In this document: piece after piece, positions 1 through 64,000 of the stretch | How the letters are laid out: each line of letters begins with the position of its first letter | How positions within the stretch are numbered: the first letter of the stretch is position 1 | Sequence record: PQ351811 | Length of the DNA: 64,000 nucleotides | Direction: 5' to 3' (one strand) | DNA from: Shigella phage SSG23 | Notes under the pieces: generated by a model | Told to the model about the DNA's origin: nothing | Databases searched by the model: none | Seen by the model: only the letters and a program-made list of their open reading frames with translations | Position numbers and translations under genes: made by a program

Positions 1-126
1 GAACTTATCACGAAGCATTGCGAACCAATCGCCGATGAATCAGAATGCCTACAGAACCTAGTTCTAAAAGATTCTGAGAAGTCCGCTATCAAAGAAAAGA
101 TAGAAAGTGCGAAGGATGGTACTGAT

Positions 127-1101
127 ATGATCGATTCTTCGCTTAGAGGGCTTTATGAGGCGTTATTAGAGAAGAAAATCAACGTTATGGTAAAACATAA
201 CGAAGGACACCGGAAGAATGGGTCGAAAATTGTTTTCTTGAACGATAACAAACACGGTACGTGGGGAGACTTTAAAAAGGTTACGATAGCATGTGCAAAT
301 CTCTTTGATACATACAGCGGAAAGTATCTACGATACTATGCAAATTGCGATTTTGTTCCTAGTGCGCTAGAATCGCGGTTGTATTTTAAAGAATACAAAA
401 ATACCGATAGAGTTAATATCGTGCTAATGACCGATTCTGAAAGATGGTCCCGTCATCAATCAGAAACAAATAATACCTTTGAACGTTTGGTTGATATGGT
501 TAAAGATGAATGTGGTGACAATTTCATATATACCGTTAACCGCGACCGAGAGGCGTGCACAAATGGTATTGGTGAGCGGATACCATACGGATCATATGGC
601 CTTAACTCTTACATTCATCATAAAAATGTTGCTGTGATGTTCAGCTTTAACCCTCAACGGTGGGAGATTGACATTTTAAAAGGATTGGCGCATAGTTGCG
701 ATCTCCCGACAAATGAGTTTTTGAAAGCGCGTCATGTTTCTGACTATCTGGAACCAGCATTTCAATTATGTTTGCGTTGCAACCTTAGAGACAACGAGAG
801 CAAAGAGAAGGTTAATTTATATGTTCCTGATTGGGCGTTAGTGGACTATCTAAAAACTTTTCTTCCTAACGCCAATGTTATAACAGACCGCATGATCTCT
901 TTAGAATGTGGTGAGCGCAAAGGTCGAAAATCGTTTAAGAAGATGTTCGATTTTAACGAGAAGGAGAACGCCAGATTTAATGGATTCAAGCACCGCATGA
1001 AGAAAAAAGGAAAAACTCTTGATCCGTCTGATGGTGAATCGGTAGAGATGGTTAGAGTGTGGATAACTAAGCAAAGAAAGTATAATAGTAATGGGGAATA
1101 G
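127..1101 (+). CDS. hypothetical protein, possibly 5-prime truncated by the window edge
   Basis: Reading frame has no stop from position 1 to 126, so the true start may lie upstream of the window; an AAGGA Shine-Dalgarno 11 nt before ATG 127 makes 127 a possible real start. No recognised motif; basic C-terminus. Confidence 0.5.
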   Translation: MIDSSLRGLYEALLEKKINVMVKHNEGHRKNGSKIVFLNDNKHGTWGDFKKVTIACANLFDTYSGKYLRYYANCDFVPSALESRLYFKEYKNTDRVNIVLMTDSERWSRHQSETNNTFERLVDMVKDECGDNFIYTVNRDREACTNGIGERIPYGSYGLNSYIHHKNVAVMFSFNPQRWEIDILKGLAHSCDLPTNEFLKARHVSDYLEPAFQLCLRCNLRDNESKEKVNLYVPDWALVDYLKTFLPNANVITDRMISLECGERKGRKSFKKMFDFNEKENARFNGFKHRMKKKGKTLDPSDGESVEMVRVWITKQRKYNSNGE

Positions 1102-1118
1102 CCCGAAAGGGTTATTTC
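1092..1118 (+). other. GAAA-tetraloop RNA stem-loop
   Basis: GGGAATAGCCC-GAAA-GGGTTATTTCC; about 11 bp including G-U pairs; overlaps the ORF stop. Confidence 0.4.
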
Positions 1119-1141
1119 CTAAATAATAGCGAGGGTGCGAA

Positions 1142-1675
1142 GTGTCTGATTATGTAAACAATAAAGAGCTTTACGAAGAAATTTGTCGTTGGAAACAACG
1201 AATTGCAGCCGAAGGTCGACAAGTGCCAATGAGCAACCAAATCGGCCTAGCAATTATGCAAATCTCTAAAAATCTATCACGGCGTTTTAACTTTTCTGGC
1301 TATAGTCAAACGTGGCGCGAAGAAATGATCGACGATGGAATCGAAGCGGCGGTCAAGGGTTTGATTAATTTTGACGAGACAAAGTATAAAAATCCTCATG
1401 CTTACATTACGCAAGCGTGCTTTAATGCCTTTGTACAGCGCATTAAAAAAGAAAGAACAGCAACCGCCGCAAAATACAAATATTTTGTGCATCATGTGTA
1501 TGACGAACGCGACGCTGATATGTGCCAGATTGCGGATGAGGCATTCATACAGGACATTTACGATAAGATCAACAACTACGAGGAATCGGTCAATAAACCG
1601 AAAGCGCCAAAGGTTGAAGATGTATTGACCGAGGAATTGCCTAGCCTGGACCAATTTTATGAGATTGAAAATTAA
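1142..1675 (+). CDS. 55: late-transcription sigma factor gp55
   Basis: Strong match to T4 gp55 ([50 protein letters not shown]). GTG start at 1142 preceded by GAGGG. Confidence 0.9.
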
Positions 1676-1892
1676 CATTTCCCGTTTGCTGGAAGAAGCA
1701 GAGTTTGAAACTGACCTTGTGCCGTATTTCTCCAAATTATTTTTGAGAGATTGCGGCGTTCCGGTGATTATCGATCCGTGTAATATCAAGTCACCGGATC
1801 TTGAGGTCTTGACGGGTACAATCTCACATAGCTATAATGTATCAGAAGATGAATTTTCTTTAATCATCGACTATATCCCAGAAGGAAAATAA
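1659..1892 (+). CDS. hypothetical small protein
   Basis: ORF fills the gap after gene 55; overlaps the 55 stop by 17 nt; no recognised motif. Confidence 0.3.
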
Positions 1893-1893
1893 T

Positions 1894-2181
1894 ATGACTC
1901 ACAATGAACAACATGAGCAAATTGCTGTGAATGAAGTAGACAAAGTTCAAGCAGACCTAGAGGCGAAAGCCGCTAAAAAGGCTGGAAAGATCCTGCGTAA
2001 GAACGCGCGAGAGATTGAACGCCTTAAATTGTGGGCTGAAAAGGCTATCATCGATGATAACCGTGATGCGTATATCTACGCTATCGGAAAGTTACGTGAT
2101 ATCTACAAACAGCCACACACGCCAGAACTGCTTTCTGCTATGTGGATTAGTACACGGCAAACGGTATTAAGTATGCTGTAA
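1894..2181 (+). CDS. hypothetical protein
   Basis: 95-aa ORF immediately followed by a GAAA-tetraloop terminator hairpin. Confidence 0.45.
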   Translation: MTHNEQHEQIAVNEVDKVQADLEAKAAKKAGKILRKNAREIERLKLWAEKAIIDDNRDAYIYAIGKLRDIYKQPHTPELLSAMWISTRQTVLSML

Positions 2182-2190
2182 TGGCTTTAT

Positions 2191-2225
2191 AAGGGAGACT
2201 CCGAAAGGGGTTTCCCTTTTTATTT
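2191..2225 (+). terminator. rho-independent terminator
   Basis: AAGGGAGACTCC-GAAA-GGGGTTTCCCTT stem followed by TTTTATTTTT. Confidence 0.6.
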
Positions 2226-2271
2226 TTCTATGATATAGTGAGAGCATCGAAAACGAAGAGAGGAAGAGACT

Positions 2272-3297
2272 ATGAAAATTTTGCTTTTGGGTGATCTGCA
2301 TACTGGTATCGGTGGCGATGATCCGTGGGTGCATGAGTATATTTTAGACACGATCAAGAAAGCGGTTGATTATTCTAAAGAAAATGGTATTAAGACATGG
2401 ATTCAAACAGGGGATTGGTTTGATTGCCGCAAGGCGATAACTCATGAAACCATGAAGTTTAACCGTACTAAGGTCATCCCATTACTGGAAGAGGCTGGAA
2501 TTACTTGTTATATCACGGTCGGGAATCATGATATGTTTAAACGAAACAAGATCCAGCCTAACGCACCGCGTGAAGTGTTAAGCCAGTATGATTGCATTAA
2601 GGTCATCGATAAGCCGGAAACAGTTACCTTTGATGGTGTATCGTTTGATCTGTTCCCGTGGTTTTGTGATGATAATAAATCAGAGGTTTTAGAGTTTATT
2701 CAAAATTCATTCAGCGAATATTGTGTAGGCCATTGGGAATTGTCTGGTTACTATTTCTATAAAGGTCTAAAATCCGAAGGTTATAGCGCGGACTTCCTCA
2801 AGAAATACCGTGAAGTGTTTTCCGGTCACTTTCATACTATCAGTGATGGCGGTAACGTAACGTATATTGGCACACCATACACACTAACGGCGGGTGACGA
2901 AAACGATCCGCGTGGTTTTTGGGTATTCGATACCGATACACACAAAAAAGAGTTTATCCAGAATGATAAAACATATCATGTGCGTATCACTTACCCGTCA
3001 GATGATAAAATCGACGTAGAACGCTATAAGGGGCTTAGTGTGCGTCTTATCGCAACGGTCGCTGATAATGGGTTAACTAAGTTAGAAAGCGCGTTAGAAG
3101 CCGTTGTGCATAAGCTAAAAGTGGTCCATAAGCTGGAGAGTAGCGCATCACAGGAAACAGGTGTTATTGAAGTTAAAAGCACTATTCAGATGGTCTATGA
3201 ATATCTGGAAGAACAAAACCTAGAACCGGAAGAACTTGCGGCAGTTAAGCGCATCTCTGATGAACTTTTAGCCGAAGTAAATAGCGCAAAAAGTTAG
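2272..3297 (+). CDS. 47: recombination endonuclease subunit gp47 (Mre11/SbcD-like)
   Basis: Calcineurin-like phosphoesterase motifs (LLLGDLHTG, GDWFD, GNHD); 341 aa versus T4 gp47 339 aa; followed by gene 46. Confidence 0.9.
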   Translation: MKILLLGDLHTGIGGDDPWVHEYILDTIKKAVDYSKENGIKTWIQTGDWFDCRKAITHETMKFNRTKVIPLLEEAGITCYITVGNHDMFKRNKIQPNAPREVLSQYDCIKVIDKPETVTFDGVSFDLFPWFCDDNKSEVLEFIQNSFSEYCVGHWELSGYYFYKGLKSEGYSADFLKKYREVFSGHFHTISDGGNVTYIGTPYTLTAGDENDPRGFWVFDTDTHKKEFIQNDKTYHVRITYPSDDKIDVERYKGLSVRLIATVADNGLTKLESALEAVVHKLKVVHKLESSASQETGVIEVKSTIQMVYEYLEEQNLEPEELAAVKRISDELLAEVNSAKS

Positions 3298-3326
3298 TTG
3301 ACGCGGGGAGAAATCCCCGTTATACT
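3298..3326 (+). promoter_or_regulatory. sigma70-like early promoter with spacer hairpin (PeSL-like)
   Basis: TTGACG, 17-nt spacer containing CGGGGA-GAAA-TCCCCG hairpin, TATACT. Confidence 0.6.
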
Positions 3327-3350
3327 CTCTAAAAATTGATGGAGGTTATT

Positions 3351-3602
3351 ATGATTACTGATGCACTGAAAGAATTTAACGCAAGTTTAGAGAAGTTCAC
3401 TAAGATCCGAGTTTTTGAGGTTGTTCGGAATGGTCAACATATGCTATCCTTCCGTTCTAACTACGGGATGTGGACACATGACGAAATCCCGTTTGATCGT
3501 GATAATATCACTAGACTGGAACTAGCAACCATTGTATCCCGTAAGATTGCTGATATTACCCAGAATGTTATTGCGCGTGGGTCTATGGAGTCTGTACGAT
3601 GA
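3351..3602 (+). CDS. hypothetical protein
   Basis: ORF with GGAGG Shine-Dalgarno before ATG 3351; preceded by promoter-hairpin at 3298. Confidence 0.4.
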   Translation: MITDALKEFNASLEKFTKIRVFEVVRNGQHMLSFRSNYGMWTHDEIPFDRDNITRLELATIVSRKIADITQNVIARGSMESVR

Positions 3603-3916
3603 AAACACTTGCACAAAAAGTAATGGAATTTAATGCAGCGTTGCCTATGTTCGCTCGACGTAAGGGGATCTCCGTTGATGTATGGTATTCCAAAGAGCAT
3701 GAAGAAGTTCGGATGATGCTCGAAAAGCGACTCACTGACACTACCGTTAAGTGTAAGATTCGTTCTATTCCTCGCGAGGAAATAGAATTTGATGAAAGCT
3801 ATTACTTTACGCTGCGTCATGTGCTGAAACAAGCAATGGATGAACTTTTAGAAGACCTGAAACAATATGAGATTGAAGGGGGAACATATTATGAATATGA
3901 CTATGGTCGAGGCTGA
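3599..3916 (+). CDS. hypothetical protein
   Basis: ORF with ATGA overlap to the upstream gene. Confidence 0.4.
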   Translation: MKTLAQKVMEFNAALPMFARRKGISVDVWYSKEHEEVRMMLEKRLTDTTVKCKIRSIPREEIEFDESYYFTLRHVLKQAMDELLEDLKQYEIEGGTYYEYDYGRG

Positions 3917-4463
3917 TTCTGATTCGCTGGTAATGGAACATTTTATTGAATTGGTACACACATACACAATAAAACAATCATATCACAAGAATCCGATCTA
4001 TGGCTATCTGAAAGCGCGTATTGCTAAAATGTGGGGTCAGCCAGTGGTTAAGATGTGGTATGATGACGGTTATCGTCGTTACCTTAAAGTTATTCATCCA
4101 CAGGATTTGATGGTAACTATGGACATTGGCGACTTTGTAAAAGACAAAGTAGAATCCATTATTAAGAGTGTGGTTGGTGAATATAATCCGATTGTATATG
4201 GTGCTTTCGTCCAGTGGATACAATCCAGCAAGTATTATTTTCCGAATACTCCATTGACGCTAACAGGTTGGATCTCTGTCATGCATAGCGGTGTATTCCT
4301 GGAAGCGTCAGAGACAATGTACAAGGGATATATTCTCCCGCATCGACTGGTGAAATGTGATCACCGCTTGACTGTAGGTGAATTTCGCGATATTCTGGAA
4401 CAGCAAGCGGAAGACCTGCAAGGTGAAATTGAAGAATTTTTAGAGGAACATAAACTAAAATGA
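3891..4463 (+). CDS. hypothetical protein
   Basis: ORF; GAAGGGGG Shine-Dalgarno before ATG 3891. Confidence 0.4.
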   Translation: MNMTMVEADSDSLVMEHFIELVHTYTIKQSYHKNPIYGYLKARIAKMWGQPVVKMWYDDGYRRYLKVIHPQDLMVTMDIGDFVKDKVESIIKSVVGEYNPIVYGAFVQWIQSSKYYFPNTPLTLTGWISVMHSGVFLEASETMYKGYILPHRLVKCDHRLTVGEFRDILEQQAEDLQGEIEEFLEEHKLK

Positions 4464-4723
4464 TTCTATCGATGACCTACCTTAGACATAGGGTTATAGA
4501 AGGTCTTCGCGAATATCTGGCATTGAATAAAGGGATTTACATTGATCCCTTTATGACATATGATCCGGCGACACTGGATTATGTGGTCATGTTGCCAGAT
4601 CGCAGAGACACACTAGTTAAAGTGAAGGCGGCAAGTGTTTACAACATTGATGAAGATGTGTTAGCATTTAATATTATGGAATGTGTGATCGCGGAGTGGA
4701 TTAATGGCAAAGTTAAATTTTAA
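4460..4723 (+). CDS. hypothetical protein
   Basis: ORF with ATGA overlap to upstream gene; precedes gene 46. Confidence 0.4.
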   Translation: MILSMTYLRHRVIEGLREYLALNKGIYIDPFMTYDPATLDYVVMLPDRRDTLVKVKAASVYNIDEDVLAFNIMECVIAEWINGKVKF

Positions 4724-6386
4724 AACCTTGCGCTATCAGAATATAATGAGCGTAGGTGCTGAACCTGTAGAGATTCAGCTAGACGGATTCAAAAAGACAC
4801 TAATCACTGGTGTTAACGGTGCTGGTAAATCAACAATGATCGAGGCGCTTTGCTTTGTATTGTTTGGTAAACCGTTTCGTAGTATCAAGAAAGGCCAATT
4901 GATTAACAGCGTCAACAAAAAGAAACTGTTAGTCGAAGTCTGGTTTGAACTGGACGGGAAAGAATTTTATATTAAACGTGGTCAAAAGCCGGAAGTATTC
5001 GAAGTGCATCGCGACGGTCAAAAGATCGACGAGAGCGCGAGCACCAAAGACTTTCAGGAATATTTTGAAGGTATCATAGGCATGAACCTAGCCAGCTTTA
5101 AGCAGATTGTTGTTTTAGGCACTGCTGGTTATGTTCCGTTTATGAGTCTTCCGGCAGCGGGTCGCCGTAAGCTGGTCGAGGATTTGCTTGATATTGCCAC
5201 ATTAGGAGAAATGGACAAGCTGAATAAAGCGTATGTGCGCGAGATTACCCAGAATATCCAAATGCAGGAAATGAAAGCTAATCACGTTCAGCAACAAATC
5301 AACACTCATAAAAAGTACATAGAAGACGCTAGCAAGGCGAGTGCCGAGAATCTCCAGCGTTTACAGAATATGTATGATAAAGAGGTAGAATCGGCTAAAG
5401 CATTTAAAGCCGAAGAAACGCGCTTGACCGATGAGCTATTGGCTGTTGTTATGCCGGAAGATCCCAGCGCGGCATTGGCTAAAATTAATACGGCTATCGC
5501 ACAGATTGGTGCACAGATCCAGAACTTTGACCGTGTTATCCATATGCACGAGAAAGGCGGGGTTTGTCCTACGTGTACACAACCGATCATTCAGGGTAAT
5601 GATCATGCTGTACGCGAACAAAAAGCACAAGCAGAACATAAGCTGTCTCTGATTGACGAGAAACGCGTAGAATACGCAGAGAAAGCCAATTCTTTCCAGA
5701 CAGCACAAACTAAGGTCTTGGAAATTAAACGCGCTATAGAGTCACAGAGAGCGAATTTAACGGCATCTGTAGGTCGGGCTAAACAGATCCAGAAAGCAAT
5801 TCAGGAATTACAAAAAGAAAGGGTTGACAATTCCGAAGAACTTGCTAAACTGGAGCACGAACTGGTAGAGATTACCAATGAAAAATCAAAACTAGTTCTT
5901 GAAAAATATCATCGTGGATTTGTAACAGAAATGTTGAAGGATTCCGGTGTTAAGGCGTCTATCGTCAAGAAATATATTCCATATTTCAATGATCGAATTG
6001 CTTATTATCTGGAGATCATGGAAGCGGATTATATCTTTACGCTAGATGAAGAGTTTAACGAAACAATCAAATCACGGGGGCGTGAATCGTTTTCGTATAC
6101 ATCATTCAGTCAAGGCGAAAAAGCACGTATTGATCTTGCGATGCTCTTTACATGGCGTGATGTTGCTGGTAAAGTATCTGGTACTAATATCTCTTTGTTG
6201 GTACTCGATGAAATTTATGATGGGGCTACTGACGTTCAAGGCGTAAAAGCACTTGATTCCATCATTGACAAGTTAGATGATAACGTGTATATTATCAGCC
6301 ATCGTGACCATAACCCTGATGATTTTAGCCGTCATCTCAAGATGGTTAAACGTGGGCGATTCACTGAAATGAATGTTAACATTTGA
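4704..6386 (+). CDS. 46: recombination endonuclease subunit gp46 (Rad50/SbcC-like ATPase)
   Basis: Walker A GVNGAGKST at N-terminus, central coiled coil with CPTC zinc hook, C-terminal LVLDE Walker B; 560 aa as in T4. Confidence 0.9.
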   Translation: MAKLNFKTLRYQNIMSVGAEPVEIQLDGFKKTLITGVNGAGKSTMIEALCFVLFGKPFRSIKKGQLINSVNKKKLLVEVWFELDGKEFYIKRGQKPEVFEVHRDGQKIDESASTKDFQEYFEGIIGMNLASFKQIVVLGTAGYVPFMSLPAAGRRKLVEDLLDIATLGEMDKLNKAYVREITQNIQMQEMKANHVQQQINTHKKYIEDASKASAENLQRLQNMYDKEVESAKAFKAEETRLTDELLAVVMPEDPSAALAKINTAIAQIGAQIQNFDRVIHMHEKGGVCPTCTQPIIQGNDHAVREQKAQAEHKLSLIDEKRVEYAEKANSFQTAQTKVLEIKRAIESQRANLTASVGRAKQIQKAIQELQKERVDNSEELAKLEHELVEITNEKSKLVLEKYHRGFVTEMLKDSGVKASIVKKYIPYFNDRIAYYLEIMEADYIFTLDEEFNETIKSRGRESFSYTSFSQGEKARIDLAMLFTWRDVAGKVSGTNISLLVLDEIYDGATDVQGVKALDSIIDKLDDNVYIISHRDHNPDDFSRHLKMVKRGRFTEMNVNI

Positions 6387-6603
6387 CAGAGTAACGCAGC
6401 CGGAGTTAGAATTGTATACATTAATCAATCTATATTCCGGTGAAGAATATGTAGTTAGTATGGGGGATATGAAAAACAGCATATACAGCGATGCAGACAT
6501 AACAAAAATGTTGTCTTGTCGTCATCATGAGTTTATGCTGGTCCCCAACTTTGATAAACTTGATTACCCTGATGCTGGGGTTGCAACAAACTTTAGAACG
6601 TGA
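6373..6603 (+). CDS. hypothetical small protein
   Basis: ORF in the 46-rpbA gap; weak RBS. Confidence 0.3.
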   Translation: MLTFDRVTQPELELYTLINLYSGEEYVVSMGDMKNSIYSDADITKMLSCRHHEFMLVPNFDKLDYPDAGVATNFRT

Positions 6604-6633
6604 TATACTGATTTTATTTTGGAGATTAATATT

Positions 6634-7011
6634 ATGACTACTTCCGCAAACCTGGCTAAAATTACCGTAGCAGACATTCAGAACAAGAAAACCAGTCTCG
6701 AATTTGACCGAGCAATGAACAAGATCCGTAAAGCGTGGGTACTTCAAATGCCGGAAAGCGAGAAAGCTAAAATGAAGGTTATCCCACAGCAAGCACGCTT
6801 TGAACTATACGCGCATATTGATGATATGGTGCAAAAAGAATGGATCGCGGCAATGCGCAAGTATTACGATGATTCAATTGCTAAAGGCGCTAAAACTATT
6901 CGAGGTAAAGATATTCTCGAAAAGGGTTATCAGATTGACACTGATGAACTGCTGATTGAAGCCGCTAGCGCAGTAGTAACTCGTCTAATCGCAATTGCTG
7001 ATGGGAAGTGA
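6634..7011 (+). CDS. hypothetical protein at the position of T4 rpbA
   Basis: About 125 aa, GGAG Shine-Dalgarno; position between 46 and 45 matches T4 rpbA, but sequence identity was not verified. Confidence 0.4.
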   Translation: MTTSANLAKITVADIQNKKTSLEFDRAMNKIRKAWVLQMPESEKAKMKVIPQQARFELYAHIDDMVQKEWIAAMRKYYDDSIAKGAKTIRGKDILEKGYQIDTDELLIEAASAVVTRLIAIADGK

Positions 7012-7015
7012 TAGA

Positions 7016-7393
7016 ATGAAACGTATGAGCCTAAAAGAACAATTAATGTTTATCGAACTTGACTATAAACTATTCCCGATACCGTTTGATTATGTCAAAC
7101 GTGGCAGTGTGGTTAATTTTGATATTGGAACCGATAGCAACATTTGGCATTTTGTTGTTGATGAGTTTGTTGATAATGTGATTCGTCGTAAACTTGCTTT
7201 TGAACCTTGCGGTGATCTGGTATATCTCGAAGGCAAGAAGACCGCAAAGAACCCTGTTACTGTCTATGCTCTGCAACAATACTTGACAGCATATATTGGA
7301 TTCAGATATACTCATACTATTGATGAGAAAGCTGCGGAAAACTTCCAAAACAAAATGCTCAAGATTCGTAACGAACACGAAGTAAACCCGTAA
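7016..7393 (+). CDS. hypothetical protein
   Basis: ORF with GGGAAGTGA RBS before ATG 7016. Confidence 0.4.
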   Translation: MKRMSLKEQLMFIELDYKLFPIPFDYVKRGSVVNFDIGTDSNIWHFVVDEFVDNVIRRKLAFEPCGDLVYLEGKKTAKNPVTVYALQQYLTAYIGFRYTHTIDEKAAENFQNKMLKIRNEHEVNP

Positions 7394-7423
7394 TTAATTG
7401 ATTAACATGATAAAGGTGATTTG

Positions 7424-8110
7424 ATGAAACTGACTAAAGAAACTATTGCTACTCTGAAAAACTTTTCCGCTATTAACCCAGGTATCATCCTGAAAAAAGG
7501 AAATGTGCTGATCACCAAAAACATGACAAACGTTGTATATGGTGAAGCGACTCTGAATCAAGAACTGGAACACGAAATTGGGATCTATGATCTTAACTCT
7601 TTCCTGGGTATTCTGAATCTGGTAGGCGATGAAGCAGATATTACGGTTGATAACCGCACTGGAAACATTCGTGTGTCTAACGATCGTCTGAAAATTAACT
7701 ATCCTGGTGCTAGTGCTGCCGCTATCGTATCACCGAAAGGCCGAGTTACTCCACCTGCAAGCGATGTAGATTACGAACTGAGCAACGACGATCTGAAACA
7801 GCTTATGAAAATGAGCAATCAGCTTAAAGTGGACCGCCTTGAATTTCTACCGATTGATGGTCGTCTGATGATCAAAGGCTGGGAAGAGATTGACAAAAAC
7901 AATCCTAATGAGATGTTTTGTCTTGACATGGGCGAATATACCGGAACCGCCGACTTCCATTTCTTTATTCGTAAAGACAACATGAAACTGGTTGCTACTG
8001 ACTTCGGCGATTACAAACTGAGCTTCACTCGCCGTAAGGCTGTATGGCTGGCAAGTGAAACCGTGTCTTACATGATCGCGTGTGACCTTGACTCCAGCTA
8101 CACCGACTAA
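7424..8110 (+). CDS. 45: sliding clamp gp45
   Basis: N-terminus MKLTKETIATLKNFSAINPGI matches T4 gp45 (MKLSKDTTALLKNFATINSGI); 228 aa. Confidence 0.9.
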   Translation: MKLTKETIATLKNFSAINPGIILKKGNVLITKNMTNVVYGEATLNQELEHEIGIYDLNSFLGILNLVGDEADITVDNRTGNIRVSNDRLKINYPGASAAAIVSPKGRVTPPASDVDYELSNDDLKQLMKMSNQLKVDRLEFLPIDGRLMIKGWEEIDKNNPNEMFCLDMGEYTGTADFHFFIRKDNMKLVATDFGDYKLSFTRRKAVWLASETVSYMIACDLDSSYTD

Positions 8111-8122
8111 TATAATGTTTGT

Positions 8123-8147
8123 GGGGAGTGTAAATACTCCCTTTTTA
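8123..8147 (+). terminator. rho-independent terminator after gene 45
   Basis: GGGGAGT-gtaaat-ACTCCC followed by TTTTT. Confidence 0.55.
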
Positions 8148-8174
8148 ATGATGTAATTTGTGAGAGGTGATTAT

Positions 8175-9149
8175 ATGCTGAGTGTTAATGAAAATGAGTT
8201 TCAGTGGGAACAGAAATACCGTCCGAAATCAATTTCTGAATGTATTCTGCCGGAAGCAGATAAAAAGATCTTCGCGCAGATCGTTAAACAAGGCCGAATC
8301 CCTTCAATGATTCTGCATAGCCCATCGCCGGGTACTGGTAAAACAACCGTTGCTAAGGCGCTTTGTGAAGATGTGGGTGTTGATTATCTGTTTGTTAACG
8401 GCGCAGATTGTAAGATTGACTTTATCCGCGATGAGATTACACGCTTTGCGCAGAGTGTATCACTCGATGAAGAAAAACGAGAAAAAGGCAAAGTTGTTAT
8501 TATCGATGAGTATGACCGAGCGGGGCTGGCTGATGCTCAAAGACACTTGCGTAGTTTCTCTGAGGCATACTCAAACAATGTGACATTCATTATCACAGCA
8601 AACGATCTAGAAGGTATTATCCCAGCGTTGAGATCTCGATTTGATCCAATCACGTTTGGATCTCCGACTAAAGATGATCAGCTTCGCATGATGAAAGAAA
8701 TGATCGTCCGGTGTAAAGCAATTCTTGATAAAGAAGGTGTTCCAGTAGAAGAAATGCGCGTATTGGCGGAACTGGTTAAGCAGAACTTCCCAGATTTCCG
8801 GCGCGTAATGAAACTTTTGGACCGTTACGCAAAACACGGTAAAATTGATGCTGGCGTATTGAGCATGGTTATCGAAAGTAGCAATACCGAAGTAACCGAT
8901 GTGGTGGAAGCACTTAAAACTAAACAGTTTGCTAATGTGCGTAAACTTGCGCCACGATATACCAATACATACGCTCAATTTGTCAAGAAACTTTATAATG
9001 AGTTGTATACTCAAGTTAAGCCAGCGTCGATTATTCGTCTCACTGAGATCATCGGTGAAAATAATCAGATGTTTGCACACGCGGCTGATAAAGAGATTCA
9101 CATTGTCTTTTTGTTAATGCAATTAATGGTTGAATTGGAGTTCGTATAA
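8175..9149 (+). CDS. 44: clamp loader large subunit gp44 (AAA+ ATPase)
   Basis: EQKYRP, SPSPGTGKTTVAKALC Walker A and DEYDR match T4 gp44. Confidence 0.9.
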   Translation: MLSVNENEFQWEQKYRPKSISECILPEADKKIFAQIVKQGRIPSMILHSPSPGTGKTTVAKALCEDVGVDYLFVNGADCKIDFIRDEITRFAQSVSLDEEKREKGKVVIIDEYDRAGLADAQRHLRSFSEAYSNNVTFIITANDLEGIIPALRSRFDPITFGSPTKDDQLRMMKEMIVRCKAILDKEGVPVEEMRVLAELVKQNFPDFRRVMKLLDRYAKHGKIDAGVLSMVIESSNTEVTDVVEALKTKQFANVRKLAPRYTNTYAQFVKKLYNELYTQVKPASIIRLTEIIGENNQMFAHAADKEIHIVFLLMQLMVELEFV

Positions 9150-9727
9150 TGTTAGGTCAATTTTTCGGTGAAGATGATACACAATTAAACGAGCATGAAA
9201 TTGCATGGCGCTCTCGTGATTGGGAAAAGGTGTCTGAACTAGCGGACACATTCACCGAGAAAACCGACAATGCATTATTTGCTCTGATGGATCATATCAC
9301 CTTAGATAAACAGCGCGTTAATGTGGGAAACAATTCTGCATATAACCAGAGATGGATTAACACCGCTCTTTCCCAGCACGCAGATTGTCTATATAGCGCG
9401 TATGTGATGAATTTAATCGGTCATGGCCTCCCAGATCAAATGCATTTTGATTATCTCTTACAGAGTATTTCTAAGGGGAAACGATACGGTAAATGGGCTA
9501 AACTAACAGAAGAATTGGACCAAAAATTGGTTTTAATGGCAGTGGCGAAAGCATATTGTGTAAATATGGATGACGCCCGGTTTTATCTCGATTTGGCTAA
9601 TGAAAAGGGATATATGGACAAGTTATTGAAGCACATTAAACCGTATGCGACCGATGAACTTTTGGCGGGTGTTACTAAGAATCAGACAGAAAGGAAACGA
9701 CTTAAAAAGATTATAGAAAGGTGGTAA
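9149..9727 (+). CDS. 62: clamp loader small subunit gp62
   Basis: ATG overlaps the gene 44 stop (TAATG); size and position match T4 gp62. Confidence 0.7.
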   Translation: MLGQFFGEDDTQLNEHEIAWRSRDWEKVSELADTFTEKTDNALFALMDHITLDKQRVNVGNNSAYNQRWINTALSQHADCLYSAYVMNLIGHGLPDQMHFDYLLQSISKGKRYGKWAKLTEELDQKLVLMAVAKAYCVNMDDARFYLDLANEKGYMDKLLKHIKPYATDELLAGVTKNQTERKRLKKIIERW

Positions 9728-9728
9728 A

Positions 9729-10091
9729 ATGATTGAAATTAATTTGATTAATCCTGAAAACTTCCTTAAAATTAAGGAGACTTTAACCCGCTGCGGCATT
9801 GCCAACAATCGAGACAAGACGCTGTATCAGTCTTGTCATATTCTCCAGAAGAAGGGGCGTTATTACATCGTTCATTTCAAGGAGTTGTTGAAATTAGATG
9901 GTCGTAGTGTTAAAATGACGTGGGAAGATGAATTACGCCGTAATAACATTGCAAAACTTCTTGCGCAGTGGAATCTATGCACCCTGATTGATAGTGATTT
10001 TGAAACTACCGAAGTTAATAATTTCCGCGTACTGTCTTTTAAACAGAAAGAAGAGTGGACGCTGATCGAGAAATATCAGATCGGACGCTAA
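9729..10091 (+). CDS. regA: translational repressor RegA
   Basis: Near-identical to T4 RegA over long stretches (LKIKETLTRCGIANNRDK, LYQSCHILQKKG, YIVHFKE, NNFRVLSFKQK). Confidence 0.9.
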   Translation: MIEINLINPENFLKIKETLTRCGIANNRDKTLYQSCHILQKKGRYYIVHFKELLKLDGRSVKMTWEDELRRNNIAKLLAQWNLCTLIDSDFETTEVNNFRVLSFKQKEEWTLIEKYQIGR

Positions 10092-10112
10092 GATACTGAT
10101 GGGATAGGGGTG

Positions 10113-10141
10113 TTGACAAACTAGTTCGACTCCCCTATAAT
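10113..10141 (+). promoter_or_regulatory. sigma70-like early promoter upstream of gene 43
   Basis: TTGACA, 17 nt, TATAAT; GGGG...CCCC arms flank the -35. Confidence 0.6.
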
Positions 10142-10173
10142 GAGTGTCTTTCGTAAGTGAAGGAGTTTATATT

Positions 10174-12852
10174 ATGTATTTTCTGTCATGTGAGCGAGTA
10201 GGTGATAAGATCTACGAGCGTTATATTGATGATGCTGGACAAGAACAAGAGCGTTACGTTGAATATACGCCAACATTATTTCATCATGCCGCGCCTGGTA
10301 TGGTTACTAATTATAAAGATATCTATGGCAAGCCTTGCATTGCTAAAAAATTCCCATCTATGAACGAGGCCAACAAATGGCGTAAAAAGATGGGGGAAAT
10401 GGGGCAAGAGGCACTAGGGATGGATGATTTTATCATCTCCTATCTGTCTGATACATATAAAGGTGAGATTCGATATGACCGAAATAAAATCCGTGTAGCA
10501 TGGGTTGATATTGAGGTCACTGCACCGGAATTTCCTAAACCAGAAGAGGCGAAATATCCTATCGATGCAATTACGCATTATGACTCCGTACATGATCGTT
10601 TCTTTGTATTTGATTTGAAAGGAAAAAACGGTGAAATCTGGGAAGCAAGAAAGTCTATTCTTCGACCTGATATTGTAGAGCGCGTTGTTTATAACGTCTA
10701 TGATACAGAAGATGAATTGCTATTAGAATACATCCGATTCTTTGAGGAAAATCGACCAGTTGGCTTCACTGGCTGGAACACAGAAACATTCGATATCCCG
10801 TATATCATTAAGCGTATCAGTAATAAGTTTGGAAGTCGAACGGCAAACCGTTTAAGCCCGTGCGGTAAGATTAAATCCCGAATCTCACAGGATGATTTTG
10901 GCAACGAGCGTGAAGCATTTACGATCATGGGGATCGAAAGCCTTGATTACATTGACCTGTACAAGAAATTTAGCTTTACGACTCAACCAACATATGCATT
11001 AGATTATGTTGCTGAATATGAGACAGGAATCGGTAAGGTTGATTATGATGGTCCGTTAAAGAAATTGCGTGATGACAACCATCAACTTTACATCGATTAT
11101 AACATCGGCGACGTTGACCGTGTGCTGGCGATTGATAAAAAACGTGGTTTTATTGATCTGGTGTATAGCCTATGTTTCTATGCAAAAATTAAATTTAACC
11201 ATGTTTATAATCCGATGAAAGTATGGGATGCTATTATCTTCGGATCTCTGAAAGCAGAGGGTAAAGTAGTACCGGAAAATAAGATACAGCCTAAGCAGAC
11301 TTATCCCGGCGCATTTGTAAAAGAACCTGTGCCGAATGCTTACCGTTGGATGATGAGCTTTGACTTAACAAGTCTTTATCCATCTATTATTCGACAGGTT
11401 AATATTTCGCCGGAAACTATCGCTGGGTCTTTTGATGCTGCACCGATGCACGAGTATATCAATAAAACTGCCCCGCGTCCGAGTGATGAGTATTCTTGCT
11501 CGCCTAACGGATGGATGTATCGAAAAGATATTCATGGTATCGTACCGATTGAGATTAAAAAGGTATTCGACCAGCGTAAGCAGTACAAAAACATGATGTT
11601 GGCATGTGATCGCAATGCTGAACTCTGTAAAGCGATTCTACACGATGAAAATCATGTTTATGGGGGAACCATTAGCTATAGCGTTGAAGTTCGTCATGAC
11701 TTCGATGAAGCGTTTAAATCTATGCTTTCGGAATTGAGCAAAGATACCCTAGAAAAATTGCTGGAAGAATGTAAAGACGAGTCGATCTTGTGCAACACAA
11801 ACCAGCTTTCTCGAAAAGTTTTGATCAACTCCCTTTATGGTGCGTTGGGGAATCCTAAATTCCGCTTTTATGATCTCCGTAACGCTAGTGCGATCACATT
11901 GTTTGGTCAGCTTGCAATTCAGTGGATTGAGCGTAAGATTAACGAATACTTAAACGAGCTTTGCGGAACAACTGATTTTGCATATGTTCGTTATTGTGAT
12001 ACTGACTCCGTTTATGTGCTGGTTAACAATGTTGTTGATAAGGTTGGCGGGGAAGACCGTTTCGACGATACCGAAAAACTTGTTGACTTCCTTGATAATT
12101 TCGGTAAGCATAGAATGGAACCGATTATCGACAAGGGATATCGCGAGTTATGCGAGTACATGAACAACTATGAGCACTTGATGTTTATGGACCGTGAGGC
12201 AATTGCCGGACCGCCTTTGAAGTCTGCGGGTATCGGTGGATTCTGGACTGGTAAAAAGCGTTATGCTCTTAATGTTTGGGATATGGAAGGAACGCGCTTT
12301 GCTGAACCTAAGCTAAAAATCATGGGCTTGGAAACACAACGTAGTTCTACTCCTAAAGCATGTCAGAAATCACTGAAAGAATGTATTCGTCGTATGTTGC
12401 AGGAAGGTGAAGAGTCATTGCAGGAATACTACGGTATTTTTGAGCAAGAATTTAGAAAACTTGACTATCTTGAGGTTGCTGCGGTATCATCTGCAAACAA
12501 CCTACAGAAATACAGCGATTCAAACGGGTATCCGATTAAGGGTTGTCCGTATGCGGTTAAGAGTGTATTGTGTTATAATCGTAATGCTCGAAAATTCGGA
12601 CTAGATCCGATTCGTGAGGGCGAGAAAGTTATGATCGTACCGCTCAAAGATCGAAATCCGTTTGGAGAAATCTGTTTTGGTTGGTTGTCTGGTACTCGTA
12701 TTCCGCCAGAAATTGAATCAGAAGTGTTAAAGTGGTTAGACTGGCCTTTGTTGTTTAATAAGACTTTCGTCAAACCACTGGAGAACATTACCACGGCTGC
12801 AAAGCTGCAATATGAAAAAGTTGCTTCTCTGACTGACCTGTTTGACATTTAA
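10174..12852 (+). CDS. 43: DNA polymerase gp43 (family B)
   Basis: Exo and pol motifs (DIEV, YNIGDVD, SLYPSII, NSLYGALG, YCDTDS) collinear with T4 gp43; start taken at ATG 10174 after AGGAG, not the upstream GTG. Confidence 0.95.
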   Translation: MYFLSCERVGDKIYERYIDDAGQEQERYVEYTPTLFHHAAPGMVTNYKDIYGKPCIAKKFPSMNEANKWRKKMGEMGQEALGMDDFIISYLSDTYKGEIRYDRNKIRVAWVDIEVTAPEFPKPEEAKYPIDAITHYDSVHDRFFVFDLKGKNGEIWEARKSILRPDIVERVVYNVYDTEDELLLEYIRFFEENRPVGFTGWNTETFDIPYIIKRISNKFGSRTANRLSPCGKIKSRISQDDFGNEREAFTIMGIESLDYIDLYKKFSFTTQPTYALDYVAEYETGIGKVDYDGPLKKLRDDNHQLYIDYNIGDVDRVLAIDKKRGFIDLVYSLCFYAKIKFNHVYNPMKVWDAIIFGSLKAEGKVVPENKIQPKQTYPGAFVKEPVPNAYRWMMSFDLTSLYPSIIRQVNISPETIAGSFDAAPMHEYINKTAPRPSDEYSCSPNGWMYRKDIHGIVPIEIKKVFDQRKQYKNMMLACDRNAELCKAILHDENHVYGGTISYSVEVRHDFDEAFKSMLSELSKDTLEKLLEECKDESILCNTNQLSRKVLINSLYGALGNPKFRFYDLRNASAITLFGQLAIQWIERKINEYLNELCGTTDFAYVRYCDTDSVYVLVNNVVDKVGGEDRFDDTEKLVDFLDNFGKHRMEPIIDKGYRELCEYMNNYEHLMFMDREAIAGPPLKSAGIGGFWTGKKRYALNVWDMEGTRFAEPKLKIMGLETQRSSTPKACQKSLKECIRRMLQEGEESLQEYYGIFEQEFRKLDYLEVAAVSSANNLQKYSDSNGYPIKGCPYAVKSVLCYNRNARKFGLDPIREGEKVMIVPLKDRNPFGEICFGWLSGTRIPPEIESEVLKWLDWPLLFNKTFVKPLENITTAAKLQYEKVASLTDLFDI

Positions 12853-12896
12853 GATAAAGTGTGTATAATGGCGGGTGTTGGGTGACGATACCCGCC
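12842..12896 (+). promoter_or_regulatory. sigma70-like early promoter plus downstream hairpin
   Basis: TTGACA overlapping gene 43 stop, 16 nt, TATAAT, then GGCGGGT...ACCCGCC hairpin. Confidence 0.55.
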
Positions 12897-12913
12897 AATG
12901 TGAGAAATATACT

Positions 12914-13102
12914 ATGAGAGACATTGAAAAGATTAAACGTGAACGAGAGGAAGGTATAGAGCATTTCAAGAAAGTTCACGGAAATCACAGCAACGAAGTA
13001 TTTGTGACGATCGATGTTGATGCGATGAAAAAGTTAATTCAAGAGCACTACAAAGATCGAATAACAATGAAGCAATTAAAGTATTACGGATTAACTGAAT
13101 AG
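12914..13102 (+). CDS. hypothetical small protein
   Basis: ORF downstream of promoter-hairpin at 12842; occupies the T4 beta-gt/42/imm slot but is unrelated to them. Confidence 0.35.
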   Translation: MRDIEKIKREREEGIEHFKKVHGNHSNEVFVTIDVDAMKKLIQEHYKDRITMKQLKYYGLTE

Positions 13103-13113
13103 AGGTATTAATA

Positions 13114-14184
13114 ATGTCTGTACTGGAAAAACTGAAAAAGAACTCTACCCTGAAAACTACTGCGGTACTGTCTAAATCCAGCTTCTTTAACGAAAAAACA
13201 AATACTCGCACTAAGATCCCGATGCTGAATATTGCGTTTTCTGGTGATCTTAAAAAAGGCTTTCAATCTGGTCTGATTTTCTTTGCTGGTCCGTCTAAGC
13301 ACTTTAAATCAAACATGGGATTAACTTGTGTTAGTGCATACATGAAACAGAATCCTGATGCGGCTTGCTTGTTCTTTGATTCTGAGTTTGGTATTACTTC
13401 CGCATATCTGGAATCTATGGGAGTAGATCCTGATCGCGTGGTGCATGTTCCAATCAAGAACATCGAAGAACTTAAATTTGAAATCATGAACCAGCTTGAG
13501 CAAATTACCCGCGAAGATAAAGTGATTATCTTTATTGACTCAATCGGTAACTTAGCAAGTAAAAAAGAAGTTGAAGACGCGATTAATGAGAAATCCGCGC
13601 AGGATATGACGCGAGCTAAAGCACTTAAAGGCTTGTTCCGTATGGTTACGCCATATCTGACTATGAATGATATCCCGTGCATCGCCATTAACCACACTTA
13701 CGAAACGCAAGAAATGTTTAGTAAGACCGTTATGTCCGGCGGTACTGGCGCGATGTATTCAGCCAATGAAGTTTTCATTATCGGTCGTCGTCAGCAGAAA
13801 GAAGGAACCGAAATTACTGGTTATGATTTTATCCTGAATGCGGAAAAATCACGAACCGTTAAAGAAAAATCTAAGTTCCCGATTAGCGTAACCTTTAGCG
13901 GTGGTATCGATCCATATTCTGGCTTGCTGGAATTGGCTGTAGAGTTAGGTTGGGTAGTGAAACCGTCAAACGGCTGGTATTCTCGTTCCATCCTGAATAC
14001 AGAGACCGGAGAGATGGAAACCGAAGAACGCAAGTTCCGTGCTAAAGAAACCAATAGTATTGAGTTCTGGAAACCACTTCTGACAAACGATAAGTTTAAC
14101 GAAGCAATCAACGATCATTATAAGCTGGGACAAGTGATCAGCAATGAAGCAGTTGACAAAGAAATCGAAGATATGTTAGCATAA
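13114..14184 (+). CDS. uvsX: recombinase UvsX (RecA-like)
   Basis: FFNEK, TKIPMLNIAFSG, FAGPSKHFKSN Walker A and INHTYETQEMFSKTVM match T4 UvsX. Confidence 0.95.
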   Translation: MSVLEKLKKNSTLKTTAVLSKSSFFNEKTNTRTKIPMLNIAFSGDLKKGFQSGLIFFAGPSKHFKSNMGLTCVSAYMKQNPDAACLFFDSEFGITSAYLESMGVDPDRVVHVPIKNIEELKFEIMNQLEQITREDKVIIFIDSIGNLASKKEVEDAINEKSAQDMTRAKALKGLFRMVTPYLTMNDIPCIAINHTYETQEMFSKTVMSGGTGAMYSANEVFIIGRRQQKEGTEITGYDFILNAEKSRTVKEKSKFPISVTFSGGIDPYSGLLELAVELGWVVKPSNGWYSRSILNTETGEMETEERKFRAKETNSIEFWKPLLTNDKFNEAINDHYKLGQVISNEAVDKEIEDMLA

Positions 14185-14195
14185 CAATGGTAGTA

Positions 14196-14219
14196 AAGGG
14201 GCTACTTGCCCCTTTTTCA
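14196..14219 (+). terminator. rho-independent terminator after uvsX
   Basis: GGGGC-tactt-GCCCC followed by TTTTT. Confidence 0.6.
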
Positions 14220-14239
14220 TATCTAGAGAGGATTATATT

Positions 14240-14557
14240 ATGGATAAGAAACCAACAAGTTTAGAAGAAGCACACGGCTTGATTCAAGAAGCAATGAAGA
14301 CAGTTATTCAGGAATTGATAATTGTTGATGAAGAGGGAGAGCATCATATTGTCTATATTCATAATGTTGAATACGATCCAGACACTAAAGGTATTGTGGT
14401 CGACTACTCCACGCCGTCAGATCGTGATGTGGTATATCCTCACGTCATTAAGGCGTTAACCGCGCAGATCAAAGAAGCAGAAGAAAAGTTGAAAAAGGAA
14501 ACTTTCTGGTATAAACTCAAGACCTTTGTTATGCGTGTAGTCGGGGGCTATGTATGA
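14240..14557 (+). CDS. hypothetical protein at the T4 gene 40 position
   Basis: ORF between uvsX and 41; identity to gp40 not verified. Confidence 0.4.
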   Translation: MDKKPTSLEEAHGLIQEAMKTVIQELIIVDEEGEHHIVYIHNVEYDPDTKGIVVDYSTPSDRDVVYPHVIKALTAQIKEAEEKLKKETFWYKLKTFVMRVVGGYV

Positions 14558-15966
14558 TTAAAACTATCTTTTCACAGTTGATTTACAATGGCGCATTCTT
14601 TACGAATGTATGGCCTCACCTTAAAGCGGACTACTTCACCGAAGACGAAGAAAAACTGATTTATAAGCTGATTAAAAAGCACGTAGACGAATATTCTAAT
14701 ATTCCTACGCCAACTGCATTACAGATTGCTTTAGACAAGGAGAGAGGCAATCAGACAACATATGAAGGGGCTAAAACTCTTCTCGATTCGCTGGAGAATA
14801 CACCGGAAGACCTTGATTGGTTAATGAAGGAAACCGAAAAATTTATCCGCGACCGCGCTATGTATAATGCAATGTCACGGGCGCTAGAGATTCAGGCGAA
14901 CGCACAACTACCAAAAGAGAAACAGAATAAGAAATTGCCAAGTGAAGGCGCTATTCCTGAGATCATGCAGGAAGCACTATCCATTACGTTTGATTCTGAT
15001 GTAGGTCATGACTGGTTTAATGACTTTGAAAAACGATTCTTGTTATATCAGACTAAAGCGAATAAGATCCCGTTTAAGCTGTCTATTCTGAATAAAATCA
15101 CGAAAGGCGGGGCAGAGAAAAAGACATTGAATGTTTTACTTGCTGGTGTAAACGTTGGTAAATCGTTGGGATTGTGTTCTCTTGCTGCGGATTATATGGA
15201 ATGTGGTTATAATGTTCTGTATATCTCAATGGAGATGGCAGAGCATGTCGTAGCCAAACGTATTGACGCAAATTTGCTTGACATTACCTTAGATGAATTG
15301 GATGATGGCAATGTTTCCTTTGCTGAATATTCCGCACGCATGAAACGCGTCAAGAATAAGAAAGCTGGAGAACGTCCAATCGGCAAGCTGATGATCAAAC
15401 AGTATCCGACTGGTGGCGCGAACTCCAATCACTTTGAGGCGTTAATGAATGAATTGCGACTCAAGAAACAGTTTAAACCTGATGTTGTGATTGTTGACTA
15501 TCTGGGGATTTGCGCATCGTCTCGCTTGCGTGTATACTCTGAAAATAGTTACACACTAGTTAAGGCTATTGCGGAAGAACTTCGCGGATTTTTTGTTAAG
15601 TGGGATGTTGTTGGTTGGACTGCGGCACAGACTACCCGCGCGGGTTGGGATGCTTCCGACCTTAACATGAGTGATACCGCTGAATCAGCAGGTCTTCCGG
15701 CTACAGCCGATTTTATGTTGGGTGTAATTGAGACCGAAGATCTTGCAAAAATGGGTGTTCAATTACTCAAGCAGATTAAATCTCGTTACGGTGATAAGAA
15801 CTATTATTCACGGTTTAACGTTGGTGTGAAAAAAGGCAATCAGCGTTGGTATGAAGTCCCAAACCAGATCGCAGATCAGGAGAATGCACAAGTTAAACCA
15901 CAAAGCGCACAGCAAGCCGAGAAACGAGAAAAACTCGACGAGCTAGCAAATAACATGACTTTCTAA
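14554..15966 (+). CDS. 41: replicative DNA helicase gp41 (DnaB-like)
   Basis: Walker A LAGVNVGKSLGLCSLAADY, YISMEMAE, IKQYPTGGA, VDYLGIC match T4 gp41. Confidence 0.95.
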   Translation: MIKTIFSQLIYNGAFFTNVWPHLKADYFTEDEEKLIYKLIKKHVDEYSNIPTPTALQIALDKERGNQTTYEGAKTLLDSLENTPEDLDWLMKETEKFIRDRAMYNAMSRALEIQANAQLPKEKQNKKLPSEGAIPEIMQEALSITFDSDVGHDWFNDFEKRFLLYQTKANKIPFKLSILNKITKGGAEKKTLNVLLAGVNVGKSLGLCSLAADYMECGYNVLYISMEMAEHVVAKRIDANLLDITLDELDDGNVSFAEYSARMKRVKNKKAGERPIGKLMIKQYPTGGANSNHFEALMNELRLKKQFKPDVVIVDYLGICASSRLRVYSENSYTLVKAIAEELRGFFVKWDVVGWTAAQTTRAGWDASDLNMSDTAESAGLPATADFMLGVIETEDLAKMGVQLLKQIKSRYGDKNYYSRFNVGVKKGNQRWYEVPNQIADQENAQVKPQSAQQAEKREKLDELANNMTF

Positions 15967-16016
15967 TAAAATGCGCCCTACGGGGCGCTGGTGAATGATT
16001 TGATAGGAGATATAAC

Positions 16017-16652
16017 ATGATCGCTAATGCTTTACCGCCAAAATGGATCGTAAGTCGTTTTTATACTCTCAAGGAAGGTAACGCACCTGATGGTCGTCCG
16101 ATCCGAGATCTGTTTCTGGAGATGACTACAGCCGAAGCACAGTTTTATAATGATCTGACAGACGATAAGCCATTTCTCGTAAATTCGGTGGACCTTGATG
16201 GTAATGTTACGTCAATTATCGCACATGGTGGGGAAGTGAAAAATATTACTTCCTTGCGTGATCACGGTTGGGAAATTGCTTGTGTATTTCCTGCGGATGT
16301 ACGCGGATTCTTTGATGAGGTATCTGATATTAAAGTAAATGCACTGGAACCATATGACGAGAACCCACCACTGAAAGAAGAAAAAGAGTTGACACCGGAA
16401 GATGTAGGCAGTATACTACAACCCGACCTGTTTAAAAAGATTAGCGGTTTATGGACTATTACCCTGTATCCAACCGCATTAGGTTTAGAATTGGGTATGC
16501 CAACTTATTCTGATATTGATAATTGGACTAAGCACATTGATAAAGATGTTGAAAAACAGCGAAACAATGCTAAACTACAGTTGAAAGAGAAACGCAAAGA
16601 TCTTGAACGACAACTGAAAGAAACAAAACATTTGCTTTCTACGTTCGCTTGA
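16017..16652 (+). CDS. hypothetical protein
   Basis: 211-aa ORF in the 41-61 interval. Confidence 0.5.
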   Translation: MIANALPPKWIVSRFYTLKEGNAPDGRPIRDLFLEMTTAEAQFYNDLTDDKPFLVNSVDLDGNVTSIIAHGGEVKNITSLRDHGWEIACVFPADVRGFFDEVSDIKVNALEPYDENPPLKEEKELTPEDVGSILQPDLFKKISGLWTITLYPTALGLELGMPTYSDIDNWTKHIDKDVEKQRNNAKLQLKEKRKDLERQLKETKHLLSTFA

Positions 16653-16682
16653 TCTATAATGAAACTCTAAGGAGACTATATT

Positions 16683-17057
16683 ATGAAAAATATGATTACA
16701 CCGGAAGATGTAGCATTTAAAACCGCAAATAACGGAGACATTCTTATCTTTATTAACGGTAAACATGCTGGTATGGTTGAACCGGAAGGACGCTGGGGAG
16801 TCGCCGAACTTTATGATGTGGCTGGTGTAGATCCGAAAACTGCAATTGTTTTTCTGGCTGATAAAGATCAAATGCGTCGAAAAATTGCTGCGCTCTATAA
16901 TGAAGCAGTATATTTCTACGAACCGTTTCATCGTATTAAAACGATCTCCCGCGTGACTCGAAAAGATGTTAACGCTTGTATTATCAAGATTGTAGAGAAT
17001 CAGGATAAACTGACGAAAGACCAGATCGTTGACTTACTGAAAGAGATTATTCTATGA
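16683..17057 (+). CDS. hypothetical protein
   Basis: 124-aa ORF with GGAG RBS. Confidence 0.5.
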   Translation: MKNMITPEDVAFKTANNGDILIFINGKHAGMVEPEGRWGVAELYDVAGVDPKTAIVFLADKDQMRRKIAALYNEAVYFYEPFHRIKTISRVTRKDVNACIIKIVENQDKLTKDQIVDLLKEIIL

Positions 17058-17229
17058 TTGGCTTTAAACAGTTTGTTGAAGAAAATAAACTCAAAGAAGA
17101 TATGACCGCTGGCGATGCTGGCGGCAATCCTGAGAAGATCGCAGCAGGGGAAACGAGCGGATCTATTACCAATCGTGGACCTAGCGTAGTGGGTAAAGAA
17201 AAACGCAAGAAGGAGAAAGACGGTGCTTA
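17054..17229 (+). CDS. hypothetical small protein
   Basis: 58-aa ORF with ATGA overlap to upstream gene; Gly-rich, basic C-terminus. Confidence 0.3.
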
Positions 17230-17237
17230 GTATCATC

Positions 17238-17381
17238 ATGTTTATCGTTGGCTTGCTGTCCGCTATTATCGGTGTTGTTGTTTTCGGATTATCTGGACAC
17301 AAAACAAAAACAGAAAAGTTATCCGAGATCACAATGTATGTTGGTGTAGTTCTCATTCTGTTATCGGTGGCGCTTAAATGA
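17238..17381 (+). CDS. small hydrophobic membrane peptide
   Basis: 47-aa ORF with two hydrophobic stretches (FIVGLLSAIIGVVVFGL, YVGVVLILLSVAL); overlaps next start. Confidence 0.3.
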   Translation: MFIVGLLSAIIGVVVFGLSGHKTKTEKLSEITMYVGVVLILLSVALK

Positions 17382-17581
17382 TTACGATGAAATGTCTTAA
17401 AAGCACATATGCACTTTTTGAAGCCGGAAAAGAATATGAATTTACAGAACTTGATCCGGTAGGCCGTTTTCGTGTATTCTCTTACACATCGCCAGATGGT
17501 AGTGTCTACAAATTTGGCTTAGATGAGAACGGAGAGAATGAAAATGAAAGTGTTGGAACTTTCATGAAATTTGAGCTATAA
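17378..17581 (+). CDS. hypothetical small protein
   Basis: 67-aa ORF just upstream of primase. Confidence 0.4.
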   Translation: MITMKCLKSTYALFEAGKEYEFTELDPVGRFRVFSYTSPDGSVYKFGLDENGENENESVGTFMKFEL

Positions 17582-17590
17582 GAGGTTATT

Positions 17591-18619
17591 ATGATTTACT
17601 ACGCAGATTATGAAATAGCGGAAAAAGCCATATACGGCGAACGAAATTTTAAACGGTTGCATACTAGCTCATTTACGCTGGTCTGTAGTTGTCCGATCTG
17701 CGGTGACTCAAAGAAAAATCATACTCAAGCGCGATTCCGTATCTATACCTATAAGGATAGTTTGCGTTGTGGTTGTTTCAACTGTAACTACAATCAGCCG
17801 TTAGGTGAATTTCTCAAACAGTATAAGCCGGACCTATTCAGGGAATGGCTTATGGAACGACGGAAGGAACAAGGCGACCACAAGAACACCACGTTCAAGC
17901 CACTGAAAAAGGTAGAAAAGCCGGAGATTAAGAAAGTGCAAACATTGCCTTTCTGCGAGAGATTAGATACTCTTCCGGCTAATCATCCTATAATAAAGTA
18001 TGTCAGTGATCGTTGCATTCCCAACGATAAATGGGATCTTCTGTATTTCACGAGAGAATGGCAAAAGGTAGCAAATCACATTAAAGCGGATACCTTCAAG
18101 AATCCGCAACCTGAACCGCGTTTAGTGATTCCTATCTTTAACCGTGAGAACAAGATAGAATCCATTCAGGGGCGAGCATTGAGAAAGGATTACGGAAAGA
18201 CCAAATATATGACGATTAAAACTCATGAGTTAGCGAGTAAGGTCTACGGTCTTGAACGTGCTGATCCGAGCAAACCAGTGTACTTCTTAGAGGGTCCGAT
18301 AGATTCCCTGTTCATTGATAATGGATGTGCTATCACTGGCGGTACTTTGGGATTGGATGAAATTCCTTTCCCTGATCAGCGAGTGTTTGTACTTGACGCC
18401 GAACCACGGTCAGCCGATACAATGCACCGACTGGAAAAGTTTATCAATGCAGGGGAAAAGATTGTATTGTGGGATCGTTGCCCGTGGCATTCTAAAGACG
18501 TTAACGCCATGATTCAGGACGAGGGCGCTACACGCGACCAGATCATGGAATATATCAAAGAGAACACCGTACAAGGTCTGATGGCTAAAATGCGGTTTAT
18601 GAAATATTGTAAATTTTAA
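17591..18619 (+). CDS. 61: DNA primase gp61
   Basis: N-terminal zinc ribbon (CSCPICGD, CGCFNC) plus Toprim-like region; 342 aa as in T4. Confidence 0.9.
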   Translation: MIYYADYEIAEKAIYGERNFKRLHTSSFTLVCSCPICGDSKKNHTQARFRIYTYKDSLRCGCFNCNYNQPLGEFLKQYKPDLFREWLMERRKEQGDHKNTTFKPLKKVEKPEIKKVQTLPFCERLDTLPANHPIIKYVSDRCIPNDKWDLLYFTREWQKVANHIKADTFKNPQPEPRLVIPIFNRENKIESIQGRALRKDYGKTKYMTIKTHELASKVYGLERADPSKPVYFLEGPIDSLFIDNGCAITGGTLGLDEIPFPDQRVFVLDAEPRSADTMHRLEKFINAGEKIVLWDRCPWHSKDVNAMIQDEGATRDQIMEYIKENTVQGLMAKMRFMKYCKF

Positions 18620-18627
18620 TTAATGAG

Positions 18628-19152
18628 GTGAATATGTCAGAATTTAATTCTTGCGCTGGTCTGGTTAGCGACGAAACTATGTCTAAAGCTGGTATTGCGT
18701 ATTCCGAGGCAATCACTAGCGGCAAAGATCCGCTGCAAGTAATGTTAGATATGCAAAAAGGCTTACAGGTCGCACTAGCTGATAAATTTGAGTGGGTGCC
18801 GCATCCTGATAAGCTGGAAACTTGCGGGGAGATCCTTGATTGGATGAAGTTGTGGGATGACGCAATCGACGACGAGACACGAGAACTTTATGTTGCCCTG
18901 GGTGGCATGTCAAATGGCAAAGATGCAAGCGCAATTACTAAAGTGTGGAAGAAGAACCACGGCGAAGCACGAGCGCGTAAATTTGCTGATCTGTCAGATG
19001 ACGATAAAATCGAAATTGCGATGGAATTGATCGATATCTGGCATTTCGTGCTGATTAAAATGCTGGGCTTAGGTTTAACCGCTAAGGATATCTTCAAGCT
19101 GTACTACCTGAAAAATGCTGAAAATTTCGCCCGTCAAGAACGCGGCTACTAA
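18628..19152 (+). CDS. 56: dCTP pyrophosphatase gp56 (MazG-like)
   Basis: DPLQVMLDMQ, RELY, LGGMSNG and C-terminal FKLYYLKNAENFARQ match T4 gp56. Confidence 0.85.
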   Translation: MNMSEFNSCAGLVSDETMSKAGIAYSEAITSGKDPLQVMLDMQKGLQVALADKFEWVPHPDKLETCGEILDWMKLWDDAIDDETRELYVALGGMSNGKDASAITKVWKKNHGEARARKFADLSDDDKIEIAMELIDIWHFVLIKMLGLGLTAKDIFKLYYLKNAENFARQERGY

Positions 19153-19159
19153 AAATTAG

Positions 19160-19188
19160 TTGACACTACTCTATAATGGTTTTATTAT
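19160..19188 (+). promoter_or_regulatory. candidate early promoter
   Basis: TTGACA, 17 nt, TATTAT; a TATAAT also lies only 6 nt after the -35, so assignment is ambiguous. Confidence 0.35.
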
Positions 19189-19217
19189 GCCTCCCGTCGA
19201 AAGATTGGAGGCTTTTT
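19189..19217 (+). terminator. terminator-like hairpin that also contains the next gene's Shine-Dalgarno
   Basis: GCCTCC-cgtcgaaagatt-GGAGGC followed by TTTTTATT, then ATG 19221. Confidence 0.5.
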
Positions 19218-19220
19218 ATT

Positions 19221-19724
19221 ATGCAATTCACACCAGAAGAACTTAACATCATTGATGAAGTGATGAACTCTAAAGAAAATATCGATATGTCGATCCTTAA
19301 TGGATTGATTGAAAAGACTGAACGGTTAGTGCATCACGAAGCCTTGTATCGCGGTGTGAGCAAAAGAGAAGGCCGTAAGCTGGATACCTTAATTGTGGGT
19401 GATTCTTTCGTTGTAGAGCGTCCTATGAGCTTTACGCCACTACAATCAACAGCAGAGGACTTTGCAACCGATGTTTATGCAACAGGAAAGATTATTGCAG
19501 TAAAACCTACCAAGCCTTGCATGAATTATTACGAACATGCTATAGACCGAGTGGTGTCTAAAGAGTATGACAATCCGACTACTCGACTGTCTTTGTATGC
19601 TATGTTGGCTGATGAGCGCGAGTGCATATACAAGACAGGGACGACCATGATCCTTGATGAGATCGAGGAAGTTTACGCGTGCAATGGCGACCTGATAGAG
19701 ATTTACAAATTTTCTTTAATTTAA
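19221..19724 (+). CDS. putative ADP-ribosyltransferase (ModA/ModB-like)
   Basis: R-S-E-type triad candidates: LYRGVS, SFTPLQST, ADEREC; size and position near dda/56 fit T4 modA/modB. Start at ATG 19221 after a hairpin-embedded GGAGG. Confidence 0.45.
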   Translation: MQFTPEELNIIDEVMNSKENIDMSILNGLIEKTERLVHHEALYRGVSKREGRKLDTLIVGDSFVVERPMSFTPLQSTAEDFATDVYATGKIIAVKPTKPCMNYYEHAIDRVVSKEYDNPTTRLSLYAMLADERECIYKTGTTMILDEIEEVYACNGDLIEIYKFSLI

Positions 19725-19727
19725 GTG

Positions 19728-19757
19728 TTGACAGCACAAACCAGATAGACAATAATA
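19728..19757 (+). promoter_or_regulatory. candidate early promoter
   Basis: TTGACA, about 17 nt, AATAAT; conserved leader ...ACCAACTAAGGAGAATCA before ATG. Confidence 0.4.
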
Positions 19758-19785
19758 CACACATACCAACTAAGGAGAATCAATT

Positions 19786-20541
19786 ATGAAACTGTTTGCT
19801 TTTAAATCTAACGAAGAATTGGCGCTGGTTGTTTTCCGTTTGAACTCTATCATGGCTGGCGCTTCTCGTCGTAACAAAGACTTCTCTATGAGCTTAGTCA
19901 CTGTGCGTAACATCTATCGCCAGACTCATTGCGCATATTCAGGTGAGGCGTTCGGTGAAGGTGATGATGGACTCTCCTTAGAGCGCATTGATTGCAATCT
20001 GGGCTATGTTGATGGCAATGTGATTCCGGTTAAACTGAAATACAATTCTTTCCGTGGTAATCACACTATCGAATCTCTTAAAGAGATCCAGGAACTAGGA
20101 ACTAACGGTAAACTTTCTGATGATGAGATCGCCCTACGTGCAAAGTACATCGAGTGGATCGAACTTAACGAGAATCGCATCAAGAATCAGGAAATGGCGA
20201 TTGAAGAAAAGAAATTAGCGGTAGAACGCCACAAAAAGCACAATGAACCGGAGAAAGCAGAGGCAGCAGAGAAAGCAATTAAAAACACTCTCTTCCGTAT
20301 GGAAGAACGTTATCAGAAAATTGCAGATCTCAAGCAAGCCCTTAGCGAAATCAACAAGAAAGAGGAAAAACTTAAGGCTATTGCAAATAATACCGAAATC
20401 GTGCTAAAATATACCAGCGTTTTGATTGAATCTCTTTCTAAGTATGAGAACTTAACGCCAGCACAAAAAGAACGCGTGAAATACGGGCTTCCGATTGATG
20501 CGTCGTGGATTGAATTGATGAAAGCGAAGGTAGGTTTATAA
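19786..20541 (+). CDS. hypothetical protein with coiled-coil C-terminus
   Basis: N-terminal region resembles a degenerate HNH motif (CAYSGE, NVIPV, KYNSFRGNH); long charged helical C-terminus. Confidence 0.5.
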   Translation: MKLFAFKSNEELALVVFRLNSIMAGASRRNKDFSMSLVTVRNIYRQTHCAYSGEAFGEGDDGLSLERIDCNLGYVDGNVIPVKLKYNSFRGNHTIESLKEIQELGTNGKLSDDEIALRAKYIEWIELNENRIKNQEMAIEEKKLAVERHKKHNEPEKAEAAEKAIKNTLFRMEERYQKIADLKQALSEINKKEEKLKAIANNTEIVLKYTSVLIESLSKYENLTPAQKERVKYGLPIDASWIELMKAKVGL

Positions 20542-20855
20542 TGCATGTATTTGCTGTATGTTATCGTGATAAAGACGGATTCTTTCAATACTCAGTGGAC
20601 GCGAAAGGTCGCGTCCTAACTTGCGAAACACATGATGCAGCGTTAGCGTCAATGTGTGATCAGATAGATTATTGTGAGAGTCTATTGGCAGGTGAACCGA
20701 AATACAAGGTTGTGCCTAAACGAAAATTTGGTATAATCCGGTCTTCTGAAATTGTTCGGGATGGTGTAGAATACAAAATTCCAGACTATGAAAAAGAGCG
20801 GGTACGACGAGAACTCAATACTATCTGTGTTCGCAAGGTGAGGATTTTAGGATAA
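20541..20855 (+). CDS. hypothetical protein
   Basis: 104-aa ORF with ATG overlapping the upstream stop. Confidence 0.45.
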   Translation: MHVFAVCYRDKDGFFQYSVDAKGRVLTCETHDAALASMCDQIDYCESLLAGEPKYKVVPKRKFGIIRSSEIVRDGVEYKIPDYEKERVRRELNTICVRKVRILG

Positions 20856-22246
20856 TGAGCAGAGTATTAACTTTCGATATGTTGACAGACGGACAAAAAC
20901 ATGCTTTCGATGTTCTGATGAAACGCATTGAACAAAAGAAACATACAACTGTCCGAGGTGCGGCGGGTACTGGTAAAACCGCAATGATGAAATTCATTGT
21001 TCAGGAAATGGTCCGCCGTGGTGTAACTGGTGTGGTTTTGGCAACGCCTACCCACCAGGCTAAAAAAGTTTTGAGTAAGGCGGTAGGTCGTCAAGCATTT
21101 ACTTTACATGCTTTATTGCGTCTTAATCCGACCAATTATGAAGATACTCAAGTATTTGAACAAAAAGATACTCCTAAGCTAGATGATGTTCAGATCATCA
21201 TTGTTGATGAAGCGAGTATGGTCGATAAGAAGTTATTTGATATTCTCATGAAGAGTATCAACGGGCGAATTGTTATTATTGCCGTGGGTGATCCGCACCA
21301 GTTACGACCAGTTGATCCGAGCGGTGCAACGTCAATTTCTCCTTTCTTCACGGTTGAAGAGTTTCAGAACGTGGAGTTAACAGAAATTAAAAGGTCTAAT
21401 GCACCAATAATTGATGTGGCGACCGCTGTCCGTAACGGTAAATGGGTATTCGAAAAGCAGTGCGGTAACGAGGGTGTATTCCATAGCTCAACTCTACCGG
21501 AGTTTATGACTCGTTATTTTGAAGCAGTGAAAACGCCGGAAGACCTTCTAGAAAACCGTATTCTGGCTTACACTAATAAGAGTGTCGAAAAACTCAATGA
21601 AATTGTGCGTAAGCGCATTTACAATACAGAAGATCCGGTCATTGTAGATGAAATTCTGGTTACTCAGGAACCGTTGATCGAATATCTGCGAGATGAACGC
21701 GGGAAGAAGATTCCTAATGTGATTTTTAACAACGGTGAGATGATCCGAGTTAAAGAGGTTATACCGCGCGAATTTACATTACGTTGCACGGGGGTAGATC
21801 CGCAACCAGTTTTAGGGTATACTCTTAAAGTCGAAAGCGTCGATAATGACGAAGACAAAGAGATCCTGAATCAGAAAGTTGGTTTAGATGCAGTCGGAAT
21901 CACTACCGACAAACCGGATTTAGTAGAAATCAATATTCTGACAGAACAACGACAGAAGAACATTTTCTCTATCTACCTGAATACGGTAGCCGGACAATAT
22001 CGCGAAATGAAGAAAGAGAATCCAAACTTTAAACCAGATTGGGATTCTTTCTGGACGATGAAACGTATGTTCCTTAATGTAAAAGCATTACCAGCTTGCA
22101 CTATTCATAAGTCACAAGGGATCAGCGTAGACCGCGTGTTCCTGTATACTCCTTGCATGTGTACAGATAATGTTGACTTTGAACTGGCAATGCAGTTATT
22201 ATATGTGGGTGTTACCCGTGCACGTTATCGGGTAGACTATATTTGA
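20855..22246 (+). CDS. dda: DNA helicase Dda (SF1)
   Basis: LTDGQKHAFDV, Walker A GAAGTGKT, ATPTHQAKK and C-terminal LLYVGVTRARY match T4 Dda. Confidence 0.9.
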   Translation: MSRVLTFDMLTDGQKHAFDVLMKRIEQKKHTTVRGAAGTGKTAMMKFIVQEMVRRGVTGVVLATPTHQAKKVLSKAVGRQAFTLHALLRLNPTNYEDTQVFEQKDTPKLDDVQIIIVDEASMVDKKLFDILMKSINGRIVIIAVGDPHQLRPVDPSGATSISPFFTVEEFQNVELTEIKRSNAPIIDVATAVRNGKWVFEKQCGNEGVFHSSTLPEFMTRYFEAVKTPEDLLENRILAYTNKSVEKLNEIVRKRIYNTEDPVIVDEILVTQEPLIEYLRDERGKKIPNVIFNNGEMIRVKEVIPREFTLRCTGVDPQPVLGYTLKVESVDNDEDKEILNQKVGLDAVGITTDKPDLVEINILTEQRQKNIFSIYLNTVAGQYREMKKENPNFKPDWDSFWTMKRMFLNVKALPACTIHKSQGISVDRVFLYTPCMCTDNVDFELAMQLLYVGVTRARYRVDYI

Positions 22247-22256
22247 GGAAACTATT

Positions 22257-22424
22257 ATGATTATGCGAAATATCCCCGAATTTGACGAAGTGACGGTACG
22301 CCGTCACAATGGAACTGTTACCATGTGTTTTAGTTGGGGTCATTATGGATGGAACGTGTCCGGCGACAGTGAAGCTGAATGTATCAATAAAATGATCGAA
22401 CATTTCACTAAGCGAGGTTTTTGA
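22257..22424 (+). CDS. hypothetical small protein
   Basis: 55-aa ORF filling the gap after dda; below the ORF-track size cutoff. Confidence 0.3.
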   Translation: MIMRNIPEFDEVTVRRHNGTVTMCFSWGHYGWNVSGDSEAECINKMIEHFTKRGF

Positions 22425-22425
22425 T

Positions 22426-22668
22426 ATGGTTGTTATTAACGATATCTCTAAGGTAATTCATCTTGAATCAATTGTCGCGTGGAACCGTCAAAAGATTCAT
22501 TGTGACTATGCACAACATGTAATGAATTTTAACAACAAGGTACGCGCATACATGGCAACGGACCGACTGTTAACCGATAATTACGGTAAAGGAATTATTG
22601 ATTGTAGCGGTTTCATTCTGGACAAAAACGATCTTGAGTTGTTCCGGCATATAGCGGAGGATATTTAA
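22426..22668 (+). CDS. hypothetical protein
   Basis: 80-aa ORF. Confidence 0.4.
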   Translation: MVVINDISKVIHLESIVAWNRQKIHCDYAQHVMNFNNKVRAYMATDRLLTDNYGKGIIDCSGFILDKNDLELFRHIAEDI

Positions 22669-22669
22669 A

Positions 22670-23338
22670 ATGCTTCCAGTGGATTTAATGATTGACTTTG
22701 AAAGTTTAGGTTATCCGCCTGATGGGGCGGTAATCAATATGGCGGCAATCGGATTTAAAGAAGATCCACACAATCCACCGACATTTAAAGAACTGGTTGA
22801 TAATTCCTTTCTGGTAAAATTTGATATTCCTTCCCAGAAAGGTGTAAGGATCTTTGATCATGGTGTGGTTGAATGGTGGAAGAATACCGCCTCAGAAGGC
22901 ATGAGAAAGCAATTAATCACAAATGGGACGGAAGTATCAACCAAAGAAGGTTTAGCGCGTTTTAACGCATTCTGTGAATCCGTGGGAGTAGATCCGGTTA
23001 AATCCGTAATGTGGTCACGCGGTAATGCGTTTGATATTCCGTTGCTAGTTGATATGATTCGACGCGCTCATAATACCCGTGAGACGTTCACTCTTGAACC
23101 TGTGCGATTCTGGAACATCCGAGATGTTCGCACCGCCATTGAGCGTACATTAATGCATCGTGGTATGTGTGAGTGTCCGCTACCAATGGGTACATTAGAC
23201 GGATTCATCGCACATGATGCAATTCACGATTGCGCTCGCGATATTCTTATGCTAATCTATGCACAACGTTATGCTATGGGTCTGGAAGACCTGCCAGAAA
23301 ATCCAGACCCAAATTCAGTTAAGAAACAAAGGGGATAA
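22670..23338 (+). CDS. dexA: exonuclease A DexA (DnaQ-like 3-prime-5-prime exonuclease)
   Basis: DFESLG near N-terminus and HDAIHDC near C-terminus are DEDDh exonuclease motifs; about 222 aa as T4 DexA. Confidence 0.8.
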   Translation: MLPVDLMIDFESLGYPPDGAVINMAAIGFKEDPHNPPTFKELVDNSFLVKFDIPSQKGVRIFDHGVVEWWKNTASEGMRKQLITNGTEVSTKEGLARFNAFCESVGVDPVKSVMWSRGNAFDIPLLVDMIRRAHNTRETFTLEPVRFWNIRDVRTAIERTLMHRGMCECPLPMGTLDGFIAHDAIHDCARDILMLIYAQRYAMGLEDLPENPDPNSVKKQRG

Positions 23339-23339
23339 T

Positions 23340-23513
23340 ATGCCATTATACGATTATTCTTGTGAAGAACACGGTCAATTTCAGAAAATCCGCAAAATTT
23401 CCGAGCGTGAAAAGGCAGAATGTCCTGAATGTGGGAAAGAATGTAAACAGGGATTAACTGCCCCGCGCGGTATTAATGGCGGGTATTACGATAAAAATGT
23501 GCGCGTGTCATGA
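23340..23513 (+). CDS. zinc-ribbon small protein (FmdB-like)
   Basis: MPLYDYSCEEHG...CPECG: two CxxC-type pairs typical of FmdB-family zinc ribbons. Confidence 0.5.
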   Translation: MPLYDYSCEEHGQFQKIRKISEREKAECPECGKECKQGLTAPRGINGGYYDKNVRVS

Positions 23514-23612
23514 GTCATATACTTGACAATCACTCAATTTTTAATATGATTGTTGCAGCCGTCTTTGTGGCGGTTGCAGTAAGTTATGGTTATGTTATGA
23601 AGAGGTTTAATA

Positions 23613-25436
23613 ATGAGTGAGTTCCGCATTTTATCGGATCGTGAACATGTCCTTAAGCGTGCAGGAATGTACATAGGATCAACTACTTATGAAGAACATC
23701 AACGTTTCCTGTTCGGTAAGTGGACAAAAATTTCATACGTTCCTGGACTGGTTAAAATCATTGATGAGATCATCGACAACTCTGTAGATGAGGCGATCCG
23801 CACTAACTTTGAATTTGCCAATGTGATTAGCGTCGATATCCAAAACAATATTGTTACGGTAACAGACAATGGTCGCGGTATTCCTCAACATATGGTTACT
23901 ACTCCAGAGGGTACGCAGATTCCGCAACCTGTAGCCGCATGGACACGAACAAAAGCCGGGTCTAACTTTGATGATACCAATCGATTAACGCAAGGGATGA
24001 ACGGCGTAGGATCGTCGTTGTCAAATTTCTTTAGCGATTGGTTTACTGGTGTAACCTGTGACGGTGAAACAGAAATGACCGTTCAATGCACAAATGGTGC
24101 TGAAAATATCACATGGTCATCAAAACCATCAAAATTAAAGGGAACAAAGGTTACATTTTGTCCAGACTTCGATCACTTCGAAGGTTATATGATGGACAAC
24201 TCTGTTTTAGATATCGTTCATGATCGTCTGCAATCATTGAGCGTAATATTTCCGAAGATCACGTTTAAGTTTAATGGTAAACGTATTGTTAGTAAGTTCA
24301 AGGAGTATGCTAAACTCTATAATGATGATCCGTTTGTCATTGAAGATAAAAACTTTTCACTTGCCCTAGTTCCTGCGGTTGAGGGTGAAGGTTTTAAATC
24401 TGTATCCTTTGCTAATGGTCTGTTTACCAAAAACGGGGGAACACACGTTGATTATGTGATGGATGATCTTTGTGAAGAGATTGTAAAACGAATCAAGAAA
24501 GAATATAAGGTTGATGTTACTAAAGCTGCGGTTAAGTCTGGTTTGACCTGTATCCTTATTGTTCGTGAATTGCCTAACCTTCGTTTTGATTCACAGACAA
24601 AAGAGCGATTGACTAACCCGACTGGTGATATCAAGCGTCATATTGATCTGGACTTTAAAAAACTGGCTAAGGTCATTGCTAAGAAAGAAAACATTATCAT
24701 GCCTATTATTGCTGTAGTTCTAGCACGCAAAGAGGCAGCAGATAAAGCGGCAGCGACTAAGGCAGCAAAGGCAGCAAAACGGGCTAAGGTTGCAAAACAC
24801 GTTAAAGCTAACCTTATTGGAACTGACGCAGAAACTACCCTGTTTCTGACGGAAGGTGATTCCGCAATCAACTATCTGATTTCTGTACGTGATCAAGATT
24901 TACATGGCGGTTTCCCGTTGCGAGGTAAAACTCTTACAACGTGGGAACAACCGGAGGCAAAGATCGTTAAGAATGCCGAAATTTTTAACATCATGGCGAT
25001 CACTGGCTTGCAATTTGGTGTTGATGCATTGGAAGTTATGCAATACAAAAATATTGCGATTATGACTGACGCGGATACTGACGGGATCGGATCTATTAAG
25101 CCTAGTCTGATCTCTTTCTTTGCACGTTGGCCTGAATTGTTCGAAGATGGACGAATCCGGTTTATCAAAACACCTATTATCATTGCAGAACCAAAGAAAG
25201 GTGATGATGTTCGATGGTATTATGACCTAGAAGATTTCGAGAACGACCGAGATAATATCAAAGGTTATAACATTCGATATATCAAAGGGTTAGCATCGCT
25301 TACAGAATCAGATTATCATCGCGTGATCAATGATCCTGTCATGGAGATCATCACGTTACCGGAAAACTATAAAGAGCTATTCGATTTGCTCTATAGCGAA
25401 GATTCAGACCGCCGTAAAGAGTGGATGTGTAGCTAA
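23613..25436 (+). CDS. 39: DNA topoisomerase II large subunit gp39 (GyrB-like, fused 39+60)
   Basis: GHKL ATPase motifs (DNSVDEA, TDNGRGIP) and Toprim EGDSA; a single 607-aa ORF equivalent to T4 gp39 plus gp60. Confidence 0.9.
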   Translation: MSEFRILSDREHVLKRAGMYIGSTTYEEHQRFLFGKWTKISYVPGLVKIIDEIIDNSVDEAIRTNFEFANVISVDIQNNIVTVTDNGRGIPQHMVTTPEGTQIPQPVAAWTRTKAGSNFDDTNRLTQGMNGVGSSLSNFFSDWFTGVTCDGETEMTVQCTNGAENITWSSKPSKLKGTKVTFCPDFDHFEGYMMDNSVLDIVHDRLQSLSVIFPKITFKFNGKRIVSKFKEYAKLYNDDPFVIEDKNFSLALVPAVEGEGFKSVSFANGLFTKNGGTHVDYVMDDLCEEIVKRIKKEYKVDVTKAAVKSGLTCILIVRELPNLRFDSQTKERLTNPTGDIKRHIDLDFKKLAKVIAKKENIIMPIIAVVLARKEAADKAAATKAAKAAKRAKVAKHVKANLIGTDAETTLFLTEGDSAINYLISVRDQDLHGGFPLRGKTLTTWEQPEAKIVKNAEIFNIMAITGLQFGVDALEVMQYKNIAIMTDADTDGIGSIKPSLISFFARWPELFEDGRIRFIKTPIIIAEPKKGDDVRWYYDLEDFENDRDNIKGYNIRYIKGLASLTESDYHRVINDPVMEIITLPENYKELFDLLYSEDSDRRKEWMCS

Positions 25437-25441
25437 AACAC

Positions 25442-25480
25442 TTGACATACAAGGGAGATTCTCTATAATGGGAGTCTCCC
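25442..25480 (+). promoter_or_regulatory. early promoter with enclosing hairpin (PeSL-like)
   Basis: TTGACA, 16 nt, TATAAT; GGGAGA...TCTCCC arms enclose the -10; T-run follows. Confidence 0.55.
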
Positions 25481-25503
25481 TTTTCTTTTATGAGGATTTA
25501 ATA

Positions 25504-25803
25504 ATGAGCAAAAAGAATAACATGATGATGAGCATGGCAAAGTTCATGGAAGCAGACCTGATCAAAAATACAGTACAGCATGAACGTCAGCGAGAAGCCG
25601 CAGTGATTGCAGAACAAGGTTTTCAGGTTATCCGCAATCCACCTAAAGACACGGTTAAATCGAAATACAGAGACGATTTGAAAGACCATGAAGTACGGGA
25701 ACTGGTTAATGATCTGCGTGACATTGCTATCAAATATCATGGTTATCAGTGCTTAAGAGAACTGATTGCAGAGCGAGTAATGGATGCACTGAAAAAAGAT
25801 TAA
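25504..25803 (+). CDS. hypothetical protein
   Basis: ORF downstream of promoter-hairpin at 25442. Confidence 0.4.
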   Translation: MSKKNNMMMSMAKFMEADLIKNTVQHERQREAAVIAEQGFQVIRNPPKDTVKSKYRDDLKDHEVRELVNDLRDIAIKYHGYQCLRELIAERVMDALKKD

Positions 25804-25810
25804 AAAGTTG

Positions 25811-25845
25811 TTGACGCTGGATCGGGGATATAGCATAATATCCCC
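25811..25845 (+). promoter_or_regulatory. early promoter with hairpin (PeSL-like)
   Basis: TTGACG, 17 nt, CATAAT; GGGGATAT...ATATCCCC arms. Confidence 0.55.
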
Positions 25846-25869
25846 ATCGAAAACAAAAGGTTGACTTAT

Positions 25870-26064
25870 ATGAAACCGTTTAAGAATGAAGAAACTCAAA
25901 AATTTTGTGAAAAAATTGCAGAAATCTACTTGACAGGAGAGAAGGAAAAGGCTAATATTATGTTCAAAGAGGCAGTTTCCTTGATGAAAGTAGCACGCTG
26001 GGAACTGATTGCAATGCAAGACCAAATTCGTTATCTAGTAACAAAGGAGAATCAAAATGCGTAA
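25870..26064 (+). CDS. hypothetical protein
   Basis: ORF downstream of promoter-hairpin at 25811. Confidence 0.35.
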   Translation: MKPFKNEETQKFCEKIAEIYLTGEKEKANIMFKEAVSLMKVARWELIAMQDQIRYLVTKENQNA

Positions 26065-26251
26065 CCATTACATCGAACTGGCAAGCCGTAAAGTTTCCGA
26101 TCTGAAAGGCGTAATTGCTTACTATGAAGAAGTCCTGAAAAACGAAATTGCTGATTGGGAACGTAAAGAATACAGCAAGTGCTTAGAGAAAAGCCGCGCT
26201 GAATTGGTTGACGCAGAAGCCCATCTGCAATGGGTGATTGAAAATGTGTAA
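26057..26251 (+). CDS. hypothetical protein
   Basis: 64-aa ORF with GGAG RBS. Confidence 0.35.
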   Translation: MRNHYIELASRKVSDLKGVIAYYEEVLKNEIADWERKEYSKCLEKSRAELVDAEAHLQWVIENV

Positions 26252-26261
26252 GGAGTAGAAA

Positions 26262-26519
26262 ATGAGTCGAAGTTTTGATTTTATGTTCGCCAAGTATCAT
26301 CGAGACAAGAAATCGATGGACCTGTTTATGGAATGTTTGAGGTATGAATATGCTCACCTTCGGAAGAACAAAATTGATCCGCAAGTTTCCTACGAAAACA
26401 TCAAGAAATATGCGAAAGAAGTGATTGACAATAATTGCACCGTGACATATAATGCGTTTATTGATTTATGGGCGTGGGATGTAATCTACGCAGAGATGGA
26501 CAAAGAAGATTTTAATTAA
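26262..26519 (+). CDS. hypothetical protein
   Basis: 85-aa ORF with GGAG RBS. Confidence 0.4.
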   Translation: MSRSFDFMFAKYHRDKKSMDLFMECLRYEYAHLRKNKIDPQVSYENIKKYAKEVIDNNCTVTYNAFIDLWAWDVIYAEMDKEDFN

Positions 26520-26533
26520 GTGAGGATTATATT

Positions 26534-28642
26534 ATGAAAATGCATATTGATAATGAAGAAGTATTTGGCAGTGACCTGAGCGGTGCGGTTGATTTTTCAC
26601 TGAAAGCAAGTAGCAAGGCTTTTATGGTGCTTTCTAAGAACACATATCAATATTGTGAGCGTGCTTGCGTCCGTGAGTATTCGTGCAATGCTACCGACAC
26701 TCACAAAGAAGCCGGAACCTTAGATCGTCCGTTTGATATTCATTTGCCGACTGCAATCGAACCGTATTTCTCTGTACGTGATTATGGTACTGGTATTCCA
26801 TCTAAGAAAGAATTAGAACAACTGTTTACGGTTTACTTTGAATCAACCAAAGACCAGACTAATGACTATATCGGATCTTTTGGTTTGGGTGCGAAGTCTG
26901 CTTATAGCTACACCGACACCTTTACAATCGTGAACTATTACAATGGTCGCGCTTATGGCTTTACTGCATTCGTGCAAAACTCTATGCCGAAAATGGTGCA
27001 GATTTTCGACGAACCAACCTATGAAGACAATGGTCTGAAAATCACTATTCCGGTGAAAGAGAAAGATATTCAGACATGGCATCGAGAAGCACAATTTGTA
27101 CTGCGTCATTTTGGGGAACATAAACCGAATATCAACGCAATCGAAATTAATTATTTCCCTAGCTTTGATAATTATTATGTGTGTAATGGACGTGATAACG
27201 ATTCCTATGTGGTATATGCAATCATGGGTAAGATCCAGTATCCGATCCCGTATGAATATGTTCGCGGAACATGGTTAGAAGCTGTAAACCGCCAGCACCA
27301 GACCATTTACATTAATTTTGAGTTGGGTGATCTGGACCTGATGCCATCGCGTGAAGAAGTTCACTTGTCAATTGAGACTAAAGCGAACATCGAAAAACGT
27401 ATTGCAGAAATCAATGAAATGATGTTGGAAAAGGTTAAAGAGAAGATCGCCAGCATTGAAACGGAGCGTAAACTCGCGCAATTTATGAGCGAGTATTCAT
27501 CGACTCAACGCAATATTATTAGCAAGATGGGTAAGATCGGACAATGGGACGATCCGGTAGCAATCTATAACAAGTTTGTAAATGCTGGTAAAGATTCGCC
27601 TAATGACGTAGAAGGTCAAGTGTATACTCTGTATCGTACTCGACACACAATCAGCAAATTGCGCCCTGCTTTCGTTAGCAGTCAATACAACATTACGCAC
27701 TTTGTATGGATTCATAAAGAAGATATTCTATGTGTAATTGATGATACGGATAAACCGAAACTGCGTGCACTGACTCTTAACGGCATGGTCCAGGAATACG
27801 GCATCAATAAAAAGGTACTGGTGTTCCGTCAGAGCAACGAAAAACACATGGAGACTTTCGAGTACATCAAACAGTATTATGATGAATCGGAAATGACCGT
27901 GATTAAGGTATCCGAGGCCGATGATCTGCGTGCTAAAGCAGTTAAGCCGGAGAAGACCGAACGTGCACAGCGTGAAGCTACTCCTAAGCTGCCTAACGTG
28001 TATATCATGGAAAAGATTGGTGACAGTTGGCATAAAACCAGCCATCATATGAAAGCGGCAGAGATTCGCGAGTTATCAGGCTTGCACATGTTCCGCGTGG
28101 GTGATGCATTCGAAAGCCGTAGCCGTCAATCGATCTATAGTGAAGATACCTTACACACGGCGCTTGACTACTTCGGGGTAACAAAGTATATTATTACCAG
28201 AAACGAGACACAAAAATATCTCGTTGACGAACAACTGGAATGCGCGCTAGAATTTGTTCGCGGTAAGCTGGCTGGTCTGGCTAAGAAGGTTAAGACCAAT
28301 CATCTGGGGTATGGCGAATATCTGGGTGTGATCACTATGTTGTTTCATGACGATGAATTAGAACGCTGTATTCCAGAATTTATTGACAGACTCTATGGTC
28401 GTCATTATAATAAAGAGGTTTCCAAGTTGCTCCTTCGTACTCGTTGGATTATGGACGAAGAAACTAAGAAGATCTGCGATGAAAAATTCACGGCAGCAAA
28501 CGAACGAATTAAAGCAGTTTGTGCGAAGTTTAAAGAGAATAGCCCGTTACTGTATGATATTGTAGATAACTGGTATCGTATTCTGCATAATGACAAACGC
28601 GCACAAGACTTTATGAAACTGGTTAAGAATGTTAAATTTTAA
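26534..28642 (+). CDS. rIIA: rIIA protein
   Basis: 702 aa with GHKL-type ATPase-like motifs (VRDYGTGIP, GSFGLGAKSA); sits between 39 and rIIB as in T4. Confidence 0.8.
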   Translation: MKMHIDNEEVFGSDLSGAVDFSLKASSKAFMVLSKNTYQYCERACVREYSCNATDTHKEAGTLDRPFDIHLPTAIEPYFSVRDYGTGIPSKKELEQLFTVYFESTKDQTNDYIGSFGLGAKSAYSYTDTFTIVNYYNGRAYGFTAFVQNSMPKMVQIFDEPTYEDNGLKITIPVKEKDIQTWHREAQFVLRHFGEHKPNINAIEINYFPSFDNYYVCNGRDNDSYVVYAIMGKIQYPIPYEYVRGTWLEAVNRQHQTIYINFELGDLDLMPSREEVHLSIETKANIEKRIAEINEMMLEKVKEKIASIETERKLAQFMSEYSSTQRNIISKMGKIGQWDDPVAIYNKFVNAGKDSPNDVEGQVYTLYRTRHTISKLRPAFVSSQYNITHFVWIHKEDILCVIDDTDKPKLRALTLNGMVQEYGINKKVLVFRQSNEKHMETFEYIKQYYDESEMTVIKVSEADDLRAKAVKPEKTERAQREATPKLPNVYIMEKIGDSWHKTSHHMKAAEIRELSGLHMFRVGDAFESRSRQSIYSEDTLHTALDYFGVTKYIITRNETQKYLVDEQLECALEFVRGKLAGLAKKVKTNHLGYGEYLGVITMLFHDDELERCIPEFIDRLYGRHYNKEVSKLLLRTRWIMDEETKKICDEKFTAANERIKAVCAKFKENSPLLYDIVDNWYRILHNDKRAQDFMKLVKNVKF

Positions 28643-28653
28643 GAGGTGATATT

Positions 28654-28785
28654 ATGACTAAACTGACCGCTATCCAGAAAGAAACTATTCGTAAACAATA
28701 CGCTCGCGGCTTGACTAAAGGCGAACTGGCACGAATCTATAATGTATCAGACCGCACAATCCGCAAGGTTGTCGAAGCAAAATAA
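28654..28785 (+). CDS. small HTH protein resembling the rIIB N-terminal domain
   Basis: 43-aa ORF MTKLTAIQKETIRKQYARGLTKGELARIYNVSDRTIRKVVEAK aligns with the N-terminus of T4 rIIB (LTKNEQAEIVKLY...ELADWQGVSVDTIRRVLKNAEEAK). Confidence 0.4.
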   Translation: MTKLTAIQKETIRKQYARGLTKGELARIYNVSDRTIRKVVEAK

Positions 28786-28846
28786 TTCTGGTATAATGAT
28801 GTGAATCGGGCGGCGATAGTCGCCCACTAATAGAGGAATGAATACT

Positions 28847-29839
28847 ATGACTAAAGCAAAAATCACCGTCTCTGACCGTAACGTTCAATGCCTGGACTCT
28901 GCGAAACAAATCAAACTGGCTAAACAGTGGGGCGAAGGTAAGTTTACTACCCGCGAAGCACTTGCGGCAGCATTTGGTGTATCTCGTCGCACTGCCTCCC
29001 GTGTATTACTGATTCAGAAAGACGCAGTAGCGGAAGGTCGCAAGGCACTGGAAAACCGTAAAGCACGCCGTAAAACCAGTAAAGGAAAAGGCGGTGAACG
29101 CGCAAAAAAGCCCGTGACTACTTCCTCAAAAATCGTAGCAATAGCCTCATCTAAATTCATTACTATTACATGTGGTGACATTGTTTATACTGCTGACCCA
29201 TCACATGTTAACTTTAATGAAGCACTGGAAGCGATTAAACAAAATGATTTCATCAAAGCTATTACGCTGATTGACATTAAGAAAGCGGTTGAAGTATATT
29301 ATCACGGCGCTTTCCGTATCGAAAATGGCATTGTGTATTATCATAATATTGTTCTTGATAATAATCTGACTCGTCGAGTTGTTGAGTCGATTAAAGAGAA
29401 TAAGCCATATACGCACTATCTGAACTTCTTTGAGAAGTGCAAGAAAAACCCTAGCCGTAAGGCGGTAGATCGTCTGTTTGACTTCTTAGAGCACAACGAC
29501 ATTGAGATCGGGGAAGATGGTTGTTTCTATGCATGGAAACGTGTTGATGTTGATTATAAAGATTTCTTTACGCATACGTTTGATAATAGCCCAGGGCGCA
29601 CGGTTAAAATGAAGCGTAAAGACGTGGACCCAGATGATGACCGCACTTGCTCTAATGGCCTCCATGTTGCAGCGAAACACTACATTCCGCACTATGGCGG
29701 TGGACGAGGCCGAATCATTAAATGCAAAGTTGATCCGCGTCACGTTGTAAGTATTCCGAAAGATTATGCGAATGCCAAAATGCGCTGTCATCGTTACTAT
29801 GTGGTTGAAGATGTAACCGAAGGTTTTAGCCATTACTAA
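28847..29839 (+). CDS. rIIB: rIIB protein
   Basis: NPSRKAVDRLFDFL, TFDNSPGRTVKM, CSNGLHVAAK, YYVVEDVTEGF match T4 rIIB; start at second ATG, properly spaced from GAGG. Confidence 0.85.
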   Translation: MTKAKITVSDRNVQCLDSAKQIKLAKQWGEGKFTTREALAAAFGVSRRTASRVLLIQKDAVAEGRKALENRKARRKTSKGKGGERAKKPVTTSSKIVAIASSKFITITCGDIVYTADPSHVNFNEALEAIKQNDFIKAITLIDIKKAVEVYYHGAFRIENGIVYYHNIVLDNNLTRRVVESIKENKPYTHYLNFFEKCKKNPSRKAVDRLFDFLEHNDIEIGEDGCFYAWKRVDVDYKDFFTHTFDNSPGRTVKMKRKDVDPDDDRTCSNGLHVAAKHYIPHYGGGRGRIIKCKVDPRHVVSIPKDYANAKMRCHRYYVVEDVTEGFSHY

Positions 29840-29847
29840 CAGAGGAA

Positions 29848-30171
29848 TTGATTATGATTGATATGAAGGTTACTTGCGAAAGTGCACATGTTGAAGTAGA
29901 ACAGGTATTATATCCATCTCAACGCGTTACGGTGACTTTAGACGAGGTGGATCTGGCTAATAGTGTTACCGTTGAAGATATTGCTAACGAGTATGACCAT
30001 GATGAACTGTTAGATGCAATCCCTGAACATGTTGTCATTCAGCATGTAGTAAGCAATAATGATCCATCGACTTTCATTAAAGAATATGGCGCTGATGAAA
30101 TGCTCGATGAAATTGGCGAAAAGATTGTTATTGCATGGCTTGAAAACAACGGTTATACTGTAGAACAATAA
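29848..30171 (+). CDS. hypothetical acidic protein
   Basis: 107-aa ORF followed by terminator hairpin. Confidence 0.45.
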   Translation: MIMIDMKVTCESAHVEVEQVLYPSQRVTVTLDEVDLANSVTVEDIANEYDHDELLDAIPEHVVIQHVVSNNDPSTFIKEYGADEMLDEIGEKIVIAWLENNGYTVEQ

Positions 30172-30179
30172 TCAACATA

Positions 30180-30204
30180 GGCCGCTTTGCGCGGCCTTTC
30201 TTAG
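30180..30204 (+). terminator. rho-independent terminator
   Basis: GGCCGC-tttgc-GCGGCC followed by TTTCTT. Confidence 0.5.
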
Positions 30205-30216
30205 AGGGAATATATT

Positions 30217-30510
30217 ATGACGGTCACGATTATTACCAAATACGACGACGAAAATGTGATTTACGGTGATGTGGTTGTTGTTCACGGTCGTAGCATGAAA
30301 GTTACTGGTAATTGTAAAGATGGTGCTATTATTTGCGGTGAACTTGTGCGAACCGTCAATCCTATCACCGACGAACAAAAGCGAGACATTATCAGAAAAT
30401 TTAAAGACAGCGGATATTGTAACGTTGTGGTGATTCAAGAAAAATTTGAAGTAGGACACCTATACACAAACCAGAAAACAATTCCAGTATCAATGATGAA
30501 AGGCGGTTAA
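30217..30510 (+). CDS. hypothetical protein
   Basis: 97-aa ORF with GAGGGA RBS. Confidence 0.45.
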   Translation: MTVTIITKYDDENVIYGDVVVVHGRSMKVTGNCKDGAIICGELVRTVNPITDEQKRDIIRKFKDSGYCNVVVIQEKFEVGHLYTNQKTIPVSMMKGG

Positions 30511-30512
30511 TA

Positions 30513-30875
30513 ATGCTAGGTCATTCTAAAATAGAAGATTGCTCATTCAGAGCAATGAAAGATGATTTTTCTGTCCTGTATGCGTCTATCCGAGAATTGT
30601 TTGTAGATTTTAAGCAATTCAGGGAATACAAAGGCGTTAAGATGCGGGAGTGGGTATTCTGGCCTTTCTATATCATTACTCTGTTTTCTATGGTATTTTG
30701 TTTTGTCGGGATCACTATCGCTAGCTTTGTCACTTGCGTTTTCCTGATTATCCGGTGTATCATGTTTGCTTTGATTGCTGCCCCGTTTATTGTTTCAATC
30801 CTTCCGTTAAAATGGCTATTGGATTGGGCTGATAAATCTGATAAAGTAAAGAATGTGATTTGTAAGCGTGTATGA
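30513..30875 (+). CDS. putative integral membrane protein
   Basis: Two or three hydrophobic helices (WVFWPFYIITLFSMVFCFVGITIASFV, IMFALIAAPFIVSIL). Confidence 0.5.
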   Translation: MLGHSKIEDCSFRAMKDDFSVLYASIRELFVDFKQFREYKGVKMREWVFWPFYIITLFSMVFCFVGITIASFVTCVFLIIRCIMFALIAAPFIVSILPLKWLLDWADKSDKVKNVICKRV

Positions 30876-30882
30876 GGTGAAG

Positions 30883-32247
30883 ATGGATAAAATTAGTCAA
30901 ATTATAAACACAATTACTTACCGTAGCCTTGAAAGCATTGTACACAATGAAGCTAAGGAATATGCGATCTATTCTGCCGAGGAACGCGGGATTCCTCAAT
31001 TAGTAGATGGGCTTAAACCAGTGCAACGCTTTGTTATGGAATGTGCTTTGCAAAAGAGTAAAGGCGACCGTAAGAAATTCCGTAAGATGGCAGATATTGG
31101 ATCTGGTGTTGCTGAGTTGGGGTATCACCACGGGGAAACTAATGCCGTAGAAGCTGGATCACTCATGGCGAATACATGGAGCAATAATACTCCACTGCTT
31201 GACGGTCAAGGTAACTTTGGATCGCGTTTAGTCCAGAAAGCGGGGGCAGCACGTTATATCTTTGCTCGTGTGCATGAAAACTTCTTTAAAATCTATAAAG
31301 ATATGAATTGCGCACCTAAGCACGAAGATCTGGAACACATCCCGCCAGCATTCTACTTGCCAGTCGTGCCAATGGTATTAGCTAATGGTATTAGTGGTAT
31401 TGCTACAGGGTACAAAACTGACATTTTACCGCATTCACTGGAAAGCCTCATTGAATGCACAGAGCTAGCACTTGCCGGAAAACTGGATAAAGAACCTACT
31501 GTTCAATTCCCGAAATTCACGGGTAAAGTTATCCCGCGAGATGATCGCGATGGTGTGATTCTTGAGGGTACATATGAACTAAACGGCAAGACTAAGCTGA
31601 CAATAACGGAAGTTCCTTATAAGTTCGACCGTGAAGAATATGTAGCGGTACTGGATGCGCTGGAAGAAAAAGATCTGATTGTATCGTATAATGACCGTTG
31701 CTCTAAGGACGGATTCAGATTTGAAGTAACCCTGAAACGCGATTATTTCAAAAGTGAAGATGAATCCGCTCGACATGAGCAGATCATGAAGGATTTTAAG
31801 TTAACGCAGCTAGTAGCACAGAATATCGTAGTAGTTAACGAACGTGGTTTAGTTGAAGTATTCGAGAAAGCGAGCGATCTGATCCGTCGATTCGTCGAAA
31901 TCAGATTAGGCTATGTAGATAAACGCATTGAATTGATGCAAGCCGAAACACTGGAAGCATACAATTATGCAATGGCTAAAGCAGAATTTATCGACCGCGT
32001 AATTAAGGGCGAAATCGAGCTACAGGGCAAGAAAAAGGCCGAGGTGATGCAATCCATCAATGGACATGAAAAACTGCGTCCATATGCCGATAAGCTCGTT
32101 TCTATGCCATTGTATAGCGTTACTCAAGAAGAGTATGATCGACTGGTCAAAGATGCCGATAAACATCATAGTGAATATGAGTATTGGACAAAGACGACCG
32201 CAATGAAGGAATATAAGAAAGATCTTAAAGAACTTAAGAAGGGTTGA
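30883..32247 (+). CDS. 52: DNA topoisomerase II medium subunit gp52 (GyrA-like)
   Basis: DGLKPVQRFV, YHHGE, LLDGQGNFGS and RYIFARV match T4 gp52 and GyrA N-terminal motifs. Confidence 0.9.
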   Translation: MDKISQIINTITYRSLESIVHNEAKEYAIYSAEERGIPQLVDGLKPVQRFVMECALQKSKGDRKKFRKMADIGSGVAELGYHHGETNAVEAGSLMANTWSNNTPLLDGQGNFGSRLVQKAGAARYIFARVHENFFKIYKDMNCAPKHEDLEHIPPAFYLPVVPMVLANGISGIATGYKTDILPHSLESLIECTELALAGKLDKEPTVQFPKFTGKVIPRDDRDGVILEGTYELNGKTKLTITEVPYKFDREEYVAVLDALEEKDLIVSYNDRCSKDGFRFEVTLKRDYFKSEDESARHEQIMKDFKLTQLVAQNIVVVNERGLVEVFEKASDLIRRFVEIRLGYVDKRIELMQAETLEAYNYAMAKAEFIDRVIKGEIELQGKKKAEVMQSINGHEKLRPYADKLVSMPLYSVTQEEYDRLVKDADKHHSEYEYWTKTTAMKEYKKDLKELKKG

Positions 32248-32249
32248 TT

Positions 32250-32453
32250 ATGAAAGATTATCCCGTAGGTGGTTATGTGGCTTTCGTGTTCAACAATGAA
32301 AAGATTGCACCAATGGTCGTTGAGACTATGGAAGAAGCCAACCGGATCACTATTGAATCTCTGAACAAGTTAGCAGAGATAACAAACACACCAAAACACA
32401 GAGCAACGATAGATTATTTGATGAAAGAATTTTTGGAGGGAAAGTATGACTGA
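32250..32453 (+). CDS. hypothetical protein
   Basis: ORF immediately after gene 52. Confidence 0.4.
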   Translation: MKDYPVGGYVAFVFNNEKIAPMVVETMEEANRITIESLNKLAEITNTPKHRATIDYLMKEFLEGKYD

Positions 32454-32841
32454 ACGACGCATCACTGCAACTGGTTTGGGTAATCATCATGCATGGATGG
32501 TTAATCCAGACAAAAATCCTTATAAACTGTACGATACAACGATTAAACCGTGGGATAATGGCGTGTGGAAAACATCACCGACAACAGCACCTATTATGAC
32601 CGATCCGAAACCGATTAGCCCGATGGCGGAACCAGTACAGATTAAGCCGTTACCATACCAGATAACGACGAATAGCATCGCCAACAAGCAAGAAAATGAT
32701 ATTGATATGATCTACGAGATGATTAAACTTTGGCGTGATGTTTATCTGGGTGTTCTTTGCAACACAGATAAAAGTGCACATGCGGCAGCGGTACTTGCAT
32801 CTCATGCGGTAGACGAAGCCAAAAAGAAATTTAGCAAGTAA
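32446..32841 (+). CDS. hypothetical protein
   Basis: 131-aa ORF followed by strong terminator at 32852. Confidence 0.45.
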   Translation: MTERRITATGLGNHHAWMVNPDKNPYKLYDTTIKPWDNGVWKTSPTTAPIMTDPKPISPMAEPVQIKPLPYQITTNSIANKQENDIDMIYEMIKLWRDVYLGVLCNTDKSAHAAAVLASHAVDEAKKKFSK

Positions 32842-32851
32842 CTGATTATTA

Positions 32852-32880
32852 AGCCGATCCTTGTGGTCGGCTTTTTTTTA
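32852..32880 (+). terminator. rho-independent terminator
   Basis: AGCCGA-tccttgtgg-TCGGCT followed by T8. Confidence 0.7.
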
Positions 32881-32892
32881 TTTTAAAAGTTG

Positions 32893-32921
32893 TTGACTTC
32901 CATAATCCAACATTGCATAAT
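32893..32921 (+). promoter_or_regulatory. candidate early promoter
   Basis: TTGACT, 17 nt, CATAAT; follows terminator at 32852. Confidence 0.45.
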
Positions 32922-32952
32922 ACACCCATACCAAACAAAAGGAGATTCAAAA

Positions 32953-33159
32953 ATGAAAGTACGTTGCATTGAAACCGATCACATCAATTATAGCTTTAGT
33001 GTCGGGTGTGATTATGATGTTGATATATTCACGGACAATAGCGGAAACACATTTGATGTAGTTCACGGTGACTATATTTGGTTTTACTTTGACAAACAAC
33101 AACTTACTGCAACCAAACGAAATGGTGATCCGGTAGCAAAATTTGAAATAATCGAATAA
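32953..33159 (+). CDS. hypothetical small protein (paralog of 61313..61531)
   Basis: 68 aa, MK..C start and C-terminal DPVAKFEIIE; flanked by promoter-hairpin cassettes. Confidence 0.45.
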   Translation: MKVRCIETDHINYSFSVGCDYDVDIFTDNSGNTFDVVHGDYIWFYFDKQQLTATKRNGDPVAKFEIIE

Positions 33160-33165
33160 AGTCTA

Positions 33166-33200
33166 TTGACACCAGAACAAGGGAGTAGTAACATACTCCC
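33166..33200 (+). promoter_or_regulatory. PeSL-like promoter-hairpin cassette
   Basis: TTGACA, 17 nt, TAACAT; GGGAGTAGTAACATACTCCC hairpin; conserved leader CCATACCAAACAAAAGGAGAATCA. Confidence 0.6.
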
Positions 33201-33225
33201 ATACCAAACAAAAGGAGAATCAAAG

Positions 33226-33498
33226 ATGAGCAACAAAAACAGCAAAGTGTTAGCAATTGCAGATAAAGTAGGCTACTGGAAATGTTGGGATGATATGGAG
33301 AAATTAGGCGGTCGCTATCTCGATAACTTAGAGTTGCATTATTGCCAAGCGCGTAATGCAGAAGTTGCGGGAGTAGCAATCGAAGATATTCCGTCTAAAG
33401 TCTTCGGATTCTCTAAAGATGATACCTTAGAGTATGTTTTTAAGGCTGTAATGGATCAAGCATGGGAAGACGCAGAGACACGCGCTCTTGATTGGTGA
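33226..33498 (+). CDS. hypothetical protein
   Basis: ORF with AAAGGAGAATCA leader shared by neighbouring cassettes. Confidence 0.45.
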   Translation: MSNKNSKVLAIADKVGYWKCWDDMEKLGGRYLDNLELHYCQARNAEVAGVAIEDIPSKVFGFSKDDTLEYVFKAVMDQAWEDAETRALDW

Positions 33499-33502
33499 TA
33501 AT

Positions 33503-33673
33503 ATGAACTGGTATAAAATTTGGAAAAATCAGGTGGAGGCTTATCTAGGGTATAAGCCCACCGACGAAGAATTACTCGATGCAATGTACGAAGACGGACT
33601 AAATCCGAAAGTAGCCGCGCAAGAATACGCGGAATGGATGAAGGTCGAAGATAACCTAAAGGGGAAACTATGA
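33503..33673 (+). CDS. hypothetical small protein
   Basis: 56-aa ORF. Confidence 0.35.
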   Translation: MNWYKIWKNQVEAYLGYKPTDEELLDAMYEDGLNPKVAAQEYAEWMKVEDNLKGKL

Positions 33674-33894
33674 AGAAAATGATTGCAATTGCTTTGCTGG
33701 CTAGTGCATGTACTGTAAATGCTAATACCGCAGCGATGGTCGCGGCTGTAACTGCTGCAAATGCTTCCGTTATGGCTTCACAAGAGGCAGCACGCCAGCA
33801 AGCACAACAAGAAGCCCAGCGAAAAGCACATGAGGCGACGAAAAATTTTCACGAAAATAATAAAAAAGAAGTTGACGCCAAAGGTCGTCGGTAG
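33670..33894 (+). CDS. small secreted protein (signal peptide)
   Basis: N-terminus MKKMIAIALLASACTVNA is a typical Sec signal peptide; Ala/Gln-rich mature part. Confidence 0.45.
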   Translation: MKKMIAIALLASACTVNANTAAMVAAVTAANASVMASQEAARQQAQQEAQRKAHEATKNFHENNKKEVDAKGRR

Positions 33895-33907
33895 TATTAT
33901 ACTCCCA
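33872..33907 (+). promoter_or_regulatory. PeSL-like cassette (degenerate hairpin) overlapping the end of a coding region
   Basis: TTGACG, 17 nt, TATTAT; GGTAGTA...TACTCCC; inside the 3-prime end of ORF 33670..33894. Confidence 0.5.
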
Positions 33908-33934
33908 TACCGAAACGAACTGGAGGAAATAAAA

Positions 33935-34177
33935 ATGGTTAAAGTTAATGTTATCGAAGTTGCACTGTACGACGCTGGGATCTTCCTGAATGAAAAAGAA
34001 GCTGCCGTCCTCGACGAACTGAAAACTGTTTTTGTTCCTGTAGTAGAAGACGTAGAAGCAATCAAAATCGCTTCTCGTAAACTGTCCCATGAAGCATTTG
34101 ACATGATTGATCCGGTTTTCAAAGTTATGCACGAATGCGCGGTTATGATGACCGAAGAAGAAGCGAAAAATTTCTAA
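33935..34177 (+). CDS. hypothetical protein
   Basis: ORF with GGAGG RBS. Confidence 0.45.
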   Translation: MVKVNVIEVALYDAGIFLNEKEAAVLDELKTVFVPVVEDVEAIKIASRKLSHEAFDMIDPVFKVMHECAVMMTEEEAKNF

Positions 34178-34183
34178 AATTAG

Positions 34184-34218
34184 TTGACGTAAAGAAACGG
34201 GAGTAGTAAGATACTCCC
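34184..34218 (+). promoter_or_regulatory. PeSL-like promoter-hairpin cassette
   Basis: TTGACG, 17 nt, TAAGAT; GGGAGTAGTAAGATACTCCC hairpin. Confidence 0.6.
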
Positions 34219-34241
34219 ATACCAAACGAAAGGAGAATCAC

Positions 34242-34454
34242 ATGAAATCTATCGAGCAAGTAGTAACCGAGTTTATGAGCTACGAAGGAAACCGCATCTT
34301 TGGACGTTCTCAAGTTCGCGAGATCGTAGAAGAAGTTGCGAGAGAGTTTGCGGAATCTGGTCACATTATCACGAAAGACCGTAAAGAAGAAGCAGTAAAC
34401 CAGATCATGGCTATACAGAAAATGCGTATTAATTTACGCGTGGGTAAACATTAA
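34242..34454 (+). CDS. hypothetical protein
   Basis: ORF with conserved AAAGGAGAATCA leader. Confidence 0.45.
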   Translation: MKSIEQVVTEFMSYEGNRIFGRSQVREIVEEVAREFAESGHIITKDRKEEAVNQIMAIQKMRINLRVGKH

Positions 34455-34464
34455 AAATAGTTGT

Positions 34465-34493
34465 TGACAGGGGATCGGTGATCCCCTATAATG
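34465..34493 (+). promoter_or_regulatory. PeSL-like promoter-hairpin cassette
   Basis: TTGACA, 17-nt spacer made of GGGGATC-GGT-GATCCCC hairpin, TATAAT. Confidence 0.65.
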
Positions 34494-34523
34494 AACTCAT
34501 CAAGACAACGAAGGAGAATCAAA

Positions 34524-34679
34524 ATGAAACATACTCACAAATTAATGGTTAAATTTGAAGGTGCTAAGGGATATGAACGTTACGGTGTATTCTTCTCTGA
34601 GGATGATGCATGGGATGCTGGTTTGGCAACGTTCGCCGAACACAACAACATTGAAGACTTTACTGTAGAAGAAATTTAA
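34524..34679 (+). CDS. hypothetical small protein
   Basis: ORF with conserved GAAGGAGAATCA leader. Confidence 0.4.
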   Translation: MKHTHKLMVKFEGAKGYERYGVFFSEDDAWDAGLATFAEHNNIEDFTVEEI

Positions 34680-34687
34680 AAAAGTAG

Positions 34688-34722
34688 TTGACACCGGATT
34701 ATGGGAGTAGTAAGATACTCCC
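34688..34722 (+). promoter_or_regulatory. PeSL-like promoter-hairpin cassette
   Basis: TTGACA, 17 nt, TAAGAT; GGGAGTAGTAAGATACTCCC hairpin identical to the copy at 34199. Confidence 0.6.
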
Positions 34723-34749
34723 ATCAAGAAAAACATTGAGGAATATATT

Positions 34750-35508
34750 ATGAAAAACATTATCGCTGCTATCGTTCTTTCTGCTACTGCTTTCGGTGCT
34801 AATGCTGCGTCCTTTGATTGCACTAAGGCTACTACCAAATCAGAGAAGTTTATTTGTGCTAATGAGTCAATCTCCGCACTGGATTCTAAACTTCATGAAG
34901 TATATGTTAAGGCCGTTAAGATTGATCCGTCTCTGAAACAAGAGCAACGTAACTGGAATAAAACTGTTCGTGATACTATGATCAATATCGGGCAGATTCA
35001 GCCACTGGAGGCTGTATATAACGCTCAAATCCAAAACTTGATGAATGTATTACCTAAAGAAGAAACAGCGTCAGAAAGCGATTCAGAGACTTCTGCGAAG
35101 GTTGAAAAAGAACAACCGAAACAGGAAGCAAAAGTGGTAGAAGAACCGAAGGTTGAAACTTTTACTTATCAATGCAACATTCGCTATGAGTGGAGTATTA
35201 AAGATGGAATTTCCACCAAAATTAAAGAAGCGCCACTGTATGCCAAATATGGAAATCAACCAGGAGATCTTCAAGTAACAATTAAAAATGGGGAAATGGT
35301 CGATTTTGTATACATTGATGAATACAACGTACACAAAGCAAACGTACAAGAAACCGTTATGACTAAAGGCGGGTTTTATAAAAATGTTGGCAAGAAAGAT
35401 CTATATGAATACTCCGTTTTCGAACCAAACGACGGAACTATTCGATTTGAAAAACGTCATCCTACATTCGGTGGCGCAATTGATGTAGATCAATACGTTT
35501 GCAAGTAA
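34750..35508 (+). CDS. secreted protein with DUF1311/LprI-like N-terminal domain
   Basis: Signal peptide MKNIIAAIVLSATAFGANA followed by SFDCTKATTKSEKFICANESISALDSKLHEVY, resembling the lysozyme-inhibitor LprI N-terminal signature. Confidence 0.55.
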   Translation: MKNIIAAIVLSATAFGANAASFDCTKATTKSEKFICANESISALDSKLHEVYVKAVKIDPSLKQEQRNWNKTVRDTMINIGQIQPLEAVYNAQIQNLMNVLPKEETASESDSETSAKVEKEQPKQEAKVVEEPKVETFTYQCNIRYEWSIKDGISTKIKEAPLYAKYGNQPGDLQVTIKNGEMVDFVYIDEYNVHKANVQETVMTKGGFYKNVGKKDLYEYSVFEPNDGTIRFEKRHPTFGGAIDVDQYVCK

Positions 35509-35519
35509 GAGGTTAAATT

Positions 35520-35798
35520 ATGCAATTCAATAACATGAAGATCACAAAAGATTGGTGGGATGCTATGAGAGCTAACGACCGGATCGGAATTGGAAAGGCA
35601 GAAAAGACAGTTGTTATTGTCGAGTATAAAGCGACGCAAGATCTTTTAATTAAGGAACTTATTCGAGCGGGGAGCTATCAAACACCGGAGGGTCTTATTG
35701 ACATGATGGTTGATAACATGTATAGTGACGAACCGCCAAACATTAAACAACATTACAAGCAGTATTACCGAAAGTGGCAGAAGTATAACCGAAAATAG
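35520..35798 (+). CDS. hypothetical protein
   Basis: 92-aa ORF. Confidence 0.45.
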   Translation: MQFNNMKITKDWWDAMRANDRIGIGKAEKTVVIVEYKATQDLLIKELIRAGSYQTPEGLIDMMVDNMYSDEPPNIKQHYKQYYRKWQKYNRK

Positions 35799-35821
35799 TT
35801 TGTTGACGTGAGGATTATATT

Positions 35822-36013
35822 ATGGTAATTTTTAATCGCGATGGTATCATAGTTCGGCAACACCCATTCCTTGAATACTATCAGGTTGAACAATGGGGAT
35901 ACGGGGATTGCTCGCGCTCATACGGTCAAAGCTGGAGATACCGTACAGTTTTTGAATCAACTAATATTGACAAAGTACGACAGAAAGTTTTAGAACTTCT
36001 TAACGATAAGTGA
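35822..36013 (+). CDS. hypothetical protein
   Basis: 63-aa ORF. Confidence 0.4.
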   Translation: MVIFNRDGIIVRQHPFLEYYQVEQWGYGDCSRSYGQSWRYRTVFESTNIDKVRQKVLELLNDK

Positions 36014-36023
36014 GGATTACATC

Positions 36024-36392
36024 ATGGAAATTCAAAACAATTACGAAAAATGTGTTATTATCAATGATCTGCAACGTCAATTGCACCACTACGAAACCGA
36101 TTATAAGACAGCAACCAAAACCGGAAAACTGAAAGTGTGGGAAGTTTGGTATAACCGAAACTATCTAGGCAGTATCCACAAACTTGATCGCAGTGATGTT
36201 TATACAATGCATGTAGGCGCTTGCGGTGAATCGGATGTAGCATTTAATTTCATGGAAGCACTTGCATTCTATGTAGAATATCTGGTAGACTATATCGAGT
36301 TGGAAGAGGAAGTGGTAGAATTGCTTCCTCCACCGGAAGAAGCGCCGGAAGCAACTATCCTTAAAGCATTAAAGAAAATCTTTGTTAAGTGA
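36024..36392 (+). CDS. hypothetical protein
   Basis: 122-aa ORF. Confidence 0.45.
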   Translation: MEIQNNYEKCVIINDLQRQLHHYETDYKTATKTGKLKVWEVWYNRNYLGSIHKLDRSDVYTMHVGACGESDVAFNFMEALAFYVEYLVDYIELEEEVVELLPPPEEAPEATILKALKKIFVK

Positions 36393-36400
36393 GGTGAACT

Positions 36401-36733
36401 ATGAAAAATGTACTGATTGTATGGGAACTGATTCCAGAAACTACCGAATTGTACATGGTACAGGTTGACGATAAAGAATTTGAAATTCTGAAACGCGTCA
36501 ACTGCAAATATATTAACATTGATGACATGACCCCAGAAATGGACTATGTAAACTATGCTCTCATGCAGCCTAGCTGGATTATGGATGAAACTAAAGCAGA
36601 TGCCGAATCGCTGGGTGTACCGGAAGAAGTATTAGCGAAATGGCATCAATTCAAAGTTGAGATAAAAGAGGGTGAACCGTTTATCCCTAGCGGTATGATC
36701 GACGCGGTGATCGTAACAGGTTTTCATCTGTAA
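36401..36733 (+). CDS. hypothetical protein
   Basis: 110-aa ORF. Confidence 0.45.
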   Translation: MKNVLIVWELIPETTELYMVQVDDKEFEILKRVNCKYINIDDMTPEMDYVNYALMQPSWIMDETKADAESLGVPEEVLAKWHQFKVEIKEGEPFIPSGMIDAVIVTGFHL

Positions 36734-36745
36734 GGGTATTCTATA

Positions 36746-37078
36746 ATGTTTAATTATGACAAATATGAATCATGGAAAGCATCCGAACTGAAAGAGGCAG
36801 CGCGGTTAATCACACCGCGTCTTTATCCGGTACTGTTTAGCGCCGATAAAGTAACAAGGGAAGTAAACGAGGCGCTATCGGTTTTAGGTTATCTAATCGA
36901 TAAAGTAGAGAAAACATCGGTATTCACAAATAGTGTAGAATATACCCGTTATCGAGTGTTTTTAGATTCCCTGCTCGTTGTCATTAAGGCGCTAAATGAT
37001 CATAACTACACCATGAACATGACGAAAATAATCGACGAAGCAAGAATTATGACAGAGAATATTTTCGGAAGATTTTGA
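36746..37078 (+). CDS. hypothetical protein (tandem paralog A)
   Basis: 110 aa; C-terminus IIDEARIMTENIFGRF parallels the next gene. Confidence 0.45.
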   Translation: MFNYDKYESWKASELKEAARLITPRLYPVLFSADKVTREVNEALSVLGYLIDKVEKTSVFTNSVEYTRYRVFLDSLLVVIKALNDHNYTMNMTKIIDEARIMTENIFGRF

Positions 37079-37080
37079 TT

Positions 37081-37191
37081 ATGAAAGATGATGAATCATT
37101 GAAAATTGCACTGGTTATTCTATTACAAGGTATAGAATTAGCAAACCACGAAAAAATGTTGATACAACAACGTGAAATTATGAGAGGTTGA
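37081..37191 (+). CDS. hypothetical micro-ORF
   Basis: 36-aa ORF between the two paralogs. Confidence 0.25.
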   Translation: MKDDESLKIALVILLQGIELANHEKMLIQQREIMRG

Positions 37192-37193
37192 TT

Positions 37194-37508
37194 ATGAGTG
37201 ATATTAAAACCGATGAAGAAATGCAGGATATTGCAAAGGAATTAACCACCATCATGATCCGTCGCGGATCGTATAATGCAAAAACCATTATCGATGAAGT
37301 CAATACAGCGATTAAGGCAATCGAGAAAGTAAAGTCAGACGTTGCATTTGAAAGATACACATGGGAAGATATTCGCAATCGAAGCCGCTATAATTTCTTT
37401 GTTGATTGTATTATGTCAATGGTTGAACATTACGGGCATAGCATGAATGACATTATCATCGATGCACGTAAGCTGGCAGAGAATGTTTACGGGAAGTTTC
37501 CAGAATGA
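37194..37508 (+). CDS. hypothetical protein (tandem paralog B)
   Basis: 104 aa; C-terminus IIIDARKLAENVYGKF parallels 36746..37078. Confidence 0.45.
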   Translation: MSDIKTDEEMQDIAKELTTIMIRRGSYNAKTIIDEVNTAIKAIEKVKSDVAFERYTWEDIRNRSRYNFFVDCIMSMVEHYGHSMNDIIIDARKLAENVYGKFPE

Positions 37509-37753
37509 AATTAGAGCAAGCGATTGTTTATTTTGAGATGGGCTATGATATTGCTCGTGTAGAATGGGAAGATGGTGATTTTGTTCGATTGATTGATCTT
37601 CCAGAAACAGCTATTGCACTGGTCAAAGTAGAAAACGGCGTACAACGAAATTACGCGTTTTCTGACGAAGACAAACAAGCCGATGACTGGTACGCTACCT
37701 GTTTTCATCATACAGCGTCAAAATTCGATTCAGGCGCGTCTATGCGTCAATAA
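37505..37753 (+). CDS. hypothetical protein
   Basis: 82-aa ORF; last + gene before the convergent late block. Confidence 0.4.
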   Translation: MKLEQAIVYFEMGYDIARVEWEDGDFVRLIDLPETAIALVKVENGVQRNYAFSDEDKQADDWYATCFHHTASKFDSGASMRQ

Positions 37754-37760
37754 AAAAGAA

Positions 37761-37782
37761 GGGGAGGCCGAAAGGCTTCCCC
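37761..37782. terminator. bidirectional terminator between convergent early (+) and holin t (-) genes
   Basis: GGGGAGGCC-GAAA-GGCTTCCCC; T-rich on both flanks (TTT on +, TTCTTTTTT on -). Confidence 0.6.
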
Positions 37783-37788
37783 TTTAAG

Positions 37789-38445
37789 TTATCTAATCCT
37801 TCCGAGGATTCTGGCAGATTGATTACAAAGAGTATCTAAATTCTCGATATCAATATCTGGTTTATTCTTCCATGCAATGGCAATACTACCAGAATAGACA
37901 TTATCGAGATTGAATATAGGACAAGAATACATGAATCCTATATCGATATTCTCTAATTTTTTCTCCCTCGATGGAATATACTGGAAATCTTTATCGGTAA
38001 AATAGGATTTACCTAAAAGATGCCTACGATATTCTTCACTCGTTTTATTGATAGGGAATCCGCCTAAATTCTTTTCATCGATTGTATGCGGTAGCTTTCC
38101 TTCATATGCCACCAAATCAACAAAATAGTTTAGGTTTTTCGGACGAAAACTAAAAACAGCAGAAAAATCGGCATCAGCCGACACATGAACTATCTGTAAC
38201 TGCTCCTGTGCTGCATTATCAAAATTGCGGTCTTTCTCTACCTGGAGAACGTGAGCATAAGTCTCATAACGAGTCTCTTTATACAAAGCAAACAACTCGT
38301 TTTTGCTATAAACGACAAATGCTAATATGGACAACACGACGGCAGCAAAAACACGAAGTACGAGCAACTCCGTGCTTTTAGTTGTGAAAATAGCGCGCAG
38401 GACATTTGAGATAGCAAAGTCTTTCTCTTTTTCAGAAACTTGCAT
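37789..38445 (-). CDS. t: holin T
   Basis: 218 aa; LQIVHVSADADFSAVFSFRPKNLNYFVDLVAYEGKLP, MYSCPIFNLDNVY and C-terminal ARILGR match T4 holin T. Confidence 0.9.
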   Translation of the reverse strand: MQVSEKEKDFAISNVLRAIFTTKSTELLVLRVFAAVVLSILAFVVYSKNELFALYKETRYETYAHVLQVEKDRNFDNAAQEQLQIVHVSADADFSAVFSFRPKNLNYFVDLVAYEGKLPHTIDEKNLGGFPINKTSEEYRRHLLGKSYFTDKDFQYIPSREKKLENIDIGFMYSCPIFNLDNVYSGSIAIAWKNKPDIDIENLDTLCNQSARILGRIR

Positions 38446-38478
38446 ATAATGCCCTAAGATAACTATGACAGTGTACTC

Positions 38479-38718
38479 TTATTTAGGTACTTGACTATCA
38501 CTAGGTTTATCTTGCTCGTTGCTATCTTCCGACTGATCTTTATTAAACTCCTTATAAAGTTCTTCCACAAAACGGTCATCAATTGGCGTATTGGTATAAG
38601 CCGCAAGACGACGAGCGCAATAGAAGAAAATTTTAGTGAGCATCTTTTCACTAATTAACTTTGATAATAGTTTCATTCCGAAACTAGACAAAGCACCAAT
38701 GACGATATTATAGACCAT
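38479..38718 (-). CDS. hypothetical small protein
   Basis: 79-aa ORF between gene 37 and t, with hydrophobic N-terminus; not gp38-like. Confidence 0.35.
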   Translation of the reverse strand: MVYNIVIGALSSFGMKLLSKLISEKMLTKIFFYCARRLAAYTNTPIDDRFVEELYKEFNKDQSEDSNEQDKPSDSQVPK

Positions 38719-38760
38719 AGCCGTTTCTCCTTAGTAGTTTCCCTTCCCTGGGAGTTTTCC

Positions 38761-41703
38761 TTAATTCTTTTTAAGTTCCGCTAGTTCAGCTTTAACGGCT
38801 TTCAATTCTTCGCTCATTTCCTGAAACGCCTTAATTAAAAGAGCGTTGACAGCAGAGTTAGAAATTGTTAATATCTCTTCTGGTTTATCTGGATCGCCGA
38901 CCTTAGAAGTTGTTACGGCTTCCGGCAATTCTTTTTCAAGATCCTGTGCAATAATACCAACTTCATGAGCAATGACAGTACGGTCAGTTAAAGATTTAAC
39001 CTTATCGTAGGTGTATACAGTCAAGCGATTAACTTTATCGGTGGCATTCTCTTTATACTCTTCCTTGTTGATTTTAAGGCGAGCATCAGAACGAATATAC
39101 ACATCGTTAAACGAACCGTTACGACCTACCGACATATCACCGGAGGCGTTAAAGTCAAAGTTGGCGTCATGAACGTTTAGGCGAGCTAAAGCATTGGTAA
39201 TAGTACCACTAGGAACATGTACACCCATTGCTGCGATATGATATTTACCCCAATGCGTCGCTTTCCATACGTTATGTGCCGAGTCAACGGATTGAGGACA
39301 CCCAACCATAAGGCCAGCAGCACGGTCACGCCAGCTAGCCCAACTACCGCCAGCAACTTCACCACGAATCAGGCCATTACCGCCACCAGTTACAGTACCA
39401 GCTTCCAATTGGATCATTTTATCTGCAAATTTCCACGTCTGGGCTTGTTTCTGACCACGGAAGCGAATAACACCAGCATCATCGGAATACATCAAACCTA
39501 GTTCTAAACCGTCTGGATCTCTAAACCAGATATGCTTATTACCAGTGCGACGAAATTCAATATCAGCACCGTTCAAAAGAATATTGCCGCCAGTGTGAAT
39601 TGCTTGAGGCTTAACAGTACCGTTGATGGCAAACTCAATTGCAGAAGTACCCGGACCGCCAGGCCGTTGAGTATACCAATGCCAACCACTTTCATCTACA
39701 CACTCGAAAACCTGTTTACGGGAACCACTATTACCCCATGCACGAATGTTAAAGCCAGATGTGGCTGTACCCTTGCCCCACGTTAATTTCCCTTCTGTGG
39801 TTAAATCCCCTCGGAAGTGAGCAAGCAATCCACCATCAGCATTACGTTCGGTTGTAAAATGTGTTCCTTTCGTGTCTTCAAATTGTAAAACATTATATCG
39901 TCCAGCGTTACTATTCCCCCAATGGTTAATAGTGAAAGAATCCATCGACTGATTCCCACCCGCAGAGAAAGTAAGCAATCCTTTTTCTAAGAATACATTG
40001 TTGCTAAAACGAGCAGCACGGCTATCTCTTTCGAGAACTAATGCGCCTTCGTTACCATCACCACCTAAAGTAACTTTACCATTTGTCAAATCGTAGATGA
40101 ATGGTCGGTTGCCGTTCCATCCACCAAAACGGTCATTTTCTTCTGTGGAAAGAAGATAAATTTTCGTACCGTCATTACGCCAGAATGCACCGTAATTACC
40201 AAAGATCATGCGATATGCATCTGAGTTAGCGGAATAGTATTGTCCGTTGGTATATACAATTTTTGTTTTTCCTGTAGTCAAATTTACTTGTCCACTACCT
40301 TCCAAATCAAATGAGTTAGCACCAACATCATTACGCCACACAAAACCATCACTAGTACCATCCGCATGACCGATATAACCACTACGTTGGTTTTTACCAT
40401 CACGACGATCCCACCACGCCATATAGGCAGCTTGATCAGTCTGGCGATGTAAAGTCATCGCATTACCACTACCGTGCAATTCCATTTTACCAGTAATTAC
40501 ATATCCTTTATAGCTACCAGGTATAGCACTATTAGAATCAACTCTAAGAACTTCCGTAGAATCTGTAACACCAGTAGCAAGACGATATACAGCACCCTGA
40601 ACGGTTTCATGCCAAACCATTTCATTATAGTTACTACGGAATTTACGAATATATTTCCTACCAGTACCTCTATCATTACTCAAGTGAACAATATCATAGC
40701 TATTTTGTGTGTTGTCGTCAAAACTCAACACACCTCGTTTGTTTTCGGTGTTGAAAAGAGTTACAGCGCGACCGCCAATAACATTATCGCCAGCAGGACG
40801 TTCAGCAACAAAATCTGGAACGTCATGCACTGTTAAATTAACATCAACACTTTTACCAAATTCAACAATAACGTTATCAGTATAACGCTGATATTTCACA
40901 TAGATATCATAGTTATCGCCAGAAGTGTTAACAGCCAAAACATCAAATGATTTGTTTGTATTTCGGCGATATGCAATAACGTTAACACCTTTAGGGCGAT
41001 TATTTCCACTACGAATAACAATTTCTACAATATCAACTTGATCGTATGCAGTAACGTTATATCCGTTGCCGCCATGAATACGGAAAAATACGCTACGCCC
41101 ATTTTGTGGAATCATTGCAGTTGCTAATTTAAAATAGCCTTCAACGGTATCAACAGGAACTGTAGCAAGTTTAACGTTCTTAACAAACATTCTATCTACT
41201 TCTTGTTTGCTATAAACGTTCAATTCTCCTGGAGTTGGCTTATCACCTTCGTGATACATGCGGTAACTGAATCTCTTGTTGCCATCCTTATCAAAACCAT
41301 AGGTTTTAACCTGAGAGGAACTAGAACCATATTGAAATTCAAACCCGCGACCGTGTGCTTTACCGTTAGAATGAGGAATGTTCAGAATCAAGTTAGACCA
41401 ACCATCAGCATTATTCGTTCGAAACGCACCAAATTTGTCAAGGTCGCGAGCGGTTGAATCGTCCATATAGTTAGCGGTTTTACCTAAAATATAGTTGTCG
41501 CCGTCAACCTTACCAGCGAATCTAACTTGTCGGTCATAAACCGGAGGACAACTTAAATTGATAATAGCACCGGAATCATTTTTAGTAAGAAGATATTGAT
41601 CCGCAAGGTTGATTGCCAATTCCCCCGGATTCATCGTACCAGCATCAGGTCGACGACCTTTAGTGCTAGTGCGTTTAAATTGGATTCTGCTTAAATCTGC
41701 CAT
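38761..41703 (-). CDS. 37: long tail fibre distal subunit gp37 with C-terminal intramolecular chaperone domain
   Basis: N-terminus MADLSRIQFKRTSTKGRRPDAGTMNPGELAINL matches T4 gp37; C-terminus has SDARLKINKEEY-type autoproteolytic chaperone motif and a coiled coil. Confidence 0.9.
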   Translation of the reverse strand: MADLSRIQFKRTSTKGRRPDAGTMNPGELAINLADQYLLTKNDSGAIINLSCPPVYDRQVRFAGKVDGDNYILGKTANYMDDSTARDLDKFGAFRTNNADGWSNLILNIPHSNGKAHGRGFEFQYGSSSSQVKTYGFDKDGNKRFSYRMYHEGDKPTPGELNVYSKQEVDRMFVKNVKLATVPVDTVEGYFKLATAMIPQNGRSVFFRIHGGNGYNVTAYDQVDIVEIVIRSGNNRPKGVNVIAYRRNTNKSFDVLAVNTSGDNYDIYVKYQRYTDNVIVEFGKSVDVNLTVHDVPDFVAERPAGDNVIGGRAVTLFNTENKRGVLSFDDNTQNSYDIVHLSNDRGTGRKYIRKFRSNYNEMVWHETVQGAVYRLATGVTDSTEVLRVDSNSAIPGSYKGYVITGKMELHGSGNAMTLHRQTDQAAYMAWWDRRDGKNQRSGYIGHADGTSDGFVWRNDVGANSFDLEGSGQVNLTTGKTKIVYTNGQYYSANSDAYRMIFGNYGAFWRNDGTKIYLLSTEENDRFGGWNGNRPFIYDLTNGKVTLGGDGNEGALVLERDSRAARFSNNVFLEKGLLTFSAGGNQSMDSFTINHWGNSNAGRYNVLQFEDTKGTHFTTERNADGGLLAHFRGDLTTEGKLTWGKGTATSGFNIRAWGNSGSRKQVFECVDESGWHWYTQRPGGPGTSAIEFAINGTVKPQAIHTGGNILLNGADIEFRRTGNKHIWFRDPDGLELGLMYSDDAGVIRFRGQKQAQTWKFADKMIQLEAGTVTGGGNGLIRGEVAGGSWASWRDRAAGLMVGCPQSVDSAHNVWKATHWGKYHIAAMGVHVPSGTITNALARLNVHDANFDFNASGDMSVGRNGSFNDVYIRSDARLKINKEEYKENATDKVNRLTVYTYDKVKSLTDRTVIAHEVGIIAQDLEKELPEAVTTSKVGDPDKPEEILTISNSAVNALLIKAFQEMSEELKAVKAELAELKKN

Positions 41704-41746
41704 TTGATAAAATCCTTAAACGGTTATTAGAATAATATTATTTAGA

Positions 41747-41765
41747 AAAGCGGGGAGATAATCCC
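41747..41765 (-). other. intergenic stem-loop between genes 36 and 37
   Basis: GCGGGGA-gataa-TCCCCGC. Confidence 0.4.
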
Positions 41766-41773
41766 CGCTAAAA

Positions 41774-43264
41774 TTAGAAAGTACCAAAATCAATCACCGC
41801 ATTAAGTGGAACCGCGCCAACCTCTGCGGGTGTCGGTTTATGGCCTTCGTGGTAAAGTTCATAGCGATCTGTGTCTTGAGTATTTCCACGCGCTTTAATG
41901 AAAACAGCTTTAGAATCGTGTGTAATACCCAATTTTTCGGTGGCTTTGATATCGCTGATACGGTGAATCATAGCCGTGCCATCGGCACTATTTAACCCAG
42001 CATAGTAGTTATCACCGTTATATGCACCTCTAGCCGTTTTAACGCCATTTGCAGCCGGAACAGTTAACGGTCCTGTCATGGTGTCGCCAGTTACGTTAAC
42101 ATAGCGAATATCGGCTAATTTACGGTGATCTACATAGTTCCATGCAGTCCACGATTCATTAGAACAGGAACGCCAGCACATCGGATGGTCAATAGATTCA
42201 GGATAATACACCTGAACAATTCGACGAGTACCGACCGCATCTTCTGGGCGGTATACCATCAAAACGCCGTTATAATAGCTATCAGACGGTTTATTAGTAC
42301 CTGATCCAGCATTTTCCACACGATAGATACCGCGATTAATAAGAGTGTTCCAATCAACGTTTCCAATGATGGTTGGATTTGCTACCATTGATTTTTTCTC
42401 AAAGTAGCTCAAACGAACCAATTCATTAGGACCAGCAGGATCGTTTGTCGCCAACATTCTAGGCGCTTGCAAGTTACCTTCCATAATATCACCAGCACGT
42501 TTAACCTGTGCATCATTGGTGACATTACCTAGACCAACATCGGCTTTAGTTGGTTTATTGTTGGTGTGATAAAAACGACCTTCTTTGCCATTAACAAAAA
42601 TGGTAGGCTCATCTTTACTTCGGAATACCAACGTATCAAGAACGTTACCATAATAGATTTTAGTGGCATCAAAATTAATTAAATCACGTCCCCTTGCAAT
42701 TAATTTCGAATCAACCGATAATTTAACTGTGACAGTGTTTAAATTATATGTTCCTGAGAGAGTATCACCGCGACGGGAGACTAAATCCAAATCATTATTC
42801 GTCGGTTTATTGACAGGGCTATAGACGCGCTGACCTGTGTCTTTAATGGTTGTCCCTTCGATAGTCCCTTTAGACTTAAATTCGCCCGTTGTGGTGTCAA
42901 TATAAGCCATGATAACACCATCACGGGCATTAACAAAGCCGATTGACTTCCATGAATGCAAACCCCAGCTTACACCGTCAAAATTAGCGGCATCGCTCTG
43001 TCCTTTAAAAATACCGTTCTTTTTGGTTTCCCCAGCCGATGCACTACCTACGCTTAAACCTTCCTCAAAATGAACTTGCTTTTGAAATGTACCACCCTCG
43101 GATGCACTAACAGCATCAAAATCGGTAGCCGAAGGTCTATCAAAAGCGGTATAGATTTTATGACCTTTGTAGAAAAGCTGATCTCCCGCTGGCTGGATCG
43201 TCAAGTTTCCTTGCGTCCAAATGGGAGATCCGCCTACAGTAGATCCATGTTTCAAATCTGCCAT
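41774..43264 (-). CDS. 36: long tail fibre distal connector gp36
   Basis: N-terminus MADLKHGSTVGGSPIWTQGN matches T4 gp36 (MADLKVGSTTGGSVIWHQGN); longer than the T4 protein. Confidence 0.8.
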   Translation of the reverse strand: MADLKHGSTVGGSPIWTQGNLTIQPAGDQLFYKGHKIYTAFDRPSATDFDAVSASEGGTFQKQVHFEEGLSVGSASAGETKKNGIFKGQSDAANFDGVSWGLHSWKSIGFVNARDGVIMAYIDTTTGEFKSKGTIEGTTIKDTGQRVYSPVNKPTNNDLDLVSRRGDTLSGTYNLNTVTVKLSVDSKLIARGRDLINFDATKIYYGNVLDTLVFRSKDEPTIFVNGKEGRFYHTNNKPTKADVGLGNVTNDAQVKRAGDIMEGNLQAPRMLATNDPAGPNELVRLSYFEKKSMVANPTIIGNVDWNTLINRGIYRVENAGSGTNKPSDSYYNGVLMVYRPEDAVGTRRIVQVYYPESIDHPMCWRSCSNESWTAWNYVDHRKLADIRYVNVTGDTMTGPLTVPAANGVKTARGAYNGDNYYAGLNSADGTAMIHRISDIKATEKLGITHDSKAVFIKARGNTQDTDRYELYHEGHKPTPAEVGAVPLNAVIDFGTF

Positions 43265-43297
43265 AAAGTAACCTCAAAAATTAGTTATAGTTCCGAG

Positions 43298-43305
43298 TAT
43301 TTATA
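43298..43305 (-). promoter_or_regulatory. T4-type late promoter (TATAAATA) upstream of gene 36
   Basis: + strand reads TATTTATA, i.e. TATAAATA on the - strand, about 35 nt upstream of the gene 36 start. Confidence 0.5.
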
Positions 43306-43419
43306 GAATGTTAACAAAATATCGCTTCGCGACGTGCCGTAGGCACTGACTATTTTTTAACCGAAACAAACTTTTCTATATTCTAAAGATCTTTCTTCGT
43401 TTTGGCTACGTTTTAACCA

Positions 43420-43455
43420 ACTGTATAAAAATAAAGCCGACCACATGGATCGGCT
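43420..43455 (-). terminator. rho-independent terminator after gene 35
   Basis: On the - strand: AGCCGA-TCCATGTGG-TCGGCT followed by TTTATTTTTATAC; nearly identical to the + strand terminator at 32852. Confidence 0.6.
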
Positions 43456-43466
43456 TGTTAAAAATG

Positions 43467-44606
43467 TTAATCAACATCGAACTCTTTAAAGTTGTTGGAT
43501 GTGATATGTTTATTATCTCTAGGCAGCTTAAGAAGACTCATTACAGGGTTAGTAAAATCACCGTTATCCTGAATATGAGTTGTTCTAACACCATTAACAC
43601 CAAAGGAAGTAGGACCAGTCGTTTTGACAACCCCACTGATCGGCGTTATTAGTATGTTTCTAACTTTAACAATACCTTCATTGGAGTTGGTTGGATATCT
43701 AACGCAACCAGTTACTACACTATCAACTCCTTCCGGTACAGTATAAACAGCTTCAAACTTTTCCCATTGATCTTTTTTGCTGGCATTGTATCGAACACCA
43801 GTTTTGTATTGTCCATCAGTAAAATAGTTGTGATAGAAACGCGCTGTTACGTTAGCTGCGGCTGCGGCACTATCACGGAACAATTCAAAAGATATTGATA
43901 GTTTGTCACCCGCCTTTATGTTAAAATCTTCAAGTGGTGCGCTGATCTCATCATGAGGCCATTGTATTAGCTCGAAATGTTCGGCATCTTCGCTAACATA
44001 CTCAACCGGATAATCTAAAAATCTCTGTGGTGTTCCTGTGATCGCAAGATCATCTATAGTATCATAAACCTTCTCAATTTGTATAGACGAATCTTGTCCT
44101 TCCCCGTGGGTCGCTTGCATACCCTCACAAACAATTTTACCCATTTTCGTAGAATAAATTGCTGCATATGATACACGAGGCATTTGCTGTAACAAAATAT
44201 GGTTAGGGAATGATACAGCCCCCAGCTTAGAGAATACATCATCGCTTACCGGGTCTGCAAACAATTCTCCATGCGTTGCCATCGCAATGATATAGTCACC
44301 TTTCAGCAAAGAAAGATAATCACGCATTGCCAAAACAGCACCCCGACCATAGAATACCTTTTCTTCGTGTAGTTGTCCAGTTTGGGTAAGAACTTTAAAA
44401 TTTAGGCCAGTTTCATAGCCAGTCCCGACGATCTCCACTCCATTAAATCTAATCCTTGCTGGTTTGGTAGAATCCGCATTAGATCCGCGTACTTCCAGCT
44501 TATACATCACAGAGTTGTTTTCTGAAATGCTTGTAAATGTCGCGGAGTCCTCATCGAAATGCGCAAATTTAATTCCAGTGTTGCGTAATTCTATCTCTTG
44601 TGTCAT
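43467..44606 (-). CDS. 35: long tail fibre hinge connector gp35
   Basis: 379 aa versus T4 gp35 372 aa; conserved position between 34 and 36. Confidence 0.7.
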   Translation of the reverse strand: MTQEIELRNTGIKFAHFDEDSATFTSISENNSVMYKLEVRGSNADSTKPARIRFNGVEIVGTGYETGLNFKVLTQTGQLHEEKVFYGRGAVLAMRDYLSLLKGDYIIAMATHGELFADPVSDDVFSKLGAVSFPNHILLQQMPRVSYAAIYSTKMGKIVCEGMQATHGEGQDSSIQIEKVYDTIDDLAITGTPQRFLDYPVEYVSEDAEHFELIQWPHDEISAPLEDFNIKAGDKLSISFELFRDSAAAAANVTARFYHNYFTDGQYKTGVRYNASKKDQWEKFEAVYTVPEGVDSVVTGCVRYPTNSNEGIVKVRNILITPISGVVKTTGPTSFGVNGVRTTHIQDNGDFTNPVMSLLKLPRDNKHITSNNFKEFDVD

Positions 44607-44618
44607 AATAACCCCATA

Positions 44619-44634
44619 GGGGGCTTTCGCCCCC
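44619..44634 (-). other. intergenic stem-loop between genes 34 and 35
   Basis: GGGGGC-tttc-GCCCCC. Confidence 0.4.
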
Positions 44635-44639
44635 TTTAA

Positions 44640-47600
44640 TTAGTCTTCCCAGATAAAGTCTACGGTACGAGTCAGATTATTGGCGATGATTTTAACATTA
44701 CCAACTTTGATCCAATCACGAACCGTCATAGAGTTCATTAAACCACCTTCCGCAACCACTGCCCCGATTTCCTGAGCGGTAGGCTTATTCTGTTTGGTGT
44801 AAATTTCACCCCAGGCGGTCCATTGACCACCAGTACCGGAACGGATATAATGTTTATGAGTACCATCAGGGGACCAAAGCTGGGTAAGCCCGTCCTCGTC
44901 AGTGCCCCATTGCATCAGAGTACCGTTTTTCTTCTCTGGATAAGTATCTTTGATGTTCTTGGTAGTAACGCGCATATTCCAGAAACCGATATTACCGATT
45001 GCCGGAGCGGTTGCCGCGCTAGCTTCATGCTTAACAGAAACAATAGGCGCATTATCCATAATCAGCTTACCGACCATTGTATCGCCAGCATTCTTAACAA
45101 ACTGACGGTTAAGAACTTCGTCAGCGTTTCCTGCGTGTACGATCTGATATTTCTGTCCGGCGATCTCTGTAGTTAACGTTTGATAACCTGCCTTGATGTT
45201 AACACTTCCACCGTGACCGATATTCAACATACCATCAGGGGAACGAGTCATTGCCGGATTAGACTGGTCAACAATGTATAAACCGCCTTGTTTCGCATAC
45301 AGGTTACGACCTGCAATAAAGTCTCGATATGCTGCCGCGTCGCCATTATGTTCCATAGCAAAGGCGTAATGCTCGACAAATCCAGAATCGTTAATCTTAC
45401 CAAAAGCGATAGCATCACTATCAACAACTTGCGCTGTTCCAGTACCACCAACGATAATAGACCATGAGTTTTCCATACCTTCCGATGCGGTTGTGCCGTG
45501 CAGAGTAATTCCGGTGTGACCGTCAACTCCACGCTCACCCAATACCAGATGACCATTACTCGGATCATCAGTCGAGTTCTTAGTCACAAACAGAGTTTCA
45601 AAGGAACCAGATTTTAAGCACTCTAAATCGCCCTTCACGTTAACGTTTTTATTAAACGTGTAATTGCTCTCAATGGTCTGGTCAATGTCTCTACGCGCCC
45701 ATTTAGCGGCCTCTACGTTACCCAATTTCAAACTATTCTGAGCGGTTGCCATCTTAGGTAAGAAATTAGCAAGTGCGTAGTTTAATCCTTTAGGGGTAAC
45801 AGCTATTCCGTCATGCTGGTAATTTCCTAGTTCTTGAGTAGAACCTTGCAGATTATCACCAACAAAACAGTTTTCCTGAGTAGCAACTTTCAAGAAACCA
45901 CGACGCGCTTCGGTTGCTTTCCATGTATCCTCTGTCTGAACAACATATTTGAAGTTCTTCGGAGAAATTGCTACATTGTCCAGTGTACCAGCGACGGTTT
46001 CGGCTTGAGTACCAACTCGGATAATACCTTCTTTAACTTCGGTGGCCTTTTTGCCTTGCAGCTTTTTAGGGGTAATGATCGTGGCGTCATCTTTTCCCGC
46101 ATCGGTAAGCTGAGTAGTAGCAACTTTAGCGACACCTTTTGTATCTTCGGTTGCATCAAGACCGCTGATCATGATACCTTGCCACAAATCACCAGTAAGG
46201 TTAAGCCCCTGAGTCGGATCTACTTTCAAACGCTGTGCATTCTCAAAGAAGGTTTTAATCTTCAATGGGGTAGAAATGCGAGCGTCGTCACGACCTGCGT
46301 CAAATTCCGGCTGAGTTGCAATTTCTGCTAAACCGTGTAGAGTTTCCGTCGCACGGCGAGTATGCAGCTTTTTAGGCGTGATGATATGGTTATCACTCTG
46401 ACCTAAGTTTGTTTCTTCCTGAGTTGCAATTTCAGCGATACCAGTACGCGATTCGGTAGCAGTACGTTTCGTTAGCGTGCGAGTAGTGATCAGCAATGCA
46501 TCTTGCGGGGTTGATTCTGTAGCCCCTTGCACTTCCGCGTCAGTTGCCAGATAGCCAACACCACGGGAAGTTTCGGTCGCCTTGACCTCGTTGATGTTTT
46601 GTGGTGTAACAATTTTAGCATGGTCATTGATGTTATAGATCCCTGTACCAGCTTCGCCACGTCGAGCGGCAGCACGACCGCCTACCTGAACAATTTCAGC
46701 AATACCAGCGAGGTCTTCGGAAGCGCGACGTTCTTCTAATTTCTTAGGAGTAATAGCGCGGGTATCGTCTAAACCTTCATTGGTTTCGTGCTGGGTTGCA
46801 ATTTCCATCACACCACGACGGGCTTCGGTAGCAACACAGTCATTTAACTTTTTAGGTGTAACGATAACATCATCCAGGAAGCTGGAACCAGTATCTTGAT
46901 GCGTTTCCGCCTGAGTAGCAATACGAGCAATACCGCGTCGAGTTTCGTTGGCGGTTTTATTAGCCAGCATTTTTGGCGTTACTGCAACTTCGTCGCTAGG
47001 ATTCTCTTCATGGTTTTTATTCGTTTCATTCTGGGTAGCCAGTGCAATTACACCAACACGCTCTTTGCGAGTCGGATCTACTCGTTCTACGATCGGGTGA
47101 GCGTGTGCTACCAACCAGTGTTTCTTACCATCATCACCTTCTGAATAAGAGAACTCCAGATAAGGTACATAATCATTTGCAGCGTTGAACGACAATTCAG
47201 ACACTTCCTTCCACGTCTCGGTCCCGTTGAATGGGTACTCGCTACGTTTCGGAAACTGAACCATGTTTTTCTGCATAAGGATTTTTGTATCCTCTGCGGC
47301 GGTGATAATACGGCAATTCTGGTTTCCGTGCATATACTGCATAGAAACTTGGATACGATCACCAGGCTCGACGTTGGTCGGTAGCGTCAGAGTAACATCA
47401 TGATCACCAAATACAGCAACATAGCTATTAGGTTGCAAGCGAGTGTCATCGATGATCGGTTTAAGACGAACAGACTGATCACCATCCCACACACGCCATA
47501 AGTTTTCCGGCTTATCAAAGATGAATACACCATGACCGCTACGCTTACCGATAATCTCTTTTAGACCGAACGTGCCGATTGATTGTTCTTCTGCGTGCTC

Positions 47601-48380
47601 ATGGACTTTAACCGTAACGTGGTTGGTTGCGGTTAATCCGTCAAGGTCTGTAGTCTGGATCATGTCGCCATTGTTGGCAAACTTAGGAAGCACTAAGGTA
47701 ATATTACCCAATGAACTACGACGAAATACTTGATCACCATTCTGCATTTGAATAGCATCAATTGCTGGCTGTGCGTACACACCGCGCGGCTCTGTTCCCG
47801 TCTGATAAACGTGCCAACGATTGCGAACAAAGATGAAATAGTTCATTGCATAAGGGGTAGTGCAATGCCATTTTCGGTTATACACATTACCGTTATGATA
47901 GAACTCATGCCCTGAACTCAAGAACGATAATTCGTTAACACCACACTTGCCACCGATATCTTTTACTGTTATAGTGTCTCCCTCTGCTGGTTTATTTGGC
48001 ATAGAGAAAGTCAAGTTTGCAAATTGACCATCTGCTGCGATATAATCACCAGACTTTAAAGGAGTATCACCGGAAGTTGCTGCAACATAGTCCCAACGTG
48101 GGTCCGTGCGCAGTGCTTGCCATTTAGTCGGGTCAAAATCACCTGCTGGCTTTGTGATATCTTCTTTTGCATAATACGGGCGGTTTTGATAGATTGTAGT
48201 TCCGTATTGATCATAACCGCGAGTTGTGTCATACTGAGTAATACCATTATGGTAATTGAAAAATTCAACGTTGACCGCATCGGTGTTGACATTCTTATCA
48301 GCCAATGCTACATTGACGACCTTTTCATTACCAGCGTCAAAGCCAAATGTGGCCTTGAAATGTTGAGAAAAATCTGCCAT
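44640..48380 (-). CDS. 34: long tail fibre proximal subunit gp34
   Basis: 1246 aa with repeated TRRGIARIATQ / ITPKKL motifs as in T4 gp34; preceded by a TATAAATA late promoter. Confidence 0.9.
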   Translation of the reverse strand: MADFSQHFKATFGFDAGNEKVVNVALADKNVNTDAVNVEFFNYHNGITQYDTTRGYDQYGTTIYQNRPYYAKEDITKPAGDFDPTKWQALRTDPRWDYVAATSGDTPLKSGDYIAADGQFANLTFSMPNKPAEGDTITVKDIGGKCGVNELSFLSSGHEFYHNGNVYNRKWHCTTPYAMNYFIFVRNRWHVYQTGTEPRGVYAQPAIDAIQMQNGDQVFRRSSLGNITLVLPKFANNGDMIQTTDLDGLTATNHVTVKVHEHAEEQSIGTFGLKEIIGKRSGHGVFIFDKPENLWRVWDGDQSVRLKPIIDDTRLQPNSYVAVFGDHDVTLTLPTNVEPGDRIQVSMQYMHGNQNCRIITAAEDTKILMQKNMVQFPKRSEYPFNGTETWKEVSELSFNAANDYVPYLEFSYSEGDDGKKHWLVAHAHPIVERVDPTRKERVGVIALATQNETNKNHEENPSDEVAVTPKMLANKTANETRRGIARIATQAETHQDTGSSFLDDVIVTPKKLNDCVATEARRGVMEIATQHETNEGLDDTRAITPKKLEERRASEDLAGIAEIVQVGGRAAARRGEAGTGIYNINDHAKIVTPQNINEVKATETSRGVGYLATDAEVQGATESTPQDALLITTRTLTKRTATESRTGIAEIATQEETNLGQSDNHIITPKKLHTRRATETLHGLAEIATQPEFDAGRDDARISTPLKIKTFFENAQRLKVDPTQGLNLTGDLWQGIMISGLDATEDTKGVAKVATTQLTDAGKDDATIITPKKLQGKKATEVKEGIIRVGTQAETVAGTLDNVAISPKNFKYVVQTEDTWKATEARRGFLKVATQENCFVGDNLQGSTQELGNYQHDGIAVTPKGLNYALANFLPKMATAQNSLKLGNVEAAKWARRDIDQTIESNYTFNKNVNVKGDLECLKSGSFETLFVTKNSTDDPSNGHLVLGERGVDGHTGITLHGTTASEGMENSWSIIVGGTGTAQVVDSDAIAFGKINDSGFVEHYAFAMEHNGDAAAYRDFIAGRNLYAKQGGLYIVDQSNPAMTRSPDGMLNIGHGGSVNIKAGYQTLTTEIAGQKYQIVHAGNADEVLNRQFVKNAGDTMVGKLIMDNAPIVSVKHEASAATAPAIGNIGFWNMRVTTKNIKDTYPEKKNGTLMQWGTDEDGLTQLWSPDGTHKHYIRSGTGGQWTAWGEIYTKQNKPTAQEIGAVVAEGGLMNSMTVRDWIKVGNVKIIANNLTRTVDFIWED

Positions 48381-48408
48381 TATTGGGTCTCCTTTTATAG
48401 TATGTTCA

Positions 48409-48416
48409 TATTTATA
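48409..48416 (-). promoter_or_regulatory. T4-type late promoter (TATAAATA) upstream of gene 34
   Basis: + strand reads TATTTATA; about 30 nt upstream of the gene 34 start on the - strand. Confidence 0.5.
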
Positions 48417-48454
48417 AAATGAGGCTTGATAGAAACAAAAGAGGATGATATACT

Positions 48455-48640
48455 ATGGTTAAAGTTGATTTGTCAGACGGCGCAAAATGGATAGTTGACA
48501 GAATCCCAGATAAGGATTACAATTATTTCCGTGCCGAATTAAACAATGCAATTCTGCGAGTTATGGAGAAATACGGGTATGATCGTGAAGTATCTAACTC
48601 GTTTGGCGAATATGTTGTTGTGAGAGTGGAGAGAACTTAA
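48455..48640 (+). CDS. hypothetical protein
   Basis: 61-aa ORF with GAGGATGA RBS. Confidence 0.4.
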   Translation: MVKVDLSDGAKWIVDRIPDKDYNYFRAELNNAILRVMEKYGYDREVSNSFGEYVVVRVERT

Positions 48641-48642
48641 TT

Positions 48643-49590
48643 ATGACGTATAACCCGTTTACAAAAACTACCGCTACACTTAATGATTTCTTCGATGATC
48701 CAGAAGATAAACTGCCGGAAGGTGTGCATTTGATTGATATGTCGCAGCTTATGATTGCTACTATCTCTCATACATTTAAGCCGGAAGATCCGATTAATGA
48801 AGGTATGATTCGTCATCTTATCCTTGACACCATGCGTTATAATATGACAAAATTCAAAGAGCAATACCCGATTACGGTACTTGCCTTTGACTCTAGCAAA
48901 GGTTACTGGCGACGTGATATCGCACCATATTACAAACGTAACCGCAAGGAAAAGCGAGACGCAGATCCGCGTGATTGGGATATGATCTTTGCGGCGATCA
49001 ATAAGATCACCGAAGAGTTTAAAGAGAACATGCCTTATCACGTTATTAAGGTTGACAAAATTGAAGCAGATGATATAATCGCTGTGTTAACTAAAAAGTT
49101 TTCTGTAGAAGGTCGCCAGGTGCTAATCAACTCCGGCGATGGTGACTACACACAGTTGCACAAATACAAAAACGTGAAACAGTGGGCACCAGTACAGAAA
49201 GCATGGAAGAAGTGCAAATATGGTAGCCCATACAAAGACCTTATGGTAAAATGTGTTAAGGGCGACGCAAAAGACGGTGTAGCCTCTGTCAAATGTCGTA
49301 GTGATTTTATTATCTCTCGACTGGAAGGGGAGCGAGCTAAACCAATTGCAACCAAATGGTTAGAGCAAATTTTCGATGTCGAAGATCCAAAGTCTTTGAT
49401 GACAGAGGAAGAAGCACGACGCTTTGACGAAAACCGCGAACTTATTGATTTTGAATTTATTCCTGATAACATCGAATATGAAATTTTGTTAGCCTGGGAG
49501 AAATCTAAACCAGCACCACGCGGTAAAATTTATAACTATTTTGTAACAAATGCGTTAGTTAAAATGTTGCAGAAAATTGGTGAGTTCTAA
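48643..49590 (+). CDS. rnh: RNase H (5-prime-3-prime exonuclease, FEN family)
   Basis: 315 aa with FEN-type acidic clusters (DMSQL, AFDSSKGYWRRD, EADDIIA, NSGDGDY); adjacent to gene 34 as in T4. Confidence 0.85.
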   Translation: MTYNPFTKTTATLNDFFDDPEDKLPEGVHLIDMSQLMIATISHTFKPEDPINEGMIRHLILDTMRYNMTKFKEQYPITVLAFDSSKGYWRRDIAPYYKRNRKEKRDADPRDWDMIFAAINKITEEFKENMPYHVIKVDKIEADDIIAVLTKKFSVEGRQVLINSGDGDYTQLHKYKNVKQWAPVQKAWKKCKYGSPYKDLMVKCVKGDAKDGVASVKCRSDFIISRLEGERAKPIATKWLEQIFDVEDPKSLMTEEEARRFDENRELIDFEFIPDNIEYEILLAWEKSKPAPRGKIYNYFVTNALVKMLQKIGEF

Positions 49591-49600
49591 GGGTTGACAC

Positions 49601-50197
49601 ATGAAAGAACTTGAATTAAAATACTATGCTCATTCACAGGAAGGTGTAGAAACAATCTGTGATTTGTGGGTGGCAATGTATGACGGGTACAATCTCATAG
49701 ACCGAGATAACATATTAAAACACGAATTTTATTATGATACCGAAGATCATGCACTGCGTCGAAAAGGAATTTATGCTCGACTTGACGTTAACAGATCATT
49801 GATCATGGTCAAAATAGGTGATAGTGAATCTGGACTATTCAACCGAGAAGAAATTACTTTTTCAACAATGGATGATTTCTATCACTATGTTGATAGTCTA
49901 GGCGTAAACTCCGACCTTATCGTCCCTTTACTGCAAGTTATGACATATCGCAAGTCATTGACACTTGACCTTGAGGGTGCTATAGTGGAAATGTGCAAAG
50001 ACACTTTCTATTATTGCAAAGTAGGCGAAGGAATGGGCGACGCTCACTATGAACTTGAGTTCGAGTTAAAATCAGGTGATGAAAAAGCACTTGACATTAT
50101 CCGAGAAATGATGCTAGAATATGTCGGCGATGATTTAAGTCCTAGCGAAATCTCAAAAGCTGAACGTGGTTTTCAATTAATGATTAAAGAGGGTTAA
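49601..50197 (+). CDS. CYTH-like (triphosphate tunnel metalloenzyme) domain protein
   Basis: N-terminal ELELK (ExExK signature) and C-terminal YELEFELK acidic strand; about 198 aa, typical CYTH size. Confidence 0.5.
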   Translation: MKELELKYYAHSQEGVETICDLWVAMYDGYNLIDRDNILKHEFYYDTEDHALRRKGIYARLDVNRSLIMVKIGDSESGLFNREEITFSTMDDFYHYVDSLGVNSDLIVPLLQVMTYRKSLTLDLEGAIVEMCKDTFYYCKVGEGMGDAHYELEFELKSGDEKALDIIREMMLEYVGDDLSPSEISKAERGFQLMIKEG

Positions 50198-50201
50198 TAT
50201 T

Positions 50202-50477
50202 ATGACTGAACAGAAAAAAGAAAAAGTAGTATTTGACGAAGCAGTACACGGAAATACCCTGGCACAACTGATTAAAGAAGCCAGCGATCAGAAAACCATT
50301 CAAGAAGCATACGGCGATAAGATCAAAGAGATCAAACAGCGTGCTAAAGAAGAATTAGGAGTAGATGGTAAAATGTGGGGCATTCTGTTTAAACTGTATC
50401 ACCAGCAACAGCGCGAAACCTTCGAAGCGGAACGCGATGAAGCGGTAGAACTCTATGATCGGGTGTTCAATGCTTAA
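50202..50477 (+). CDS. hypothetical protein at the T4 dsbA position
   Basis: 91-aa ORF between rnh and 33; position and size fit T4 DsbA, but sequence identity could not be confirmed from memory. Confidence 0.4.
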   Translation: MTEQKKEKVVFDEAVHGNTLAQLIKEASDQKTIQEAYGDKIKEIKQRAKEELGVDGKMWGILFKLYHQQQRETFEAERDEAVELYDRVFNA

Positions 50478-50724
50478 TGAACATGCGGTAAAGGCCGCGA
50501 ACAAAACAGCAAACGGTCTTGCAATCGAAAAACTGGTCGTTGAAGAGGGATTGACTTATCTTGAAGCGACAACGCAGTTTGTAGAGGAAAACTCTATCGA
50601 ATATGGTCACTATCAGAAATATATTCCGGTGTCCATTATTGACAAGATCACACAAGAATGTATAGTAAATAGAACGCTCAGGAAGGGAGTGATCGACGAA
50701 CCGACCAACACTCTCGATATTTAA
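50470..50724 (+). CDS. 33: late transcription co-activator gp33
   Basis: IEKLVVEEGLTYLEATTQFVEENSI and C-terminal NTLD match T4 gp33. Confidence 0.8.
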   Translation: MLNEHAVKAANKTANGLAIEKLVVEEGLTYLEATTQFVEENSIEYGHYQKYIPVSIIDKITQECIVNRTLRKGVIDEPTNTLDI

Positions 50725-50733
50725 GGGGTATGT

Positions 50734-51414
50734 ATGATCAGAAACCGTCTTCCTCCAGATCCAGATATGCGAATTAATGCTAAATCTGTGTATATGTTAT
50801 ATTGCATGATGAAAGCTCATATGAACGGGCGTTATGATTGTGTAAAATATAATTGGAGGATGCGGTTATCTGATGCCGCATTCAATAAACGCAGAGATAA
50901 GTATTATTTCGCGAAATTAGCGGAAAAGTACAATCTAAGAGAATTATACTTCCTATTCCTAAGCAATCTGGTAGCTAATACCGATGCATGGGTAGGTGAA
51001 ATCACTGATGTTGACGCATACGGATTTTACATGGAGTATATCGGTAAGATCACTGATGCGGCAACACGATTTGACGATGACATTAAAAGTCTTGTATACT
51101 TCTCCGAGAAACGCGGGGTTACTCTTAAAGAGCTAATTACATACAATCCCGCAACCGAAACTAGCGGTATCTTTAAGCTACTGCAAAATCGGATTATATC
51201 GTTTGAGTCGTTTATGTTGTTAGATAGCTTTCTAAATATAATCGACGAACACGACAAGGTAGCCAAAGACTTGATTTGGCAAACTTATAGTGTTAAAATG
51301 AAGGCGTACAAGAAACTACTTGTTATTGACGCCACAAAAGCAAGAGCATTATTTGTTAAAGTAGTTAAAGAGTGTAAAGAAATATCTCAATTAAAAGCCG
51401 AAACAAATAGTTGA
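50734..51414 (+). CDS. 59: helicase loader gp59
   Basis: KSVYMLYCMMKAHMNGRYDCVKYNWRMRLSDAAFNKRRDKYYF and LSNLVANTDAW match T4 gp59. Confidence 0.9.
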   Translation: MIRNRLPPDPDMRINAKSVYMLYCMMKAHMNGRYDCVKYNWRMRLSDAAFNKRRDKYYFAKLAEKYNLRELYFLFLSNLVANTDAWVGEITDVDAYGFYMEYIGKITDAATRFDDDIKSLVYFSEKRGVTLKELITYNPATETSGIFKLLQNRIISFESFMLLDSFLNIIDEHDKVAKDLIWQTYSVKMKAYKKLLVIDATKARALFVKVVKECKEISQLKAETNS

Positions 51415-51438
51415 CAAGTAAATCTAAATCTGTATAAT
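51411..51438 (+). promoter_or_regulatory. strong sigma70 promoter upstream of gene 32
   Basis: TTGACA (overlaps gene 59 stop), 16 nt, TATAAT. Confidence 0.6.
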
Positions 51439-51468
51439 AGTCTAGTAAATTAATCAAAAGAAGGAATA

Positions 51469-52416
51469 GTGAATATGTTTAAACGCCAAGATTCTTCCAA
51501 ACTGCAAGCTCAACTGGCCGCACTGAAAGGTGGCAACGGTTTCTCTAAAGAAGATCCGAAAGAGTGGAAGATTAAGACTGATGCAGCAGGTAACGGTGAA
51601 GCCCTGATTCGCTTCCTGCCGTCTAAGACAGAAGACGGTCTGCCGATTGTGAAACTGGTAAACCATTCCTTCAAAGTTAATGGAAAATGGTATTGGGAAA
51701 ACTGCTCCAGCACCCACGGTGATTTTGATTCTTGCCCTGTGTGCAAATATATTAACGAAAAAGATTTGTACAATACCGATAAAACCGAATGGCAACTGAT
51801 CAAGCGTAAAGCGTCTTACTACGCAAATATTCTGGTACTGAAAGATCCTCAAGCACCGGAAAACGAAGGCAAGGTATTTAAATTCCGCTTCGGTCAGAAA
51901 ATTTATGATAAGATCGTTGCAATGGTGAACGTGAATACCGATATGGGCGAAGTTCCGGTCGATGTAACTTGTGTGTTCTCCGGTGCTAACTTCCTCCTGA
52001 AAGCTAAGAAGGTTGATAAACACCAGAACTATGATGATTCTCGTTTCATGCAGCAATCACAGCTTCCGAAAATTGAAGACGAAGCATACCAGAAATATCT
52101 GATGGAAAACATGGTTGATCTGGGTGAGATTGTAGCACCTAGCCAGTTTAAACCGTTTGACGAACTGGAAACCAAATTTAAGAAAACTATGGGTGTGTCT
52201 ATGGTAGCGGGTGCTGCGGCTTCCAGTGCTGCGGCGGCGATTAACAGCCAGCTTGATGATTTTGATGCTCAGATGAATGCATTCGATTCTGGTATTACCG
52301 CAGCTAGCACGGCGTCAGATTCTTCCGCTGATGACCTGATGGCATCTCTGGACCTGGGTGGCGGTACTTCCTCCGCTTCTGATCTGGATGACCTGGATTC
52401 TCTGTTAGCGATGTAA
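51469..52416 (+). CDS. 32: single-stranded DNA-binding protein gp32
   Basis: [52 protein letters not shown] match T4 gp32; acidic C-terminal tail. Confidence 0.95.
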
Positions 52417-52427
52417 TGAATTTTTAT

Positions 52428-52453
52428 AGCCTCCCTTCGGGGAGGCTTTTTTA
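52428..52453 (+). terminator. rho-independent terminator after gene 32
   Basis: AGCCTCCC-ttcg-GGGAGGCT followed by TTTTTTATT. Confidence 0.75.
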
Positions 52454-52478
52454 TTACCTAAAAATTTATGAAAAGGTG

Positions 52479-52506
52479 TTGACATGTTGGTGAGGTAATG
52501 TATAAT
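52479..52506 (+). promoter_or_regulatory. sigma70-like early promoter
   Basis: TTGACA, 16 nt, TATAAT; directly after the gene 32 terminator. Confidence 0.55.
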
Positions 52507-52535
52507 GAACTCATCGAAACAATGGAGGATTAACA

Positions 52536-52865
52536 ATGTTTTTGAATGCTACCCTTTCCCAGAAAAGTGATAAAATCGAACTTCTGTATGTCATTGCTGA
52601 TGTGGACGTACAACGAAGAAATATAGATTTAAAAATTCACAAATATTATACTATGAGTGAATATCATGAAATCGAGATCCCACATAGTGTGTATCCTGCA
52701 TTATTGTTAGGAAAAGGAAATCTAAGTGAATATTCTTTGAAAGTCATCAAAGATTCTAAATCAATGCTTGCTCATATGGAAAAAGATTTTCTTGATGAAA
52801 TTTCCGCGCTAGTTATTAAACTGAAAGAAGAAACAGCACCGCTTTTCATGGAACAAAAAGGTTGA
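52536..52865 (+). CDS. hypothetical protein
   Basis: 109-aa ORF downstream of terminator and promoter at 52428-52506. Confidence 0.45.
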   Translation: MFLNATLSQKSDKIELLYVIADVDVQRRNIDLKIHKYYTMSEYHEIEIPHSVYPALLLGKGNLSEYSLKVIKDSKSMLAHMEKDFLDEISALVIKLKEETAPLFMEQKG

Positions 52866-52889
52866 CTCCGAACACAGATGATGTATAAT
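52862..52889 (+). promoter_or_regulatory. sigma70-like early promoter
   Basis: TTGACT (overlaps upstream stop), 16 nt, TATAAT. Confidence 0.55.
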
Positions 52890-52920
52890 ACAAACATCAA
52901 AACAAAGAGAGGATTATATT

Positions 52921-53250
52921 ATGTGGACAGTAGAACAAATCGTAGATGAAACAGTAAGTATTATCGCATGTGGCACTATTGAAGAATGCCTTAAAGCCGC
53001 TAACCGTGAATGTATTATGGTTTATGAAGCCCGTCGCGGTGATGGTACTGTGTTAACCAGCGACTATCGATATGAACCAAAAATGATTACCTTTCGTTTT
53101 TGGGAAAATGGTGTTAATGTTGGGGTATCTCACTTAAAACGTTTTCGTGATTATTCTGACCGTTATTTCATCACACCGGATAATGGTCAAGAATTTAAGA
53201 CAGCAATCACCGAAGAAAATGTAAACGAAAACTTCTTTAAACTGATTTGA
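52921..53250 (+). CDS. hypothetical protein
   Basis: 109-aa ORF downstream of promoter at 52862. Confidence 0.45.
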   Translation: MWTVEQIVDETVSIIACGTIEECLKAANRECIMVYEARRGDGTVLTSDYRYEPKMITFRFWENGVNVGVSHLKRFRDYSDRYFITPDNGQEFKTAITEENVNENFFKLI

Positions 53251-53264
53251 TAGGAGATTATATT

Positions 53265-53834
53265 ATGATTCAATGTGTATTTGCGATTGGTGACACTAAA
53301 ATGTCAGATGAAAATTGGGCGTTTGGTTTTAAAGGTGGCTTACCGTGGGGTCGTCCAATCAAAAAGGATATGGAAAACTTCCAAATGCGCACTATGACGC
53401 GGTTTAGCGATGCTGCGGTAGTAATGGGGCGTAATACCTTTGAAAGTCTTCCTAAAGCTCTTGCAGGACGTCTTAATGTGGTTATTAGCACCGATGCCAG
53501 TAAGCCGACACCAAAAGCTAAAAACGGCGACCAGCCAGATGTGTATACTGGAATTGAATTAAAGGATCTGTTAAAAGCCCTTGAGAAAACGCAAGGTTTG
53601 GTAAGCGTTATCGGTGGACCTTCCCTGATTGAAAAAGCAGTTGAGTTTGCGGACCGTATTGTGTTAACGTATGTTCAACGTTCAGGAATCAACGATCCGT
53701 TTGAATATGATGTTGGTATCTCTAAGGAAATGATTCAGGAATTGTATTTTGACTTTGCAACAAAAGAAGAACATAATTACTTCCTTGATGATTACCTGAT
53801 CAGTGAGCAAATTTTAGAACGTAAGAAGGCGTAA
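53265..53834 (+). CDS. frd: dihydrofolate reductase
   Basis: DHFR motifs (FAIGD, GLPWGRPIKKD, VVMGRNTFESLP, VIGGPSL); position upstream of td as in T4. Confidence 0.8.
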   Translation: MIQCVFAIGDTKMSDENWAFGFKGGLPWGRPIKKDMENFQMRTMTRFSDAAVVMGRNTFESLPKALAGRLNVVISTDASKPTPKAKNGDQPDVYTGIELKDLLKALEKTQGLVSVIGGPSLIEKAVEFADRIVLTYVQRSGINDPFEYDVGISKEMIQELYFDFATKEEHNYFLDDYLISEQILERKKA

Positions 53835-53835
53835 C

Positions 53836-53928
53836 ATGAAAATTCTGACAGATTATGAGTGTAAACATTGCGGTGAATCTTTGATGTTTGCTGGTAGTCG
53901 GTGTTTACATTGTGGGAGGGAACAATAA
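53836..53928 (+). CDS. zinc-ribbon micro-protein
   Basis: 30-aa ORF MKILTDYECKHCGESLMFAGSRCLHCGREQ with two CxxC pairs; tightly packed (TAATG junction). Confidence 0.3.
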   Translation: MKILTDYECKHCGESLMFAGSRCLHCGREQ

Positions 53929-54197
53929 TGAAAATAACCATTATTCAATTATGGTCGGCTACCAGTGAAAACTACGCAGTAGCCGTAGATTATTACGGTT
54001 TACAATATCTCTATGATGAAGCGAGCGCATCATGGCTTCCGGTGCAAGAAAATAGCGATATCTCAAGACCTGCTACTGTATTCGATCCGGGCGTTGTCTT
54101 TATCAATATTGACGAGACAGTAGCAAAACTGCGTAAGAAAGCAATCAATAAGAAAAAGGTGATGTGGGATGAAAGAATATTTGAAACTATTGCGTGA
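53928..54197 (+). CDS. hypothetical protein
   Basis: 89-aa ORF between frd and td. Confidence 0.4.
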   Translation: MKITIIQLWSATSENYAVAVDYYGLQYLYDEASASWLPVQENSDISRPATVFDPGVVFINIDETVAKLRKKAINKKKVMWDERIFETIA

Positions 54198-55401
54198 TGT
54201 TCTTGATAATGGCTGGCCTCGTGAAGACCGAACGGGGGTAGGTACGCTCTCTAAATTCGGCGCAGAGATGCGAATTGACTTAAGCAAGGGTTTCCCCTTA
54301 CTGACAACTAAAAAGATGGCTACAGCCTCTGTAATTGGCGAGTTGCTATGGTTTATGGAAGGGTCGCTGGACCGCCGTCGCTTACAGGAAATTACACGCG
54401 GTAAATTCGATGACGAAGCCTTTGATATTTGGCGCGGTAACTGTCTTGATATGAAAGAAAAGAATCCTTTGCGATTCAACGGCTATAATGTTGGCAATAT
54501 GTATGGTATGGCGTGGCGACGCAAGCCGATTCATCCACACGGTGAAATCAAAATTAAGCGCGTTAAGAGCAAATATACACATACATTTAAGCACCCGTGG
54601 GTAGAAGACTTTACGCCAACCAACGACACAGAAGACCGTTTATGTGCTATCTGGCGTGGTATGCGTTATGAAGAGTTTGATTCTGAATATAATCAATTCT
54701 TAGTAGCAGACCACTGGAAGACTCAATCCAATTTTGTTAATGATGCATACTGCTTGTGGGGATTCCAGGAATGGGTAGATGATGGTTATTTCGGTTATCT
54801 GCTTGATAGTGATTATCTGGGTGGGGATATGTTCGCACCGGATACCACAATCTTTGTTAATATGGACGTAGACACATCAAGCCCTAAAGACGATGAAGAA
54901 TATATCTATCGCCCGAAGATTTGGGAAGACCAGTTACAAAACGTGATTGAACAAATTAAAAATAATCCAACGGATCGCCGGATCATTATTGACTCATGGA
55001 ACGTACAAGGAACACATAATGCTGTATTAGGTGTATGTCATCCTTTCGTGCAATTCTACGTCAATGAAGGTAAACTGTCCTGTATGTGGTTTCAGCGAAG
55101 CGTAGACAGCTTTTTGGGCTTGCCCTTTAACGTCGCCAGCTATGCGCTGTTAACTCACATCATAGCGAAAATGTGCGACCTTGAGGTTGGCGAACTGATT
55201 TTCTCCGGCGGAGATACTCACATTTACAAAAACCACTTTGACCAAGTTATGGAGCAATTAAACCGTGTTCCGTTTGATAAACCAACAATTGAGTTGCCGG
55301 AATTTAAATCTTTAGATGAGGTATTGACAAAAACTCCGAAAGACTTTAAAATTCACAACTATCAAAGCCACCCGGCAATCACCGCTCAAATGGCAGTATA
55401 A
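54169..55401 (+). CDS. td: thymidylate synthase with a large internal insertion
   Basis: ThyA motifs (DRTGVGT, GELLWF, DSWNV, GVCHPFVQFYV, FQRSVDSFLGLPFNVASYALL, GGDTHIY); 410 aa versus about 264-286 for E. coli and T4. Confidence 0.85.
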   Translation: MKEYLKLLRDVLDNGWPREDRTGVGTLSKFGAEMRIDLSKGFPLLTTKKMATASVIGELLWFMEGSLDRRRLQEITRGKFDDEAFDIWRGNCLDMKEKNPLRFNGYNVGNMYGMAWRRKPIHPHGEIKIKRVKSKYTHTFKHPWVEDFTPTNDTEDRLCAIWRGMRYEEFDSEYNQFLVADHWKTQSNFVNDAYCLWGFQEWVDDGYFGYLLDSDYLGGDMFAPDTTIFVNMDVDTSSPKDDEEYIYRPKIWEDQLQNVIEQIKNNPTDRRIIIDSWNVQGTHNAVLGVCHPFVQFYVNEGKLSCMWFQRSVDSFLGLPFNVASYALLTHIIAKMCDLEVGELIFSGGDTHIYKNHFDQVMEQLNRVPFDKPTIELPEFKSLDEVLTKTPKDFKIHNYQSHPAITAQMAV

Positions 55402-55407
55402 ACAAAT

Positions 55408-55425
55408 GCGGGGAGAAATCCCCGC
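55408..55425 (+). other. GAAA-tetraloop stem-loop after td
   Basis: GCGGGGA-GAAA-TCCCCGC; same hairpin as in the promoter spacers at 3304 and 58010, here without a -35 element. Confidence 0.5.
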
Positions 55426-55437
55426 AAGGAGTATCAA

Positions 55438-55740
55438 ATGAAAATATGCCGCGTTGTAAACAAGTACAATAGCGATTTTGATGTTAATATTCAGCGTGGT
55501 ACTATGTGGGGAAATCCATACACCGCCAAAGAATACGGACGAGAGAAAGCTATTGCATTATACAAAGAGTGGTTGTATAATAAGATTCGAAATGGTGAGA
55601 TAACACGAGCGCATTTAGAAGTATTAAGACATATGCGCTTAGGTTGTACTTGCTACCCTAAGAAATGCCACGGTGAAGTATTGGCGGATCTCGTTAATAG
55701 AGTTTTCGGCGATACTCCAGAAAATACGCTTGATATATGA
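55438..55740 (+). CDS. DUF4326-like protein
   Basis: WGNPY and LGCTCYPKKCHGEVL resemble the DUF4326 signature; family assignment is from memory. Confidence 0.4.
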   Translation: MKICRVVNKYNSDFDVNIQRGTMWGNPYTAKEYGREKAIALYKEWLYNKIRNGEITRAHLEVLRHMRLGCTCYPKKCHGEVLADLVNRVFGDTPENTLDI

Positions 55741-55751
55741 AGTGAGGTAAT

Positions 55752-57995
55752 ATGATTAAAAATGTTGTTAAGTCTTCCGGTCTGACTGTTCCGTTTGAAA
55801 AAGAAAAAGTAATGAAAATTCTGGAAGCGGCAGCCGAAGGTCATAACGTTGATCCATATGAATTGTTTGATATGGTTGAACCGCTTCTGACAGAAGGTAT
55901 GTCTACCAACGATATCCAGAAAGTATTGATTAAGGTCGCCGCAGATAACATTACTGTAGAAACACCTGATTATCAATATGTAGCAAGTAACCTTGCAATG
56001 TTCGCGCTTCGTAAATCAGTATATGGTCAATTCCAACCGATTGATTTTTACAGCCATATTGAGCGTAATATTGCAACCGGAAAATATGATCGCGAAATTC
56101 TGCAAAAGTATTCCCGTGAAGAAGTGGAATATCTGGAGAAATTCATCGATCATAAACTTGATTTTAAAATGACCTATGCTGGTGCGATGCAGTTAAAAGA
56201 GAAATATCTTGTTCAGGATCGCAGCACTAAGAAAATCATTGAAACACCGCAATTTGCGTATATGCTGATCGGTATGTGCTTACATCAAGAAGAGACAGAA
56301 AATCGACTTGAACATGTGATTGATTTTTATAATGCTGTTGCGAATAAGCAAATTTCTCTGCCTACTCCGATTATGGCGGGTGTGCGTACCCCGACACGAC
56401 AATTTAGTTCGTGTGTGGTGATTGAAAGTGATGACTCATTGCAGGGCATCAATGAAACAGCAAATGCAATCATCAAGTATATTAGTAAGCGTGCTGGTAT
56501 CGGCATCAATGCTGGTATGATTCGCGCGGAAGGATCTAAGATCGGGCATGGTGAAGTTCGTCATACTGGCGTTATCCCGTTCTGGAAACATTTTCAGACT
56601 GCCGTTAAGTCATGTTCACAAGGCGGTATTCGTGGCGGGGCAGCGACTCTCTATTACCCAATGTGGCATTTAGAGTTTGAAAGTCTTATTGTGTTGAAGA
56701 ACAACAAAGGGGTAGAAGATAACCGCATCCGTCATCTTGATTACGGCGTACAGATTAATAACCTGATGGTAGAGCGATTCCTTAAACGCGATTACATTAC
56801 TCTGTTTAGTCCAGATGTTGCGGGTGGCTTGTTGTGGGATCTGTACTTCCGAGATGAGGAAGGATTCCGCCAGCTTTACGAAAAACTGGAAAAAGATCCG
56901 AGTGTGCGTAAAACTCGTGTTAAAGCCGAAGACCTGTTTTTAGCGGTGGCAATTGAACGTTTTAACACTGGTCGAATCTATCCAGCGTTCACAGACAACA
57001 TGAACAATCACGGGGCGTTTATTCGTAATGTAGCACCGATTAAACAATCTAACCTGTGTTGTGAAATTGCTCTGCCGACAAAACCGATGGGTCGTGATGA
57101 TTCAGAGATCAGCCTATGCACTTTGGCAGCATATGTTTTAGGTAATTTCGATATCGAAAACATGGAAGAAGTAGAACGCATTGCTATGGTTATGGTGCGT
57201 GCGCTTGACAACTTGTTAGATTATCAGGATTATCCTGTAAAACAAGCACTGACAGCCAAAAAACGTCGCTCTCTGGGTGTTGGCGTGACTAACTTTGCAT
57301 CATATCTGGCGGATAATTTCTTCACATATGAAGACGCTAACGAGTTTACGCATAAAACGTTTGAACGCTTGCAATATGCTCTGATTAAGGCTAGTGTGCA
57401 ACTGGCTAAAGAGAAGGGTGCTTGCGAACTGATGCACGAAACACGTTATGGTCGCGGTGAACTTCCTATTGACTGGTACAAAAAGACAGTAGATGAACTG
57501 GTTGATCCGGTGTATGAGATGGATTGGGAAGAACTGCGCGAAGACCTGAAAAAATATGGCATTCGTAACAGTACGCTTTCGGCGCTGATGCCTTGTGAGT
57601 CGTCTTCTCAGGTGTCTAACAGCACAAACGGTATTGAACCGCCTCGCGGGATTGTATCGGTTAAAGGATCAAAGGAAGGACAATTTAATCAGGTTATTCC
57701 GAACGTAGAGAATAATGCTGATGTTATTGACCTGCTTTGGACACTGATCAAGAAAGGTAACAAGCCTTATCTGACACTGGCAGCGATCATGCAGAAGTTT
57801 GTAGATCAGGCGATTAGTTCCAATACATCCTACGATCCAAGCACTTATAAGACTGGTAAAGTCGATATTGCTGATGTATTAGATGATATGTTGTTTGCTC
57901 AATATTACGGCCTCAAGACACTGTATTACGCTAACGTGCGTGATGGTGCTGATGGTACGGAAGACGCTAGCGAATGTTCATCTTGCAAACTGTAA
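55752..57995 (+). CDS. nrdA: ribonucleotide reductase large subunit NrdA (class Ia)
   Basis: N-terminal ATP-cone, catalytic NLCCEI and C-terminal CSSCKL tail; 747 aa. Confidence 0.95.
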   Translation: MIKNVVKSSGLTVPFEKEKVMKILEAAAEGHNVDPYELFDMVEPLLTEGMSTNDIQKVLIKVAADNITVETPDYQYVASNLAMFALRKSVYGQFQPIDFYSHIERNIATGKYDREILQKYSREEVEYLEKFIDHKLDFKMTYAGAMQLKEKYLVQDRSTKKIIETPQFAYMLIGMCLHQEETENRLEHVIDFYNAVANKQISLPTPIMAGVRTPTRQFSSCVVIESDDSLQGINETANAIIKYISKRAGIGINAGMIRAEGSKIGHGEVRHTGVIPFWKHFQTAVKSCSQGGIRGGAATLYYPMWHLEFESLIVLKNNKGVEDNRIRHLDYGVQINNLMVERFLKRDYITLFSPDVAGGLLWDLYFRDEEGFRQLYEKLEKDPSVRKTRVKAEDLFLAVAIERFNTGRIYPAFTDNMNNHGAFIRNVAPIKQSNLCCEIALPTKPMGRDDSEISLCTLAAYVLGNFDIENMEEVERIAMVMVRALDNLLDYQDYPVKQALTAKKRRSLGVGVTNFASYLADNFFTYEDANEFTHKTFERLQYALIKASVQLAKEKGACELMHETRYGRGELPIDWYKKTVDELVDPVYEMDWEELREDLKKYGIRNSTLSALMPCESSSQVSNSTNGIEPPRGIVSVKGSKEGQFNQVIPNVENNADVIDLLWTLIKKGNKPYLTLAAIMQKFVDQAISSNTSYDPSTYKTGKVDIADVLDDMLFAQYYGLKTLYYANVRDGADGTEDASECSSCKL

Positions 57996-58003
57996 AATAA
58001 GTG

Positions 58004-58032
58004 TTGACGCGGGGAGAAATCCCCGCTATAAT
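58004..58032 (+). promoter_or_regulatory. PeSL-like promoter-hairpin cassette
   Basis: TTGACG, 17-nt spacer with CGGGGA-GAAA-TCCCCG hairpin, TATAAT; near-identical to the 3298 copy. Confidence 0.65.
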
Positions 58033-58063
58033 ACAACCATCAAAAACAAATGAGGATTTTATT

Positions 58064-58231
58064 ATGACCAAATTAAAATGTGTTGCTGTAGATTTTGAGC
58101 TAGCTGATAGCTTTGTTGTCGGTGATGAATATGATGCTCGACATGATGGGACTTGCTACTACGTTAAGGATGAATACGGCGTAGAATGGGCTATTCTTCC
58201 TGATGATAAATGTTTTGAGGTTGTCGGATAA
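58064..58231 (+). CDS. hypothetical small protein
   Basis: ORF downstream of promoter-hairpin at 58004. Confidence 0.4.
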   Translation: MTKLKCVAVDFELADSFVVGDEYDARHDGTCYYVKDEYGVEWAILPDDKCFEVVG

Positions 58232-58404
58232 TGGCTACTGTATGGTTATTGATTGCAATAAGCAATTCAATGTATAATTACGGAAATATGTCAAGCATTG
58301 AATTTGCCACAAAGCAGGATTGCGTTAAAGCTCGCGAGATTATCCGCGAAGACAATAAACGCTTTATGAATCTGTATTGCATTGAAAAGCAGAAGGTGAA
58401 CTAA
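58231..58404 (+). CDS. hypothetical small protein (tandem paralog 1)
   Basis: 57 aa starting MATVWLLIAIS; TAATG junctions on both sides. Confidence 0.3.
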   Translation: MATVWLLIAISNSMYNYGNMSSIEFATKQDCVKAREIIREDNKRFMNLYCIEKQKVN

Positions 58405-58571
58405 TGGCTACATTATGGTTATTGCTTTCCGTTAGTGTCGGCGTATATAATAAAGGAACTGTTACCAGCGTAGAGTTTTCATCACATCAAAGTTGTTTTG
58501 AAGCCATGCAGGAATTGCAACAGGATAGCGAAATAAACAGAAATACTAAGTTCTTTTGTGTTAAAAAGTGA
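58404..58571 (+). CDS. hypothetical small protein (tandem paralog 2)
   Basis: 55 aa starting MATLWLLLSVS; similar layout to 58231..58404 (hydrophobic N-terminus, SIEF/SVEF, C-terminal Cys). Confidence 0.3.
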   Translation: MATLWLLLSVSVGVYNKGTVTSVEFSSHQSCFEAMQELQQDSEINRNTKFFCVKK

Positions 58572-58640
58572 TAGTGAGGTGAATTAATCCTTCTTCTGGA
58601 TACCTGATAAATAATGGTATACAGAAAAGAGGATTTATTC

Positions 58641-59288
58641 ATGAACTTACAAAAACTACACGACGCAATCATAGAAAAAGCGAAGATAAGAGGAACCGTT
58701 GAAGGATATAAGGAAACACATCATATTTTACCGCGATCTATGGGTGGCGGTGATGAAGTCGATAACCTGATTGATTTGACAGCCAAAGAACATTTTGTGA
58801 TTCATCACCTGCTAGCAAAAATTCATGGTGGACCTATGGCGCAAGCATTTGGTATGATGTGTTTGGCAAAAAATGCTAAGACCAATAAAAGAGATTATGT
58901 TGTTTCGTCTAGGGTATATGAACAAGCTAGGGTACTGATATCTGAACAAAGAAAGGGTAAGCCTATGAAAGAAGAAACGCGAAGAAAGATTAGCGAATCT
59001 TCGAAAGGTGTATTGAAATCAGAAGAGACAAAAGCTAAAATGCGTAAACCAAAAACAAAGGAGCACGCGTTAAACATTTCAAAAGCTAGAATGGGAAGTA
59101 AAAATCCTATGTTTGGGAAACCATCGCCAACTAAAGGAATACCACATAGCGAGGAAATGAGAAAGCTGATTGCACAAAGGACAAAGGAAGCAACAATGGC
59201 AGATCCTTGTCCGCATTGCGGTAAAATTACCAATAAAGGCAATGCTCTACGATGGCACTTTGATAACTGCAAAATGAGGAATATGTGA
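58641..59288 (+). CDS. HNH homing endonuclease (MobE-like, free-standing)
   Basis: HNH core (ETHHILPRSMGGGDEVDNLIDLTAKEH), NUMOD3-like repeats (ETRRKISESSKG, EHALNISKARMG), C-terminal CPHCG; sits between nrdA and nrdB like T4 mobE. Confidence 0.75.
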   Translation: MNLQKLHDAIIEKAKIRGTVEGYKETHHILPRSMGGGDEVDNLIDLTAKEHFVIHHLLAKIHGGPMAQAFGMMCLAKNAKTNKRDYVVSSRVYEQARVLISEQRKGKPMKEETRRKISESSKGVLKSEETKAKMRKPKTKEHALNISKARMGSKNPMFGKPSPTKGIPHSEEMRKLIAQRTKEATMADPCPHCGKITNKGNALRWHFDNCKMRNM

Positions 59289-60455
59289 ATGGGAAATACG
59301 GTATTTAATCGTGAACATGTTGATATTATGAATGAACCGATGTTTCTGGGTAGCGGTTTAGGTATCGCTCGTTATGACATTCAGCGTCATCAAGTATTTG
59401 AAGAACTAATTGAAAAATCTCTGTCATTTTTCTGGCGTCCAGAAGAGATTTCACTTGCAACTGACCGCATTCAATATCTGAATATGGGCGATGTTGAAAA
59501 ACGTTTCTTTACAGAAAACTTGAAGTATCAGACATTACTTGATTCTATTCAAGGTCGCGCACCATCCGCAGCATTTGGTCCAATTGTATCTGATCCGACT
59601 CTCGATACATGGTTGCAAACATGGACATTCAGCGAGACAATTCATAGCCGCAGTTATACTCACATTATGCGTAACTGTTTCATTGATCCGGCTAGTGAGT
59701 TTGACCAGATCATCGATAACCCTGCTATCATGAAGCGAGCGGAATCTATCGGGCAATATTATGATGATGTTCTTTATTGGATTCGTAAGTATGAGAATGC
59801 AAAAGAAGATCTCCGCTATTGGGAAGAACGAGACGACCAGACAGCATTAGATGATGCAAGAAGAGTTTTTGAAGATACAAAACGAGATCTGATGGCGTCG
59901 ATTTATCTGTGTGCACACTGCGTTAATGCACTGGAAGCAATCCGTTTTTATGTATCCTTTGCATGTACTTTCAGCTTTGCCGAACGTGGTTTACTGGAAG
60001 GTAACGCGAAGATCATGAAATTTATTGCGCGTGATGAACAACTTCACTTAAAAGGTACACAATACATTATTCGTCAATGGCAAACGGGGGCTGACGGTGA
60101 TGAGTGGAAACAGATTGCGGAAGAACTTGAAGACGAAGCAACGAAAATCTTTCTGGATGTTGTCGAGCAAGAAAAAGAATGGGTAGACCACCTATTCGCA
60201 ATGGGGGCAATTCCTAACCTGTCACCGGAAATTCTGAAAACCTATGTAGAATACCTGGCAGATTCCCGTATGCGTGCTGCCGGACTGAAAAGCCCGTTTA
60301 GTGTTCGTCGTCATCCTTTACCGTGGATGCGTAAGTGGTTAAACTCTGACGAAGTTCAAAACGCGGCGCAAGAAGTAGAGATCATGTATCTGGTATCTCA
60401 GGTTAATACCGATTTAACAGACGACGACTACAACCGATTCGGGAAATATCTATGA
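59289..60455 (+). CDS. nrdB: ribonucleotide reductase small subunit NrdB (class Ia)
   Basis: Di-iron/tyrosyl radical motifs (FSETIHSRSYTHI, ASIYLCAHCVNALEAIRFYVSFA, ARDEQLH); uninterrupted 388-aa ORF. Confidence 0.95.
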   Translation: MGNTVFNREHVDIMNEPMFLGSGLGIARYDIQRHQVFEELIEKSLSFFWRPEEISLATDRIQYLNMGDVEKRFFTENLKYQTLLDSIQGRAPSAAFGPIVSDPTLDTWLQTWTFSETIHSRSYTHIMRNCFIDPASEFDQIIDNPAIMKRAESIGQYYDDVLYWIRKYENAKEDLRYWEERDDQTALDDARRVFEDTKRDLMASIYLCAHCVNALEAIRFYVSFACTFSFAERGLLEGNAKIMKFIARDEQLHLKGTQYIIRQWQTGADGDEWKQIAEELEDEATKIFLDVVEQEKEWVDHLFAMGAIPNLSPEILKTYVEYLADSRMRAAGLKSPFSVRRHPLPWMRKWLNSDEVQNAAQEVEIMYLVSQVNTDLTDDDYNRFGKYL

Positions 60456-60928
60456 TATATTTTGTCGATTTAGATTTTACGATCACAGATCCAACGCATC
60501 GACTAGCTAAGATGCCAACCGAAAATCTTGATAAAGTCGAGTCATGGATCGAATATAACAAGGCATGTGGGGGAGATTCCCCCATTTACGATGTAATTCG
60601 TGTTATCAATGCTCTTTCTGACAACGGTCATTTGATTTACATCCTCACCGGACGAAGTTCACATGCTTACATAGAAACGGTGGAATGGCTGATCGCTAAT
60701 GATGTGTGTTTCGATAAAATCTTTATGAGAGGTCGCAATGATTCCCGTAAAGACTATCACATCAAATTAGAGGTAATTAAATCCTTTGATAAAGATGAAG
60801 TTGTCGGAGTCTTTGAGGATAACCCGGAAGTGATTAAAGTTCTCAGAGAAAACGGCTATCGTGTCTTTGACGTAGGAAATCACAAAGACAAGACACGAGC
60901 GGATATTGCAAATCACGGTCATGATTAA
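60452..60928 (+). CDS. HAD-superfamily phosphatase-like protein
   Basis: N-terminal FVDLDFTIT (HAD motif I, DxDxT), ILTGR (motif II-like) and FEDN near C-terminus. Confidence 0.5.
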   Translation: MIYFVDLDFTITDPTHRLAKMPTENLDKVESWIEYNKACGGDSPIYDVIRVINALSDNGHLIYILTGRSSHAYIETVEWLIANDVCFDKIFMRGRNDSRKDYHIKLEVIKSFDKDEVVGVFEDNPEVIKVLRENGYRVFDVGNHKDKTRADIANHGHD

Positions 60929-60940
60929 TGTTTGTTCAAA

Positions 60941-60964
60941 GTCGCCCATAGTGGCGACTTTTTT
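60941..60964 (+). terminator. rho-independent terminator
   Basis: GTCGCC-catagt-GGCGAC followed by TTTTTTGTT. Confidence 0.65.
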
Positions 60965-60975
60965 GTTATTGGGTG

Positions 60976-61004
60976 TTGACAATCGGATCTTGCCATAGCA
61001 TAAT
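60976..61004 (+). promoter_or_regulatory. sigma70-like early promoter
   Basis: TTGACA, 17 nt, CATAAT; follows terminator at 60941. Confidence 0.5.
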
Positions 61005-61028
61005 ACGCACATCGAAACGGAGGAACAT

Positions 61029-61247
61029 ATGGAAACAGAAGAACAAGTCATTGCATATTTTCATCGTAAAAAGATGAAACTTAGAATCGAAAAACAGTAC
61101 ATCAATCACTATATTGACCGAGTCCACTTAACAAGTACACCTTACCTATTCCGGTTGATAAACCCTCGAAAACGGTGGGATAAGTTGGATAGAAACACAA
61201 AAATAATTGATAAACTCACCCAATGGTGGAATGAATACAACAAGTAA
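61029..61247 (+). CDS. hypothetical protein
   Basis: 72-aa ORF downstream of promoter at 60976. Confidence 0.4.
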   Translation: METEEQVIAYFHRKKMKLRIEKQYINHYIDRVHLTSTPYLFRLINPRKRWDKLDRNTKIIDKLTQWWNEYNK

Positions 61248-61297
61248 AAAAGTAGTTGACACTGAATAACGGGGGTAGTAATATACCCCCATCGAAA
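61246..61297 (+). repeat. 52-bp direct repeat, copy 1
   Basis: aaaaagtagttgacactgaataacgggggtagtaatatacccccatcgaaac, identical to 61523..61574. Confidence 0.85.
61255..61289 (+). promoter_or_regulatory. PeSL-like promoter-hairpin cassette (duplicate copy 1)
   Basis: TTGACA, 17 nt, TAATAT; GGGGGTAGTAATATACCCCC hairpin. Confidence 0.6.
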
Positions 61298-61312
61298 CAA
61301 AGGAGAATCAAA

Positions 61313-61531
61313 ATGAAATTTATCTGCACCGACTCTATCAGCAAACACTTTGTAGTAGGCGAAGTATACGAATCTACTACCATTCGTCAGCGTGACCTGA
61401 TGGGTCGCCTTTACAATCAGCCAGTATTCATTATTGGTGAAGAATTGTTCTACATTGAAAACCGTCCGTGGGTTGCTTTCAATAAACGAGGACGCAAGGT
61501 AGCAAAATTCGAACTTGTCATTAAAAAGTAG
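61313..61531 (+). CDS. hypothetical small protein (paralog of 32953..33159)
   Basis: 72 aa ending KVAKFELVIKK; flanked by an exact 52-bp promoter-hairpin duplicate. Confidence 0.45.
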   Translation: MKFICTDSISKHFVVGEVYESTTIRQRDLMGRLYNQPVFIIGEELFYIENRPWVAFNKRGRKVAKFELVIKK

Positions 61532-61574
61532 TTGACACTGAATAACGGGGGTAGTAATATACCCCCATCGAAAC
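61523..61574 (+). repeat. 52-bp direct repeat, copy 2
   Basis: Exact copy of 61246..61297; the two copies bracket ORF 61313..61531. Confidence 0.85.
61532..61566 (+). promoter_or_regulatory. PeSL-like promoter-hairpin cassette (duplicate copy 2)
   Basis: Same sequence as copy 1. Confidence 0.6.
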
Positions 61575-61601
61575 GAAACTAACTTACTAAGGAGTATCAA
61601 G

Positions 61602-62000
61602 ATGATTAAATTTCAAACTCGCAAAGACGTTCTGGACTTCGTTAAAGTTTTCGGTTACGCTGCATTGCAACATGCAATGGACAAAATGACCATCACCCCA
61701 GATCAGACTATGCTGATCCGTATGGTTAAAGCAACCGCCTACAAAAACGACATTACCCTCTCAGAAATCAACGACGGTAATACTGTCCGCGAGGTGATTG
61801 TTTCTTTCGAATCACCGAAAATTGGCGGTTTTCATACCACGATGTTAGGCGAAATCACTGTCACTGTATACGGGCAAGGTGGCGGAGTGTTCACCGTAAA
61901 AGAAGCGATGGAAAACGGGACACTGAACAAAGAAAAACTGGAATTTGTCCTGAAAATCATCAAGGAGCGTAACGAAGCTCGCGATATTCTGGAAAGTTAA
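61602..62000 (+). CDS. hypothetical protein
   Basis: 132-aa ORF followed by terminator hairpin at 62008. Confidence 0.45.
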   Translation: MIKFQTRKDVLDFVKVFGYAALQHAMDKMTITPDQTMLIRMVKATAYKNDITLSEINDGNTVREVIVSFESPKIGGFHTTMLGEITVTVYGQGGGVFTVKEAMENGTLNKEKLEFVLKIIKERNEARDILES

Positions 62001-62007
62001 TAAGGTG

Positions 62008-62030
62008 GGCGGGAGAAATCCCGCCTTTGT
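62008..62030 (+). terminator. terminator-like GAAA-tetraloop hairpin
   Basis: GGCGGGA-GAAA-TCCCGCC followed by TTTGTTGT. Confidence 0.5.
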
Positions 62031-62050
62031 TGTGACGTGAGGAAAGGATA

Positions 62051-62512
62051 ATGATTAATGAGCTAATAGAAAACTATGGATTCGTTAAATATTCATGTTT
62101 AGAGTGTAAAGATGGTGATGTGATTCTACCGCCTCAGAAGAACCGTTTAAATGTTCTTTACGCTATTGTGGTTGATGATGAACTGGTATATATTGGTCAG
62201 ACTGTTAATCTAAGAAAGCGGATCAATTATTACCGGACTAGCATTAACAGACAGACACCAACGGCGGATACTCGCAAGAGTAAGAATATTCATAAGGCGC
62301 TAGAGGAAGGGAAGACAGTAACATTCTATTACCGCCAGTGCTTTGAGTTGTACATCGAGAATCCAACGGGTAAGGATATTATAAGCACTGCCGATATCGA
62401 AGAACCTGTTTTGATCACCAAATTTAAACCAGAATGGAACACAAATTATGTCAACAAAAGAAAACAACAAAAAAGTTTTAGCATTGTTCAAAAATCTGAT
62501 GACACTATGTGA
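62051..62512 (+). CDS. GIY-YIG nuclease domain protein
   Basis: LYAIVVDDELVYIGQTVNLRKRINYYR is a GIY-YIG motif; only 153 aa; 3-prime end overlaps the gene 63 start by 65 nt. Confidence 0.55.
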   Translation: MINELIENYGFVKYSCLECKDGDVILPPQKNRLNVLYAIVVDDELVYIGQTVNLRKRINYYRTSINRQTPTADTRKSKNIHKALEEGKTVTFYYRQCFELYIENPTGKDIISTADIEEPVLITKFKPEWNTNYVNKRKQQKSFSIVQKSDDTM

Positions 62513-63617
62513 CGGATCTGATACGTTCTATTACAAAGATGAAATTACGGCAATGCAAACCCGTATGCGCATTTTTAGTTATCTGTACTTGAGCAAACCT
62601 GAAATGTGGAATAAACCAGATGCGTTAGAGTGTCGCGGGATCATGTTTGAAATCGATGATAAAGACCGACCAGTCCGCATTGCATCTCGTCCTATGGAGA
62701 AGTTTTTTAATTTAGGCGAGAATGACCGCGCTCGCTTTAAGCCGGAAGAGGTGGAAATGGTCATGGACAAAATGGACGGTAGTCTAGTAAGCACATACAT
62801 TGATAACGGCTATGTTCAGTTGAAGTCTAAAGCGGCCTTGTACTCAAGCCAGGCAGAGAGAGCAAACGGTCTTCTGTATTCAGAGAAGTATGCGGAACTA
62901 CGTGCTAAGATCGCCGATATTGGATCTGATTATACTTTCAACTTTGAATATACAGCACCAAGCAACCGAATTGTTGTAGAATACAACGAACCGTCGCTAA
63001 CACTTCTGAATGTACGCCATAACGTCACAGGAGAGTATGTACCGCATCAAATTCTATTCGCCGATGCAATCCTGCGTCCTCATCTGGTAAATGCGTTACA
63101 GGTTGATTCAGCGCGGTTTAGCAATATTCTTGATGAAGTTCGGACCGCAGAAGGTATCGAGGGAATTGTTGCACGAACCAAAGACGGTCAGATGTTCAAG
63201 GTGAAAAGTGAATGGTATATTGGTGTGCATAACATTAAAAACACATCGATGTTTCCTAATAACCTGATCTACTATGTCGTAGAAAGCGAAACCGATGATT
63301 TGCGTGCTGCATATGAAGGTGAACCGGAAGCACTGGAACGAATCGAGCTATTCGAGGAAGCATTCAGGTCTATTCTTCGCAATGCCTTCACGACAGCAAC
63401 AGAATTTTATAACGCACACGCGGGAGAAGACAGAAAGACATATGCATCCAATGCGACTATCGAATCACGTAAACATGGTGATGCACAAGCATATATTTTC
63501 ATGTGTCTGATGATTGCATTTGATGGTCTTGATTATGACCGTATTCTGGCTTCAATGAAAACTTACTATCTACGGAATTATAAGAAACTGATTCCGGCTG
63601 ATAAGATTGATTGGTAA
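62448..63617 (+). CDS. 63: RNA ligase 1 gp63 (tail fibre attachment)
   Basis: PDALECRGIMFEID, PVRIASRPMEKFFNL, KMDGSLVSTY (ligase lysine motif) and FLRNYKKLIP match T4 Rnl1. Confidence 0.85.
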   Translation: MSTKENNKKVLALFKNLMTLCDGSDTFYYKDEITAMQTRMRIFSYLYLSKPEMWNKPDALECRGIMFEIDDKDRPVRIASRPMEKFFNLGENDRARFKPEEVEMVMDKMDGSLVSTYIDNGYVQLKSKAALYSSQAERANGLLYSEKYAELRAKIADIGSDYTFNFEYTAPSNRIVVEYNEPSLTLLNVRHNVTGEYVPHQILFADAILRPHLVNALQVDSARFSNILDEVRTAEGIEGIVARTKDGQMFKVKSEWYIGVHNIKNTSMFPNNLIYYVVESETDDLRAAYEGEPEALERIELFEEAFRSILRNAFTTATEFYNAHAGEDRKTYASNATIESRKHGDAQAYIFMCLMIAFDGLDYDRILASMKTYYLRNYKKLIPADKIDW

Positions 63618-63623
63618 TAATAA

Positions 63624-63639
63624 GCGGGGCTTGCCCCGC
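63624..63639 (+). other. stem-loop after gene 63
   Basis: GCGGGGC-ttg-CCCCGC. Confidence 0.4.
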
Positions 63640-63659
63640 CTATTGTCGTTGGGGGTAAT

Positions 63660-63983
63660 ATGTCAAAGCTGATATACGTTGTTATCATATCTGTGTTGCT
63701 GGGGGTAGGCGGCAATATGTGGTGGGAAAATAAGAAGGAGGTGGACCGATTAAATCAGGAATTTACAGAGTATAAGAAAAAGACAGATGAAAAGATGAAG
63801 GTCGTAGACTCACTACAAAAGGAGATGTACGGGATAAGAACTAAGTTCGCGGAAGAACAAAACAAAGCAATGAAAGACGCTACGCGAGGCTATGTAGTAG
63901 CACAAAAACCTAAGTTGGTAGAGAAACAGCTTAATGATTCATTTAAGGAGTTTACCGAAGAATTAAAGGAGGCGACTAAATGA
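63660..63983 (+). CDS. putative i-spanin (PseT.3/Rz-like)
   Basis: N-terminal transmembrane helix (LIYVVIISVLLGVGG) followed by charged coiled coil; next ORF starts with ATGA overlap at 63980 and runs off the window. Confidence 0.4.
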   Translation: MSKLIYVVIISVLLGVGGNMWWENKKEVDRLNQEFTEYKKKTDEKMKVVDSLQKEMYGIRTKFAEEQNKAMKDATRGYVVAQKPKLVEKQLNDSFKEFTEELKEATK

Positions 63984-64000
63984 GCATAGAAATATTGCCT

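Follow-up and report, generated by a model that had tools for sequence, protein, structure and literature searches.

The mRNAs of phage T4 reportedly contain extra-stable tetraloop hairpins of the C(UUCG)G or GNRA kind, which Tuerk et al. are said to have described in 1988. For the phages RB49 and phi1, promoter-early stem-loop (PeSL) cassettes have been described (Arbiol et al. 2010, PMC2839356; Comeau et al. 2014, PMC4122927), and termination was shown for PeSL211/210 only (Arbiol et al., PMC2839356), a PeSL stem-loop different from the one found here. The typical PeSL stem-loop of RB49 has the form Gn-loop-Cn and is located between the -35 and -10 elements.

The DNA that we analysed, referred to as the window, is a stretch of 64,000 nucleotides with the sequence of Shigella phage SFHK24 (PQ351812.1; window position = record position - 67,341). 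SFHK24 is a Krischvirus, i.e. an RB49-like T4-type myovirus, and its complete genome comprises 168,820 bp. The window contains two near-identical hairpins on opposite strands, here called site 1 and site 2. Their orthologues are already public as predicted terminators, in GEC-3S (NC_025425.1, 159199-159217 and 149243-149261) and in G2248 (MK327932.1, 166439-166459 and 155576-155594), and the site-2 hairpin is also an annotated terminator in Makalu and TB34. Neither the near-identity of the pair nor the wider family to which it belongs is remarked upon in these records. We consider it very probable that the two hairpins are Rho-independent terminators of a Krischvirus and kin to each other within a lineage-specific family. 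The pair is a real but ordinary element of a known kind; taken alone it matters little, but it confirms that two predicted RB49-like terminators are sister copies.

Sequence and predicted fold of the two hairpins

The site-1 hairpin, AAGCCGATCCTTGTGGTCGGCTT, occupies positions 32851-32873 of the + strand. The site-2 hairpin, AAGCCGATCCATGTGGTCGGCTT, occupies positions 43434-43456 of the - strand, on which it is trailed by TATTTTTATAC (TATTTTTAT). Both conform to the consensus AAGCCGATCC[T/A]TGTGGTCGGCTT, in which 22 of 23 bases are identical; the sole mismatch concerns the loop, whose second base is T at site 1 (32861) and A at site 2 (43446, - strand). The preliminary description of this DNA, which had pointed out a near-identical pair at two distant sites with a single loop-base difference, was thus right about both positions and about the difference. 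The two copies also have an imperfection in common, a 10-nt 5' arm that faces a 9-nt 3' arm and leaves a wobble or a bulge, as well as an AA/TT extension and the start of the U-run. When the whole 168,820-bp genome was compared with itself by BLAST, 30 of 32 nt were identical between site 1 and site 2 (hairpin plus U-run, E = 3e-7), and no homology of the two sites extended past these 32 nt. A genome-wide search for the hairpin, as proposed in the preliminary description, gave no further copy with up to five mismatches anywhere in the 168,820 bp. The stem pattern occurs twice in the window versus 0.1 times expected from a shuffled window. The similarity of the pair is well above chance for random sequence, and it is much less remarkable given the genome's family of related terminators.

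The predicted RNA folds have energies of -12.7 kcal/mol (site 1) and -12.6 kcal/mol (site 2), with z about -4 versus shuffles, and allow two tops of nearly equal energy: a loop of 5 nt above a G.U pair, or a loop of 4 nt with a bulged U. At both sites the hairpin has a 9-bp stem with five G-C pairs and a loop of 4-5 nt, and it starts 10 nt past a co-oriented stop codon. The U-tract of site 1 consists of U8 followed by AUUUU (T8 A T4 at 32872..32884, + strand, the eight T being 32872-32879). That of site 2 reads UUUAUUUUUAU and is interrupted (UUUAUUUUUAUAC at 43423..43435, - strand); therefore, termination at site 2 may be partial or leaky. A terminator scan picked up both sites. Hairpin, U-run and gene-end position all fit predicted intrinsic terminators, and the initial reading of both elements as terminators is thereby upheld. 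A bidirectional terminator was ruled out, since the opposite strands fold as well but lack U-runs. With (C)UUGU and (C)AUGU, the loops of the pair are different from the UUCG and GNRA tetraloops closed by C-G.

Termination activity is predicted for both hairpins. RNA polymerase would transcribe the 9-bp G+C-rich hairpin and then the U-run, where the transcript would be released, and the hairpin remaining at its 3' end would protect the mRNA. The use of the element in both orientations had been taken as a sign of its mobility or of recognition by a factor. Each hairpin is indeed sense-oriented behind one of two oppositely facing genes, but this is trivial, as it mirrors gene direction alone: the hairpins face opposite ways because the genes before them lie on opposite strands. 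The early and the late genes of this region run towards each other, and the opposite-strand use therefore carries no further meaning.

Distribution and variation of stem and loop

A 41-nt query around site 2, searched against 50,697 phage records, matched only the 58 records of Krischvirus; it did so at 120 places, i.e. about two per genome. The flanks of both sites were found in 58 of 58 Krischvirus genomes, and in all of them both hairpins occupy fixed orthologous positions. A search for more divergent relatives via gp36 yielded three IMG/VR loci and one metagenome contig, all of which are close relatives.

Eleven relatives were read at the sequence level, ten of them for site 1 and all eleven, including a divergent metagenomic one, for site 2. 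At both sites, none of the 18 stem bases varies, and the divergent metagenomic relative has kept the site-2 stem although its flanks have changed. The loops behave differently. At site 1, eight genomes have the loop TTGT, G2248 has GTGT and UPWr_E1 has TCGT; at site 2, it is ATGT in four genomes and TCGT in eight, G2248 being one of the latter. Grouping of the 58 records by BLAST identity assigns the ATGT allele, together with identical flanks, to about 27 of them. The same holds for two sister terminators with the stem AGCCGTCC/GGGCGGCT, of which one has TTGT, TCCT or TCGT as its loop and the other has TTCG, TTGT or TTCT. For 12 orthologous family terminators of SFHK24 and LF73P4, only 1 of 212 stem bases differs, as compared to 7 of 55 loop bases and a genome-wide background of about 5%. 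Judged from these sequences, the pattern bears the signature of selection on the helix and of none on the loop sequence.

The preliminary description had also considered that a conserved loop might be recognised by a factor. According to this explanation, the loop would be a specific binding or cleavage site of a phage or host factor such as an RNase or an RNA chaperone. It could account for the near-identity of the two loops in one genome, and in our sample neither the closing C nor the final GT of the loop varies. But the second and third loop positions differ between genomes with 92-98% identity, loops evolve faster than the background (the 7 of 55 bases mentioned above), and sister terminators with like stems carry GAAA, TTCG, TCCT or TTCT instead. 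One example is the terminator behind nrdD, AGCCGATCC-GAAA-GGGTCGGCT, which has the same stem as the pair and a different loop. In addition, an Rfam scan of positions 32000-44000 (E <= 1) gave no match at either site. Stems that never change next to a loop that does argue against a loop-reading factor, which we regard as highly improbable; this suggestion was not borne out. The loop of these terminators is not a conserved recognition element. Frozen stems combined with loops that evolve faster than the background provide a handy internal control for structure-based annotation.

Pairing appears to be maintained at another terminator of the window as well. The gene 32 terminator, AGCCTCCC-TTCG-GGGAGGCT (52428-52447, + strand), shows a compensatory change from C-G to T-A in GEC-3S and FL15, and JSE carries a T.G intermediate. 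LF73P4 and KMB43 have a different allele of the gp32 C terminus, with several changes around the hairpin.

The same stem, AGCCGATCC…GGTCGGCT, was also observed in an inovirus-like lineage (10 IMG/VR contigs, about 36% G+C), without a T-run. Its neighbours on either side are a gene-V-like ORF of 126 aa and a coat-like ORF of 76 aa, and its loop is variable (GTGT, GTGC, GCGT) while the stem is constant. Site 1 of G2248 contains a 21-mer identical to that of this lineage. A BLAST search with the inovirus-like contig revealed no relative among isolates. We rejected the 21-mer as a relative of the pair: the stem is generic, a T-run is missing, and its recurrence is probably due to chance.

Gene context and recombination at the two sites

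Site 1 follows a 131-aa ORF (32446..32841, + strand; CDS0171 in the annotation of PQ351812.1 and also in our ORF list), a small early gene and the last one of an early unit that includes gp52, the medium subunit of topoisomerase II. Downstream of the hairpin, the promoter scan revealed a near-consensus sigma-70-type early promoter, TTGACT-17-CATAAT (32893..32921, + strand), which is an annotated promoter in GEC-3S and is preceded by T8ATTTTAAAAG. The hairpin and the -35 hexamer are 19 nt apart, and the U-tract of the hairpin doubles as the AT-rich upstream region of this promoter. Between the promoter and the ATG at 32954 lies a repeated 5' leader with a Shine-Dalgarno sequence. Promoter, leader and Shine-Dalgarno sequence match at least 12 other intergenic sites with 71-100% identity; at site 1, the repeated stretch reaches from the U-run through all three of them. 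Directly after this cassette comes a 273-nt segment that consists of a 207-nt ORF and the next PeSL. This segment (ORF at 32954-33160, PeSL at 33160-33225) is present in SFHK24, UPWr_E1 and KMB43 and absent in RB49, GEC-3S, JSE, G2248 and FL15. The junction of the indel falls in the repeated Shine-Dalgarno region, and the 273-nt difference is a textbook PeSL-to-PeSL indel, an event of the kind described previously (PMC2839356, PMC4122927).

The site-1 hairpin is the stem-loop of a PeSL cassette. In contrast to the typical Gn-loop-Cn of RB49 between -35 and -10, it is an AGCC…GGCT hairpin located upstream of the promoter, and it fits the PeSL subclass that has its stem-loop in the upstream AT-rich region. 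Functionally, site 1 would terminate an early unit that extends across gp52 and two small ORFs and would insulate the next early promoter, hairpin and promoter together forming the cassette.

Site 2 is different in this respect. It follows gene 35, which encodes the long tail fibre proximal connector (43467..44606, - strand, 379 aa; identified by annotation and by tblastn to gp35 of T4 and many T4-type phages). About 130 nt past the hairpin lies a T4-type late promoter of gene 36, TATAAATA (43298..43305, - strand), recognised by its sequence and by the same order in T4; the gene 36 start codon is at 43264. The only candidate for an early sigma-70 promoter is a weak 9/12 match, TAGCCA-17-TAGAAT. 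With a late promoter next to it and no early one, site 2 is, as far as the sequence tells, not a PeSL. Here, the hairpin would terminate the late message of gene 35, and gene 36 would be driven by its own late promoter.

The annotation of SFHK24 also lists a 29-aa 'hypothetical protein' in this spacer, CDS0191 (43357-43446, - strand), which runs into the repeat described below. Its start is an ATG made by the loop base A of site 2, and the ORF is therefore impossible in relatives with a TCGT loop. CDS0191 is almost certainly spurious, an artefact of the loop ATG.

In the stretch from the site-2 hairpin to the gene 36 late promoter lies a 110-nt repeat (43311..43420, - strand), which was delimited by within-genome BLAST, alignment and consensus fold. 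It adjoins site 2 but is outside the hairpin, and it is an element separate from the hairpin pair. A second copy (PQ351812.1, 32076-32183) is 90% identical over 110 nt and lies just upstream of a g3-like late gene. A third, partial copy of 33 nt (PQ351812.1, 163224-163256) is located about 75 nt after another family terminator. The repeat is confined to the 58 Krischvirus genomes, at about three places in each. It holds a AAAGATCTTT palindrome and three small hairpins, one of them GTCGCGAAGCGAT, and the differences between copies preserve pairing in these hairpins. In the distant T4-type Aeromonas phage 31, a dispersed repeat is annotated as '31repeatA_6' in the g35-g36 spacer (AY962392.1, 149860-150160), which also contains two mini-hairpins of sequence GCGAAGC; this recalls the Krischvirus repeat with its GCGAAGC hairpin. 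A literature search on the Aeromonas-phage 'repeatA' returned nothing useful.

The gene order of LF73P4 (OZ035795.1) differs from that of SFHK24 by what appear to be two successive large inversions, with junctions at 56743-56851, 141390-141499, about 37200-37750 and about 82750-83350. Two of the breakpoints lie in inverted 110-nt repeats, both full copies of the repeat being hybrids of a reciprocal kind. For the remaining two breakpoints, the sites are near-identical PeSLs (53.46-53.54 kb and 136.72-136.80 kb of the SFHK24 record), each of which adjoins a small ORF specific to LF73P4. In all other records for which both positions were listed (about 30), the hairpin sites are about 10.6 kb apart. 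The rearrangement may reflect real recombination between short regulatory repeats or else an assembly error. We regard it, together with the 110-nt repeat, as being of more interest than the hairpin pair itself.

These observations bear on the earlier proposal that the terminator travels as a module. One part of it stands: the pair belongs to a lineage-specific family, flanks are shared within this family, and site 1 is part of a PeSL with gain or loss of the adjacent ORF. But both hairpins are fixed in 58 of 58 genomes and have nothing in common past 32 nt, and there is therefore no sign of recent movement. The same data weigh against an explanation at the DNA level, in which the hairpins would be recombination or mobility sites, PeSL-like exchange points that move the terminator or its neighbours, also into the late tail-fibre operon. 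This idea draws on the site-1 cassette, which borders the 273-nt ORF indel between two adjacent PeSLs, on a PeSL crossover that was mapped within a stem-loop (Arbiol et al., PMC2839356), and on the LF73P4 breakpoints in short regulatory repeats, one of which abuts site 2. Furthermore, the loop alleles TTGT and TCGT recur at three loci with like stems, which gene conversion could explain, but point mutation in an exposed loop can give recurrent alleles as well. The crossover of the site-1 indel, however, falls in the leader/Shine-Dalgarno repeat and not in the hairpin; site 2 lacks an early promoter, and gene content next to g35 and g36 does not vary. We therefore consider a role of the hairpins as mobility sites improbable.

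A more general idea, which we put forward tentatively and hold to be rather unlikely, is that the Krischvirus terminators are paralogues whose likeness is maintained by gene conversion between short palindromic modules, with loops swapped across loci. The short repeats (PeSLs and the 110-nt repeat) would then actively take part in recombination, to the point of inverting tens of kilobases, which the LF73P4 record suggests.

The terminator family and other T4-type phages

The wider family was delineated by scanning the whole genomes of SFHK24, LF73P4 and the Tequatrovirus DCP2 for hairpins with a T-rich tail. The (A)GCC…GGC(T) type accounts for 15 of the 28 terminator-like hairpins in SFHK24 and for 11 of 22 in the related LF73P4, versus only 2 of 22 in DCP2, a T4-type phage that infects the same host (Fisher p = 0.001). 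The prevailing stem design of DCP2 is AGGGAxCC…GGxTCCCT; UUCG and GAAA loops are common in the terminators of both Krischvirus and DCP2. Each of the 15 family hairpins of SFHK24 follows a co-oriented stop codon at a distance of no more than about 150 nt, in most cases 4-20 nt. They usually have CC/GG closing a UUCG, GAAA or UUGU loop, often with an adjacent T.G wobble, and differ from each other chiefly at two to three central stem positions and in the loop. The methyltransferase terminator has 33 of 37 nt in common with site 1, including the TTGT loop, and other members have 48-94 nt of flank in common with each other. The kinship that the preliminary description had implied for the pair is thus supported: the two hairpins are related to each other and part of a larger Krischvirus family.

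The alternative to kinship is independent convergence, in which strong terminators of an AT-rich genome are pushed to one design: an A-tract comes first, the stem has GCC…GGC at its base and CC/GG at its top, and a U-tract follows. The range of possible designs is narrow, with variation mainly at the few central stem positions and the loop. Moreover, the same 17-base stem with other loops was found in about 25 unrelated viral contigs of IMG/VR; with any 4-nt loop, it is present in 35 IMG/VR contigs, mostly unrelated and some of them with T-runs, and a related stem in at least 120. Since the same stem occurs in unrelated contigs, identical stems can arise independently, and because the similarity of the pair ends after 32 nt, descent is not provable from the flanks. 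But convergence does not readily explain the features that the two copies have in common beyond this design, namely the imperfection of 10-nt versus 9-nt arm, the AA/TT extension and the start of the U-run. It is also at odds with the figures for DCP2, which uses the same RNA polymerase and has the GCC…GGC type in only 2 of 22 cases. Finally, no copy that could indicate a host origin was found in 5,426 complete E. coli genomes. Because a T4-type phage of the same host has a different stem design, this design is a lineage trait and not imposed by the E. coli RNA polymerase, and its lineage specificity favours copying of short regulatory modules over convergence. We infer common descent for the pair, which is likelier than convergence; the latter deserves serious consideration but is on balance unlikely.

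Common descent would then account for the near-identity of the pair within the lineage-specific AGCC…GGCT family. This family may have spread by copying or recombination of short regulatory modules, with selection subsequently fixing the stems while the loop drifts.

A comparison of the gene 35/36 spacer with other T4-type phages shows what is shared and what is specific to the lineage. T4 has the same layout as site 2, with the g35 stop codon followed by a hairpin, a T-run, TATAAATA and g36, but its hairpin, GGGACCC-TTCG-GGTTCCC, carries a UUCG tetraloop and is unrelated to the site-2 stem AGCCGAUC/GGUCGGCU with its non-canonical loop. Aeromonas phage 31 shares this layout, and the hairpin that directly follows its g35, GGGCC-TTCG-GGCCC, again has the extra-stable UUCG tetraloop and a sequence likewise unrelated to site 2. 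Krischvirus differs from both phages by the 110-nt repeat inserted before the late promoter. Since a hairpin after g35 is found in T4 and in Aeromonas phage 31 too, the terminator at this position is conserved in T4-type phages, although its sequence is not. That each T4-type lineage has its own terminator 'house style' points to the copying of modules rather than to selection by the host polymerase alone.

Follow-up and report, generated by a model that had tools for sequence, protein, structure and literature searches.

A stand-alone CYTH-family gene in the rnh–dsbA slot of Krischvirus phages

What is the gene that separates rnh from dsbA in Shigella phage SSG23, and what might its product do? 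The window analysed here, a stretch of 64,000 nt from sequence record PQ351811, is 100 % identical to Shigella phage SFHK24 (PQ351812) and belongs to Krischvirus, among the RB49-like Straboviridae. The ORF listing gives a single ATG-initiated ORF, a CYTH/triphosphate tunnel metalloenzyme (TTM) gene, at 49601–50197 on the plus strand. It encodes a 198-aa protein with the N terminus MKELELKYY and the sequence YELEFELK at residues 150–157. An earlier note had described a 198-aa ORF with an N-terminal ExExK signature and a C-terminal acidic strand YELEFELK, lying between rnh and gene 33 and absent from T4. The ORF and both of its motifs are present in the sequence, and T4 does lack the gene, since its rnh adjoins dsbA with a gap of only 8 nt. 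The placement holds on one side, as the gene lies downstream of rnh, but the gene that follows is dsbA and not gene 33.

The CYTH stop codon and the dsbA start are 4 nt apart, and a putative ribosome-binding site overlaps the end of rnh (Table 1). The surrounding genes are those of early replication and dNTP synthesis: rnh, dsbA, 33, 59, 32, frd, td, nrdA and nrdB. Two other intervals in the neighbourhood vary amongst relatives. The 61-aa ORF between the divergently transcribed gene 34 and rnh is conserved and corresponds to RB49ORF246c (PHROG 3594); in the metagenomic relative L004 it is replaced by an unrelated 85-aa ORF (23 % identity). The gap between gene 59 and gene 32 (51414–51469) is empty in the window phage, and contains an HNH homing endonuclease in phage Skers (L002, 5302–5898) and the GIY-YIG endonuclease SegG in T4 (L019, 1910–2542). 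The latter two insertions indicate that this gap is a recurrent landing site for homing endonucleases.

Table 1. Features of the CYTH locus and its surroundings, in window coordinates
Feature	Position	Strand	Basis or remark
gp34	44640–48380	-	Pfam and PHROGs
61-aa ORF	48455–48640	+	Pfam/PHROGs neighbourhood check
rnh (T4 RNase H/5'-3' exonuclease), upstream neighbour	48643–49590	+	Pfam RNaseH_C, 5_3_exonuc_N
Candidate extended sigma-70-type promoter inside rnh, perfect match to TTGACA-16-TGnTATAAT	49052–49079	+	Consensus scan only
Left conserved anchor (rnh 3' end, intergenic, first CYTH codons)	49510–49629	+	98–100 % identical in seven Krischvirus genomes
Putative Shine–Dalgarno-like AGGG	49590–49593	+	Read from sequence; 7 nt 5' of the CYTH ATG, overlaps the rnh stop codon
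ExExK motif, E3-L-E5-L-K7	49607–49621	+	Invariant in every alignment; YgiF E4/E6/K8 (hhalign)
Variable region (putative allele cassette), codons ~10–149	49630–50045	+	Codon-wise and sliding-window identity, Krischvirus genomes
Y58-A-R60-L-D62, strand beta3	49772–49786	+	hhalign and gap-free count from the YYDTxDxxL motif
Right conserved anchor/recombination boundary, codon ~150 onward	50050–50109	+	98–100 % identical in seven Krischvirus genomes
E151-L-E153-F-E155-L-K157, strand beta8	50051–50071	+	Clade-invariant; E151/E153/E155 equal YgiF E158/E160/E162
Plug helix, S185-K186...R189 and helix 186–195	50153–50185	+	DSSP of model; YgiF S-K191...R194
dsbA (late-transcription dsDNA-binding protein), downstream neighbour	50202–50477	+	Pfam Phage_DsbA
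gp33	50455–50724		Pfam and PHROGs
gp59	50734–51414		Pfam and PHROGs
gp32	51469–52416		Pfam and PHROGs

Assignment of the protein to the CYTH/TTM family, also proposed in the earlier note, is fully supported by sequence profiles and by a predicted structure. Pfam CYTH (PF01928) matches at 28.6 bits, above its gathering cut-off of 23.2 (E=1.5e-6), and when the phage clade is compared with 14 canonical CYTH proteins in hhalign, the probability is 99.8 % over 186 columns (E=3.6e-30). An AlphaFold2 model, for which a 23-sequence alignment was the input, has a pLDDT of 92.8 and a pTM of 0.86. According to DSSP it contains eight long strands that form an antiparallel beta tunnel, helices between them and a C-terminal helix at residues 186–195; the predicted structure thus has the eight-strand tunnel fold expected of the family, together with a plug helix.

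The catalytic residues are also in place. They were mapped by hhalign onto YgiF, the inorganic triphosphatase of Escherichia coli, in native YgiF numbering (PDB chain numbering is native plus two, reflecting two extra N-terminal residues). The roles of the YgiF residues are known from co-crystal structures with substrate and metal and from mutagenesis of E6, R56 and E160, as well as of the equivalent residues of AtTTM3 (PMC4641920). E3 and E5 correspond to the metal-2 ligands E4 and E6, and K7 occupies the position of the phosphate-binding Lys. R60 corresponds to the catalytic R56, K71 to the substrate-binding K69, and R82/E84, R117 and E130/D134 to the conserved tunnel residues R81/E83, R126 and E139/D143. 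On the last strand, E153 is equivalent to E160 (metal 1) and E155 to E162 (metal 2). An SKxERG motif in the C-terminal plug helix, a concept taken here from Vogt et al. (2021; PMC8233210), is common to the phage and cellular CYTH proteins in alignments and hhalign. The mapped residues are invariant or nearly so across the phage clade, down to 31 % identity, and R60 is invariant. In YgiF, R56A is inactive; the position of the second Arg (R58) is non-essential in AtTTM3 (PMC4641920). All features of a hydrolase are therefore present, namely ExExK, the catalytic Arg, ExE and a Lys-bearing plug helix.

An apparent loss of the catalytic Arg, with Tyr58 opposite YgiF Arg-56 in phmmer and hmmsearch alignments, was ruled out by hhalign, by a MAFFT consensus and by a gap-free count from the YYDTxDxxL motif. 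A 2-residue gap had been misplaced in those alignments. In the correct alignment this deletion relative to YgiF sits in the beta3–beta4 hairpin loop and R60 falls on Arg-56, so the catalytic Arg is kept.

A CYTH/YgiF-like identification has been available since 2003–2006. The RB49 orthologue, RB49ORF244c (AAL87844.1), is 96 % identical and occupies the same rnh–dsbA slot. A 2003 note in the RB49 GenBank record AY343333 calls it 'similar to P45267, P30871, HI1598, ygiF', and Table 3 of Nolan et al. (2006) lists 'RB49ORF244c, CYTH domain, 0.0026' (PMC1524935). The Ec_Makalu records label the orthologue 'inorganic triphosphatase', and those of PHB13, AV108 and KMB43 label it 'adenylate cyclase'; PHROG 14893, to which it belongs and which covers 58 Krischvirus genomes, has no assigned function. 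Literature searches, including the supplementary tables of Nolan et al. (2006), found no functional or expression study of the gene. RB49 lacks both nudE and the bifunctional NUDIX protein that the other T4-like phages have (Nolan et al., 2006; PMC1524935), and the CYTH enzyme might conceivably make up for a missing nucleotide-polyphosphate hydrolase. What is new in the current study is the retention of the slot down to 31 % identity, evolution much faster than that of the neighbouring genes, and an allele cassette of codons ~10–149.

The gene is confined to a single phage lineage. Amongst 50,697 phage records, tblastn found it in 58, all Krischvirus, and a scan of IMG/VR with the clade alignment recovered three contigs out of 2.9 million, all with Krischvirus-like loci; the clade comprises 43 clusters at 90 % identity. 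An exhaustive phmmer search against 1.84 billion representatives returned 22 matches with E<=1e-3, mostly cellular CYTH or CYTH–CHAD proteins. The nearest outgroups are archaeal and bacterial stand-alone CYTH proteins of ~30–33 % identity in chromosomal contexts, which leaves no recent donor in view. Capture from the host in recent times was ruled out, as YgiF is only 22–23 % identical and the nearest outgroups are the archaeal and bacterial proteins just named. In metagenomic relatives at 49, 38 and 31 % identity, the CYTH gene lies directly upstream of dsbA and gp33, and on the longest of these contigs rnh is also found upstream of it. Since the slot is kept in such distant relatives, the gene has long resided in this T4-like lineage and has been passed on vertically.

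Elsewhere amongst T4-like phages, Aeh1ORF004c of Aeromonas phage Aeh1 (L022, 2857–3345; 161 aa) gives a sub-threshold CYTH match of 17 bits against the cut-off of 23.2. It adjoins gp39, with a MazG-like pyrophosphatase and a dUTPase nearby. Kinship with the Krischvirus protein was ruled out by the sub-threshold Pfam score, the different locus and the lack of an hhalign relationship. This points to a tunnel enzyme having been acquired separately by another T4-like lineage.

The age of the gene is accompanied by marked divergence. In global alignments, the CYTH proteins of the metagenomic relatives are 50, 38 and 34 % identical to that of the window phage, compared with 82, 78 and 70 % for dsbA and 80, 79 and 76 % for gp33 in the same three relatives; the CYTH protein therefore diverges 2.5–3 times faster than dsbA and gp33. 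Within Krischvirus, where the flanking genes have 95–100 % protein identity, codons 1–149 fall into at least four allele classes: RB49/SFHK24/GEC-3S, Phi1 and JK32/MIZ2, these three classes being ~80 % identical to one another, and Skers (45 %). The window copy is an RB49-type allele. In Skers, nucleotide identity in the core (~49630–50045) falls to 45–63 %, and the last 48 aa of the protein are almost unchanged even in this 45 % allele. Synonymous divergence is elevated or saturated in codons 1–149. From these sequence comparisons, codons ~10–149 behave as an exchangeable allele cassette, sharply delimited by a conserved anchor on either side.

Selection on the gene is purifying overall, with dN/dS values of 0.08–0.29 compared with 0–0.11 for its neighbours. 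A single 30-codon window exceeds 1, codons 61–90 in the comparison of the window phage with Phi1 (dN/dS 1.6, Nd 15.5, Sd 2.5). Positive selection was accordingly rejected in the pairwise and sliding analyses, as this one small window holds too few changes for robustness. Positions in the tunnel register are more conserved than outward-facing ones (0.81 versus 0.61, p=6e-5), which indicates that the active site is fixed and the surface varies. A second mosaic patch lies in the 3' part of rnh (49420–49510), with 63–78 % nucleotide identity to the window in RB49, Skers, Phi1 and GEC-3S and 93–100 % in JK32, MIZ2 and G2494. Recombination tracts are thus frequent in this region generally. The evolutionary pattern of the CYTH gene would suit a gene in an arms race. 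It would suit an accessory gene in a region prone to recombination equally well, given that the 3' part of rnh is mosaic too.

Expression of the gene is probably early, to judge from the promoter motifs around it. The sigma-70-type match inside rnh might serve as an early promoter for the CYTH gene, and a motif scan of the plus strand found no TATAAATA late promoter nearby. Sigma-70-like sites on the plus strand number 26, compared with 11.4 ± 3.4 in shuffled sequences (consensus matches). Over the whole window, TTGACA occurs 48 times on the plus strand and 13 times on the minus strand, where base composition predicts ~20 per strand, and it has a local peak of nine copies at 48001–52000. Perfect TTGACA-16-TATAAT matches lie at 49052, 51411 and 52479; the second of these lies upstream of gene 32 and is annotated as an early promoter in RB49. 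A further promoter-like element, TTGACA-17-TAAAAT (49594–49622), straddles the CYTH start codon within the left anchor and, if active, would start a transcript inside the CYTH ORF, downstream of the ATG. On the minus strand, TATAAATA occurs at 48409–48416, just upstream of gene 34; the window has only one other exact T4-type late promoter motif. The position upstream of gene 34 fits a tail-fibre late operon, as expected.

One natural variant bears on whether the gene is needed. In phage vB_EcoM_G2494 (MK327935; L020), a 1 nt deletion in codon 59, equivalent to window position 49775 and not in a homopolymer, splits the gene into ORFs of 66 and 130 aa. The isolate is viable and otherwise intact. 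The frameshift is either a natural knockout or a sequencing error; unless it is the latter, it suggests that the gene is dispensable in culture.

The analysis establishes the predicted fold, the residue conservation, the synteny and the evolutionary pattern, and the readings that follow on catalytic activity, substrate, timing and biological role are inferences. It is rather probable that the protein is a stand-alone YgiF-type tunnel domain without CHAD, acting as a two-metal phosphohydrolase with inorganic triphosphate (PPPi) as its default substrate. Such an enzyme would use Mg2+ or Mn2+, and its tunnel would grip the triphosphate group through K7, R60, K71, R82, R117, K186 and R189. Metal 1 would connect the substrate with E153, and metal 2, on E3, E5 and E155, would activate the water for removal of the terminal phosphate. 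By analogy with YgiF, the default reaction would be PPPi to PPi and Pi. The gene would be early and accessory, would share a transcript with the replication and dNTP-synthesis genes, and would not be needed in culture. YgiF, the one CYTH–CHAD triphosphatase with known biochemistry, acts specifically on PPPi, with a Km of 270 uM; it hydrolyses thiamine triphosphate (ThTP) slowly and is inactive on ATP, GTP, ITP, PPi and polyP65, and the PPPase activity of extracts is not lowered in a ygiF knockout (PMC3440374). PPPi specificity cannot be assumed for the phage enzyme, as Y58 takes the place of a Gly and D62 that of Arg-58.

The same hydrolase chemistry may instead be directed at an organic triphosphate, such as ThTP, an NTP or dNTP, or a 5'-triphosphorylated RNA or oligonucleotide end. 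This is the less probable reading and a tentative one. Y58 could stack a ring as does W53 of mammalian thiamine triphosphatase, which stacks the thiazole ring (PMC8233210). On strand beta3, YgiF and 15 other cellular relatives have the sequence [GAST]-x-R-x-R in the alignment, and the phage clade has Y58-x-R60-x-D62. The position of Y58 is thus G, A, S or T in 16/16 aligned cellular relatives, and Y58 itself is retained in 22 of the 23 clade members. According to Vogt et al. (2021), an aromatic residue occurs here only in ThTPases and plant TTM1/2, and all other clusters have a small one (PMC8233210). K40 and D62 are also clade-specific, and from the strand register we infer that they are opposed across the beta2–beta3 hairpin. 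Their presence suggests that the tunnel has been remodelled, and with Y58 makes an organic triphosphate a serious alternative. The slow hydrolysis of ThTP by YgiF itself (PMC3440374) and the position of the gene amongst replication and nucleotide-metabolism genes point the same way.

A role in counter-defence or host takeover would be compatible with hydrolysis of either PPPi or an organic triphosphate. The target of the enzyme might be a triphosphate-bearing host molecule of stress or immunity, which it would destroy, or else the PPPi that host dNTP triphosphohydrolases release, which it would clear. Such a role is improbable on present evidence. The polymorphic hot spot, with its old allele classes within near-identical flanks, the faster divergence relative to dsbA and gp33, the local dN/dS window of 1.6 and the restriction of this accessory gene to one lineage would all fit such a role, but overall dN/dS is below 0.3 and the mosaicism in rnh may make the polymorphism a regional feature. 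Linear immune signals that carry a triphosphate are on record, such as p3diT in Clover, as are defence dGTPases; degradation of p3diT would be no help to the phage, because p3diT restrains defence. PADLOC, the models of which cover host defence systems and not phage counter-defence, gave no matches; an NCBIfam scan was likewise without matches, and literature searches found no paper linking CYTH to phage counter-defence. The functions offered in the earlier note, to hydrolyse or make nucleotide signals (for example host second messengers used by defence systems) or to act on triphosphorylated RNA ends, are only partly supported. Hydrolysis of some triphosphate is likely from the sequence, but no PADLOC match, literature or defence-related partner gene ties it to defence signals.

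Thiamine triphosphate is a starvation signal in E. coli. A more specific proposal, and an equally doubtful one, is a fast-diversifying host-manipulation enzyme in which a tunnel remodelled by the Y58 gate and the K40/D62 pair would take the terminal phosphate off one particular triphosphorylated small molecule in the infected cell. That molecule could be ThTP, a 5'-triphosphorylated oligonucleotide immune signal or PPPi from host dNTP triphosphohydrolase defences. If this were true, the cassette would be the trace of an arms race against some host factor able to sense or inhibit the enzyme, and the CYTH fold would gain its first assigned phage function in counter-defence or takeover. Iyer et al. 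(2021) suggested that the CYTH and MazG triphosphatases scattered in jumbo phages degrade unmodified nucleotides. That rationale does not transfer to Krischvirus, since RB49 DNA is unmodified (PMC4041780), and degradation of canonical NTPs in favour of modified bases is therefore unlikely here.

That the gene is a decaying or functionless remnant, or encodes a non-catalytic binding protein, is very hard to credit: the frameshifted copy in G2494 and the rapid sequence divergence could be read in this way, but all catalytic residues are invariant in members down to 31 % identity, selection is purifying, the gene is intact in 57 of the 58 phage records and synteny is kept in distant relatives.

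Production of a cyclic nucleotide by a CyaB-type (class IV) adenylyl or nucleotidyl cyclase, as the labels of several GenBank records imply, is just as implausible. The class IV enzymes (CyaB, YpAC-IV; PDB 2FJT, 3N0Y) have an HFxxxxExExK motif, a small residue for the first Arg of strand 3, with loss of the gate-keeper Arg, and ExA in place of ExE (Vogt et al., 2021; PMC8233210). The phage protein shows the reverse on all three counts. The HF motif, part of an adenine-stacking extension, is impossible because E3 is the third residue, preceded only by M1-K2; R60 is kept and invariant; and E153-F-E155 on beta8 is also invariant. These motifs rule out an adenylate cyclase identity and contradict the suggestion in the earlier note that a CyaB-type enzyme might make nucleotide signals. 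The 'adenylate cyclase' labels in PHB13, AV108 and KMB43 are thus unsupported, and most such labels on bacterial CYTH proteins are known misannotations (PMC3440374).

The analysis confirms the older annotation and corrects the cyclase label of some GenBank entries. Phage CYTH enzymes seem to be uncharacterized so far, and the finding could gain interest for this reason. An enzyme encoded amongst early replication genes, with swapped surface alleles, would be a tractable system for establishing which triphosphate matters in infection, and the natural frameshift of G2494, together with simple knockouts, offers handles on the infection-relevant triphosphate species. The residual value of the locus lies in the biochemistry of the enzyme, in its ThTPase-like Tyr gate with an Arg-to-Asp swap, and in the allele cassette.

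Amongst known systems, the well-known viral use of the tunnel fold is in the Cet1-like RNA 5'-triphosphatases. The yeast Cet1, mimivirus, vaccinia D1 and baculovirus LEF-4 enzymes have the fold and the two-glutamate metal motif in common with the phage protein, but they are not its closest profile or fold match. Its closest kin is YgiF (PDB 5A60/5A61), despite the 22–23 % identity. YgiF is a CYTH–CHAD protein of 433 aa with a polyphosphate-binding CHAD domain, whereas the phage protein has 198 aa and lacks CHAD; a Pfam scan found no such domain, and the chain ends at residue 198 right after the plug helix. Two remote matches, P0049 and P0062, carry CHAD. Within the tunnel domain, YgiF has Gly two residues before the catalytic Arg where the phage protein has Tyr58, a second Arg (R58) where the phage protein has D62, nearly invariant in the clade, and Leu at the position of the invariant Lys40. 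The phage beta3–beta4 hairpin is 2 residues shorter. The mammalian 25-kDa thiamine triphosphatase (PDB 3BHD, 5A64) is much less similar overall than YgiF. Of its W/Y-x-R-x-R motif, the phage protein has the aromatic residue (Y58) and the first Arg (R60), but Asp62 in place of the second Arg.

What the first reader, a model, noticed from the sequence alone, without database searches (positions are those of the whole stretch)
54520..54927. Thymidylate synthase with a roughly 125-aa insertion in the small domain, and no intron
The td ORF keeps all ThyA catalytic motifs, including the dUMP-specifying Asn (LGLPFNVASY), but is 410 aa. The extra sequence lies between the MYGMAWR and DQLQNVIEQIKNNPTDRRIII motifs (residues about 118-253), the known variable loop, and does not look like an intein (no Cys/Ser at the N-junction, no His-Asn at the C-junction). 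The ORF is uninterrupted at the DNA level, unlike T4 td with its group I intron. The insert may be an acquired protein-interaction or regulatory domain.
Basis: seen in the sequence. Interest (0 to 1): 0.6.

Follow-up and report, generated by a model that had tools for sequence, protein, structure and literature searches.

The report
Endonuclease-like relic inside phage thymidylate synthase
The extra 136 residues in this RB49-like phage's thymidylate synthase are real and fold as their own domain, and they are the shrunken remnant of a homing-endonuclease-like phage protein that sits, unspliced, in the same surface hairpin of this enzyme in many other phages.

Summary
It carries 136 extra residues (118-253; 54520-54927) and has no intron or intein signature. 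The window is a Krischvirus (RB49-like), and all 58 related genomes keep the insert.

The insert is not a grown loop. It aligns with larger inserts (about 195-285 aa) at the same site in thymidylate synthases of jumbo and other phages. A profile built only from free-standing phage proteins also detects it (E=4.7e-10). PHROGs calls that family "HNH endonuclease"; Pfam has no model for it.

The window copy is a stripped-down version:
- It lacks the N-terminal beta subdomain, the helix that follows the beta-hairpin, and the C-terminal helix-turn-helix.
- It keeps all 10 structural invariants of the family but at most 1 of 6 polar ones.
- Its net charge is -11, against +4 to +18 for full modules.

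It is predicted to fold well (pLDDT about 90+) on a two-stranded stalk. dN/dS is about 0.2, against 0.01-0.06 for the enzyme's N-terminal core.

Best reading: a fossil of an in-frame, non-splicing endonuclease-like invasion, now a tolerated or co-opted surface domain. Its present function is untested. I found no published description.

The parts
54169..55401 (+). td gene: ThyA-type thymidylate synthase, 410 aa plus stop, one uninterrupted ORF
54169..54519 (+). N-terminal part of the enzyme core (residues 1-117), ending in MYGMAWR
   Evidence: Aligns to E. coli ThyA 1-75 and to insert-less synthases up to the WR motif. dN/dS 0.01-0.06 among Krischvirus genomes.
54520..54927 (+). The insert (residues 118-253), replacing the short hairpin that is 5-34 residues long in insert-less enzymes
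   Evidence: Alignments A2/A4 and the junction table. Conserved in 58 Krischvirus records. Net charge -11. dN/dS about 0.2-0.3.
54520..54558 (+). Outgoing stalk strand (residues 118-130; basic, RKPIHPHGEIKIK)
   Evidence: AlphaFold2 strand E118-130; block pLDDT 87-94 over residues 111-140. The P-x-P-H-G ... K/R-R motif is shared by enzyme-embedded modules but not by free-standing relatives.
54619..54873 (+). Globular core of the insert (residues 151-235): three to four helices plus a beta-hairpin, homologous to the central part of the endonuclease-like module
   Evidence: Helices 153-171, 181-193 and 199-204; strands 210-213 and 228-231. A profile of 79 non-synthase proteins hits residues about 151-250 with E=4.7e-10. 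Structural invariants W162, M165, Y174, V179, W183, F189, D192, D213, D215 and T226 are kept. Polar invariants R, C, K, S, C are replaced by E168, E169, S214, A223, T227. Net charge -14.
54901..54927 (+). Returning stalk strand (residues 245-253; EYIYRPKIWE)
   Evidence: AlphaFold2 strand E245-254. The (Y/V)-x-R-P-x-I-x-x-DQL motif is conserved in all enzyme-embedded modules.
54928..55398 (+). C-terminal part of the enzyme core (residues 254-410), with catalytic Cys290 (55036-55038) and the dUMP-specifying Asn321 (55129-55131)
   Evidence: Aligns to E. coli ThyA 110-264. Invariant columns listed.

Best explanation
The insert is the decayed remnant of a homing-endonuclease-like phage protein module that was inserted in frame into td.

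The site is the tip of a solvent-exposed beta-hairpin, directly after the YGxxWR motif (E. coli ThyA residues 100-109). The module is not removed by RNA or protein splicing, so it is made as part of the enzyme.

In the lineage leading to Krischvirus the module lost several parts:
- its N-terminal beta subdomain;
- the loop after the R-C-Y motif;
- the helix that follows its beta-hairpin;
- its C-terminal helix-turn-helix;
- nearly all conserved polar residues.

It also turned strongly acidic. What remains is a compact, well-folded helical/beta globule on a two-stranded stalk.

The thymidylate synthase core keeps every catalytic residue and should work as a normal dUMP methylase.

Shown:
- the existence of the insert and its conservation;
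- its homology to the free-standing family and to larger inserts at the same site;
- the pattern of losses;
- the selection regime.

Predicted:
- the fold and the stalk geometry.

Inferred:
- the ancestral module bound or cut DNA;
- the window copy can no longer do so;
- it persists because it is harmless where it sits, and either must stay folded or has been co-opted.
For: 1. Same-site homologues. Thymidylate synthases of Asteriusvirus UE-S1 and Alcyoneusvirus phiKp_21 (517 aa each) and Vibrio phage D69 (477 aa) carry larger inserts between the same WR and DQL motifs, and these align with the window insert. Twenty-five database proteins of 401-613 aa form a graded size series at this site.

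2. Family link. The larger inserts match PHROG families annotated as HNH endonuclease: phrog_2081 E=4e-32, phrog_953 E=7e-25, phrog_374 E=9e-21. A profile of the inserts finds 15,697 proteins at E<=1e-3 among 1.84 billion representatives. Of the top 147, 68 are thymidylate synthases and 79 are not; most of the 79 are 175-300-aa free-standing proteins made of the module alone.

3. Independent test. A profile built only from those 79 non-synthase proteins hits the window Td at residues about 151-250 with E=4.7e-10 among 860 six-frame ORFs: all those of the window plus those of two fetched loci. It hits nothing else in the window.

4. Decay signature. The window keeps 10 of 10 structural invariants of the family but at most 1 of 6 polar invariants (R, C, K, S, C, N). 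Nearly all embedded modules of 194 aa or more keep 5-6 of 6. The N-terminal subdomain and C-terminal helix-turn-helix are absent. Net charge is -11, against +4 to +18 for full modules.

5. Direction of change. In a neighbour-joining tree of 163 enzyme cores, the short-insert clade (window, P0001-P0006) is nested among long-insert enzymes.

6. Folded, not junk. AlphaFold2 gives mean pLDDT 93.8 for the whole protein. Ten-residue blocks across the insert score 87-98, except one at 76.

7. Selection. dN/dS of the insert is about 0.2-0.3, against 0.01-0.06 for the N-terminal core, in seven Krischvirus genes.

8. No splicing signals. There is no Hint domain, no junction residues typical of inteins and no Rfam intron.
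Against: - No conserved histidine exists in the family, so canonical HNH chemistry is not supported.
- dN/dS well below 1 and strict retention in all 58 genomes could equally mean the domain now has a function of its own.
- The tree is a crude neighbour-joining tree on a biased sample.
- The structure is a prediction. I could not inspect the coordinates to see how the domain sits relative to the active site or the dimer interface.
Confidence: 0.72

Rival explanations
1. Co-opted functional domain. Whatever its origin, the insert now does a job for the phage. It might be an acidic docking surface that ties Td to partners in the nucleotide-synthesis or replication machinery, or a regulator of Td.
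For: The insert is retained in all 58 Krischvirus records and in about 60%-identical metagenomic relatives from T4-like contigs. dN/dS is about 0.2, well below neutrality. It is confidently folded. The motif DAYCLWGFQEWVD is strongly conserved within the clade. The shift to net charge -11 is marked.
Against: No partner, motif or context points to a specific function. Purifying selection is also expected for a passenger domain that must stay folded so as not to wreck an essential enzyme. Constraint on the insert is roughly 4-30 times weaker than on the N-terminal core. Insert length varies within the genus, giving proteins of 406-410 aa.
Confidence: 0.25
2. Still-active mobile element. The window insert encodes a working site-specific nuclease or DNA-binding domain that drives its own spread into insert-less td alleles.
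For: Presence/absence of the full module is patchy across enzyme lineages: 5 changes on the tree, and P0024 with the insert is 92% identical in its core to P0046 without it.
Against: The window copy has lost two of the module's subdomains and nearly all polar invariants, and it is highly acidic. The insert is fixed in the genus, so no empty target sites are seen. No alternative-frame ORF is hidden inside it.
Confidence: 0.03
3. Intein or mini-intein that is spliced out after translation.
For: It is an in-frame insertion in a nucleotide-metabolism enzyme of a phage, which is a typical intein habitat.
Against: There is no Cys/Ser/Ala at the first insert residue and no His-Asn followed by Cys/Ser/Thr at the end. 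There is no Hint-domain match in the window protein or in the larger relatives. The predicted fold is a stalk plus a helical globule, not the beta-rich Hint horseshoe.
Confidence: 0.01
4. Home-grown expansion of the enzyme's own variable small-domain loop, comparable to the L. casei 50-residue insert, with no foreign origin.
For: The hairpin at this site varies from 5 to 34 residues among insert-less enzymes, so it tolerates length change.
Against: There is significant similarity to free-standing non-synthase proteins (E=4.7e-10) and to larger modules matching PHROG endonuclease families. The L. casei insert is at a different site.
Confidence: 0.03

Closest known systems
ThyA-type thymidylate synthases, including phage T4 Td (PDB 1TIS) and E. 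coli ThyA
   Different: It carries 136 residues where E. coli has 10 and the T4-like enzymes sampled have 5-11. It has no group I intron, unlike T4 td.
The 50-residue small-domain insert of Lactobacillus casei thymidylate synthase
   Same: A lineage-specific addition to the small domain that leaves catalysis intact.
   Different: A different site. The L. casei extra residues (about 87-138) precede GDLGLVYGSQWR, while the Krischvirus insert follows the WR. The L. casei segment shows no relation to the endonuclease-like module.
Free-standing phage proteins of PHROG families 2081, 953 and 374 ('HNH endonuclease'), some with I-HmuI NUMOD-like tails
   Same: Homologous central region: helices carrying W-x2-M, W-x5-F-x2-D and a hairpin carrying L-D-x-D ... 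T-x-F.
   Different: The window copy lacks the N-terminal beta subdomain, the R-C-Y and K/S/C/N invariants, the helix after the hairpin and any DNA-binding tail. It is acidic and embedded in an enzyme. The family itself has no tested activity and no conserved His.
Inteins and mini-inteins in phage replication and nucleotide-metabolism proteins
   Same: An in-frame insertion of a selfish-element-like module into a conserved enzyme, followed by decay of the endonuclease part (the homing cycle).
   Different: There is no Hint splicing domain and no junction residues, so the insert must stay in the mature protein.
The ShiLan insertion element in a mycobacteriophage DNA methylase (PMC11855218)
   Same: A non-splicing insertion that reads through in frame with its host gene and is predicted to loop out of the host protein. 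It shows a patchy, homing-like distribution.
   Different: In ShiLan the endonuclease is encoded in another reading frame. Here the in-frame translation is itself the homologue of the free-standing proteins, and no alternative-frame ORF exists.
In-frame fusions of LAGLIDADG endonuclease genes with mitochondrial rps3 in Ophiostoma
   Same: A homing-endonuclease coding sequence fused in frame to a host gene without an intron or intein of its own (PMC7902536, citing Gibb and Hausner 2005).
   Different: A different endonuclease family, host gene and domain of life. It is reported as a fusion, not an insertion at a hairpin tip, and no stripped-down domesticated remnant is described in the passage read.

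Membership tests
ThyA-type thymidylate synthase (Pfam PF00303) | Significant match to the family profile over the whole catalytic core | tested here: met
   PF00303 E=2.1e-84, 283 bits against a cut-off of 24.3, in two stretches flanking the insert.
ThyA-type thymidylate synthase (Pfam PF00303) | Catalytic Cys, phosphate-binding arginines, and Asn (not Asp) at the base-specifying position | tested here: met
   C290-H291, R21, R270/R271, R310, S311, D313, N321, H351 and Y353 are invariant or nearly invariant in alignments A2 and A4. They align to E. coli C146, R166, N177 and the others.
ThyA-type thymidylate synthase (Pfam PF00303) | Thymidylate synthase fold | tested here: met
ThyA-type thymidylate synthase (Pfam PF00303) | Methylation of dUMP to dTMP | not testable with these tools
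   Needs an enzyme assay or thyA complementation.
Intein | Cys/Ser/Ala as the first residue, and His-Asn at the end followed by Cys/Ser/Thr | tested here: not met
   The insert starts with R118-K119 and ends ...K-I-W-E253, followed by D254.
Intein | Hint (splicing) domain | tested here: not met
   No Pfam intein or Hint match in the window protein, its insert, or the larger relatives, even at E<=1. The predicted fold is a stalk plus a helical globule.
Group I intron in td (as in phage T4) | Interruption of the reading frame by a structured intron RNA | tested here: not met
   One continuous ORF. No Rfam match in 52000-58000 apart from four chance-level hits elsewhere.
HNH (beta-beta-alpha-metal) endonuclease | His general base at the end of the first strand, plus Asn and His/Asn metal ligands | tested here: not met
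   The window has S214 where the parent family has an invariant Lys, and neither has His. The following helix with its invariant Asn is deleted in the window.
HNH (beta-beta-alpha-metal) endonuclease | Match to HNH sequence profiles or solved HNH folds | tested here: inconclusive
Uncharacterised endonuclease-like phage module (PHROG 2081/953/374) | Significant profile match to family members that are not thymidylate synthases | tested here: met
   A profile of 79 non-synthase proteins hits window Td residues about 151-250 with E=4.7e-10.
Uncharacterised endonuclease-like phage module (PHROG 2081/953/374) | Family-invariant polar residues (R-C-Y, D-K-D, Y-S, T-C, N) | tested here: not met
   They are replaced by E168, E169, S214, A223 and T227; the last Asn is ambiguous between alignments. 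Count is 0-1 of 6. I therefore file the insert as a degenerate derivative, not a working member.
Uncharacterised endonuclease-like phage module (PHROG 2081/953/374) | N-terminal beta subdomain (I-x-F-x2-T-G ... K-D ... G-V-G-Y-x-G) and, in some members, a C-terminal NUMOD-like helix-turn-helix | tested here: not met
   Both are absent from the window insert; 0 of 7 N-terminal invariants are kept.
DHHRN (Endo VII-motif) homing endonucleases such as F-CphI | Conserved Asp, His, His, Arg, Asn of the Endo VII catalytic motif | tested here: not met
   No conserved His in the module family or in the window insert. Family definition taken from PMC6083498.

The most novel reading that the evidence does not exclude
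The full-length versions of this module may be a so-far undescribed kind of selfish element. It would be a homing-endonuclease-like gene that lives inside a protein-coding gene in frame and without any splicing. It would be expressed as a domain of the host enzyme and would spread into empty td alleles at the codons of one surface hairpin. The Krischvirus insert would then be the end stage of that element's life cycle, a fossil fixed as a permanent protein domain. This would show a direct route from selfish DNA to new protein architecture in an essential enzyme.
Probability: 0.3. Interest if true: 0.75.

Novelty: new variant of a known kind. Interest (0 to 1): 0.57.

Why it matters
- Origin explained. 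An odd, unexplained feature of a well-known phage enzyme gets a concrete origin.
- A new kind of host-element arrangement. Selfish endonuclease-like genes are known to hide in introns and inteins so as not to break their host gene. Here one appears to have settled in frame in a tolerant surface hairpin of thymidylate synthase, with no splicing at all.
- It is widespread. At least 68 distinct 50%-identity clusters of phage thymidylate synthases carry the module.
- A full decay series is visible. The Krischvirus copy is the smallest stage, where only the fold survives.
- A natural test case. The series shows how mobile-element proteins can become permanent domains of essential enzymes.
- A target for biochemistry. 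It marks a large phage protein family, with no Pfam model and no solved structure, for experimental study.
- Practical points. It identifies a permissive insertion site in thymidylate synthase. It also warns annotators that some of these enzymes are mislabelled 'HNH endonuclease' or 'hypothetical protein'.

Tried and rejected
Searches that found nothing or could not be run:
- The word-indexed protein search found nothing with the window insert alone, and only two fragments with the phiKp_21 insert. The full-length query and the exhaustive profile search were needed.
- Pfam and NCBIfam have no model for the insert or its free-standing relatives.
- A PDB sequence-profile search gave only chance hits.
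- The AlphaFold-database library was not available.

Explanations considered and rejected:
- Intein: no junction residues and no Hint domain.
- Group I intron: the ORF is continuous and Rfam has no match.
- Hidden out-of-frame endonuclease, as in the ShiLan element: no alternative-frame ORF of 40 aa or more lies within the insert; only a 70-aa minus-strand ORF (54382..54594) clips its first 75 nt.
- L. casei-type small-domain insert: different site.
- F-CphI/DHHRN family: no conserved His.
- A second copy or donor of the module elsewhere: none in the window's 64 kb or in the RB49 flank.
- A link to the unexplained cytosine modification of some Krischvirus phages (PMC13390438). I found no support. 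Td keeps the dUMP-specifying Asn, and the modified and unmodified phages of that study are 99.96% identical.
- Recent mobility: not demonstrated. The closest insert-plus and insert-minus pair is 92% identical in protein but only 77-81% in flanking DNA.

Full report
WHAT IS THERE

The window comes from an RB49-like T4-type phage (genus Krischvirus). The td region is 100% identical to Shigella phage SFHK24 and about 95% identical to RB49. The gene order gp32 - small ORFs - frd - td - nrdA matches RB49.

td is one ORF, 54169-55401, 410 aa. The flagged coordinates, 54520-54927, are residues 118-253.

There is no intron: the ORF is continuous and Rfam has no match. There is no intein: the junction residues are wrong and there is no Hint domain. 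All 58 related phage records keep the insert.

WHERE THE INSERT SITS

The insert replaces the short hairpin directly after the YGxxWR motif. That hairpin is 10 residues in E. coli and L. casei, and 5-34 residues in the insert-less enzymes sampled.

The classical variable segment of the small domain is the L. casei 50-residue insert, and it lies upstream of that motif.

AlphaFold2 predicts two long strands (118-130 and 245-254) forming a stalk. The stalk carries a globule of helices 153-171, 181-193 and 199-204 and a hairpin at 210-213 / 228-231. Ten-residue pLDDT blocks across the insert are 87-98, except one at 76.

WHAT THE INSERT IS

A translated search of phage genomes with the insert region found larger inserts at the same site. 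They occur in thymidylate synthases of Asteriusvirus UE-S1 and Alcyoneusvirus phiKp_21 (517 aa) and Vibrio phage D69 (477 aa, annotated 'HNH endonuclease'). Weaker hits were to small free-standing 'HNH endonuclease' genes.

The larger inserts match PHROG families 2081, 953 and 374 with E-values from 4e-32 to 9e-21. The window insert matches the same top two families only at E about 0.1.

The full-length protein search returned 25 insert-bearing enzymes of 401-613 aa. They form a size series at this one site:
- full modules of about 245-285 residues;
- versions lacking the N-terminal beta subdomain;
- versions lacking the C-terminal helix-turn-helix and the loop after R-C-Y;
- the Krischvirus clade, which is the smallest.

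A profile of the inserts, searched exhaustively against 1.84 billion representatives, found 15,697 proteins at E<=1e-3. Of the top 147, 68 are thymidylate synthases and 79 are not. Most of the 79 are 175-300-aa proteins that consist of the module alone.

As an independent test, I built a profile from those 79 non-synthase proteins only. It hits the window Td at residues about 151-250 with E=4.7e-10 and hits nothing else in the window. The insert is therefore foreign, not a grown loop.

WHAT THE PARENT FAMILY IS, AND WHAT IS NOT KNOWN

Pfam recognises only an I-HmuI NUMOD-like DNA-binding tail in 6 of the 79 relatives and an AP2 domain in one. It finds no nuclease domain. NCBIfam and PDB sequence searches find nothing.

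Among predicted viral structures, the best match is another 564-aa thymidylate synthase. The next matches are uncharacterised phage proteins, a few of them named homing endonuclease.

The family has no conserved histidine. Its invariants are W, M, R-C-Y, Y, W, F, D, D-K-D, Y-S, T-C and N. It is therefore neither a canonical HNH enzyme nor a member of the Endo VII-motif family of F-CphI. 'Endonuclease-like' is an annotation-level label, not a tested activity.

DECAY IN THE WINDOW COPY

- Against the free-standing family, the window keeps all 10 structural invariants: W162, M165, Y174, V179, W183, F189, D192, D213, D215, T226.
- It replaces the polar invariants with E168, E169, S214, A223 and T227.
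- It has none of the seven N-terminal invariants.
- Nearly all embedded modules of 194 residues or more keep 5-6 of the 6 polar invariants. All those of 127-145 residues keep 0-2.
- The window insert has net charge -11, and its globule -14. Full modules are +4 to +18 and most free-standing relatives are positive.
- In a neighbour-joining tree of 163 enzyme cores, the short-insert clade is nested among long-insert enzymes.

This is the pattern expected for an endonuclease-type element that has lost its original activity but is kept as a folded body.

SELECTION

Among seven Krischvirus td genes, the insert has dN/dS of about 0.2-0.3. The N-terminal core has 0.01-0.06, and the unrecombined C-terminal core is similarly low. 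The counts are small, about 8-14 changes of each kind. The insert is constrained, but much less than the enzyme. This fits either a passenger that must stay folded or a co-opted domain, and cannot separate the two.

IS THE MODULE MOBILE?

Presence/absence needs at least five changes on the core tree. One insert-bearing enzyme (P0024) is 92% identical in its core to an insert-less one (P0046) from a syntenic phage contig. At the DNA level, homology breaks exactly after the WR codons and resumes at the DQL codons. The flanks are only 77-81% identical, however, so recent homing is not shown.

The insert-bearing genes whose contigs I examined lie in phage-like contexts, next to DHFR.

COMPARISON WITH KNOWN THINGS

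The enzyme is an ordinary ThyA. The insert is unlike the L. casei insert (different site), unlike T4's td intron, and unlike inteins.

The nearest precedents for an endonuclease-related sequence sitting in frame in a host gene without splicing are two:
- the ShiLan element in a mycobacteriophage methylase, where the endonuclease is in another frame;
- in-frame rps3-LAGLIDADG fusions in fungal mitochondria.

I found no paper that mentions the insert in RB49-like Td or in jumbo-phage thymidylate synthases.

VERDICT

The best explanation is a decayed, in-frame, non-splicing remnant of an endonuclease-like phage module, retained as a folded acidic surface domain on an otherwise normal thymidylate synthase (confidence about 0.7). 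Whether it now has a function is open.

I classify it as a new variant of a known kind. Its interest is moderate to fairly high, mainly for what it shows about how selfish-element proteins can become permanent parts of essential enzymes.

Noticed in passing
window 54934-55230 (td residues about 256-354), compared with loci L006 (JSE) and L009 (GEC-3S): In phages JSE and GEC-3S, a patch of about 300 nt in td is only 51-85% identical to the window, while both flanks are 90-100% identical. The patch begins right at the 3' junction of the insert. It looks like a gene-conversion or recombination tract abutting the insert. By my recollection of T4 it also covers the position where T4 td carries its intron.
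   Followed up: partly
window 55438-55740 (+): A 100-aa ORF with a DUF4326 domain (Pfam E=6.5e-23) lies between td and nrdA. RB49 has only a 68-nt gap there, but the more distant T4-like contig L011 has a DUF4326 gene in the same place.
   Followed up: partly
window 52536-52865 (+) versus L001 1247-2704 (RB49): Between gene 32 and frd, RB49 carries a 485-aa 'endonuclease' (CapR homology domain, DUF723, treble-clef zinc finger). The window instead has an unrelated 109-aa ORF with no Pfam match. This is a presence/absence difference of a probable mobile nuclease gene close to td.
   Followed up: partly
L002 2261-3694 (Vibrio phage D69) and L004 2270-3823 (Klebsiella phage phiKp_21): Full-length thymidylate synthases carrying the large module are annotated 'HNH endonuclease' and 'hypothetical protein' in the public records. 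The insert misleads automatic annotation.
   Followed up: yes
protein P0144 (264 aa, from the representative search): This apparently free-standing protein carries the enzyme-type stalk segments at both ends (...KMKPRED... and ...VLYRPIN). It may be a fragment of an insert-bearing thymidylate synthase gene or a split gene.
   Followed up: no
window 53901-54197 (+): A 98-aa ORF with no Pfam match overlaps the td start by 29 nt. RB49 annotates a 270-nt gene (RB49p236) at the same position with the same 29-nt overlap of td.
   Followed up: no
genus level (literature, PMC13390438): A 2026 paper reports that some Krischvirus phages have modified cytosines although the genus lacks any known dCMP hydroxymethylase. 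The pathway is unknown. Td is the only thymidylate-synthase-family enzyme found in this part of the window, but it keeps the dUMP-specifying Asn, so no link is supported.
   Followed up: partly

Follow-up and report, generated by a model that had tools for sequence, protein, structure and literature searches.

Phages of the RB49 and phi1 type contain a composite motif, the promoter-early stem-loop or PeSL, in which an early promoter is combined with a terminator (PMC2839356). Promoter and terminator activities have been tested and shown in vivo for PeSLs other than the one described here (Arbiol et al. 2010, PMC2839356). It has also been proposed that ORFan cassettes are inserted and excised by way of these elements (PMC2839356; Comeau et al. 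2014, PMC4122927); the nrdA–nrdB locus is not mentioned in these two papers as searched. Small early ORFans downstream of PeSL promoters have been described in RB49-type phages.

In phage T4, the interval between nrdA and nrdB lies at the same chromosomal position as the one considered below and also carries small ORFs and an HNH-family homing endonuclease gene, its contents being mobE and nrdB.1 only. The T4 nrdB.1 product was considered as a positional homologue of the proteins described here and rejected (hhalign probability of 0.2%).

The DNA analysed is a stretch of 64,000 nucleotides from Shigella phage SSG23 (record PQ351811), hereafter the window. Between its nrdA and nrdB genes are two tandem micro-genes, termed A and B, whose products belong to protein family phrog_5579. 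The reading favoured here, at a probability of roughly 0.55, is that A and B are translationally coupled, PeSL-driven early accessory genes, which would encode soluble, probably dimeric mini-proteins of this family that bind a protein target.

The nrdA–nrdB interval and its PeSL element

The ∼1-kb stretch around the micro-gene pair is 100% identical in Shigella phage SFHK24, and it is 95–99% identical to RB49, Phi1, GEC-3S, ECD7 and ∼55 other Krischvirus genomes. By these matches, the genome that carries the pair is a Krischvirus, i.e. an RB49-like T4-type phage of the Straboviridae. The gene order is td, a DUF4326 gene, nrdA, three micro-genes, an HNH homing endonuclease gene, nrdB and a HAD_PNKP phosphatase gene; coordinates are given in Table 1. 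An earlier note, made from the letters of the window, had placed the pair between nrdA and the HNH gene. The placement is correct, but nrdA is separated from the pair by a third micro-gene (58064–58231), which is joined to A by a TAATG overlap like that between A and B. This first micro-gene is unrelated to A and B, is preceded by a Shine-Dalgarno sequence, GAGGA, at 58052–58056, and is an annotated CDS in both RB49 and SFHK24.

Table 1. Features of the nrdA–nrdB region, numbered from the first letter of the window
Feature	Position	Strand	Evidence or remark
nrdA, upstream core gene	55752..57995	+	stop codon 57993-57995
PeSL (promoter-early stem-loop)	57991..58032	+	-35 TTGACG, hairpin GCGGGGAGAAATCCCCGC, -10 TATAAT
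First micro-gene, 55 aa, homologue of RB49p233	58064..58231	+	phrog_16302 match, E 1.5e-41
Paralogue A, 57 aa, = RB49p232	58231..58404	+	ORF listing; phrog_5579 match
Paralogue B, 55 aa, = RB49p231	58404..58571	+	ORF listing; phrog_5579 match
HNH + NUMOD3 homing endonuclease gene	58614..59288	+	Pfam NUMOD3 E 3.7e-9; phrog_655 'homing endonuclease' E 5e-56
nrdB, downstream core gene	59289..60455	+
Stand-alone HAD_PNKP-type phosphatase gene, 158 aa	60452..60928	+	Pfam HAD_PNKP E 1.6e-13

The interval between nrdA and nrdB is a variable stretch. The HNH + NUMOD3 gene is an insertion between B and nrdB that is absent in RB49, where nrdB begins 16 nt past B, and the same junction is occupied in phages G5211 and G37-3 by an unrelated HNH_3 gene. 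The true start of the HNH + NUMOD3 gene is likely to be the ATG at 58641, and the gene is annotated with a length of 648 nt in PTE-Eco09 and phiS. The start of the phosphatase gene, two genes downstream of B, overlaps the stop codon of nrdB.

A 42-nt element at 57991–58032, TGTAAAATAAGTGTTGACGCGGGGAGAAATCCCCGCTATAAT, includes the nrdA stop codon. It displays a -35 box, TTGACG (58004–58009), and a -10 box, TATAAT (58027–58032), with a spacer of 17 nt, and a promoter scan matches 11 of 12 positions. A perfect GC hairpin, GCGGGGAGAAATCCCCGC, lies between the two boxes at 58009–58026; three copies of this hairpin are found in the window, compared with 0.02 expected by chance. Thus sigma-70 boxes and a stem-loop are found together between the nrdA stop codon and the Shine-Dalgarno sequence and ATG (58064) of the first micro-gene, and by sequence and position the element is a PeSL of the RB49/phi1 type.

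In phage Delraymugoa, a DNA methyltransferase gene is found between nrdA and the micro-genes and is flanked by two direct copies of the 42-nt element. These direct repeats indicate that this PeSL is a live recombination site. The PeSL + ORFan cassettes of RB49 and phi1 have cargo flanked by two PeSLs, whereas the micro-gene trio has the upstream one only; a second PeSL is not found in the window between B and the HNH gene or nrdB. Therefore the trio is not a complete, excisable two-PeSL cassette. Read from this promoter, A and B would be early genes, and nrdB is probably co-transcribed with them and with the first micro-gene.

The paralogous pair and the phrog_5579 family

The two tandem ORFs, of 57 and 55 aa, are in the ORF listing exactly where the earlier note had located them. 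The predicted product of A is MATVWLLIAISNSMYNYGNMSSIEFATKQDCVKAREIIREDNKRFMNLYCIEKQKVN and that of B is MATLWLLLSVSVGVYNKGTVTSVEFSSHQSCFEAMQELQQDSEINRNTKFFCVKK. As the note had also seen, the micro-genes are joined by TAATG stop/start overlaps, which are at 58229–58233 and 58402–58406; at both junctions a single A residue is common to the upstream stop codon and the following ATG. Shine-Dalgarno-like sequences are present 7–10 nt upstream of the starts, GAGG (58217–58220) before A and GAAGG (58392–58396) before B. The shared features listed in the note, MAT(V/L)WLL, SIEF/SVEF and a C-terminal Cys, are all common to the two proteins. The C-terminal Cys is C50 in A and C52 in B; a second shared Cys, C31, had been overlooked.

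BLASTP aligns the whole of A with the whole of B (36% identical and 73% positive positions, E 3e-16), a resemblance far beyond chance. Both match the 52-position phrog_5579 HMM from end to end, A with E 2e-23 (residues 2–53 on profile positions 1–52) and B with E 3.6e-24 (residues 2–55 on the same profile positions). Among 11–13 Krischvirus genomes fetched for an analysis of selection, both reading frames are intact. A has a pN/pS ratio of 0.067 and B one of 0.20, and third codon positions account for 9 of the 14 variable sites in A and 19 of the 34 in B. Judged from these comparative data, A and B are genuine protein-coding genes under purifying selection. They are already annotated as hypothetical proteins, as CDSs in SFHK24 and as RB49p232 and RB49p231 in RB49, and the same two CDSs appear in ∼55 other Krischvirus records. 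The genes and their family are already catalogued.

Homologues were sought with a HMMER profile made from A, B and close variants in an exhaustive search of 1.84 billion cluster representatives. This yielded 48 matches at E <= 1e-3, of which 45 are stand-alone proteins of 44–113 aa, all except three of them in the range of 51–72 aa (42/45). The other three matches (P0016, P0040 and P0056) were set aside as long tandem-repeat proteins of eukaryotes. The 113-aa member (P0042) is extended at its C-terminus, and no family match to this extension was informative. A 45-sequence alignment was assembled from A and B, 40 HMMER matches and three close variants of B. The mean column identity is 32%. All aligned sequences, A and B among them, have F25, C31 and C50 (A numbering) as invariant residues, nearly all have L7, and the number of Cys residues is exactly two throughout. 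All 45 aligned sequences match phrog_5579. A and B belong to this family itself and display no feature that differs from it; PHROG assigns the family no function.

Diverged members were found by tblastn in Enterobacter phage SDFMU_EhYP (Autographiviridae; 56 aa, unannotated), in Escherichia phage Henu7 (Drexlerviridae; 51 aa, unannotated), in Pseudomonas phage Motto (Drexlerviridae) and in Erwinia jumbo phage Hallingskeid. At least three phage families thus have traceable members, with frame and motifs kept at 30–50% identity. The earlier note had named a lack of conserved reading frames in relatives as part of what would count against it; the frame is kept in distant phages. Traceable members are all in records of lytic phages or in phage-like contigs, and those that can be placed are always among small early or DNA-metabolism genes. 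The metagenomic contigs with homologues are mostly too short to give useful gene context. A word-indexed protein search and an IMG/VR scan returned only near-identical Krischvirus copies. With a strict degenerate DNA motif, no bacterial or prophage member was found in 185,579 bacterial and archaeal genomes; the 59 loci that matched are all chance matches in long Xanthomonadales and other ORFs. No member was found in T4 by tblastn at E <= 0.01. Searches of the literature for family members, locus tags, the PHROG identifier and Krischvirus transcriptomics found nothing relevant.

The nearest relative of A is a metagenomic protein (P0018) with 51% identity. Those of B are a protein from a phage-like contig (P0017, 50%) and one from a divergent Krischvirus-like contig (P0015, 47%). 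The family tree is weakly resolved, as the proteins are very short. Each copy is closer to outside members than to its neighbour, and the duplication is therefore old; A and B are a duplicated pair, as had been proposed, although not a recent one. The gene for the 47%-identical relative follows the same TAATG junction and lies directly upstream of an nrdB gene that is 91% identical to that of the window. Evolution is therefore much faster in the micro-protein than in its core neighbour.

Copy number varies. The first 21 nt of the A and B genes are identical at 19 positions, and phages G37-3 and FL20 have a single hybrid gene, which consists of the upstream region and first 11 nt of A followed by B. 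Sequence comparison places the origin of this hybrid in a crossover within the shared TATGGTTATTG near the 5′ ends. Another chimera of A and B, a metagenomic protein of 44 aa (P0014), reflects an out-of-register deletion, and phage JEP8 has a C31F change in copy A. Since G37-3 and FL20 carry one hybrid, one copy is dispensable in nature, which fits accessory and partly redundant genes. With the family not found in T4 and with natural phages that have a single copy, A and B are best read as accessory genes.

Predicted fold and the hydrophobic N-terminus

AlphaFold2, run with the family alignment, gives models of A and B with mean pLDDT values of 89.7 and 93.1 and pTM values of 0.72 and 0.73, respectively. 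The model of A shows strands at residues 5–11 (beta1), 20–25 (beta2) and 46–52 (beta3), with a helix at 28–41 between the last two, and B has the same beta-beta-alpha-beta layout. The order of these elements along the chain, together with column statistics, suggests a split beta-alpha-beta fold in which beta1 is the central strand. In this arrangement C31, A34 and I38 would point inwards from the helix, towards which C50 of beta3 would face, such that the invariant Cys31 probably packs against the invariant Cys50/52. Hydrophobic residues make up at least 91% of both sets of alternating beta1 positions (4, 6, 8, 10 and 5, 7) in the family and 96% of position V/I51 in beta3. A single helix probably cannot bury the two faces of such a sheet, and this makes a dimer or a hydrophobic partner surface likely. 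Most likely, A and B would work as homodimers or as A/B heterodimers.

The earlier note took the hydrophobic N-terminal segments as a sign of small membrane-anchored or secreted proteins. Hydropathy, charge, N-terminal conservation and the predicted fold all speak against this. By the classical cut-off for a membrane helix, a 19-residue Kyte-Doolittle mean of at least 1.6, none of the proteins has one; the best 19-residue segment averages 0.61 in A and 1.07 in B and does not exceed 1.43 in any of the 45 members. The uncharged N-terminal run is 9–18 residues long in the 45 members, with a strongly hydrophobic core of only ∼7 residues (positions 4–10). Residues 1–8 contain no Lys or Arg in A, in B and in 41 of the 45 members, and several have D or E there. 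A positively charged n-region is therefore missing. The Cys residues of A and B are only at positions 31 and 50/52, and since there is no N-terminal Cys, a lipobox is ruled out.

The N-terminal block, together with a S-x-G-x-Y-N-x-G motif, is the best-conserved region of the family, with W5 in 40/45 members, L7 in 44/45, S11 in 40/44, G13 in 35/43, Y15 in 36/43, N16 in 40/43 and G18 in 40/45. In signal peptides the pattern is the reverse. In the AlphaFold2 models the segment forms strand beta1, with a pLDDT of 87–90 over its length. Hence the hydrophobic N-terminus (VWLLIAIS) is most likely a predicted strand of the sheet and neither a membrane anchor nor a signal peptide.

Alternative readings, possible role and comparison with known systems

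Export is an alternative to a cytoplasmic role. The proteins might be tethered by the N-terminus or exported, with a periplasmic Cys-Cys disulfide, and might act at the cell envelope, for example to exclude superinfecting phages or to modulate a sensor there. Two invariant Cys residues in 55 residues, present in 45/45 members, lead one to expect a disulfide, which points to the periplasm, and because the pair is invariant a disulfide-bonded exported form keeps a residual chance. The hydrophobic VWLLIAIS segment also suits export, as does the fact that DUF1482/YebW, a protein of similar architecture, is labelled 'secreted protein' in some source databases. Yet the hydropathy maximum, the short core, the missing positive charge in 41/45 and the missing lipobox Cys all count against export, the N-terminus with its motif is the best-conserved part, which is atypical of signal peptides, and AlphaFold2 builds the segment into the sheet at high confidence. 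By the proposed strand order, beta2 and beta3 would not be adjacent if beta1 were removed. A match to the periplasmic domain of MzrA (PDB 4pwu) covers the whole family protein, with beta1 included, and lies on the folded domain and not on the MzrA transmembrane helix. Export is accordingly considered unlikely.

A different proposal makes use of the gene neighbourhood. The proteins could be small thiol- or metal-dependent cofactors, with a dimeric Cys4 Zn/Fe-S centre or a redox Cys pair, that serve ribonucleotide reductase or the HAD_PNKP phosphatase. The invariant Cys pair is compatible with this. Krischvirus has the genes between nrdA and nrdB, in the same unit as the HAD_PNKP phosphatase gene, and the 47%-identical member mentioned above is directly upstream of nrdB on its divergent contig. 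Henu7 and Motto (Tempevirinae) have one family member each, whose gene begins at the stop codon of a HAD_PNKP-type phosphatase gene; these phosphatases are 38–42% identical to the 158-aa one of the window (Henu7 gp30, 38%, E 1e-33). However, neither a HAD nor a nrd gene was found near the members in SDFMU_EhYP, in metagenomic contigs L080, L007 and L008 or in the Erwinia jumbo phage; the linkage is missing in the other four lineages examined. In addition, the proteins lack a CxxC motif, their fold is not that of thioredoxin or ferredoxin, and the same enzymes operate in T4 and in most T4-type phages, which do not have the family. The linkage to the HAD phosphatase is a lead and not evidence, and a cofactor role is regarded as rather improbable. 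A bolder form of the proposal is that phrog_5579 is a widespread, under-annotated group of two-cysteine mini-proteins which, as homodimers or A/B heterodimers with a shared Cys4 metal or redox centre, regulate the HAD_PNKP-type phosphatase with which they are coupled in translation in Tempevirinae, or ribonucleotide reductase in Krischvirus. This is a long shot; if true, it would provide a new small regulatory subunit and not a generic host-takeover ORFan. Lastly, A and B might be chance or decaying reading frames without a product. In favour of this are the very small size of the ORFs, the loss of copy A from two phages and the C31F change that copy A carries in one phage. Against this are the pN/pS values of 0.07 and 0.20, the concentration of changes at third codon positions, the Shine-Dalgarno sites and coupled starts, a frame and motifs conserved at 30–50% identity in at least three phage families, and confident fold predictions from the family alignment. 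On the comparative data, decay is effectively refuted and hardly credible.

The preferred reading, that of coupled early genes for soluble protein-binding mini-proteins, can be outlined as follows. Early in infection, host sigma-70 RNA polymerase would transcribe A and B from the PeSL downstream of nrdA, in one transcription unit that comprises the third micro-gene, A, B and nrdB. Each gene would provide a soluble protein of ∼55 residues, predicted to form one compact beta1-beta2-helix-beta3 domain. The proteins would be cytoplasmic, as homodimers or A/B heterodimers, and by analogy may act stoichiometrically, by binding there, in the early phase of infection, to a protein of the host or of the phage. 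Stoichiometric protein binding is the usual mode of action of small accessory early proteins in T4-type phages.

The pair alone matters little, as it is annotated as hypothetical proteins in dozens of Krischvirus genomes. What is added is a description at the level of the family, with ∼45 diverged clusters, one Phe and two Cys residues that do not vary and a beta-beta-alpha-beta fold predicted with confidence, and a correction of the tempting assumption that a hydrophobic N-terminus signifies a membrane protein. The natural one-copy recombinants can be used as ready-made deletion controls, and the homologues in Henu7 and SDFMU_EhYP had been missed by annotation. Should the link to the HAD phosphatase or ribonucleotide reductase be functional, the family would count as a small, hitherto unknown regulatory partner in phage nucleotide metabolism, although the present evidence for this is thin.

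Searches for characterized relatives yielded little. Pfam (at E <= 1) and NCBIfam scans of A and B showed no match, and a Pfam scan of all 45 members gave scattered non-significant matches only. With the family profile, a sequence search of the PDB gave no match below E 0.49, and Foldseek against the PDB found nothing below E 1. Structural matches in BFVD are to uncharacterized small phage proteins only; among them is a DUF1482 phage protein (TM 0.72, rank 49). DUF1482, the family of E. coli YebW (PF07358), resembles phrog_5579 in size, in its hydrophobic N-terminal strand, in its second strand, in a helix that starts with 'T-x-x-Q-C' and in a Cys in the last strand. YebW differs in having extra Cys residues and a C-terminal extension. 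The DUF1482 Pfam model does not match A or B at E <= 1 and gives a non-significant match (E 0.11) to only one of the 45 members. An hhalign comparison of A2 with a 15-sequence YebW alignment gave E 0.0018 over 20 columns at a probability of 14.8%, and because the profile-profile probability is only 15%, homology to YebW is not claimed. The yebW literature consists of few papers, none of which gives a mechanism.

In terms of mode of action, small dimeric early inhibitor proteins of phages, such as phi29 p56, provide a parallel. Foldseek similarity to p56 is non-significant (E 3.7–5.7, TM 0.46–0.48) and there is no sequence similarity; the analogy is to mode of action only. Like the products proposed here for A and B, p56, an inhibitor of UDG, is very small (56 aa), is the product of an early gene, has a small sheet-plus-helix structure and binds a host enzyme as a dimer.

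Recombination and gene content of the micro-gene block

Recombinants of the two phrog_5579 paralogues of the phage SSG23 window, A (57 aa) and B (55 aa), occur naturally. Phages G37-3 and FL20 have a single hybrid copy that arose by crossover within TATGGTTATTG, a sequence common to A and B. P0014, a metagenomic protein of 44 aa, is an out-of-register fusion of A residues 1–30 to B residues 42–55. It is devoid of most of the helix, as residues 31–41 of B, including the invariant Cys31, are gone.

Clear homologues are also present in Henu7 and SDFMU_EhYP, where the GenBank records do not annotate them; the Motto copy is annotated (Motto_70). In both Henu7 and Motto, a HAD_PNKP phosphatase gene, homologous to window positions 60452–60928 (38–42% identity), has its stop codon overlapped by the phrog_5579 copy.

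The first micro-gene of the operon is unrelated to the A/B pair, and is truncated or split in JEP8 and FL20. In Pfam it gave only a weak, sub-threshold match, to DUF7244 (E 0.014). A sigma-70-like site falls within the 5′ part of A; it may either drive B and nrdB as an internal promoter or have arisen by chance.

Features of the window and of related loci
Feature	Location	Size	Remarks
Thymidylate synthase	window 54169–55401	410 aa	
DUF4326 gene	window 55438–55740	100 aa	between td and nrdA
First micro-gene	window 58064–58231	55 aa	phrog_16302; three Cys
Sigma-70-like site	window 58249–58278		TTGATT-18-TATAAT; 10/12 positions
HNH+NUMOD3 gene	window 58614–59288		B/nrdB junction
phrog_5579 homologue, SDFMU_EhYP	L005 2501–2671	56 aa	unannotated
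phrog_5579 homologue, Henu7	L006 2501–2656	51 aa	unannotated
Hybrid A/B copy, G37-3	L009 1501–1668		single copy
Hybrid A/B copy, FL20	L010 1501–1668		single copy
HNH_3 gene, G37-3	L009 1679–2218	179 aa	B/nrdB junction
HNH_3 gene, G5211	L011 1679–2218	179 aa	B/nrdB junction
PeSL copies, Delraymugoa	L085 392–433, 1287–1328		counterpart: window 57991–58032

PeSL copies and the region upstream of nrdA

In Escherichia phage Delraymugoa, a DNA methyltransferase gene is inserted between nrdA and the micro-genes and is flanked by direct repeats of the 42-nt promoter-early stem-loop (PeSL), the copies being 98% identical. The arrangement is a textbook example of a PeSL cassette and occupies exactly the locus of the window's PeSL. 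The PeSL hairpin, GCGGGGAGAAATCCCCGC, recurs identically at window positions 55408–55425, ahead of the DUF4326 gene, which is missing in RB49; unlike the PeSL, this copy has no −35/−10 boxes. A third copy (3303–3320) lies within a TTGACG...TATACT promoter-like site.

The Pfam match to the thymidylate synthase is split into two stretches, residues 254–410 corresponding to profile positions 110–266. This pattern implies a putative insertion of ∼130 residues mid-enzyme. The gene is of equal length in RB49 and the window.

Endonuclease genes between B and nrdB

The B/nrdB junction is a hotspot for homing endonucleases. It is empty in RB49 and is occupied in the window by an HNH+NUMOD3 gene, whose true start is probably 58641, giving 215 aa. 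The HNH_3 gene of G5211 and G37-3 is unrelated to it. In T4, mobE likewise sits between nrdA and nrdB, a parallel to the endonucleases of this junction.
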